A DNA stretch of 14,807 nucleotides, taken from NCBI GenBank assembly GCA_964358625.1, contig CAYHPG010000010.1, positions 1 through 14,807 on the forward strand, read 5' to 3'. Origin of the DNA: an uncultured Gammaproteobacteria bacterium (GTDB taxonomy: Bacteria; Patescibacteriota; Patescibacteriia; JACQSD01). The translations under genes were made by a program, and so were the position numbers. Position 1 is the stretch's first letter; the number at the start of each line of letters is the position of its first letter. This document shows, piece by piece, positions 1-14,807 of this stretch. The notes under the pieces were generated by a model. That model searched no databases. It saw nothing but the letters and a program-made list of their open reading frames with translations, and had not been told where the DNA came from.

Positions 1-549
1 TTCTGTCACACGCCGAAAATCAAACCGTTGGCACCGTGAAATAATCGTCTCCGGCACACGATCACTATCCGTCGTTGCAAGAATAAAAAGAACATTCGCA
101 GACGGCTCCTCAAGTGTTTTTAAAAGTGCGTTAAACGCGGCGGTCGAAAGCATGTGCACTTCATCAATGATGAATACTTTTGTTTTGCGCTCCAGTGCAG
201 CAACATGGCTCGCTGCAATAATGTTTTCCCGTACGTTATCAACACCTGTATGCGACGCCGCATCAATCTCCATAACGTCCAATGACCGCCCATCGGTGAT
301 CGCGATGCACGCATGACAGGTATTACAGGGCTCCACGTCATTCTTCTTTCGCCTCTCACAATTCACGGTCTTCGCGAGAAGACGAGCGGTGGTTGTTTTT
401 CCTACACCCCGCGTTCCAGTAAAAAGATACGCATGAACAAGTGATTCATGCGCTATTTCATTCGTTAGTGTCCGGATAATACCTTCTTGTCCTACAACGT
501 CAACCCATTTCTGAGGACGATACGTTCGATAAATTGATCGCAATTCCAT
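1..549 (-). CDS. dnaX: DNA polymerase III subunit gamma/tau, N-terminal part (gene runs off the left edge)
   Basis: Own minus-strand translation from ATG 549-547: MELRSIYRTYRPQKWVDVVGQEGIIRTLTNEIAHESLVHAYLFTGTRGVGKTTTARLLAKTVNCERRKKNDVEPCNTCHACIAITDGRSLDVMEIDAASHTGVDNVREN..FIIDEVHMLSTAAFNALLKTLEEP..IISRCQRFDFRR. It has the clamp-loader Walker A (GTRGVGKTT), the Cys-rich zinc module, a DEVH Walker B and the SRC motif. It is absent from the ORF track only because it is truncated by the window edge. Confidence 0.93.
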   Translation of the reverse strand, partial: MELRSIYRTYRPQKWVDVVGQEGIIRTLTNEIAHESLVHAYLFTGTRGVGKTTTARLLAKTVNCERRKKNDVEPCNTCHACIAITDGRSLDVMEIDAASHTGVDNVRENIIAASHVAALERKTKVFIIDEVHMLSTAAFNALLKTLEEPSANVLFILATTDSDRVPETIISRCQRFDFRRVTE

Positions 550-573
550 AGCTCCCTTTTCTTTTAAAATCAT

Positions 574-672
574 GAGGGGTGACCCGCGGAGGGGGTCCCC
601 CATCGAACCCCAGCAGTCCGGCGAAGCCGGACGATGCGGTCGGATGGGGGTGTAGCGGGGCAGGACCCCGAG
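574..672. ncRNA. GC-rich, highly self-complementary spacer: candidate structured RNA or composite palindromic repeat; identity and strand unresolved
   Basis: A 124-nt gap between the stop of the 178-aa ORF (674) and the dnaX start (549) is far more GC-rich than its surroundings. Complementary segments: tccggc 617-622 / gccgga 626-631 (loop gaa); cccccatc 597-604 / gatggggg 643-650; ggggtcc 592-598 / ggacccc 663-669. The position upstream of dnaX is where ffs/scRNA lies in many bacteria, but the SRP domain IV consensus is not present. Confidence 0.3.
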
Positions 673-673
673 A

Positions 674-1210
674 TTATACCTTAATCACATTTTCCACCGC
701 AGCCCATGCGCCTGCTCCGCCCTTCGGCACGAGAAGCACCACTTCATCGCCGACGTCACCATGATAATAGGTCACGCTTGCAAGCAAAAGTTTATAAACA
801 CGATCCTCTACAAGCCCGACAAACGTATCGCTCTCTGCTTCTTTTGCAAGTTTCCCGCGTAAGCGTTCGCGCTCAACTGGTCCAATCTGTTTAAAAATAA
901 ATGATCCGGACGCGGTAATCGTCAGCTTTAAAAGATCTCCCTCTACAAGCTTCGATTTCGATGCATAGTTCTGCGGGATCGCGTACGATTTCCCATCCCG
1001 CCCGATCATGGCAACGCCATTGAAAATGCCCTCAACGATATTTCCTTCATGCTCATCTGGAGCACGCTCAGTAATCAGCGAAGAAAGATCCACCGATTTC
1101 CCGGAAGAAAGTGCGTCGAGTGTCTGTTCAATCTGTTCAAAAATACTCCTCCCCTTCTCCGCGAGTTCCCGCAACAATGCAATATAATGGTCTTTATTTC
1201 CGTTTTCCAT
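674..1210 (-). CDS. hypothetical protein, 178 aa, last gene of the ATPase operon
   Basis: Clean ORF with an ATG start, located 57 nt downstream of the ATPase stop on the same strand. The composition is non-repetitive and globular-looking (..GIFNGVAMIGRDGKSYAIPQNYASKSKLVEGDLLKLTITASGSFIFKQIGPVERERL..). I recognise no family signature. Confidence 0.7.
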   Translation of the reverse strand: MENGNKDHYIALLRELAEKGRSIFEQIEQTLDALSSGKSVDLSSLITERAPDEHEGNIVEGIFNGVAMIGRDGKSYAIPQNYASKSKLVEGDLLKLTITASGSFIFKQIGPVERERLRGKLAKEAESDTFVGLVEDRVYKLLLASVTYYHGDVGDEVVLLVPKGGAGAWAAVENVIKV

Positions 1211-1267
1211 TTTATTTTATTTCGCTTTTATTTCTTACTCTTCAGTATAACAATTCTCTGCTACTCG

Positions 1268-3844
1268 TCAACGGCTTGCTTCCGCAAATTCAACGTCCGC
1301 ATCTTCCATTGCTTCCCCAAGCTGCGATCGTTCCAATATCTCTGCCTCCACAATCCGCTTATCGCGCCCATATTTCAACCGCGACAACTCTTTAATCATC
1401 GTTGCCAATTCCGTATTTCCTTTTCTCGGTGGAATCGTTTGCATGTTGAACGCCTTTCCCGCCTGATTATCAATAAGCAACTTTACATACGCTGTATATT
1501 TCTCCACATTGATCATGTCGTACTCATTAAAGACAGGCGCGAATTCTTTGGCGAGCACCTGCGCATCCTCAACACCAATCCGGAACGATACCATGGTTCC
1601 CGCGTTCCCGAGCACCGCATCACGCGTGCGCGTGTCTTTCCCGTCCTTCACGAGCTGCCCCATATATTGATGCGCGATAATAAGGTCCAACCGGTATTTT
1701 CGCGCTTCAGAAAGAATCGTCGCGATAGAGTCTGTAATAAAATTTTGGAACTCATCAATATAGAGATAAAAATCATTGCGTTGGTCTTCAGGAAGTTCCG
1801 CACGACTCATTGCCGCCATTTGCAGTTTTGCGACAATGATAAGCCCAAGCAGGTTGGAGTTCACCTCACCGGTTTTCCCCTTTGCCAAATTCACCAGCAA
1901 AATTTTCTTTTTATCCATCACCTCGCGAAAATCAAAACCGGATTTCTGCTGCCCCATGATATTGCGCATCATTTCGTTTTCAACGAACCGACCGACTTTC
2001 GAAATCAAATATCCAAGCATTTCGGATTTATGGAAATCGGACGTCTTTGCCATTTCTTTTTCCCAAAATGCGCGCACGATGGGATCCTTCACTTTCGACA
2101 CCCAATGTTTCTGATAATCAGCATCAGAAAACATACGCGGAATCTCGGCGATGGTTCCTGGGTTTCCCGGATCAGACATAAGTGTCAACATCACATTACG
2201 CATATTGTGCTCGAACATTGGCCCAATCATTTCCGGAGGGAAAAGCTTGTAAAAAATCCCAATCATTTCCTGTACCGCGTAATCACGCTGATCTTCGTTC
2301 CGCGTTTCCAGCATATTCAAGCCCACCGGACGCTCGGTGTCCGATGGGTCAAATATAATCACGTCATCCGCGCGTTCTTTTGGCACTGCAGAAAGAACAT
2401 CCTCAACAAAATCGCCATGCGGATCAATAACACATACTCCTTCACCGTTAATGACATCTTGCTTCGCCATGTTGCCAAGAAGCACCGATTTACCCACACC
2501 GGATTTACCGATGATATACACATGCCGACGACGATCTTCTTTTTTCAAATGAATCATCTTTGTCACACTGCGAAACGTATTTTTCCCCAAAAGTATTCCT
2601 TCTGTTGGTGTATTGACCGGCGCCGGCGCTTTCTTTGCGAGAAGCCATTGAATGTTCGGCGTTTCGGTCGTGGGTAAAGGAAAATGGTACAAGCTCGCCA
2701 TTTCTTCGGTATTCAAAATCAACTTTCGGCGTTCTCGATAATTCCGAAAAATAAAATCCCGAACAAGGCGCTTTTCGAGAAACAGTTTGAAAAATAATTT
2801 GCGTAAATGTTTGTGTGACGATGGTTTTGTTTTCTGAAGACTATTCCCATACTCATAGACGTTGAACTGACTAAATGCATTTGCGATATTTTCAAGAAGC
2901 ATTTCCGCGCGCTCCTGATCTTTCGACGACACAACAATCCGAATATTCACATCCATGCCTGCTTTCGCGGTTTTCTCTTCAAGCCCTTTCACCATCTCCT
3001 GTTCCAGTGGAGAGAGGCTATGCTTCTCTTTTGCTCCATCCATTCCATCTTTTTTCTTCGTCGTGAAATAATCAGTTAAATTCCCAATTGTTCGCAAAAT
3101 AAAATTCGCGTTCACCACGCGGAGTGCATGCTCCAAGGTCTTTCCCTGCTGCATTTCTTTTGCGACGCGCACTCCCCATTTATGCCAGACACCTTTTGCG
3201 GAACGAACGACGAATTGAATCACTGCGCCTTCAGTCGTATCAATTTTTGAAAGCGAATTGGTGAGCGAGTTCAACGTGTCCGATTCTATCTTCTTATATG
3301 TTTTCAAAGGGAAAAAGAACGAGCGCTTAAACGTCAAATACGTTCCAATCACCTTCCCCTGTGGTACAAAAATGTTATAGTCACTCGTCAAATCGATTTG
3401 TGCTTCAGGATATTGAGAATGGATTTGCTGTTCAATGTATTGCTGATGACGCGCGGGAATCGCAATATAAAAAGAAATCAGTCCCTTGTCAGCGACAATC
3501 TCAAATGCAAAATGATCCTCACGGCCAAAGAGCCATGCCTTGAGTCCACGTTGCGCGCGCATACCGCCAATAGACGCAAAAAATGTTTCGGCAACCGCAA
3601 TCTTCTCTTGCAAATTCTGATGCGTGATGGGCGTCGATTTTTCATCGCGTTTATCTTTTGCTGCTTCCTTCGGTAACGTCACGAGAAGCACAACCATCTT
3701 AAATGCAATGGAGAAACGATATCCATAATGCAAAAACCATCGCGCCAATTGCACGAGAATAATCGCCACGATAACGCCGCCAACATACGGCAATGCGTCA
3801 ATCACTGATGGAGGAAGCTCAAGATCGAAAAATAAAAAATTCAT
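1268..3844 (-). CDS. membrane-anchored P-loop ATPase of the VirD4/TraG/TraD coupling-protein or HerA-FtsK superfamily (858 aa)
   Basis: N-terminal hydrophobic helices (LPYVGGVIVAIILVQLARWFL.., FKMVVLLVTL). Walker A IIGKSGVGKS is encoded at 2486-2509. A VIDPHGD motif is present. Walker B FYLYIDEFQNF is encoded at about 1741-1775. ARKYRLDLIIAHQYMGQL is typical of the TraG/TraD C-terminal module. The 542-aa plus-strand ORF 1049..2677 is its antisense shadow. Confidence 0.85.
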   Translation of the reverse strand: MNFLFFDLELPPSVIDALPYVGGVIVAIILVQLARWFLHYGYRFSIAFKMVVLLVTLPKEAAKDKRDEKSTPITHQNLQEKIAVAETFFASIGGMRAQRGLKAWLFGREDHFAFEIVADKGLISFYIAIPARHQQYIEQQIHSQYPEAQIDLTSDYNIFVPQGKVIGTYLTFKRSFFFPLKTYKKIESDTLNSLTNSLSKIDTTEGAVIQFVVRSAKGVWHKWGVRVAKEMQQGKTLEHALRVVNANFILRTIGNLTDYFTTKKKDGMDGAKEKHSLSPLEQEMVKGLEEKTAKAGMDVNIRIVVSSKDQERAEMLLENIANAFSQFNVYEYGNSLQKTKPSSHKHLRKLFFKLFLEKRLVRDFIFRNYRERRKLILNTEEMASLYHFPLPTTETPNIQWLLAKKAPAPVNTPTEGILLGKNTFRSVTKMIHLKKEDRRRHVYIIGKSGVGKSVLLGNMAKQDVINGEGVCVIDPHGDFVEDVLSAVPKERADDVIIFDPSDTERPVGLNMLETRNEDQRDYAVQEMIGIFYKLFPPEMIGPMFEHNMRNVMLTLMSDPGNPGTIAEIPRMFSDADYQKHWVSKVKDPIVRAFWEKEMAKTSDFHKSEMLGYLISKVGRFVENEMMRNIMGQQKSGFDFREVMDKKKILLVNLAKGKTGEVNSNLLGLIIVAKLQMAAMSRAELPEDQRNDFYLYIDEFQNFITDSIATILSEARKYRLDLIIAHQYMGQLVKDGKDTRTRDAVLGNAGTMVSFRIGVEDAQVLAKEFAPVFNEYDMINVEKYTAYVKLLIDNQAGKAFNMQTIPPRKGNTELATMIKELSRLKYGRDKRIVEAEILERSQLGEAMEDADVEFAEASR

Positions 3845-4347
3845 GAATTTTTCTTTTGTTCTCGATGGAGCGTAATAATTTTATCTGCTTTGATCTTTGC
3901 TTCTTGTTCAAGGAAAAAAGAATTGATGTGCGGAATAATAGAAAGCCATTTTTGCAACAATCGCAACACTTTCAAAATATTCAAATGCACGGCGGCGAGC
4001 AATCGTTCGATTTTTTTTGCTGTATCTTCTCCGCGTCTTTTAAACTCCTCCCGCATGTTCGGAGGCATTTGCCAATATGCTTCCTCAAGGTCTTCCTCAA
4101 GAATTTCCTCAATCACTTGCAACACTTCGCTTTTCTTTATAACAGTGAGTGATGGCGCATCCGTGAAAGAAACAGCAGTCGATTGTTTCGAAGTCGGAGT
4201 ACGAGAAGACTCCGCAGCTTCTTGGGTCTGCGCAGAAGACTCTTCTTCCTTCTCAAAAATTTTCTCTCCTTCAATTGGTTGTTCCGTCGAAATGGGCTGT
4301 TGAGAAATTTCCGGAGAAATTGGCTTTATTTTCTGTGCTTCTGGCAT
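3841..4347 (-). CDS. hypothetical protein, 168 aa, acidic low-complexity N-terminus plus helical C-terminal domain; overlaps the ATPase start (ATGA)
   Basis: The ORF starts at ATG 4347. Its stop overlaps the ATPase ATG by 4 nt (3841-3844), which suggests translational coupling. An extended -10 lies directly upstream. I recognise no family. Confidence 0.7.
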   Translation of the reverse strand: MPEAQKIKPISPEISQQPISTEQPIEGEKIFEKEEESSAQTQEAAESSRTPTSKQSTAVSFTDAPSLTVIKKSEVLQVIEEILEEDLEEAYWQMPPNMREEFKRRGEDTAKKIERLLAAVHLNILKVLRLLQKWLSIIPHINSFFLEQEAKIKADKIITLHREQKKNS

Positions 4348-4353
4348 AAACGA

Positions 4354-4362
4354 ATTATACCA
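4354..4362 (-). promoter_or_regulatory. extended -10 promoter element TGgTATAAT for the 168-aa/ATPase operon
   Basis: The minus strand reads agTGgTATAATtcgtttATG. The consensus hexamer is at 4359-4354 with TG at 4362-4361. Only 6 nt separate the hexamer from the ATG at 4347. Confidence 0.5.
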
Positions 4363-4375
4363 CTTTTTATGAATT

Positions 4376-4404
4376 TTGTACTCTTATCCACAATAGTGTA
4401 AAAT
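4376..4404 (+). promoter_or_regulatory. candidate sigma-70 promoter of the corA-like gene (-35 TTGTAC, 17-nt spacer, -10 TAAAAT)
   Basis: ttgtac 4376-4381, spacer 4382-4398, taaaat 4399-4404, then gaagct and ATG at 4411. Confidence 0.4.
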
Positions 4405-4410
4405 GAAGCT

Positions 4411-5328
4411 ATGCACATACGAGAACTCACCACACCAACAGTACGCTGGGTAAACGTCACTCGCCCAGAAAAACGCGAATTAGACTACCTCGCGAAAGAA
4501 TTTAAATTCCATCCCCTTGACCTTGAAGATTGCGCCTCGCCGGCCCAGCGACCAAAGATTGATGAATATCCCCATTACCTCTTCCTCGTCCTTATTTTCC
4601 CGCTCTATAACCGCAAAACAGGGGAAATTATTCCTACAGAGATCGATTTCTTCATCGGCGAAAAATATCTCGTAACGGTCCATCGCAGCGAACTCTTTCC
4701 CTTCATGCAATTTTTCGATGAATGTCGCAGTGACCTTGTATTACAAAAGCGCGTCATGACTGCTCCTGAACAATTGCTCTATGAAATACTCGAACGCCTT
4801 CTCATGCATACCTTCCCCATGCTCGACAATATCAATCTTGACATTACGCGCATTCAAAAAGAAATATTTGCCGGGAATGAACGGCGTGTCGTCCGCGAAA
4901 TTCTCGCAACAAAACGGAATATTGTAAATTTCCGCCGCGTCATGCAAGCGCATAAAGCGATGATCCGTCGCGTCAAAGAAAAACAATCAAAATTCTGTAA
5001 AGGAAAATGTGTTGTCATCTATTTTGATAACCTCGTCGAACACACGAAAGATATTTGGGATACACTCGAAAATCAAAAAGATACTATTAATGCGCTACAA
5101 GAAACCAACGAATCGCTGATTACATTCCAGTTGAACGACATCATGAAATTGTTGACAATCATTTCCGTCATCATGCTTCCTGCGGGGCTCGTCGCAAGTC
5201 TTTTTTCAACAAACGCGGAATACACTCCTCTTGTTGGTACTCCGGGAGATTTTTGGATGCTCGTTGGTCTCATGGGTCTTGTGGCGCTCGGCATGATCGC
5301 ATTCTTTAGAAAAAAGAAATGGCTGTAG
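4411..5328 (+). CDS. corA: CorA-family divalent cation transporter with a non-canonical pore motif
   Basis: 305 aa. It has a CorA-like N-terminal domain (..IDFFIGEKYLVTVHRSEL..), two C-terminal TM helices and a basic tail: LLTIISVIMLPAGLVASLFSTNAEYTPL..FWMLVGLMGLVALGMIAFFRKKKWL. This aligns by eye with Thermotoga CorA ..IAGIYGMNFEYMPEL..VVYFKKKKWL. Confidence 0.82.
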   Translation: MHIRELTTPTVRWVNVTRPEKRELDYLAKEFKFHPLDLEDCASPAQRPKIDEYPHYLFLVLIFPLYNRKTGEIIPTEIDFFIGEKYLVTVHRSELFPFMQFFDECRSDLVLQKRVMTAPEQLLYEILERLLMHTFPMLDNINLDITRIQKEIFAGNERRVVREILATKRNIVNFRRVMQAHKAMIRRVKEKQSKFCKGKCVVIYFDNLVEHTKDIWDTLENQKDTINALQETNESLITFQLNDIMKLLTIISVIMLPAGLVASLFSTNAEYTPLVGTPGDFWMLVGLMGLVALGMIAFFRKKKWL

Positions 5329-5370
5329 AAGCAGTAAAGTAAGCGAGGACAGCAAGGTCAGTAAAACCAG

Positions 5371-5412
5371 CTGTCTTCACTGTCTTCACTGTCTTCACTG
5401 TCTTCACTGTCC
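5371..5412 (+). repeat. tandem repeat, 9-bp unit ctgtcttca x4 plus partial ctgtcc, ending immediately at the cysS ATG
   Basis: Read directly: ctgtcttca at 5371, 5380, 5389 and 5398, then ctgtcc at 5407-5412, then ATG at 5413. Confidence 0.92.
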
Positions 5413-6852
5413 ATGCTTCGTTTTTACAATACATTAACTCATAAGAAAGAAGTATTCGTACCGATGCGCGAAGGACGCGTCGGTCTTTATACCTGCGGGC
5501 CGACCGTCTACAACTACGCGCACATCGGTAATTTGCGTACGTACATTTTTGAAGATGTGCTTCGACGCGTGCTTGAATACACAGGATTGCATGTCACGCA
5601 CGTCATGAATATAACGGATGTAGGGCACCTCACGTCAGATGCAGACACCGGTGAGGACAAAATGGAGAAGGGCGCGCGGCGAGAAAAGAAAACCGTCTGG
5701 GAAATTGCGCAATTCTATACCGACCTTTTTAAAAAAGATATGGCAGCGCTTCATATTAAAGAGCCGACGATTTGGTGCAAGGCGACGGATCATATCAAAG
5801 AGCAAATTGATCTTATAAAACGCCTCGAAAAAAAAGGCTACACCTATACGACCCAAGACGGCGTCTATTTTGACACATTAAAATTTCCATCGTACGGAGC
5901 GCTCGCGCAATTAAATGTGAAAGGACAAAAAGCTGGTGCACGTGTAGAGATGGTGAAGGGTAAAAAAAATCTTGCGGATTTCGCGCTGTGGAAGTTCTCA
6001 AATCCGAATGGTAGTCCTTCGACGGGCTCAGGACATCTGCCGAGGCGGCAGATGGAATGGGCTTCTCCATGGGGAAAGGGCTTCCCCGGCTGGCATATTG
6101 AATGCAGTGCCATGGCGATGAAATATCTCGGCGAAGAGTTTGATATCCATACCGGTGGCATCGACCATATCCCGGTGCATCACACGAACGAAATCGCGCA
6201 AAGCGAGGCGGCAACAGGGCACGCGTTCGTGCGCTACTGGCTCCACGGAGAATATCTCATCGTCAATAGTCCCCCTCTTCATGTAAGAGGGGCAGGGGGA
6301 GTTATTGAAACTAAAATGGCGAAATCCGGAGAAAATTTCACGAGACTCCAAACGCTCACCGATCAACGCCACGATCCCCTCGCCTACCGATATTTCGCGC
6401 TCACCGCACACTACCGAAAACAACTCACCTTCTCATGGGAAGCGCTTGAAGCAGCGGAACAAGGACTAAAAAATCTTCGCGAACGACTTTTTGAAAGTGG
6501 TAATACAATTGGAGAACTCCCGAATACGATCAAGAAAAAATTTGGTGCAATCATCGGCAATGATCTCGATATGCCAAAAGCGATCGCATACCTCTGGGAA
6601 ATCGTCAAATCAAAAAAGTCGGGAGCCATAAAACGCGCCGCGGCGCAAGAATTCGATAAAATTTTCGCCCTAGATCTTCTTGCACACAAAGCCGAACCCG
6701 TACCGGAGCATGTGATGATTCTCGTGCGCGAACGCGAAGACGCGCGAAAAAATAAAGAGTGGCAAAAATCCGACGACCTGCGCAAACGCATCCTCGAGGA
6801 AGGGTGGGTTGTGGAGGATACTTCCCAAGGCTCGCATGTGAAGGCCGTTTGA
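5413..6852 (+). CDS. cysS: cysteine--tRNA ligase
   Basis: LYTCGPTVYNYAHIGNLRTY (HIGH motif), WHIECSAM, and KMAKS (the KMSKS motif). 479 aa. It carries two short GC-rich insertions (see repeat features). Confidence 0.95.
   Translation: MLRFYNTLTHKKEVFVPMREGRVGLYTCGPTVYNYAHIGNLRTYIFEDVLRRVLEYTGLHVTHVMNITDVGHLTSDADTGEDKMEKGARREKKTVWEIAQFYTDLFKKDMAALHIKEPTIWCKATDHIKEQIDLIKRLEKKGYTYTTQDGVYFDTLKFPSYGALAQLNVKGQKAGARVEMVKGKKNLADFALWKFSNPNGSPSTGSGHLPRRQMEWASPWGKGFPGWHIECSAMAMKYLGEEFDIHTGGIDHIPVHHTNEIAQSEAATGHAFVRYWLHGEYLIVNSPPLHVRGAGGVIETKMAKSGENFTRLQTLTDQRHDPLAYRYFALTAHYRKQLTFSWEALEAAEQGLKNLRERLFESGNTIGELPNTIKKKFGAIIGNDLDMPKAIAYLWEIVKSKKSGAIKRAAAQEFDKIFALDLLAHKAEPVPEHVMILVREREDARKNKEWQKSDDLRKRILEEGWVVEDTSQGSHVKAV
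6014..6054 (+). repeat. in-frame GC-rich insertion in cysS: diverged copy of the PSTSSGQ 22-mer followed by a 9-bp-stem hairpin
   Basis: gtccttcgacgggctcaggaca (6014-6035) matches the reverse complement of the dnaK/grpE 22-mer at 17 of 22 positions and encodes SPSTGSGH. catctgccg-agg-cggcagatg (6034-6054) is an inverted repeat whose right arm encodes the RQM of the ..RRQMEWASPWG.. stretch, which I take to be native sequence. Confidence 0.6.
6268..6303 (+). repeat. in-frame hairpin insertion in cysS directly before KMSKS (encodes SPPLHVRGAGGV)
   Basis: cccctctt (6272-6279) catgt aagagggg (6285-6292) followed by caggggga. It has the same architecture as the intergenic CCCTC..GAGGG hairpins at 6971-7018, 9357-9379, 9427-9447 and 9851-9871. 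Confidence 0.6.
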
Positions 6853-6855
6853 TTT

Positions 6856-6913
6856 GTCATTGCGAGGCCGAATATTCCCCGAGCGAAGTCGAGGGGGCGG
6901 CCGAAGCAATCTC
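6856..6913. repeat. GC-rich repeat of the gtcattgcgag...gaagcaatctc type, with an embedded cgagcgaagtcgag motif
   Basis: It begins 4 nt after the cysS stop. It shares gtcattgcga and caatctc with the element at 8118-8188. The internal cgagcgaagtcgag (6880-6893) recurs in the hrcA leader (13091-13102, 13115-13124). Confidence 0.55.
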
Positions 6914-6970
6914 AAAACATTAAGATGCTCGACATCTCGGGCATTTTTTGTTATGCTCTCGTTCGTATCG

Positions 6971-7018
6971 TAACCCCACCCTTCCTCCCCTTATATAAGG
7001 GGAGGTGAGGAGGGGTTA
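6971..7018. repeat. 48-bp imperfect palindrome (core cctccccttatataaggggagg) upstream of dus
   Basis: taacccc..cctcccctta|taaggggagg..ggggtta. The outer 7 bp and the inner 10 bp of the two arms are perfectly complementary. Confidence 0.7.
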
Positions 7019-7033
7019 TATTCGTAAACGCTT

Positions 7034-8032
7034 ATGAATTTTTGGACAACACTCACAAAACCCATCCTTGCTCTCGCGCCGATGGCGGGGGTGACGGATG
7101 CCGCATTTCGCCCGCTCGTGAAGAGTTATGGCGCGGATGTTATCTACACCGAATTCGCCTCAACGCACGCGCTCATCCACGGCAACGAAGCAACGCGCCG
7201 CATGATTGGCTTTGAACCGGAAGAACAACCGGTCGTGTGTCAGCTTTTCGGCAATGAGCCGGATAAATTTGCCGAGTCTGCAAAAATTTTGGAGTCATTG
7301 GGCTTTGCCGGTGTGGACATCAACTTCGGTTGTCCCGCATATAAAGTCGTCACTCATGGCGGCGGAGTTGTGCTCATGAAAGAGCCAGAGCAGTGCAGAA
7401 AAATCGTCGAGGCAACCTGCAACGCCATCAAAATCCCCGTCTCCGTAAAAATCCGCGCGAGCATCCGTTGCGATATACAAGGGGCACCCTTGTCGTCGAC
7501 AAGGGTGCCCCTTGTAACGGCGTGCGATCTCGTCAACCAAATCAAAGACCTCCCCGTCGCCGCGCTCATGATCCACGGCCGCTCGTATGAACAACCGTTC
7601 GACGGATGGCCCGATGTCTCAATGATCACCGCAGTCAAAAAAATCTTCCCCGGCATCCTCCTTGCGAATGGCGGCGTCCACACACCGGAAGATGCAAAAA
7701 AACTCTTAGACGAAACCGGCGCCGACGGCTTGGGTATCGCTCGCGGAAGCTGGGGCAAACCGTGGATCTTTCAACAAATCCGCGACTACCTCGCCACCGG
7801 TTCATATGTGAAGCCCACGTGGGATGAAATCGTCGCGGTCATTATCCGTCACGCGGAAATGGCAAAAAAATATAAATCAGCGCACGGATTCATCGAACTT
7901 CGCAAACACTTGGCGTGGTACGTCAAAGGCATTCAGCACGCATCGACACTGCGCCAACAACTCGTCCGCGTAAAGACGCTTGAAGAAATAATCGCCATCC
8001 TCCAAACCGTCCCTGCGCTTGCAAAAGTGTAG
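7034..8032 (+). CDS. dus: tRNA-dihydrouridine synthase
   Basis: LAPMAGVTDAAFR, VDINFGCP (catalytic Cys region), PVSVKIR and IHGRS. 332 aa. Confidence 0.9.
   Translation: MNFWTTLTKPILALAPMAGVTDAAFRPLVKSYGADVIYTEFASTHALIHGNEATRRMIGFEPEEQPVVCQLFGNEPDKFAESAKILESLGFAGVDINFGCPAYKVVTHGGGVVLMKEPEQCRKIVEATCNAIKIPVSVKIRASIRCDIQGAPLSSTRVPLVTACDLVNQIKDLPVAALMIHGRSYEQPFDGWPDVSMITAVKKIFPGILLANGGVHTPEDAKKLLDETGADGLGIARGSWGKPWIFQQIRDYLATGSYVKPTWDEIVAVIIRHAEMAKKYKSAHGFIELRKHLAWYVKGIQHASTLRQQLVRVKTLEEIIAILQTVPALAKV
7477..7515. repeat. perfect 39-nt palindrome inside the dus CDS, in frame (13 codons)
   Basis: acaaggggcacccttgtcg-t-cgacaagggtgccccttgt has 19-bp arms that are exact reverse complements. Each arm is itself a 7-bp-stem hairpin (acaaggg-gca-cccttgt). 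It encodes ..IQGAPLSSTRVPLV.. Confidence 0.9.
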
Positions 8033-8033
8033 T

Positions 8034-8066
8034 AAAACAAAAAAGTCCTGATCAGGACTTTTTTGT
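8034..8066. terminator. bidirectional rho-independent terminator between convergent dus and dnaJ
   Basis: aaaacaaaaaaGTCCTGATCAGGACtttttt has a perfect 7-bp stem (8045-8051 / 8052-8058) flanked by an A-run and a T-run. Confidence 0.75.
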
Positions 8067-8117
8067 TTCTACGAGTCTAGCACCCGCAACCGCCTTTTGT
8101 ACCGTCCATAATAATAT

Positions 8118-8188
8118 GTCATTGCGAACGGAGCGAAACAATCTCACGGCGTTAGATTGCCGCGTCGCCTTCGGCTCCTCGCAATGAC
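8118..8188. repeat. 71-bp palindromic repeat element (gtcattgcga ... tcgcaatgac) 6 nt downstream of the dnaJ stop
   Basis: It has 10-bp perfect terminal inverted repeats at 8118-8127 and 8179-8188. The internal halves, gtcattgcgaacggagcgaaacaatctc and agattgccgcgtcgccttcggctcctcgcaatgac, pair imperfectly. It is related to 6856-6913. Confidence 0.8.
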
Positions 8189-8194
8189 AGTTAT

Positions 8195-9286
8195 CTATAA
8201 CCCTTCTTTTTGTAATTGTTCCAACAAATCGCGCTGGCGACGACTCACATCTTTCGGTGTCCTCACCTGCACATGCACGAGATGATCACCTCTGCCGCCG
8301 GATTTCAAATGCGTCACGCCCTTTCCCTTCAAACGAAACTCCTGTCCTGCTTGCGTCCCTGCTGGAATTTTGAGCGCCACCACACCATCAACCGTCTCCA
8401 CATCAATGGTCGCTCCAAGTGCCGCTTGCGAAAAAGAAATACCCGCTTGCGAATGTAAATCATCGCCGTCGCGCTCAAATCGCGTATCCGTCGCAACCCG
8501 CACCGTTAAATACAAATCGCCCGCTTGCCCACCACGATCTCCTACCTCGCCTTCGCCCGTGAGTCGAATCGTCTGTCCATCAGCAATCCCTGCAGGAACT
8601 TTGACGCGCATCTTTCGCAATTCTTTTGCAACTCCTCCGCCACGACATTTTGAACAAACGGTTTCAAAGCGCTCGCCCTGCCCGCCGCATACCTCGCACG
8701 CGACAACGGTTTCTACTGTCCCCAGAAATGTCCGCTGTGCCTGACGCACTTGCCCCTGACCGCGACATGTTGTGCATGTCTTCACCGTACTTCCCGGCTC
8801 GGCGCCTTTCCCATGACAACGATCGCACGCCACCGTTTTCCATAACTCAATCTCTTTCTCAACACCAAAAACAGCATCATGAAATGTAATTTTTATATCT
8901 GCTTGAATATCACGTCCTTTCCGTGCACGTGATCGCGCTGTTCTCCGTCCGCCTCCGCCTCCAAATATTCCACCAAAAAGATCTCCAAGATCTTCGAAAT
9001 TCACGCCCATTCCCTCAGTAAATCCCGTAAAATCCCGAAACCCCTCAAAGCCACCCATCCCGCCTTGTGCCTGTGCCTGCTCAAACGTCGTGCCGTACTG
9101 ATCATACTGCTTCCTTTTGTCCGCGTCTGACAGCACCTGATACGCCTCGTTCACCTCTTTGAATTTTTTCGGATCGCCTCCTTTATCCGGATGCAACTCG
9201 TGCGCCAGCTTTCTAAATGCACGTTTAATCTCATCCTGCGATGCGGACTTCGAAACTCCTAATACATTGTAGTAATCCTTTGCCAT
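8195..9286 (-). CDS. dnaJ: molecular chaperone DnaJ
   Basis: J domain ([12 protein letters not shown]), a G/F-rich region, four CxxCxGxG zinc-finger repeats and the C-terminal substrate domain. 363 aa. Confidence 0.96.
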
Positions 9287-9330
9287 TTATTAACGAAACA
9301 CGAATGTATAACCTCCTCTCCCCTTGTGGG

Positions 9331-9472
9331 CTGTGAATTACGAAACTCTCTTTATTCCCTCTCCCTCAATGGGAGAGGGTTAGGGTGAGGGTGGAAATAA
9401 GGGGCTTTACACACCCTCCCCTTTGTCCCCTCCCATCAAGGGAGGGGAAAACCGGAGTTTCGTAATTCACAG
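9331..9472. mobile_element. MITE-like non-autonomous element, 142 bp, perfect 18-bp TIRs, 8-bp flanking direct repeat
   Basis: The TIRs are ctgtgaattacgaaactc (9331-9348) and gagtttcgtaattcacag (9455-9472). The direct repeat cttgtggg lies at 9323-9330 and 9473-9480. Internal hairpins are ccctctccc-tcaat-gggagaggg (9357-9379) and cccctccc-atcaa-gggagggg (9427-9447). There is no ORF. Confidence 0.7.
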
Positions 9473-9485
9473 CTTGTGGGAGAGG

Positions 9486-9833
9486 TTAGGGAGAGGGGAA
9501 AAGATGTTTATTAATTTCCTCACCTACTCCTTCGATATTTTTCAAAACATCATTATTCCAAAAACGGAGCACCGTAAATCCTTGATTCCGTAACCATTGA
9601 TCCCGCACTTGGTCTTTCAACGTATGTGTTTCCTCTGCATGTTGCCCGCCATCAAGTTCAATAACAATTTTTTTAGCGAAACAAACAAAATCAACAATGT
9701 AATCTCCAATAATCTCCTGTCGTCTAAATTTTAGTCCATGAAACTGTTTTGCTCTCAGATAATGCCACAACAATTTTTCTGCTTCGGTGGAATTTTTTCT
9801 AAGGTCTTTGGCAAAAGCAATGAGATGCTTCAT
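9486..9833 (-). CDS. DUF559 endonuclease-domain protein (Vsr-like restriction endonuclease fold), 115 aa
   Basis: From ATG 9833: MKHLIAFAKDLRKNSTEAEKLLWHYLRAKQFHGLKFRRQEIIGDYIVDFVCFAKKIVIELDGGQHAEE..RDQWLRNQGFTVLRFWNNDV. This is the characteristic DUF559 pattern. The longer ORF-track start (9902) would overlap dnaK and reads through a repeat. GGAGG lies 7 nt upstream of the 9833 ATG. Confidence 0.85.
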   Translation of the reverse strand: MKHLIAFAKDLRKNSTEAEKLLWHYLRAKQFHGLKFRRQEIIGDYIVDFVCFAKKIVIELDGGQHAEETHTLKDQVRDQWLRNQGFTVLRFWNNDVLKNIEGVGEEINKHLFPSP

Positions 9834-9850
9834 ACGACACCCTCCCCTCA

Positions 9851-9871
9851 CCCCTCCCATAAAGGGAGGGG
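9851..9871. repeat. hairpin repeat cccctccc-ataaa-gggagggg between the dnaK stop and the DUF559 start
   Basis: Read directly. It belongs to the same family as 9427-9447. The adjacent cctcccctca (9841-9850) completes the family's tail motif on the minus strand (tgaggggagg). Confidence 0.65.
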
Positions 9872-9873
9872 GA

Positions 9874-11739
9874 CTACTTCTTCTCCTTAAAATCAGCGTC
9901 AATCACATCACCAGACTTTGCGTCCTTTTTGTCATCATCTTTCTGCCCTGAGCTTGTCGAAGGGTTCGTTTTTTCCGCTTCCGCCGCGGCTTTATATAAA
10001 TCCCCGCCCACCTTCTGAATCGCCTCACCCAAAGCATCAACCGCTTTGCGCAACGCCGCCGCGTCACTGCCGTCTTTTGCCTTTTTCACCTCGACAATTT
10101 TTTCCTCAATCGGTTTCTTCACATCATCCTTCACTTTGTCGCCCGCGTCTTTCAATGTCTTCTCGGTCGTGTGAATAAGCGCATCCGCCTGATTGCGCAA
10201 ATCAATGAGTTCCTTCTTCTGCCGATCCTCGGTTGCATGCAGTTCCGCCTCTTTTTTCATCTTCTCGATTTCCTCTTTTGAAAGCGCGGAAGAATCTTTA
10301 ATCGTAATGTGCTGCGACTTCGCCGTTGCTTTATCTTTCGCGGTCACCGTCAAAATTCCGTTTGCATCAATGTCAAATGTCACTTCTACTTGCGGTACAC
10401 CACGCGCCGCCGGAGGAATGCCGTCCAAAATAAATCGCCCAAGCGTACGATTATCGCTCGCCATCGGCCGTTCTCCTTGTAATACATGAATCTCCACCGA
10501 AGTCTGGCTGTCCGCGGCCGTTGAAAATACTTGTGACTTCGATGTTGGAATCGTTGCGTTGCGCTCGATTAAGGGTGTCGAAACTCCACCCATTGTCTCA
10601 ATACCAAGTGTCAACGGCGTCACATCGAGCAAGAGCACGTCTTTTACGTCACCGGAGAGCACCGCCGCTTGCACTGCCGCGCCTTTTGCGACGCATTCCA
10701 TCGGATCCACCCCGCGCTCAATTTTCTTCCCGATAAAATCTTCCACGAATTTCTGGACAATCGGCATGCGCGTCGGACCACCGACCATAATCACTTTTTC
10801 GATTTTTGCCGGCGTCAACTTCGCGTCCGTAATTGCCTGCTCCATCGAATGACGGCATCGCTCCACGATCGGCTTCACAAGATCTTCCAATGTTGCGCGC
10901 GTCATCTTCATCGTCATGTGCTTCGGGCCGGATGCATCAGCGGTAATAAACGGCAAGTTGATTTCCGTTTCGAGTGTCGAAGACAATTCAATTTTCGCCT
11001 TCTCTCCTGCTTCTTTCAAGCGTTGCATTGCCATCGAGTCCTTACGCAAATCAATCCCTTCTTTTTTCTTAAACTCATCAGCGATATAGCCAATCATAGC
11101 GTTATCCATGTCCGTACCCCCGAGTTGCGTGTCTCCGGATGTTGATTGCACTTCAAAAACCCCTTCACCAAAATTCATGATCGTCACATCAAGTGTGCCG
11201 CCACCAAGATCAAACACCAGAACCATCTGATCTTTCTTGCCCTTTCCTGTTTTATCAAGACCATAGGACAACGATGCCGCGGTCGGTTCATTAATAATAC
11301 GCACGACTTCAAGACCAGCGATTGCGCCTGCATCTTTTGTTGCTTGGCGCTGTGCATCATTAAAGTACGCAGGAACGGTAATCACTGCTTTTTGTACTGG
11401 TTCACCCAAAAAGCTCTCCGCATCACGCTTGATTTTTTGCAAAATAAACGCGGAGATTTGTTGTGGCGTGTATTCTTTGTCGCCGATTTTCCACTTGAAA
11501 TCCGTTCCCATCTTCCGCTTTGCGGCGTAGATAGTGCGATCCGGGTTTGCCACAAGCTGACGCCGTGCGGGCTCACCAACTAAAAGTTCACCTTCTTTCG
11601 TAAACGCCACATATGAAGGGAACGCCTTCCCTCCAAGTGTTGCCCCTTCCGCAGACGGCACAATCACAGGACTATCGCCCTGCATGACCGCGGCCGCTGA
11701 ATTAGATGTTCCTAAATCGATTCCAATAATTTTGCTCAT
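9874..11739 (-). CDS. dnaK: molecular chaperone DnaK (Hsp70)
   Basis: [20 protein letters not shown] and a full-length Hsp70 architecture. 621 aa. Confidence 0.97.
9944..9965 (-). repeat. 22-mer tgccctgagcttgtcgaagggt inserted in the dnaK C-terminal tail (encodes PSTSSGQ)
   Basis: It is identical over 22 nt to 11930-11951 in grpE. It is in the same orientation relative to the host gene and in the same reading frame. Confidence 0.85.
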
Positions 11740-11748
11740 AGAAAATCT

Positions 11749-11816
11749 TGAAACTCGTATCCTGAAACTTGAAACTTAGATTGAGTACAGGTTACAAGTT
11801 ATAAGTTATAAGTTAT
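11749..11816. repeat. short tandem or dispersed heptamers in the grpE-dnaK spacer
   Basis: tgaaact at 11749, 11763 and 11770. aagttat x3 in perfect tandem at 11796-11816. Confidence 0.6.
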
Positions 11817-11820
11817 TTTT

Positions 11821-12381
11821 TTATTCTGCAATAATAACTTTTGGCGTAACAAACGATTTTCCGTGGAGCGTATAGCCCACACGCACTTCTTCTATAATCG
11901 TATCCGGTTCAATCTTTTTACTCTGCGCTTGCCCTGAGCTTGTCGAAGGGTCGATGGGCTTCTTTTTCCCTACCACTTCATCATGCATCGGGTCAAACTT
12001 TTTGCCCATCACGTCCATTCGCGCGACACCTGCTTTCTTCATAAAATCTTCAAAGCTCTTTTTTACTTGCGCCATACCCTTACCCCATGGCGTCTCTGCA
12101 ACTTCTTTTGGCATCTCCGCGCACGCTTTCATGAATGCTTCATACGTTGGTAGTAAGTCACGAAGAGTGCTCGTAACGGCAAAGATAATAAAATCAGTCC
12201 GTTGCCGCTCGATATCTTTCTCGCGATTCACAAAATCCGCTTTCGACCGCTTCCATCCGGTCAAATATTCATCTGCCTTCTTCTGGCATTTCTCCAATTC
12301 TTCTCGAAGCTTCTGCGCTTCTGGAGATTCAATTAATTTTTCCTCCGGCTGTTCAGATAAAAGTGCGTTAGTCATTGCCAT
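11821..12381 (-). CDS. grpE: nucleotide exchange factor GrpE
   Basis: 186 aa, lying between hrcA and dnaK. It has a coiled-coil N-terminus, then ..LLPTYEAF.., ..FDPMHDEVV.. and ..VRVGYTLHGKSFVTPKVII. Confidence 0.9.
   Translation of the reverse strand: MAMTNALLSEQPEEKLIESPEAQKLREELEKCQKKADEYLTGWKRSKADFVNREKDIERQRTDFIIFAVTSTLRDLLPTYEAFMKACAEMPKEVAETPWGKGMAQVKKSFEDFMKKAGVARMDVMGKKFDPMHDEVVGKKKPIDPSTSSGQAQSKKIEPDTIIEEVRVGYTLHGKSFVTPKVIIAE
11930..11951 (-). repeat. 22-mer tgccctgagcttgtcgaagggt inserted in grpE (encodes PSTSSGQ)
   Basis: Identical to 9944-9965. It lies between the FDPMHDEVV segment and the C-terminal beta domain. Confidence 0.85.
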
Positions 12382-13075
12382 ATTTCGTTATAATTTCTCG
12401 CGCATATTTTGCGAGCGCGATGTTTGCTGCATAATCCATACGCGTCGGGCCTAAAATTCCAAAAAGTTGATCTTCGTCTTTCCCGTATCGCACAACCACC
12501 ACGCTTGTGTCGTTACCAAACGGATTTTCATCACCAATGGCAACCGCAAAATCATCGTGCACGGATGTGGCAAACTCTGCCATCGTCTCATCAAGACGGT
12601 CAAACACATGCGACATCGTTAATGCAAGATCGTGATCGGAAAATTCCGGTTGTGCGAGGAGATACGACAGCCCCGTATAATAGACATCGTCAGACGTAAA
12701 TCCGACAAGAATCGCTTCATGCGCCACCTCCGCAACAACTCGTGCAAGTTCCTTTACGCGGAGTCGTTTATTTTCAAAACTTTTTATGCATCGTTCTTCA
12801 ATCGTCTCCCGTTCTTTCTTTGCAAGTGGTTTTTCTGCGAGACAATGTGTCACATAATACCGATATCCTTTTATCGTCGGCACGCGGCCGGCAGAGGTAT
12901 GCGGGTGCGTCAAATATCCTTCCTCTTCAAGCGCCGCAAGTGCATTGCGTACCGTTGCTGAACTTACGGAAAGTCCATATTTCCCTGCGAGCAATTTCGA
13001 ACCAACGGGCTCTGCTGTCCGTATATGTTCTGCGACTACCGCTTCCAATAATGCCGCTTTTCTCCCTTCGAGCAT
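12368..13075 (-). CDS. hrcA: heat-inducible transcription repressor HrcA (short form, about 235 aa)
   Basis: The N-terminal winged helix has the HrcA signature: EPVGSKLL..LSVSSATVRNALAALEEEGYLTHPHTSAGRVPTIKGYRYYV. The C-terminal motif GPTRMDYAANI is present. I place the start at ATG 13075; the ORF-track start at 13081 is a TTG. The 3' end overlaps the grpE start by 14 nt. Confidence 0.88.
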   Translation of the reverse strand: MLEGRKAALLEAVVAEHIRTAEPVGSKLLAGKYGLSVSSATVRNALAALEEEGYLTHPHTSAGRVPTIKGYRYYVTHCLAEKPLAKKERETIEERCIKSFENKRLRVKELARVVAEVAHEAILVGFTSDDVYYTGLSYLLAQPEFSDHDLALTMSHVFDRLDETMAEFATSVHDDFAVAIGDENPFGNDTSVVVVRYGKDEDQLFGILGPTRMDYAANIALAKYAREIITKYGND

Positions 13076-13088
13076 AAGCAAAGTATTC

Positions 13089-13150
13089 TTCGAGCGAAGT
13101 CGCGCTTAGCGCCACGAAGTCGAGAAGTGCCTAAAAATGCAGTTCTCGAC
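13089..13150. repeat. GC-rich repeat and hairpin cluster in the hrcA 5' leader
   Basis: cgagcgaagtcg (13091-13102) and cgaagtcgag (13115-13124) are shared with 6880-6893. There is an 8-bp stem gtcgagaa (13119-13126) / ttctcgac (13143-13150). Confidence 0.5.
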
Positions 13151-13164
13151 AGGCTCGAACGATA

Positions 13165-13191
13165 TTAGCACTCGCTATCCGAGAGTGCTAA
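13165..13191 (-). promoter_or_regulatory. CIRCE operator (HrcA binding site), perfect consensus
   Basis: TTAGCACTC-gctatccga-GAGTGCTAA is an exact 9-N9-9 inverted repeat. It lies 4 nt downstream of the -10 box of the hrcA promoter. Confidence 0.95.
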
Positions 13192-13195
13192 TTCC

Positions 13196-13224
13196 ACTAT
13201 ACAAAAAGAAAAAAAACGTGTCAA
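13196..13224 (-). promoter_or_regulatory. sigma-70 promoter of the hrcA-grpE-dnaK operon
   Basis: The minus strand reads TTGACA (13224-13219), a 17-nt spacer, TATAGT (13201-13196), ggaa, then CIRCE. Confidence 0.8.
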
Positions 13225-13246
13225 GCCCCATAAATACTGCTAGAAT
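13218..13246 (+). promoter_or_regulatory. candidate divergent promoter for truD (-35 GTGTCA, 17 nt, -10 TAGAAT)
   Basis: gtgtca 13218-13223 and tagaat 13241-13246. The ATG at 13255 is only 8 nt after the hexamer. Confidence 0.35.
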
Positions 13247-13254
13247 GGAAATAT

Positions 13255-14655
13255 ATGTCACAATCACACGCCGACACATCACTTTGGGAAAAAGATCAAG
13301 TATTCTTGAAGGAAGAACGCGAAAAACACCCAGAACTCTTCATGCGGGAAGCAGGTGATCCGCATGTACTCCTCACTCGTATTGGTGTCACCGCACTCCC
13401 CAAAAGTCTTCCAAAAGGATACTTGCGTTTTTCCCCGTTTGATTTTCTTGTTGAAGAAATTCGAAAAAATGGAAACCCCGTCGCGCTCGATGGGAAAGAT
13501 GTAGTTCCAGAAGCCGGAAACGCAGGCGACACGATCTATGCCGATTGCATAAAAGTCGGAATCTCCACTCTTGATGCGGCACAACGTATTGCCGATGCGC
13601 TTAGCATCCCACCGCAAAAAATCGGCTATGCAGGCATCAAAGACGCAGTTGCCATTACCGCCCAGCGCGTGAGTATTCGCAATGCTTCACGTGAAAAGGT
13701 TCAAGCGCTCTCACTTGCCAATATCCTTCTTCGTAATATCACAACGGGCAAAGGCGCCGTGAGCGTTGGCGAGCTTGGCGGCAATCGCTTTACGCTTTTC
13801 ATTCGCACCGAACGCCGCCTCGATACGGCGCATCTCGCAAATCTCCTTACGCATTACGAAAAAATGGGGTTTGTGAATTACTACGGCACGCAACGCTTTG
13901 GCACTCCCCGCTTTCTCGCGCATCTCTTTGGCATGTATCTTCTCCGCGGCGATCTTCCTTCACTTGTCCGCGCATATCTCACCGCAGAAAGCCAGTTTGA
14001 ACTCCCGGCAATACAAAAAGTACGACAAGAGGCAGCAGCGCATTTTGAAGACTGGCAGAAGATGTATGGCGCGTTCGATCGACTCCCCTACACCTTCCGT
14101 TTCGAGCGCATTATGCTCGACACGCTCATGAAAACAAAAAATGACTACGCGAAAGTCATTGTTGCTATGGGTGATCAGGCGGATCTTTGGGCGCGCGCAT
14201 ACGCAAGCTATTGCACAAACCGTCTTCTCTCGCACGCCATCACAACGAAACAAGAACTACCAAAAGAACTCCCCTTGCTCCTTTCTGTGCGCAAAGAAGA
14301 TCACGCGCCCTACCAGTCATTTCTTGCGGCAGATAAAACGGAAAAATTCACCGAAATTTTGAAACGATTTCCGTTTATTCATCTTGGCAATGCACCAAAA
14401 ATAGAAGCGCGCATGCTTCCAAAGGTGCATGGCGTGCGTGTGGTGAAGGAAGGCGTTGCCATTGCATTTGATCTTGGCAAAGCTGCATACGCAACAACAT
14501 TCCTCCTTCACCTTTTCACGATCATAACCGGTACACCAATTCCCGATTGGGTGCAGGATACGGAATATGACACAAAAGAATTGCTCGGGCTTGGGTCGTT
14601 AGAGGCAATAAAAGAGAAATTGGGAAAGTACATTAATAAGCCTGTGTCATCCTGA
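13255..14655 (+). CDS. truD: tRNA pseudouridine synthase TruD/Pus7 family (long form, 466 aa)
   Basis: SPFDFLVEEI (the N-terminal PEDF-V-E motif), GYAGIKDAVAITAQRV (the catalytic GxKD..A.T.Q motif) and NYYGTQRFG. The last codons and the stop lie inside a repeat. Confidence 0.88.
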   Translation: MSQSHADTSLWEKDQVFLKEEREKHPELFMREAGDPHVLLTRIGVTALPKSLPKGYLRFSPFDFLVEEIRKNGNPVALDGKDVVPEAGNAGDTIYADCIKVGISTLDAAQRIADALSIPPQKIGYAGIKDAVAITAQRVSIRNASREKVQALSLANILLRNITTGKGAVSVGELGGNRFTLFIRTERRLDTAHLANLLTHYEKMGFVNYYGTQRFGTPRFLAHLFGMYLLRGDLPSLVRAYLTAESQFELPAIQKVRQEAAAHFEDWQKMYGAFDRLPYTFRFERIMLDTLMKTKNDYAKVIVAMGDQADLWARAYASYCTNRLLSHAITTKQELPKELPLLLSVRKEDHAPYQSFLAADKTEKFTEILKRFPFIHLGNAPKIEARMLPKVHGVRVVKEGVAIAFDLGKAAYATTFLLHLFTIITGTPIPDWVQDTEYDTKELLGLGSLEAIKEKLGKYINKPVSS

Positions 14656-14671
14656 GCGAGAGCGAAGGATC
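14646..14671. repeat. repeat of the gtcatcctgagcgagagcgaaggatc type, spanning the truD stop codon
   Basis: Read directly. The TGA at 14653-14655 lies inside the motif. The motif is related in form to gtcattgcgag..(6856, 8118). Confidence 0.55.
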
Positions 14672-14677
14672 CCCTGA

Positions 14678-14781
14678 CTGTGCATTACGAAACCCCCTTT
14701 TATATCCCCTCTCCCTCGATGGGAGAGGGTAGGGTGAGGGTGAAAATAGGGAGGGGAAAATCGGAGTTTCGTAATTCAAAG
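14678..14781. mobile_element. second, degenerate and internally deleted copy (104 bp) of the MITE-like element
   Basis: The TIRs are ctgtgcattacgaaac (14678-14693) and gagtttcgtaattcaaag (14764-14781), each one mismatch from copy 1. It shares the interior ccctctccc-tcgat-gggagaggg-t-agggtgagggtg (14707-14741). It lacks about 40 bp corresponding to 9401-9440 of copy 1. Confidence 0.6.
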
Positions 14782-14807
14782 CCCCTTGCTACGTGTATGA
14801 GATCCCT

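Follow-up and report, generated by a model that had tools for sequence, protein, structure and literature searches.

We found that the 142-bp segment at positions 9331–9472 of a 14,807-nucleotide contig (the window, meaning the whole stretch of DNA analysed) is very probably a non-autonomous DNA transposon (MITE) that belongs to a Patescibacteria (CPR)-wide family, carries an inverted pair of triplex motifs (TM) as its interior, and landed incidentally in the loop of another TM. The family, which extends across many CPR bacteria, is previously undescribed as judged by literature text searches, which returned no description of its termini and no paper on MITEs in Patescibacteria/CPR.

Results

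Structure of the element and its insertion site

The coordinates of the element (copy 1), of a second copy and of their surroundings are given in Table 1. Direct reading of the sequence confirmed the element as it had been described preliminarily, including its length, its 18-bp terminal inverted repeats (TIRs), its CTTGTGGG flanks and the hairpin that it splits. The two ends of copy 1 (9331–9472) are perfect TIRs, as CTGTGAATTACGAAACTC and GAGTTTCGTAATTCACAG are exact reverse complements at 18 of 18 positions (19 if G9330 and C9473 are counted), and an inverted-repeat search extends the terminal pairing to 32 nt at 84% complementarity. Both CTTGTGGG repeats directly adjoin the termini, with the 8-mer in register 6,6. 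The duplication is thus of 8 bp, or of 7 bp, which is the norm of the family, if G9330 is assigned to the element (CTTGTGG(G)). Excision of 9331–9480 restores CCTCTCCC (9315–9322)-CTTGT-GGGAGAGG-TTA-GGGAGAGGGG, and the uninterrupted form of the site is CCTCTCCCCTTGTGGGAGAGG. The claim that the element contains no ORF was also borne out, the longest internal ORF being of 34 aa.

Table 1. Features of the element, its second copy and the surrounding cassette in the window
Feature	Position	Strand	Description
Host hairpin, left arm	9315..9322	+	CCTCTCCC; first duplex of the TM module that bounds the DUF559 cassette on its 3' side
Left target-site duplication, copy 1	9323..9330		CTTGTGGG; consists of the hairpin loop CTTGT and the 3 nt that begin the right arm
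Left TIR, copy 1	9331..9348	+	CTGTGAATTACGAAACTC; family-conserved core 9331–9346 (conservation over 65 copies)
Cargo module A	9357..9394	+	CCCTCTCCC-TCAAT-GGGAGAGGG-TTA-GGGTGAGGG(TGG)
Spacer between inward-pointing G-tails	9395..9411		About 17–20 nt; position held by the DUF559 gene in gene-bearing cassettes
Cargo module B, inverted	9412..9447	-	Minus strand CCCCTCCC-TTGAT-GGGAGGGG-ACAAA-GGGGAGGGTG
Right TIR, copy 1	9455..9472	-	GAGTTTCGTAATTCACAG on the plus strand
Right target-site duplication, copy 1	9473..9480		CTTGTGGG
Remainder of host TM module	9478..9498	+	Right arm GGGAGAGG, loop TTA, third strand GGGAGAGGGG
DUF559 (PF04480) gene	9486..9833	-	115 aa from MKHLIAF; flanked by inverted TM modules; an insertion between dnaK and dnaJ
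5' TM module of DUF559 cassette	9838..9872	-	Minus strand CCCCCTCCC-TTTAT-GGGAGGGG-TGAGGGGAGGGTG; ends 4 nt before ATG
Left duplication, copy 2	14671..14677		CCCCTGA; decayed, 5/7 identical to the right
MITE copy 2	14678..14781	+	104 bp; occupies the central loop of another palindromic repeat, downstream of truD
Right duplication, copy 2	14782..14788		CCCCTTG; decayed 7-bp duplication

A paired-terminus pattern matched the window twice, while none was expected from window shuffles, and chance pairing of the termini is therefore excluded. The second match is copy 2, which the preliminary description had overlooked. The same organism is also represented by a separate, independent assembly in ENA (L001, Hainich well H43), whose 1.35-kb contig shows the left junction of copy 1 again and stops within the element; therefore, the junction is not an assembly artefact. 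We noted that both assemblies of the organism break at, or just after, a copy of the element, in the window at its end.

A dispersed family with conserved termini

One genome scan with the paired-terminus pattern, in which a GGG anchor stands between variable gaps, revealed 65 copies at 59 loci of about 32 assemblies, almost all labelled Patescibacteria. At least 11 of the loci come from one Taylorbacteria MAG. The shared termini, C(T/C)TTGAATTACGAAAC(TC), are 16–19 bp long and are conserved across Taylor-, Uhr-, Doudna-, Lipton-, Kerfeld- and Magasanikbacteria MAGs. Their 16-nt core, positions -6 to +10, is near-invariant at both ends of the 65 copies. The copies are 97–142 bp long, and the termini are the only part conserved throughout the family; the interiors are unrelated between lineages, where the same termini surround other lineage-specific palindromic repeats. 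One locus (L019) is labelled 'Pacearchaeota', a label that is doubtful because it encodes a bacterial-type class I GAPDH and AcsA. For the 'Gammaproteobacteria' locus L042, the corresponding check of the encoded proteins gave no family hits.

We tabulated the sequences that flank the copies, which differ from copy to copy. Exact in-register 7-bp duplications flank 24 of the 65 copies, far above the shifted (2/1495) and permuted (4/4160) controls. The duplicated target is T-N5-A, with a GC content of 25% compared with 45% for the loci. Two copies, copy 1 among them, have 8-bp duplications. About half of the copies have at least three mismatches between the flanking 7-mers in the standard register; some of these poorly matching flanks are decayed and some are in a 6- or 8-bp register. 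Small, non-coding, dispersed, with conserved TIRs and duplications, and polymorphic for presence or absence, the copies belong to one MITE family.

Copy 2 carries cargo of the same subfamily as copy 1, although a 40-column gap in a three-way alignment removes most of module B. In L061, a syntenic relative with a 93% identical DnaJ, GGAT + 7 nt + CTACGTG stands where the window has 7 nt + MITE + 7 nt. L061 thus has the empty site orthologous to the site of copy 2. Nowhere in the 21 kb of L061 does the 10-nt terminal core occur exactly, and its four matches with one mismatch are at chance level. A metagenome scan aimed at this G-rich subfamily yielded one copy, in contig L190, which is the third of the same cargo subfamily and has a perfect 7-bp duplication, CTCCTTA. 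The composite of termini and TM pair, thus, appears to predate at least three transpositions, those of the two window copies and of L190. The number of copies, the exact duplications and the empty site for copy 2 uphold the earlier proposal of a mobile, non-coding element with TIRs and a target-site duplication that would be mobilised in trans.

The interior of the element and the DUF559 cassette

The segment 9357–9391 is an exact match to the type A consensus of TM_ECO, CCCTCNCCC-N3-6-GGGNGAGGG-N3-GGGNGAGGG (PMC4666352), with none expected in shuffles. Close TM_ECO variants are found in module B, in the 9838–9872 module, in copy 2, and in the host hairpin, which is one base shorter and has an identical second loop, TTA. 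The host hairpin and the cargo can, therefore, be equated by sequence with the published intrastrand triplex motif, an identity that the preliminary description of the hairpin-and-tail repeat had missed. A triple helix of the E. coli TM sequence is reported in vitro from CD and NMR (PMC4666352), and earlier work on the motif is that of Hoyne et al. 2000 (as cited in PMC4666352). In E. coli K-12, TM_ECO is always intergenic and forms five inverted A+B pairs (PMC4666352); it showed no link to transposons, phages, plasmids or mobility functions, and no transposase or integrase remnants were found nearby (Holder 2015, PMC4666352). In Azospirillum, we found a gene-less inverted TM pair, also intergenic. 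A TM-like module lies in frame inside cysS of the contig.

The TM module that copy 1 interrupts is the 3' end of a cassette that encodes a DUF559 protein (Pfam E = 2.6e-42; 143.5 bits against a cut-off of 20.6; profile positions 3–108 of 109), and the loop TTA of this module reads on the minus strand as TAA, the stop codon of the DUF559 gene. The general form of the gene-bearing cassette is [hairpin+G-tail]-ATG...DUF559...stop-[C-tail+hairpin], and the arrangement of its 5' TM module recurs in L184, L186 and L187. TM motifs bracket DUF559 genes in CPR and in one cyanobacterium, and one-sided TM modules stand at DUF559 genes in E. coli and Azospirillum. The kinship between cargo and DUF559 flanks that had been proposed was substantiated: DUF559 flanks from other genomes are 92% matches to the interior of copy 1 over 38–39 nt, the counterpart of module B (92%, 38 nt) being the 5' flank of the DUF559 genes in L184/L185, and the cargo has the same inverted hairpin-plus-G-tail architecture as four CPR DUF559 cassettes. 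The cargo is, thus, an inverted TM pair, a gene-less version of the DUF559 cassette, rather than part of the transposon backbone.

The DUF559 gene is absent from the dnaK–dnaJ spacers of the relatives L061, L062 and L063. In relatives at 93%, 86% and 79% DnaJ identity the whole cassette is missing and the spacers are unrelated, and because of this copy 1 has no exact orthologous empty site among the relatives examined. The homologous cassettes in L184 and L186, however, end in uninterrupted CCCTCTCCC-ACAAG-GGGAGAGGG, where ACAAG is the reverse complement of CTTGT. Homologous cassettes therefore possess, at their 3' end, the very hairpin that removal of the element was predicted to restore, loop included, and this is a paralogous empty site for copy 1. 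The search for empty sites, thus, gave an orthologous one for copy 2 (L061) and only a paralogous one for copy 1 (L184, L186).

Order of nesting, target choice and other explanations

The same termini enclose different lineage-specific repeats, several of which are also free-standing in the fetched loci, and the family therefore behaves as minimal termini with an exchangeable palindromic insert. In the composite, the TM pair may have inserted into a pre-existing MITE, or the termini may have been gained around a TM pair. It is also possible that the nesting was the reverse, in that mobile palindromic modules repeatedly invaded MITE interiors and the TIR element serves as no more than a very short, inert backbone; the cargo would then be a later invader and not something captured by the MITE. 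Interiors differ wholly between lineages, and several interior types occur outside MITEs within the fetched loci, some of them in loci of other genomes. In L009 and L040 a module directly adjoins the 16-nt terminus, and the Taylorbacteria-type copy at about 3585–3770 of L047 has an extra G-rich hairpin within its usual interior. The TM-like modules in frame inside cysS point in the same direction. This explanation, however, is compatible with the outer element being a MITE and merely reorders the events. Furthermore, the same composite of termini and TM pair is found at three different sites, and was therefore moved as a unit by the outer termini after the cargo had arrived. We regard repeated invasion as the less probable order of events, albeit a serious contender.

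The preliminary description suggested that integration was directed by structure or sequence, i.e. that the transposase or the hairpin cargo steers the element into cargo-like hairpins or TM loops. All three copies with G-rich cargo do sit between inverted repeats: copy 1 inside the loop of an 8–9-bp TM hairpin, the most extreme hairpin case among 64 copies tested; copy 2 at the centre of a roughly 100-nt palindromic repeat; and L190 between GATATTC and GAATATC. As a property of the family, however, such targeting did not hold up. For 12% of copies the reconstructed empty site lies in the loop of a perfect stem of at least 7 bp, and the same is true of 8% of non-ORF control positions (Fisher p = 0.15–0.19). 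A random-position control gave 11% against 3%, but significance is lost when the controls are non-ORF and target-matched positions, and the family targets AT-rich T-N5-A 7-mers. In addition, the three host palindromes are unrelated in sequence, only one of them resembles the cargo, and the intergenic DNA of the contig is crowded with palindromic repeats. Directed integration is, thus, unlikely, though a local structural preference within the G-rich-cargo subfamily is possible because all three of its copies lie between inverted repeats. The position of copy 1 within a TM loop is most readily explained as incidental, the intergenic space being crowded with such repeats.

We also considered that the element is primarily a structured RNA or a regulatory signal (stabiliser, terminator or attenuator) of a dnaK–DUF559–dnaJ operon, since it seems to be part of a transcription unit, the genes around it all being on the minus strand, and has a very stable fold (-57.4 kcal/mol as single-stranded DNA, z = -8.7). 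However, a promoter and terminator scan of 9200–9950 revealed no consensus inside the element. The only Rfam matches in the whole window (E up to 1) were six sub-threshold ones, none credible; the four that fall on the element are to three eukaryotic miRNA models and an sRNA model, and each scores below its gathering threshold. Moreover, the termini and duplications, and not the interior, are conserved family-wide, and relatives lack the element at the dnaK–dnaJ locus. A primarily regulatory identity is, thus, very improbable, although a side effect of the element on the mRNA is possible. Finally, local duplication, a secondary-structure artefact or misassembly, in which slippage or repair in a region rich in self-similar, G/C-rich palindromes able to mis-align would have created the repeats without transposition, can be dismissed despite the breaks of both assemblies at or right after a copy: the same 16-nt termini recur in 65 copies in unrelated contexts, the 7-bp duplications keep a fixed register far above controls, L061 has the orthologous empty site, and the junction is the same in an independent assembly.

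Search for an autonomous partner

Neither an autonomous element nor a transposase gene with matching TIRs, for which the preliminary description had proposed a search, came to light in the 59 loci, which span up to 8 kb, or in IMG/VR. Solitary termini in L007, L017, L050 and L055 proved to be degenerate or truncated copies without a transposase, and relaxed long-range pairing of TIRs gave only combinations of separate MITEs. In IMG/VR, a scan with a 14-mer gave single matches at chance level; the one recurrent spacing, of 744 bp, was checked in L115 and was phage coding sequence.

The mechanism and superfamily were, thus, inferred only from the TIRs and the fixed-length duplication. Insertion usually duplicates 7 bp of an AT-rich T-N5-A target. 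The termini would be bound by a DDE-type transposase acting in trans, which would cut the two strands 7 nt (occasionally 8) apart, and repair of the resulting gaps would then create the duplication. The TM-pair composite formed first and then underwent the transpositions described above, in one of which copy 1 entered loop 1 of the TM module that bounds the DUF559 cassette between dnaK and dnaJ. By duplication length, candidate IS families are IS4/ISPepr1 (7–8 bp), IS1595/IS1016 (7–9 bp) and ISNCY/ISDol1 (6–7 bp); duplication length alone assigns the element to no IS family.

Discussion

Bacterial MITEs include Correia/NEMIS of Neisseria, RUP of Streptococcus and Nezha of cyanobacteria. Like these, the element described here is non-coding, about 100–140 bp long, has TIRs, is flanked by a target-site duplication, can be folded as one long hairpin, and occurs in many dispersed, mostly intergenic copies that are polymorphic for presence or absence between relatives. 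It differs from those families in its termini (CTTTGAATTACGAAAC), its 7-bp T-N5-A duplication and its hosts, which are Patescibacteria, as well as in the wholesale replacement of the interior between lineages and in having no known parent IS. Correia/NEMIS has a TA duplication and a Neisseria-type 26-bp TIR; identity with an element of this type was rejected on both the duplication and the termini.

REP/BIME elements, mobilised by RAYT, and palindromic elements derived from IS200/IS605 have neither TIRs nor target-site duplications and depend on a Y1 (HUH) transposase. The cargo modules and other interiors resemble them in being short intergenic palindromes, often in inverted pairs, and this resemblance is stronger for these parts than for the outer element. 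The TIRs and duplications of the outer element rule out such an identity, and no RAYT or TnpA(Y1) gene was found among the ten window ORFs scanned. Palindromic modules in frame within cysS, dnaK and grpE of the contig recall the Rickettsia palindromic elements (RPEs), a likeness that concerns cargo-type modules and not the TIR element and involves no sequence relationship.

As in TM_ECO of E. coli K-12, the cargo is an inverted pair, and module A fits the consensus exactly. In contrast to E. coli K-12, here a transposon carries the TM pair in its interior, DUF559 genes have TM modules on both sides, and cysS contains a TM-like module in frame. The occurrence of TM_ECO in CPR genomes was seen in the present analysis.

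We tentatively propose, as a possibility less likely than not, that a selfish cassette encoding the DUF559 nuclease (Vsr-like PD-(D/E)XK) moves horizontally and that the widespread TM repeats are its ends, with gene-less pairs as its empty or non-autonomous form and the CPR MITE as a vehicle. If so, the gene-less inverted TM pairs in E. coli K-12, in Azospirillum and in the MITE interior would be targets of nuclease homing or ends used in transposition. The CPR MITE would then have picked up the TM pair and would disperse it, and one copy would in turn have inserted into a complete cassette, at its TM end. In our literature searches, no paper was found on DUF559 as a mobile cassette.

The results point to an active-looking DNA transposon family common to many CPR lineages, with an unusual modular design of minimal termini and an interchangeable palindromic insert. 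The sharing of one 16-nt terminus across these lineages suggests a common transposase or horizontal spread. The functionally unexplained TM motif is now connected both with DUF559 genes and with a genuine mobile element. How TM spreads, and what acts on it, thereby become testable, in particular whether DUF559 binds or cleaves TM structures.

A MITE family in Patescibacteria

The element between the DUF559 gene and dnaJ (copy 1) has the structure claimed for it in the preliminary description, namely perfect 18-bp terminal inverted repeats flanked by the direct repeat CTTGTGGG, and its excision restores the hairpin CCTCTCCC-CTTGT-GGGAGAGG, followed by TTAGGGAGAGGGG. The description gave it no ORF, and any ORF within it is at most 34 aa. 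Copy 1 folds far more stably than shuffled sequence (z = -8.7), and promoter, terminator and Rfam scans gave no signal within it. It is possible that the long hairpin affects the dnaK-DUF559-dnaJ transcript. The window is one complete contig (14,807 bp) of an NCBI MAG from a member of the Patescibacteria (CPR); among named DnaJ homologues, that of Candidatus Uhrbacteria is the closest (86% identity). The left junction recurs in an independent ENA assembly (L001) of the same organism (Hainich well H43), whose contig stops inside the element. This assembly and that of the window both break at or just past a MITE copy (L001 position 1; window end 14807).

Positions of elements, modules, genes and spacers (window positions unless a fetched locus, L, is named)
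Feature	Position	Strand	Remarks
Copy 1	9331-9472		between DUF559 (9486-9833, minus) and dnaJ (8195-9286, minus)
Terminal inverted repeats	9331-9348 / 9455-9472		18 bp
Flanking direct repeats	9323-9330, 9473-9480		CTTGTGGG
Module A	9357-9394, within the MITE	plus	9357-9391 matches the TM_ECO consensus exactly
Spacer	between modules A and B		about 17-20 nt
Module B	9412-9447		inverted relative to module A; both G-tails directed inward
Copy 2	14678-14781		104 bp; directly downstream of truD; contig ends 26 nt beyond
hrcA-grpE-dnaK-DUF559-dnaJ		minus
truD		plus
5' TM module of DUF559	9838-9872		ends 4 nt before ATG; supplies GGAGG
3' TM module of DUF559			supplies TAA stop, within CCCTAACC
Bracketed DUF559 cassettes	window 9486-9872; L184 2959-3372; L186 2965-3375; L187 2966-3378; L196 140-620
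dnaK-dnaJ spacer, window	9287-9873		587 bp; DUF559 and MITE
dnaK-dnaJ spacer, L061	9561-10000		440 bp; unrelated 78-aa Cys-rich ORF and palindrome
dnaK-dnaJ spacer, L062	468-583		116 bp; other repeats
dnaK-dnaJ spacer, L063	6372-6443		72 bp; other repeats

We scanned the GTDB species representatives in a single pass for paired termini, ATTACGAAAC...GGG...GTTTCGTAATTC, for which we calculated about one chance match, and found 59 loci in about 32 assemblies. Almost all carry a Patescibacteria label (Taylor-, Uhr-, Doudna-, Lipton-, Kerfeld- and Magasanikbacteria, and bins labelled Saccharibacteria), with at least 11 loci from one Taylorbacteria MAG. Two MITE-bearing bins are labelled otherwise, L019 (DAOSDI010000003.1) as Pacearchaeota and L042 (CAYJWS010000003.1) as Gammaproteobacteria. 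The archaeal label is doubtful, because the locus encodes bacterial class I GAPDH and AcsA; a family search with the L042 ORFs gave no hits. In the 65 copies, each end has a near-invariant outer 16 nt, C(T/C)TTGAATTACGAAAC, beyond which conservation ceases. Identical 7-mers abut the termini in 24 of the 65, against 2/1495 when the right flank was shifted and 4/4160 when flanks were permuted; two copies, copy 1 included, have an 8-bp duplication. The duplicated target is AT-rich, at 25% GC versus 45% in the loci; its position 1 is T and its position 7 is A.

A second copy in the window, overlooked earlier, differs from copy 1 by a 40-column internal gap in a three-way alignment, most of cargo module B being gone, and occupies the central loop of another palindromic repeat (GTGTCATCCTGAGCGA...). 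Metagenomes scanned for the G-rich subfamily to which the window copies belong yielded one more copy, L190, which shares their cargo and has a perfect duplication of 7 bp, CTCCTTA. An orthologous empty site for copy 2 was found in L061, a syntenic relative (DnaJ 93% identical; shared order truD-hrcA-grpE-dnaK...dnaJ-dus-cysS-corA). Downstream of truD, L061 reads ...GAAGGAT-CCCATGG-CTACGTG..., and the window reads ...GAAGGAT-CCCCTGA-[MITE]-CCCCTTG-CTACGTG..., with a slightly decayed 7-bp duplication. The 10-nt terminal core has no exact match in the 21 kb of L061, and its four hits with one mismatch are as expected by chance. For copy 1, no orthologous empty site was found in relatives of 93%, 86% and 79% DnaJ identity, whose dnaK-dnaJ spacers lack the entire DUF559 cassette and hold unrelated sequence. 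This spacer is hypervariable in close relatives. The uninterrupted module CCCCTCTCCCTAACCCTCTCCC-ACAAG-GGGAGAGGG, its loop the reverse complement of CTTGT, ends homologous DUF559 genes in L184 (76% identical) and L186 (77%); the restored hairpin therefore exists intact in paralogous cassettes.

Given the conserved termini, fixed-length duplication, dispersed copies, empty site and absence of coding capacity, we are confident that the element is a MITE, a non-autonomous transposon. It has all the generic features of a bacterial MITE except an identified parent element and, as a kind, is an ordinary one. A DDE-type transposase supplied in trans would mobilise it, a dimer presumably binding the 16-19-bp ends and making target cuts staggered by 7 nt, or sometimes 8 nt; the T-N5-A preference, being palindromic, is in keeping with a symmetric dimer. 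Because neither the fetched loci nor IMG/VR yielded an autonomous partner, we assign no superfamily. Some IS groups make 6-9-bp duplications, and these groups serve as leads only. Our search, covering the literature and not ISfinder or Dfam, found no described element with these termini, as had been supposed, and no description of MITEs in Patescibacteria.

Insertion into hairpin loops

The suggestion that the element targets hairpin loops resembling its cargo fails for the family. Of the copies, 12% have a perfect stem of at least 7 bp across the reconstructed empty site, against 8% of non-ORF control positions (p = 0.19) and 8% of non-ORF, AT-rich T-N5-A positions (p = 0.15); control by random positions exaggerates the effect. 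All three G-rich subfamily copies do lie between inverted repeats, but these host palindromes are unrelated to one another and the intergenic DNA of the contig is crowded with palindromic repeats. Such targeting is thus very unlikely.

Interiors and related repeats

In other lineages, wholly different palindromes lie between the same termini (for example TGTCATTCCCGCGCAGGCGGGAATC..., TGTCATTGCGAG...CTCGCAATGACA, CCCTGAGC..GTCGAAGGG, GGGGTCTAACC..GGTTAGACCCC, GGCAGGGCTTTTGCGGAACA...), and several interior types also stand alone, away from any MITE, in the fetched loci, those of other genomes included. The family therefore behaves as minimal termini with an exchangeable palindromic insert. Inserts may invade the MITE, or the MITE may form around inserts. 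A degenerate Taylorbacteria copy (L047, about 3585-3770), with A for G in its termini (ATGAATTACAAAAC), has an extra G-rich hairpin (CCTCTTCCCCTCTTTAGAGGGGAAG) nested in the usual interior.

Related repeats occur elsewhere in the window. Within cysS (5413-6852), a module resembling the triplex motif described below (6272-6301, CCCCTCTT-CATGT-AAGAGGGG-CAGGGGGAG) codes for an in-frame insertion of 12 aa, SPPLHVRGAGGV, directly before the KMAKSG (KMSKS) loop; L061 CysS (80% identical) lacks this insertion. An exact 22-nt repeat, TGCCCTGAGCTTGTCGAAGGGT, lies in the coding regions of dnaK (9944-9965; in the C-terminal tail, as PSTSSGQ) and grpE (11930-11951), and MITE copies L042 and L060 have this motif as their interior. 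Window CysS has PSTGSG where L061 has PELAEG, perhaps the motif in its two orientations. Between cysS and dus, a symmetric G-rich palindrome (6971-7018, TAACCCCACCCTTCCTCCCCTTAT/ATAAGGGGAGGTGAGGAGGGGTTA), which resembles a TM hairpin and has G-tails on either strand, is a 91% match, over 35 nt, to the interior of a Liptonbacteria MITE (L014). Four 9-mer units, CTGTCTTCA, stand in perfect tandem just upstream of cysS (5371-5406), and the dus coding region contains a perfect inverted repeat of 20 nt whose arms are 1 nt apart (TACAAGGGGCACCCTTGTCG/CGACAAGGGTGCCCCTTGTA; 7476-7516).

The cargo and DUF559 cassettes

Judged by its sequence, the hairpin with G-tail is the published intrastrand triplex motif TM_ECO, CCCTCNCCC-N3-6-GGGNGAGGG-N3-GGGNGAGGG (Holder et al. 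2015, PMC4666352), which occurs in >260 genomes; E. coli K-12 has 23 copies, which form inverted pairs in five cases. That paper does not mention DUF559 and reported TM motifs as without any mobility association (PMC4666352). Here they lie within a transposon.

The DUF559 gene of the window is flanked by inverted modules in the same manner as the MITE interior, and homologues in three other CPR genomes are so bracketed in unrelated contexts. In the four CPR cassettes the 5' module stops 1-4 nt short of the ATG (with GGAGG in the window, L184 and L186), and the stop codon of bracketed genes is inside the 3' module. DUF559 homologues are 57-80% identical over many phyla. The one in Picosynechococcus PCC 7002 is surrounded by a lineage-specific G5 variant of the module, and Azospirillum has a partial version with the 5' module only. 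In E. coli ycjD (L194, K-12 NC_000913.3 1351029-1351839), CCCTCTCCCTGA encodes the protein end SPSP*. A duplicated remnant of the ycjD 3' end comes within the next 170 nt or so, and TM_ECO #9 at about 170 nt downstream. A PSP* end or PSPNPSHQGRG-type read-through was present in about 38 of the 60 closest homologues (30 by script, about 8 added by hand); these peptides are what the C-rich strand of the module encodes.

Over 38-39 nt, the MITE interior is a 92% match to the sequences flanking DUF559 in L184 and L185. This match and the shared architecture bear out the proposed relationship between the MITE and the flanks, refined as a gene-less TM-pair cargo in an outer transposon unrelated to it. 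Records of plasmids or secondary replicons from Proteobacteria and Cyanobacteria, 275 in all, match the module alone and never the MITE termini; one of them, from Azospirillum, has an intergenic inverted TM pair without a gene. DUF559 and its modules might conceivably form a mobile or homing cassette in their own right, though we consider this rather unlikely. Less ordinary than the MITE as such is the presence of TM motifs inside a transposon and their bracketing of DUF559 genes in CPR and a cyanobacterium; the one-sided modules at DUF559 in Azospirillum and E. coli ycjD are part of the TM-DUF559 link exposed here.

Follow-up and report, generated by a model that had tools for sequence, protein, structure and literature searches.

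The question raised by this locus is why a small nuclease-like gene should lie between dnaK and dnaJ in an hrcA-grpE-dnaK-dnaJ operon, framed on both sides by similar hairpins. The initial annotation of the 14,807-nt stretch of DNA analysed here (the window) had read the gene and its hairpins as a selfish nuclease-plus-repeat module riding on a heat-inducible transcript. The features concerned are the following.

13165-13224, minus strand: CIRCE operator and sigma-70-like promoter of the hrcA-grpE-dnaK-(DUF559)-dnaJ operon
12368-13081, minus strand: hrcA
11821-12381, minus strand: grpE
9874-11739, minus strand: dnaK, the gene upstream of the insertion
9840-9872, minus strand: left cassette end (TM-L), a hairpin followed by a third, mirror arm, with the same end in cassettes L003, L004 and L008
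9486-9833, minus strand: predicted DUF559 (YcjD-type, Vsr-fold, PD-(D/E)XK) nuclease gene, 115 aa, assigned from Pfam, PDB and a structure model
9473-9498, minus strand: proximal part of the right end (TM-R), comprising the outer C-arm, TAA and the first hairpin half
9331-9472, minus strand: MITE-like insert in the TM-R loop, 142 nt, with inverted ends and an 8-bp duplication
9315-9330, minus strand: distal half of the split TM-R hairpin, CCCACAAGGGGAGAGG
8195-9286, minus strand: dnaJ, the gene downstream of the insertion

The inserted gene, its operon and its ends

The presence of a 115-aa DUF559 gene between dnaK and dnaJ was confirmed by an ORF with its ATG at 9833 and its TAA at 9486-9488, a Pfam match and neighbours on the same strand. 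The gene caller placed the start at ATG 9860, giving 124 aa, and homologues align from 9833; no exact record of the protein with the 115-aa start was present in the contig index. By the best matches of the DnaJ encoded next to it, the organism falls among Candidatus Uhrbacteria-like Patescibacteria. A perfect CIRCE (TTAGCACTC-N9-GAGTGCTAA, 13165-13191) sits just downstream of a TTGACA-17-TATAGT promoter, and no terminator-like site was found on the minus strand between dnaK and dnaJ, all of which fits a DUF559 gene riding the heat-inducible transcript; such expression is plausible but has not been shown.

Residues 4-111 of the predicted protein span positions 3-108 of the 109 positions of the Pfam DUF559 profile (PF04480), with an E-value of 1.4e-42 and a score of 144.4 bits against a cutoff of 20.6. 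The protein also matched PDB entry 3hrl (E 1.6e-26, about 50% identity), the solved structure of N. gonorrhoeae NGO0050, a small stand-alone DUF559 protein, and shared 49% identity with E. coli YcjD, a member of the same small stand-alone subfamily as NGO0050. Since it scored only 111 bits in the YcjD equivalog model (NF007294), under the cutoff of 218, it was classed as a relative of YcjD and not as an orthologue. An AlphaFold2 model (pLDDT 88.3) searched with Foldseek gave, in this order, 3hrl (TMt 0.85), the homing endonuclease I-Bth0305I (3r3p) and Vsr (1vsr/1cw0), with weaker matches to TnsA and the R2 endonuclease, in agreement with the Vsr-like fold first proposed. All family-invariant residues are kept: the core D...E-x-D-G-x-Q-H and RFW residues D48, E59, D61, G62, Q64, H65, R90, F91 and W92, invariant in 31-32 sequences, are present in the window protein, as are the further invariant residues T16, E19, W23, F36, Q39, F49, D74, R77, G85 and N99. 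A catalytic role for the core residues is inferred from homology. The protein shares with Vsr its fold, its clan and the metal-binding Asp/His core; in contrast, it lies far under the cutoff of the Vsr profile TIGR00632 (18.7 versus 97.85 bits) and no cytosine methyltransferase gene occurs within the 14.8-kb window, two points on which a canonical Vsr very-short-patch repair function was rejected. The match to the I-Bth0305I catalytic domain, second best among the structural matches, had a probability of 1.00 and a TM of 0.76-0.78 and provides a precedent for mobility in this fold.

DUF559 is a very large family (>8000 close matches in one search) for which a structure has been solved but, to our knowledge, no function has been established, and we know of no nuclease activity or substrate for the YcjD-type subfamily. 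Its members are seldom met on plasmids (45 of 72,556 records) or in phage genomes (3 of 50,697 records). A place among the components of known defence systems was considered and rejected, PADLOC and PHROGs having returned weak domain-level matches only (a DpdF fragment; phage HNH/homing-endonuclease families).

The gene is bounded by repeats made up of a pyrimidine C-arm, a loop, a complementary purine G-arm, a short loop and a mirror G-arm. On the coding strand TM-L reads CCCCCTCCC-tttat-GGGAGGGGT-g-AGGGGAGGG-tgtcgt-ATG, right after the dnaK stop. The upstream hairpin proper was found where it had been placed (9851-9871; -9.6 kcal/mol when folded as DNA), and the third arm, which stretches the motif to 9840-9872, supplies the GGAGG located 7 nt ahead of the ATG, as expected from the claim that the upstream repeat provides the Shine-Dalgarno sequence. 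At the other end, the outer C-arm of TM-R, CCCCTCTCCC, encodes the C-terminal PSP and is followed by TAA and the hairpin half CCTCTCCCACAAG; the last codons of the gene (CCC TCT CCC) and its stop do, as had been suspected, belong to the downstream repeat. The downstream hairpin had been described as split, and its halves (9315-9330 and 9473-9485) are indeed held apart by a 142-nt element with perfect 18-nt inverted repeats at its ends (CTGTGAATTACGAAACTC). An 8-bp target duplication, CCCACAAG on the minus strand, is found at 9323-9330 and 9473-9480 in the hairpin loop region. The inverted ends and the loop duplication point to a MITE-type insertion into a once-intact hairpin, CCTCTCCC-ACAA-GGGAGAGG, and the unsplit form of TM-R, CCCCTCTCCCTAACCCTCTCCCACAAGGGGAGAGGG, is present in L003, L004 and L008. 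The interior of the MITE itself consists of TM-L and TM-R as an "empty" pair (9414-9449 on the minus strand and 9356-9391 on the plus strand). The MITE as a whole has a predicted fold of -46.3 kcal/mol (z -10.4) with four stems, the two third arms being paired with each other; a second, internally deleted copy of the MITE lies at 14678-14781.

The consensus originally given for the hairpins, CCCTCYCC-N5-GGRGAGGG, held in part, with exact matches at 9357-9379 and 14707-14729, but the hairpins of the cassette itself are arm variants (CCCCTCCC/GGGAGGGG and CCTCTCCC/GGGAGAGG). With a strict motif defined as a pyrimidine arm, a Watson-Crick purine arm and a third arm of purines mirroring the second (G·G, A·A or T·A), separated by loops of 1-6 nt, seven copies were counted in the 14.8-kb window, the left end of the cassette among them, in addition to the split one; 30 dinucleotide-shuffled sequences yielded none. 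Where the arms are asymmetric, a mirror relation described them better than a direct repeat in 43 cases and less well in 10, with 29 ties. An Rfam scan of 9250-9950 (E <= 10) gave only spurious microRNA-type hairpin matches far under the gathering scores, so that no described RNA family was assigned to this region.

Repeats termed BoxC, PIT or TM were recognised in E. coli as early as the 1990s, and BoxC/PIT/TMECO was reportedly described by Bachellier in 1999 and by Hoyne and Maher in 2000 and 2002. The architecture found here is that of the intrastrand triplex motif TMECO of E. coli (formerly BoxC or PIT). Holder et al. 2015 (PMC4666352) counted this motif 23 times in MG1655, with five inverted type-A/type-B pairs among the copies, and reported it from >260 genomes. 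The same paper reported triplex formation in vitro, shown for the E. coli motif only, and a link of TM loci to local genomic instability, stated that no mobility function had been found near the repeats and nowhere mentioned DUF559, ycjD or any endonuclease (PMC4666352); according to a preprint, the TM sequence is also G-quadruplex-capable. In the window, 9356-9391 and 14706-14740 fit the TMECO consensus CCCTCNCCC-N3-6-GGGNGAGGG-N3-GGGNGAGGG with a type-A TTA loop, but the ends of the cassette itself (CCCCTCCC and CCTCTCCC arms) do not literally fit it. On sequence grounds, the window repeats belong to the BoxC/PIT/TM triplex-motif class, with which they share the three-arm architecture and the inverted left/right pairs; triplex formation by the window copies themselves is inferred. 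Unlike the E. coli elements, those of the window flank a gene, are also found within a MITE and include a copy in frame within cysS.

Recurrence of the unit outside the dnaK-dnaJ spacer

The dnaK-dnaJ spacer was compared in three syntenic relatives, L005, L006 and L007, with DnaJ proteins 93%, 86% and 79% identical to that of the window and with the common order truD / hrcA-grpE-dnaK-dnaJ / dus / cysS / corA / VirD4-like. The spacer measures 440 nt in L005, where it holds an unrelated 78-aa Cys-rich ORF and a different palindrome, 116 nt in L006 and 72 nt in L007, and neither DUF559 nor these hairpin repeats occur in any of the three. DUF559 is thus not an ancestral member of the operon here, ancestral membership being the outcome that would have refuted the module first proposed, and the cassette is a lineage-specific insertion.

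The closest DUF559 homologues (76-80% identical) are found in contexts unrelated to that of the window: the L003 and L004 cassettes sit upstream of dnaG-rpoD and that of L001/L008 between large surface-protein genes. These homologues have in common a left end, CCCCTCCC-TTGAT-GGGAGGGG-..-GGGGAGGGTG, located a few nt before the ATG, and a right end, CCCCTCTCCC-TAA-CCCTCTCCC-ACAA-GGGGAGAGGG. In blastn, homology between these loci and the window was confined to about -45 to +13/+23 around the ORF, which therefore defines a unit of about 410-416 bp (~558 bp with the later MITE insertion). The alignments thus establish that the gene and its ends occur as a unit in unrelated contexts and that homology extends no further than the repeats. 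Among four cassette copies, the repeat arms are almost identical despite synonymous sites being near saturation (pS 0.46-0.70), and dN/dS ranges from 0.08 to 0.20, from which it follows that the protein and the ends are both constrained. An IS/MITE-type transposon was considered for the cassette and rejected: its ends are inverted, but no target-site duplication was visible at the four cassette borders inspected and no DDE, serine or tyrosine transposase occurs in the cassette.

Finding the same ends on cassette copies in four contexts bears on whether gene and repeats might have come together by coincidence or hitch-hiking, with independent repeats filling variable spacers and a horizontally acquired DUF559 gene landing in such a hot spot. 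The dnaK-dnaJ spacer is certainly variable, with different inserts in L005, L006 and L007, and the window is dense in repeats; however, chance would have to account not only for these shared ends but also for the 70% versus 2% occupancy across phyla, with fixed orientation and spacing, described below. This reading is already strongly disfavoured and retains very little probability in our estimate.

Most copies of the repeat are gene-less and occur either alone or in "empty" pairs of a left and a right end. At least 120 metagenome contigs contain the exact 21-mer hairpin CCCCTCCCTTGATGGGAGGGG, and a DUF559 gene adjoined five of the 84 copies examined, the other 79 being without the gene; the third arm was present on nearly all. 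In many of the empty pairs a left end, a spacer and a right end follow one another, with arms and loops like those of the cassette; the spacer is 1 nt in L119 and ~8-40 nt in most others. Some copies are right-then-left junctions. Locus L067 carries 14 repeats ~400 nt apart, with in-frame insertions inside uvrA and uvrC; an integron-like tandem "cassette array" was rejected for this locus, as the ORF listing puts the repeats in frame in these two genes. No orthologous pair of a filled and a vacant repeat site was found, the relatives L005-L007 also lacking a repeat pair at the dnaK-dnaJ site, so that homing into vacant pairs is unproven.

Association of DUF559 genes with the repeats across bacteria

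A scan of a genome collection yielded 75 loci with DUF559 relatives (36-76% identity) from Alpha-, Beta-, Gamma- and Deltaproteobacteria, Nitrospirota, Chloroflexota, Actinomycetota, Deinococcota, Bacteroidota, Melainabacteria and several CPR lineages. When the three-arm motif was sought on the coding strand from -150 to +45 of the start, it was present at 54 of 77 DUF559 loci (70%) and at 3 of 149 neighbouring genes (2%), giving an odds ratio of 114 (Fisher p = 8e-30); the background motif density in the same loci was 0.15 per kb. In the same upstream interval 18 of the 77 loci carried a motif on the opposite strand, and 23 had no strict upstream motif. As a rule the upstream motif stops 1-30 nt short of the start codon. 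At the stop codon, the inverted motif was found at 24 of 69 DUF559 loci and 7 of 149 neighbouring genes (Fisher p = 2e-8). Small DUF559 genes in many phyla therefore carry an oriented BoxC/TM-type motif immediately upstream and, in many cases, a second, inverted motif that overlaps the stop codon, and the co-occurrence of gene and hairpin, proposed from a single locus, proved to be a strong association beyond this genome.

The arm sequences vary by lineage, with the pairing and the mirror relation kept. At the C-terminus of many homologues, E. coli YcjD among them, stands a PSP or PSPxPSxxGRG peptide, which is a translated right-end repeat. The nearest protein neighbour had the same repeat class in 40 of 46 cases, a value reached in 0 of 2000 permutation shuffles, and the match between protein and repeat class also held in a permutation test limited to cross-taxon pairs. 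This co-variation fits co-transfer or co-evolution, though not uniquely, as plain co-inheritance would also give it. The DUF559 gene was co-oriented with its upstream gene in 46 of 69 cases; because this is close to the usual bacterial background, co-orientation offers no specific support for read-through expression.

The position of the upstream motif could also be understood if the repeats were ordinary expression signals of the DUF559 mRNA, a 5' hairpin bearing the ribosome-binding site and a stabilising 3' hairpin, with the other copies unrelated. That the third arm holds a GGAGG-like sequence and ends 1-30 nt before the start in most loci would be expected of such signals, as would an orientation fixed relative to the coding strand. 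However, the 3' copy is an inverted three-arm motif and not a mere hairpin, it has no T-run, and identical motifs occur in gene-less pairs, inside a MITE and in frame in coding genes. In addition, the E. coli elements were without promoter or terminator activity, as far as the work of Hoyne & Maher is represented in PMC4666352. A reading of the repeats as ordinary expression signals is accordingly considered improbable.

A possible mode of spread and its relation to known systems

The recurrence of the gene with its ends across phyla suggests that nuclease and repeats form one selfish element, a reading supported by the repeat-bounded unit in unrelated contexts and by both the synteny comparison and the co-occurrence test. 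DUF559 would be the autonomous partner and the solo or paired repeats its non-autonomous copies, in parallel to RAYT with REP or to homing endonucleases and the vacant sites that they target. The nuclease may recognise the repeat, either as a duplex or as an extruded hairpin or triplex, and nick or cut there, both binding and cleavage being inferred, after which host repair could copy the filled element into the cut site in a homing-like manner. PD-(D/E)XK enzymes hydrolyse DNA and do not carry out strand transfer (TnsA, for example, needs TnsB), and spread is attributed to host repair because a hydrolytic enzyme of this type cannot itself transfer strands; the element would thus probably spread by break-induced copying, a mechanism that is again inferred. 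As the left end provides the ribosome-binding site, a promoter-less gene could be expressed by read-through, here from the CIRCE/HrcA-controlled operon. Taken as a whole, i.e. a selfish module of REP/RAYT-like layout with a repeat-recognising nuclease and homing-like spread, this is the explanation towards which we lean, with moderate confidence.

The REP/RAYT system likewise consists of one small nuclease gene flanked by inverted hairpin repeats that are otherwise dispersed without the gene, alone or paired, and there too protein subfamily and repeat type go together. The likeness is in layout only, since DUF559 is a PD-(D/E)XK protein with no Y1_Tnp match, and the repeats at DUF559 differ in having a third, mirror arm. 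RAYTs are HUH/Y1 single-strand transposases with covalent intermediates; the chemistry of spread must therefore differ for DUF559, as a predicted hydrolytic nuclease of the Vsr fold. Free-standing homing endonuclease genes are a further parallel, above all that of I-Bth0305I, which has the same catalytic fold; in both cases the ORF lies amid sequence that also exists vacant. I-Bth0305I differs in being encoded by an intron of a phage gene and in possessing an additional DNA-binding domain, and the putative target of DUF559 is a dispersed repeat pair with only ~35 bp shared per side, at which cleavage is inferred.

Strong purifying selection and the mostly single-copy chromosomal state of the gene also fit a host function. 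DUF559 could be a maintenance or repair nuclease for the non-B DNA formed by the repeats (hairpin, triplex or G4), for instance at stalled forks, and not a selfish gene, the repeats then being its binding sites for autoregulation, with co-transfer of "problem and remedy". Besides the dN/dS of 0.08-0.20 and the single chromosomal copy, the relation of the window protein to Vsr, the DNA-damage-linked endonuclease behaviour of the Caulobacter DUF559-domain protein VsrA (PMC12907096) and the reported instability of TM loci in E. coli (PMC4666352) are in keeping with such a nuclease. Left unexplained are the location of the gene exactly between left and right repeats with its stop codon inside the right one, the ending of homology at the repeats across unrelated contexts and the absence of the unit from the same site in close relatives. 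A host repair nuclease is the main rival of the selfish-element explanation and cannot be excluded, even if we regard it as unlikely.

The selfish-element explanation may be extended to the proposal that small YcjD-type DUF559 proteins are the missing partner enzymes of BoxC/PIT/TM repeats throughout bacteria. Nuclease and repeats would then constitute a selfish element of a new class, whose hydrolytic Vsr-fold enzyme, by recognising ends able to form non-B DNA, would promote the copying of its own unit and of gene-less pairs. This extension is put forward tentatively, as a possibility about which we remain somewhat doubtful. If it were true, two old unknowns, the function of DUF559 and the BoxC/PIT/TM repeats, would explain each other, much as RAYTs explained REP elements, and in CPR bacteria the explanation would extend to in-frame insertions in essential genes (cysS; uvrA and uvrC in L067). 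In the genome studied here, such elements have evidently been tolerated both in a core chaperone operon and in the essential gene of a tRNA synthetase. A published link between DUF559 and BoxC/TM repeats was not found in a search that left most subscription journals outside, and an earlier description is not excluded; both components are known, and their linkage was not found in the searchable literature.

A ready and cheap system for testing the extended proposal would be E. coli K-12, which has a single ycjD and 23 motifs. The most common hairpin variant in E. coli contains a conserved G·A mismatch, of interest because Vsr reads mismatches. The C-terminus of YcjD is SPSP followed by the stop, and in K-12 about 170 nt separate ycjD from TMECO no. 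9 on its downstream side, with a duplicated fragment of the ycjD 3' end in between; the ycjD upstream motif, in contrast to that of the window gene, has been lost. The gene occupies a single locus in E. coli (median of 1 place per genome), and no second ycjD copies were seen inside BoxC pairs in E. coli genomes, which are therefore uninformative on homing. In about 2050 of 5426 E. coli genomes, ycjD is replaced by an eefRABC island.

The dnaK-dnaJ spacer of the closest relative

The spacer between dnaK and dnaJ is a landing site used recurrently by different inserts, since in the closest relative, L005, it holds an insert other than the DUF559 cassette. There, the spacer (7563-7799) contains a Cys-rich 78-aa ORF with two CxxC pairs, for which no Pfam match was found, followed by a long unrelated palindrome.

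Repeats in frame within coding genes

A solo three-arm repeat was found in frame at 6271-6303 of the window, in the following gene:

5413-6852, + strand, cysS (cysteinyl-tRNA synthetase)

The repeat insert, 36 nt or about 12 aa, encodes the peptide 'SPPLHVRGAGGV' and is directly followed by the KMSKS motif of the synthetase; cysS of the relatives L005 and L006 is without this insert. A Candidatus Uhrbacteria locus (L067; JACPJN010000009, region 1-4850) carries 14 three-arm repeats in 6.3 kb, with a DUF559 gene located between uvrA and uvrC. Both flanking genes contain in-frame right-left repeat pairs, at four places in uvrA (with peptides such as NPPQPSLTLREGDRSVPPLRVRGGAGGV) and at two in uvrC, resembling Rickettsia palindromic elements.

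MITE-like element and other spacer repeats

Two copies of a MITE-like element occur in the window:

9331-9472, MITE-like element, copy 1
14678-14781, downstream of truD, MITE-like element, copy 2, with an internal deletion

The element has perfect 18-nt inverted ends (CTGTGAATTACGAAACTC), an 8-bp target duplication and, as cargo, an empty three-arm repeat pair; no transposase matching it was seen. In the cysS-dus spacer, a near-perfect 46-nt palindrome (6972-7017) consists of two overlapping three-arm repeats of a different subtype (CCTCCCCTT/AAGGGGAGG). L005 (10929-10973) and L006 (3473-3519) each carry this subtype at the syntenic position. Hairpins of the form 'cgagcgaagtcgag / gagcgagagcgaagga' make up a second family, which follows cysS (6855-6915) and truD (14645-14672) and occurs in the dnaK-dnaJ spacer of the relative L007 (6373-6392). 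Between corA and cysS, the 9-mer CTGTCTTCA occurs four times in tandem (5371-5406).

The E. coli ycjD locus and a coupling-protein homologue

In the fabI-ycjD spacer of E. coli K-12 (L083, 4030-4440), a degenerate right-end hairpin lies downstream of ycjD, followed first by a duplicated fragment of the ycjD 3' end and next by TMECO no. 9. The eefRABC efflux island takes the place of ycjD in about 2050 of the 5426 complete genomes of E. coli.

The window also includes:

1268-3844, - strand, 858-aa VirD4/TraD-like coupling-protein homologue

Its synteny is conserved within the CPR lineage of the window, and its counterpart in L005 is of the DUF87/TrwB type.

Follow-up and report, generated by a model that had tools for sequence, protein, structure and literature searches.

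Identical 22-mers in the dnaK and grpE genes of a CPR bacterium, probable core copies of a widespread short hairpin repeat

Introduction

The chaperone genes dnaK and grpE of a CPR bacterium carry one and the same 22-mer in frame, and this raises the question of how an identical string of DNA came to lie in both. An earlier note on this DNA had proposed recent insertion or gene conversion in preference to convergent protein evolution, and had likened the case to the Rickettsia palindromic elements (RPEs). The window denotes here the whole stretch of DNA analysed, which is 14,807 nucleotides (14.8 kb) in length.

Results

Two identical in-frame copies

Exact matching across the 14.8-kb window found the string TGCCCTGAGCTTGTCGAAGGGT twice on the plus strand (Table 1), and the two copies were identical at 22 of 22 positions, with identity that stopped at the ends of the 22-mer and unrelated dnaK and grpE flanks, just as the earlier note had described. 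About 1 × 10−5 such 22-mer pairs are expected by chance, two matches occurred in none of 200 shuffles of the window, and no third copy was present within the 14.8 kb at up to three mismatches. Since both genes lie on the minus strand, the printed string is the antisense, and its gene-sense reading is ACCCTTCGACAAGCTCAGGGCA. In each gene the first base of the 22-mer is the second of a codon, since its offset from the start codon, 1774 in dnaK and 430 in grpE, equals 1 mod 3. Translation gave N-PSTSSGQ in DnaK and D-PSTSSGQ in GrpE. The shared orientation, frame and peptide claimed before therefore stand, the correction being that of the strand.

Table 1. Positions of the repeat copies, their relatives and their host genes in the window
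Feature	Position	Strand	Basis
cysS, host of two hairpin inserts	5413..6852	+	L129 ortholog carries PF01406
Third in-frame copy, variant GTCC-TTCGACGGGCTCA-GGAC, in cysS	6014..6034	+	18-nt insert relative to L129
Second hairpin family (CCCCTCTTCATGTAAGAGGGG...), in-frame insert in cysS, encodes PLHVRGAGGVIE	6274..6309	+	Related hairpins at 9427-9447 and 9851-9871
Intergenic relative CCCC-TCGACTTCGCTC-GGGG, downstream of cysS	6877..6896	-	
dnaK, host gene	9874..11739	-	PF00012
dnaK copy, repeat core ACCCTTCGACAAGCTCAGGGCA, (N)PSTSSGQ, C-terminal tail	9944..9965	-	Exact match, translation, ortholog absence
grpE, host gene	11821..12381	-	PF01025
Older grpE copy, right half AGCGCAGAGT	11920..11929	-	Corresponds to GCGGCTCAGGGT in L127
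grpE copy, identical 22-mer, same codon phase, (D)PSTSSGQ, beta-domain loop	11930..11951	-	Exact match, translation
Older decayed grpE copy, left half GCCCATCGAC, overlaps first 2 bases of 22-mer	11950..11959	-	Alignment to L127
Intergenic relative GTTC-TCGACAGGCTC-GAAC, hrcA 5' leader	13142..13160	+	In window and L128
TGTC-tagged unit TGTC-ATCC-TGAGCGAGAGCGAA-GGAT-CCC	14645..14673	+	

Orthologous sites without the insert

The ortholog alignment revealed that the insert was missing from seven close GrpE orthologs (74 to 85% identity), with empty-site DNA seen for GrpE, and from the 96%-identical DnaK proteins P0040, P0041, and P0043. In GrpE, strands E135-140 and E161-167 border the loop that holds the insert, where the AlphaFold pLDDT fell below 50 at residues 149 to 154, and the alignment to 4ANI left a 12-residue gap at the insert. 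The DnaK copy lies, as had been claimed, in the C-terminal tail, whose length and composition were both hypervariable across the 120 homologs listed. Comparison of filled with empty sites in dnaK, grpE, and cysS gave insert lengths of 18 to 24 nt and no target-site duplication, and the identical nucleotide string was found to be used in other frames by other genomes. Judged from these alignments, the 22-mer in dnaK and grpE is a DNA-level insertion, not the product of convergent protein evolution, in keeping with the earlier preference.

We give very little credence to an assembly or binning artefact, such as a repeat-induced mis-join. De Bruijn assemblers can be misled by short repeats, and the window is a 14.8-kb MAG contig seen once, but the same gene continues in frame on both flanks of each copy. 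Related copies also occupy the dnaK site in L131 and the grpE loop in L127 and L128, which are independent assemblies.

Age of the sites and nesting in grpE

At the dnaK site, L131, which has diverged by about 48% at fourfold sites, carried a half-decayed copy, and at this divergence the probability that 20 neutral sites in the window's dnaK copy would all remain unchanged is about 8 × 10−4. A simple "old neutral passenger" therefore fails to account for the dnaK copy, letter-perfect where that of L131 has decayed, and this pristine copy needs re-insertion, conversion or constraint.

The grpE site was layered. The window reads CCCATCGAC[CCTTCGACAAGCTCAGGGCAA]GCGCAGAGT where L127 has a single copy, and L127 carries CCCTTCGACGCGGCTCAGGGT at the site that aligns with the left half of the interrupted sequence (both halves are listed in Table 1). 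As aligned, the grpE 22-mer thus sits nested within an older, decayed copy. Such onion-like nesting occurred in 6 of 141 viral matches, versus 0.05 expected. Furthermore, the same GrpE loop holds three different variants in three lineages, which could reflect targeting rather than mere tolerance, and close variants of the repeat were found in the DnaK tails of two other Parcubacteria. To call these sites "recent" is too simple, given the nested copy in grpE and the half-decayed one in L131.

A widespread repeat with a covarying hairpin

The 22-mer belongs to a repeat family. Its 20-mer core, CCCTTCGACAAGCTCAGGGC, was letter-identical at no fewer than 120 loci/genomes, while about 1 would be expected by chance; the carriers fell, per record titles, into about 18 phylum-level groups among the matches listed, cultured isolates included, and the full 22-mer was present in 6 phage contigs. 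On one strand, this REP-like unit has an invariant module of 13 nt, TGAGCYTGTCGAA, and around it a covarying 4-bp stem, the sequence of which is free provided that pairing is kept (GCCC, GGGC, GTGC, GTGG, and others). Covariation was evaluated on 81 distinct units chosen without regard to the stem. Stem cells were paired in 90.7% versus 61.4% in shuffles (0 of 500), changes on both stem sides were found in 87 cells versus 31 in shuffles, and slid-partner controls yielded pairing of only 29 to 45%. For full family units the folding energy was −17 to −21 kcal/mol (z of −4 to −5), and the stem is predicted to extend through U-A, tandem G.A, and G-C pairs. The counts of G:T versus A:C pairs (18 versus 10; P of about 0.09) weakly favour the TGAGC strand as the folded one.

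Most units were preceded by a 5' CCGTTC tag, on the opposite strand GAAC came directly after 70 of 141 copies, and a few units had a TGTC tag with an A-starting stem. Inverted doublets with the tags outside were common in proteobacterial loci, and some genomes gave two loci. A long single hairpin formed by such a doublet was considered and rejected, as the stems covary locally inside each unit and not across partner units.

Both window copies equal the family consensus. They had stems of 3 to 5 bp and no CCGTTC, GTAG, or CGTC tag, the bases ahead of them on the TGAGC strand being TTTCT (dnaK) and CGCTT (grpE); with this short stem and no tag, they are core fragments and not full units. Their mRNA-sense folds were weak and similar to those of shuffles (−3.4 and −7.2 kcal/mol, z of about 0.3).

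The consensus bears on a rival explanation, in which the grpE and dnaK copies, separated by 2 kb within one operon, are held identical through local gene conversion or template switching. This would suit a pristine dnaK copy whose L131 ortholog is half decayed, as well as the one further base per side that the two copies share beyond the 20-base core. However, the homology spans just 22 nt between unrelated flanks, the shared 3' A is part of a common ...GGGCA(A/G)GC subfamily ending, and both copies equal the consensus of at least 120 unrelated genomes, so that no local donor is required for their identity. We regard such conversion as unlikely. Of the earlier proposal of "insertion or conversion", insertion holds, whereas identity alone is no pointer to conversion.

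Rfam searches gave no match in the window and, for 18 loci with full units, no family, one tRNA excepted; a permissive scan of positions 9700 to 12500 returned three matches (E of 0.09 to 6.8), none overlapping either copy. Full-text literature searches returned nothing relevant on the DNA strings, on the peptides in all frames, or on REP or MITE in CPR/Patescibacteria. By inspection, the repeat fits none of the following: tRNA T-loop/D-arm, hammerhead core, CsrA site, sequencing adapters, and CIRCE.

Other copies and relatives in the window

As summarized in Table 1, cysS holds a variant copy that is likewise read in the PST frame, has TTCGAC on the sense strand and yields SPSTGS; this 18-nt insert is clean, and it was absent from the L129 CysS (85% identity). 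Hairpins related to the second cysS family were observed at 9427-9447 and 9851-9871. In the TGTC-tagged unit, the TGA serves as the stop codon of the ORF at 13255-14655.

The relative in the hrcA leader lies, in gene sense, directly downstream of CIRCE, a separate canonical site at 13165-13191, and was missing in L129, L132, and L133. That family-type hairpins follow CIRCE immediately in both the window and L128 speaks for the element as a signal recruited into hrcA-grpE-dnaK, acting in cis as RNA or DNA on the heat-shock operon, and the exact 13-nt module across phyla suggests recognition by something. Candidates for a signal of this kind are a thermosensor, a protein-binding hairpin, and a site that governs mRNA processing or stability. 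Such a role is nonetheless quite improbable, considering that the grpE, dnaK, and leaders of the closest relatives are without the element, that its mRNA-sense fold is no better than shuffles, that it has no Rfam match, and that it also resides in unrelated genes and intergenic DNA of many taxa.

In-frame copies in genes elsewhere

The element is open (no stop codon) in five of the six reading frames, and genes elsewhere that contain it were Pfam-verified (n = 7). It was found in an M17 peptidase, PolX, and a beta-CASP nuclease of Saccharibacteria, in the E2 linker of Calditrichaceae, in an FAD oxidoreductase of Lentisphaerales, in a phage portal protein and, in antisense, in HsdR of Burkholderiales.

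All three window genes read the element in the PST frame, as do 8 of 12 verified cases elsewhere. This preference for one frame, together with a peptide that is small, polar and placed in a loop or tail, is what speaks for PSTSSGQ as a protein-level feature, a flexible linker or modification site selected independently in both chaperones. Yet the two copies have zero synonymous differences over 22 nucleotides, close orthologs are without the peptide, and other proteins read the same DNA as LRQAQGK, PFD..., or RPELVEG. The idea is thus very improbable and already largely refuted.

Discussion

A probable tolerated passenger and its possible origin

Most probably, the 22-mer represents the core of a short hairpin repeat of the REP/MITE type with a very wide distribution, and its window copies are passengers that the genes tolerate. 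In an Uhrbacteria-like CPR (Patescibacteria) genome, copies would have been written at permissive places of essential genes, these being a GrpE surface loop, the variable DnaK tail, and a CysS loop. Copies can survive in genes since five of six frames are stop-free and the frame used gives small polar residues (PSTSSGQ). Each passenger would add 6 to 8 residues, probably of no benefit to the chaperones, and we infer that the inserts are neutral. The copies may be made by a trans-acting enzyme or by recombination/template switching; the candidate process would prefer hairpin loops, those of earlier copies included, and selection would then filter the insertions by site and frame. Neither a mobilising enzyme nor an excision allele was found for the repeat, the host DNA amounting to 14.8 kb.

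More tentatively, the repeat could represent an undescribed, essentially pan-bacterial superfamily, defined by TGAGCYTGTCGAA and a free 4-bp stem, whose copies are inserted or converted by an active, hairpin-loop-directed process of broad conservation that the host itself may encode. If this were true, the letter identity across about 18 groups and phages, the repeated writing of copies into the loops of earlier ones and into the same protein loops, and the pristine copies at old sites would reflect an active loop-directed process. That process would be unlike lineage-specific RAYT-type transposition, and essential CPR proteins would generally gain short peptide inserts from it. We hold this broader proposal to be possible but doubtful.

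Irrespective of that proposal, the perfect core across phyla, the nesting, and the site reuse point to a mechanism making or maintaining hairpins. The protein strings PSTSSGQ, LRQAQGK, PFDKLRA, ALSLSKG, and PELVEG become readable as translations of one DNA repeat, a point of relevance to annotation, to the filtering of spurious ORFs, and to phylogeny built on alignments.

Comparison with known systems

REPINs are lineage-specific and co-inherited with the gene for RAYT, a Y1 transposase, which they flank. The family resembles them in its inverted doublets of a hairpin repeat, seen in Proteobacteria, and differs in a core that is identical across phyla and in having no GTAG head. REPIN doublets are built of a short hairpin repeat and can adopt a longer hairpin structure (Bertels and Rainey 2011; Nunvar et al. 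2010).

ERIC, Correia, BOX, and cyanobacterial MITEs are non-autonomous and can fuse in frame with host ORFs (PMC10969869), and the family is likewise a non-autonomous repeat inside genes that contributes residues. MITEs, however, are about 100 to 400 bp long, end in inverted repeats and have target-site duplications of fixed length, whereas the family is without a consistent duplication: its flanks hold mixed short direct and inverted repeats of no fixed length, which sets it apart from MITEs. A MITE with TGAGC.../...GCTCA termini and a 4-bp duplication was also tried; it fits the GGGC...GGGC doublets and fails at L017 (GTGG versus GGGC).

As described by Di Nocera et al. 2013 (PMC3733652), REPs are short palindromic units of 20 to 40 bp that can form a stem-loop. 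They are scattered through a genome in numerous copies, chiefly between genes and frequently as head-to-head dimers, and carry an unpaired terminal GTAG or CGTC tag (variants TGTC and CCTC); those tagged with CGTC occur in five phyla with no dedicated transposase, their mechanism being left open there, and have an 8- to 9-bp stem starting with AT, a 4- to 5-nt loop, and a CCA tail. REPs inside genes, in loops or termini, are reported there in several phyla. Measured against this description, the family shares with the CGTC/TGTC-tagged REP superfamily a short hairpin, a conserved unpaired 5' tag, and complementary stem changes, and, with the CGTC type, head-to-head doublets with the tags outside, a range over several phyla, the absence of any known dedicated transposase, and some intragenic units; the TGTC tag with an A-starting stem recurs in a few family units and in that of Table 1. 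At family level, the units form stem-loops as REP palindromes do, while the window copies, with their 3- to 5-bp stems, are without any tag, GTAG and CGTC included, and TGTC is confined to a few family units. Compared by description, the family also departs from the stem, loop, and CCA tail of CGTC REPs, having a 4-bp stem, a 13-nt invariant module, mostly CCGTTC as its tag, and no CCA tail.

The likeness to RPEs is closest in the way genes are used. According to PMC10969869, RPEs (Ogata et al. 2000 and 2002) are selfish palindromic DNA in frame in unrelated, often essential genes, where they add a peptide at fold-compatible positions, with classic members of about 150 bp; RPE-4 and RPE-6 are classed as CGTC REPs in PMC3733652. 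The present copies are similarly in frame at fold-tolerated sites, in dnaK, grpE, cysS, and the 7 Pfam-verified genes elsewhere. They differ in length, the window inserts of 18 to 24 nt being set against the described 100 to 150 bp, and in their host, a CPR bacterium, with the same core across many phyla and phages. The earlier comparison with RPEs is therefore apt in kind, although the element is just about 20 nt and in-frame colonisation is less rare than had been stated. That the same 22-base copy lies in two chaperones, and is letter-identical in many phyla, indicates that selfish repeats add short peptides to essential proteins well beyond Rickettsia; in-frame palindromic colonisation, best known from that genus, thus extends to CPR/Patescibacteria, where a tRNA synthetase and two core chaperones, GrpE and DnaK, are among its targets. 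With no Rfam family or paper matching it, the repeat is best read as a new variant of the intragenic REP/RPE kind.

Identical in-frame 22-mers in two chaperone genes

The 22-mer TGCCCTGAGCTTGTCGAAGGGT occurs once in dnaK and once in grpE, and no other match was found in the window with up to 3 mismatches allowed. None of 200 shuffled windows contained two matches, and chance alone would give ~1e-5 such pairs. Exact matching, translation, and flank comparison bore out what the earlier note had claimed, namely, identical copies with unrelated flanks and a common frame reading PSTSSGQ; the codon phase is equal in both hosts (N-PSTSSGQ-K in DnaK and D-PSTSSGQ-A in GrpE). The string printed in that note was the antisense one, both hosts being on the minus strand, and the gene-sense reading is ACCCTTCGACAAGCTCAGGGCA. 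The finding is real, and the reading given in that note was essentially right.

The closest GrpE cluster holds a protein named Candidatus Uhrbacteria, the DnaK matches come from Parcubacteria, Uhrbacteria, and other Patescibacteria, and the window (GC content, 47%) shares the gene order truD-hrcA-grpE-dnaK-dnaJ-dus-cysS-corA with L129, a locus on a 655-kb NCBI contig. These affinities and the synteny indicated that the window comes from a CPR bacterium.

Genes, repeats, and hairpins in the window
Feature	Position	Strand	Description
Tandem repeat	5371-5406		Perfect 9-nt repeat CTGTCTTCA x4, directly upstream of cysS start codon
cysS	5413-6852		Host of two hairpin inserts
Variant copy in cysS	6014-6034		GTCC-TTCGACGGGCTCA-GGAC; clean 18-nt insert relative to L129
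Second-family insert in cysS	6274-6309		CCCCTC...GAGGGG; 36 nt, in frame, read PLHVRGAGGVIE
Second hairpin family	6971-7018; 9427-9447; 9851-9871		CCCCTC...GAGGGG
MITE-like element, longer copy	9328-9473		146 nt
dnaK	9874-11739	minus	Host of 22-mer
22-mer, dnaK copy	9944-9965		
grpE	11821-12381	minus	Host of 22-mer
22-mer, grpE copy	11930-11951		
Putative hrcA leader unit	13088-13127	minus	CTTCTCGACTTCG-TGGCGCTAAGCGCGA-CTTCGCTCGAAG
CIRCE operator	13165-13191		TTAGCACTC-N9-GAGTGCTAA, canonical, 0 mismatches; upstream of hrcA
ORF	13255-14655		
TGTC-tagged unit	14645-14673		TGTC-ATCC-TGAGCGAGAGCGAA-GGAT-CCC
MITE-like element, shorter copy	14678-14784		106 nt

Filled and empty insertion sites

Ortholog alignments revealed that both inserts are missing from relatives. 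Seven GrpE relatives (74 to 85% identity) read KRKEEGKKSD at the position of the window's KKKPIDPSTSSGQAQSKKIEPD, for which empty-site DNA was also obtained, and in three DnaK relatives (96% identity) AEKAKGGDEKKDDKK stands in place of an 18-letter stretch of the window's protein. In the GrpE AlphaFold model (mean pLDDT, 83), the segment lies in a loop that joins strand 135-140 to strand 161-167, with pLDDT of <50 at residues 149-154, and a 12-residue gap opened at the insert when the protein was aligned to the solved Geobacillus GrpE (4ANI). The DnaK tail was hypervariable among the 120 homologs listed. The cysS variant copy uses the same PST frame (read SPSTGS), and the window carries in total 4 in-frame hairpin inserts in 3 essential genes within 15 kb.

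In three filled-versus-empty comparisons (dnaK and cysS, window versus L129; grpE, L127 versus L132, two further loci), the stem's right half GG(G/A) coincided with a GGN already in the empty site. Junction microhomology could account for this, as could templating of the stem by the target or, in glycine-rich loops, chance. The flanks of the repeat loci showed no consistent target-site duplication.

The window's grpE site reads CCCATCGAC[CCTTCGACAAGCTCAGGGCAA]GCGCAGAGT; at the equal position, the 62%-identical ortholog of L127 shows just one related copy, CCCTTCGACGCGGCTCAGGGT, read PFDAAQG, so the window copy looks, from its sequence, like a fresh copy nested centrally in an older one. The ortholog in locus L128 carries a different variant, CCTCTCGACTCCGCTCGAGG. 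Onion-like nesting, TTCGAC[unit]CTCAGG, was seen in 6 of 141 phage matches versus 0.05 expected, as well as at several genome loci. As for dnaK, the ortholog of locus L131 (96% protein and 83.5% nucleotide identity) has, at the exact position of the window copy, AACCCTTCGACA and then GCAGAGGCGCAA, of which the left half is identical and the right half decayed. Since 48% of fourfold-degenerate sites differ between the two genes, and a 20-mer evolving neutrally at this divergence has a probability of ~8e-4 of showing no change along one branch, the pristine window copy as a simple old relic was ruled out. Re-insertion, conversion from a different copy, or constraint must account for it, three readings to which we assign no rank.

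Anatomy of the hairpin family

On the TGAGC strand, a typical unit, with its invariant 13-nt module, reads CCGTTC-NNNN-TGAGC(C/T)TGTCGAA-N'N'N'N'. In 81 distinct partner units, taken near ascertained matches and not chosen by stem, the 4 positions on each side of the module paired in 90.7% of cells versus 61.4% in shuffles (0/500), two-sided changes affected 87 versus 31 cells, and slid-partner controls paired at 29 to 45%. Stem types include GGGC/GCCC, GTGC/GCAC, GTGG/CCAC, ACCC/GGGT, and ATCC/GGAT, and the unbiased phage sample showed more, with module and GAACGG tag unchanged. Units are frequently paired as inverted doublets with tags on the outside, and full units fold far more strongly than shuffled sequence (z, -4 to -5). 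A second subfamily lacks the tag and ends in ...GGGCA(A/G)GC; the grpE copy fits this ending exactly (GGGCAAGC), and the dnaK copy shares the first A only.

By inspection, the pairs U-A, tandem G.A/A.G, and G-C within the 13-nt "loop" could lengthen the stem, in which case the TGAGC strand would be the structured one, which the G:T versus A:C count weakly favors. In the window, this strand is antisense to dnaK, grpE, and cysS, and the mRNA-sense fold of the window copies was no stronger than that of shuffled sequence. The repeat matched no Rfam family.

Several other elements were noticed. The CIRCE operator stands behind a TTGACA...TATAGT promoter and is kept in four related loci; just past it, family-type hairpins are inserted in the hrcA leader of the window and L128 only. 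The sequence at 13088-13127 in the window's hrcA leader looks like a further family-type unit, broken by a small GC hairpin. The MITE-like element has terminal inverted repeats of 32 to 34 nt (CTGTGAATTACGAAACTC / GAGTTTCGTAATTCACAG), and the longer copy has an extra 40 nt, which supply a CCCCTCCC...GGGAGGGG hairpin with its left arm and its loop beside the pre-existing AGGGAGGGG. One second-family hairpin lies directly after the dnaK stop, terminator-like, and the Dus of L129 has a PLIKGEGGG stretch similar to the second-family cysS insert.

Spread and coding tolerance

A scan for the 20-base core CCCTTCGACAAGCTCAGGGC, with one genome per species and groups assigned by record titles, yielded at least 120 loci versus ~1 expected by chance. 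The matches listed came from Alpha-, Beta-, and Gammaproteobacteria, Actinomycetota, Acidobacteriota, Chloroflexota, Armatimonadota, NC10, Saccharibacteria, PVC groups, Chlamydiota, Bacteroidota with Ignavibacteria, Calditrichota, Campylobacterota, Thermodesulfobacteriota, Gemmatimonadota, Eremiobacterota, Saganbacteria, and others, including cultured isolates of Microbacterium, Microlunatus, Sphingomonas, Sphingopyxis, Pelomonas, and Moraxella. The exact 22-mer was found in 6 phage contigs, and a 15-base core also occurred in phage contigs among the matches listed. Some genomes hold the core in tandem arrays (L080, 7515-7606; L042, 3786-3953; L019, 5456-5475), with a 24-nt period repeated at least 5 times in one MAG (Actinomycetota) and copies spaced by 37 nt in another (betaproteobacterial).

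Five of the six reading frames of the 20-mer are open, the only stop falling in the GCCC-TGA... frame. Pfam-verified genes with exact copies encode M17 peptidase and beta-CASP nuclease (Saccharibacteria), an FAD oxidoreductase (Lentisphaerales), and a phage portal protein, all read PSTSSGQ; PolX (Saccharibacteria) and an E2 acyltransferase linker (Calditrichaceae), read LRQAQGK; and HsdR (Burkholderiales), antisense, read RPELVEG. The PST frame is used by 8 of 12 verified in-gene copies (P ~6e-4 versus one in five, with non-uniform sampling); because of that sampling, we take the excess as no more than a likely filtering by selection for small polar residues.

DnaK tails of two other Parcubacteria contain close variants at other tail positions, TCCTTCGACAAGCCAAGGACAGGCTC (22 of 26 positions equal to the subfamily consensus) and TCCTTCGTCCCGAGCTCAGGCC. 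Other Patescibacteria DnaK tails (homologs P0100, P0072, and P0150) have stretches such as SSAKASEDK, ASRPYGAG, and SAQGGSASGG, which resemble translated members of further GC-rich repeat families, suggesting that this tail serves as a general landing pad.

Comparison with known repeats

Taken as a whole, the data make it probable that both copies are tolerated in-frame passengers of a short REP-like hairpin repeat, which would spread by DNA-level insertion or conversion aimed at hairpin loops, with selection for site and frame acting afterwards. The repeat's DNA and peptide strings appeared in no paper of the literature searched.

REPs have been sorted into GTAG- and CGTC-tagged superfamilies, the latter present in 5 phyla, without a dedicated transposase, and including Rickettsia RPE-4 and RPE-6; head-to-head dimers prevail, stems vary through complementary changes, and intragenic REPs are reported (Di Nocera et al. 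2013, PMC3733652). In-frame RPE insertions are summarized in a MITE review (PMC10969869). Like REPs (PMC3733652), the present family combines tagged units, stems that covary, doublets with the tags on the outside, and copies within genes. A minority of units bear a TGTC tag, as does the unit overlapping the ORF end, where the TGA of the TGAGC module is the stop codon and the repeat therefore encodes the last residues; this tag makes kinship to the CGTC superfamily plausible, as compared by published description. In contrast, the published 8- to 9-bp stem starting with AT, 4- to 5-nt loop, and CCA tail of CGTC REPs are absent here, and the window copies of the 22-mer have no tag. Relative to the known kind, the repeat is new in being very small, in having a CPR host and chaperone genes as targets, in keeping its core letter-perfect in phages and across many phyla, and in its nesting and repeated use of sites.
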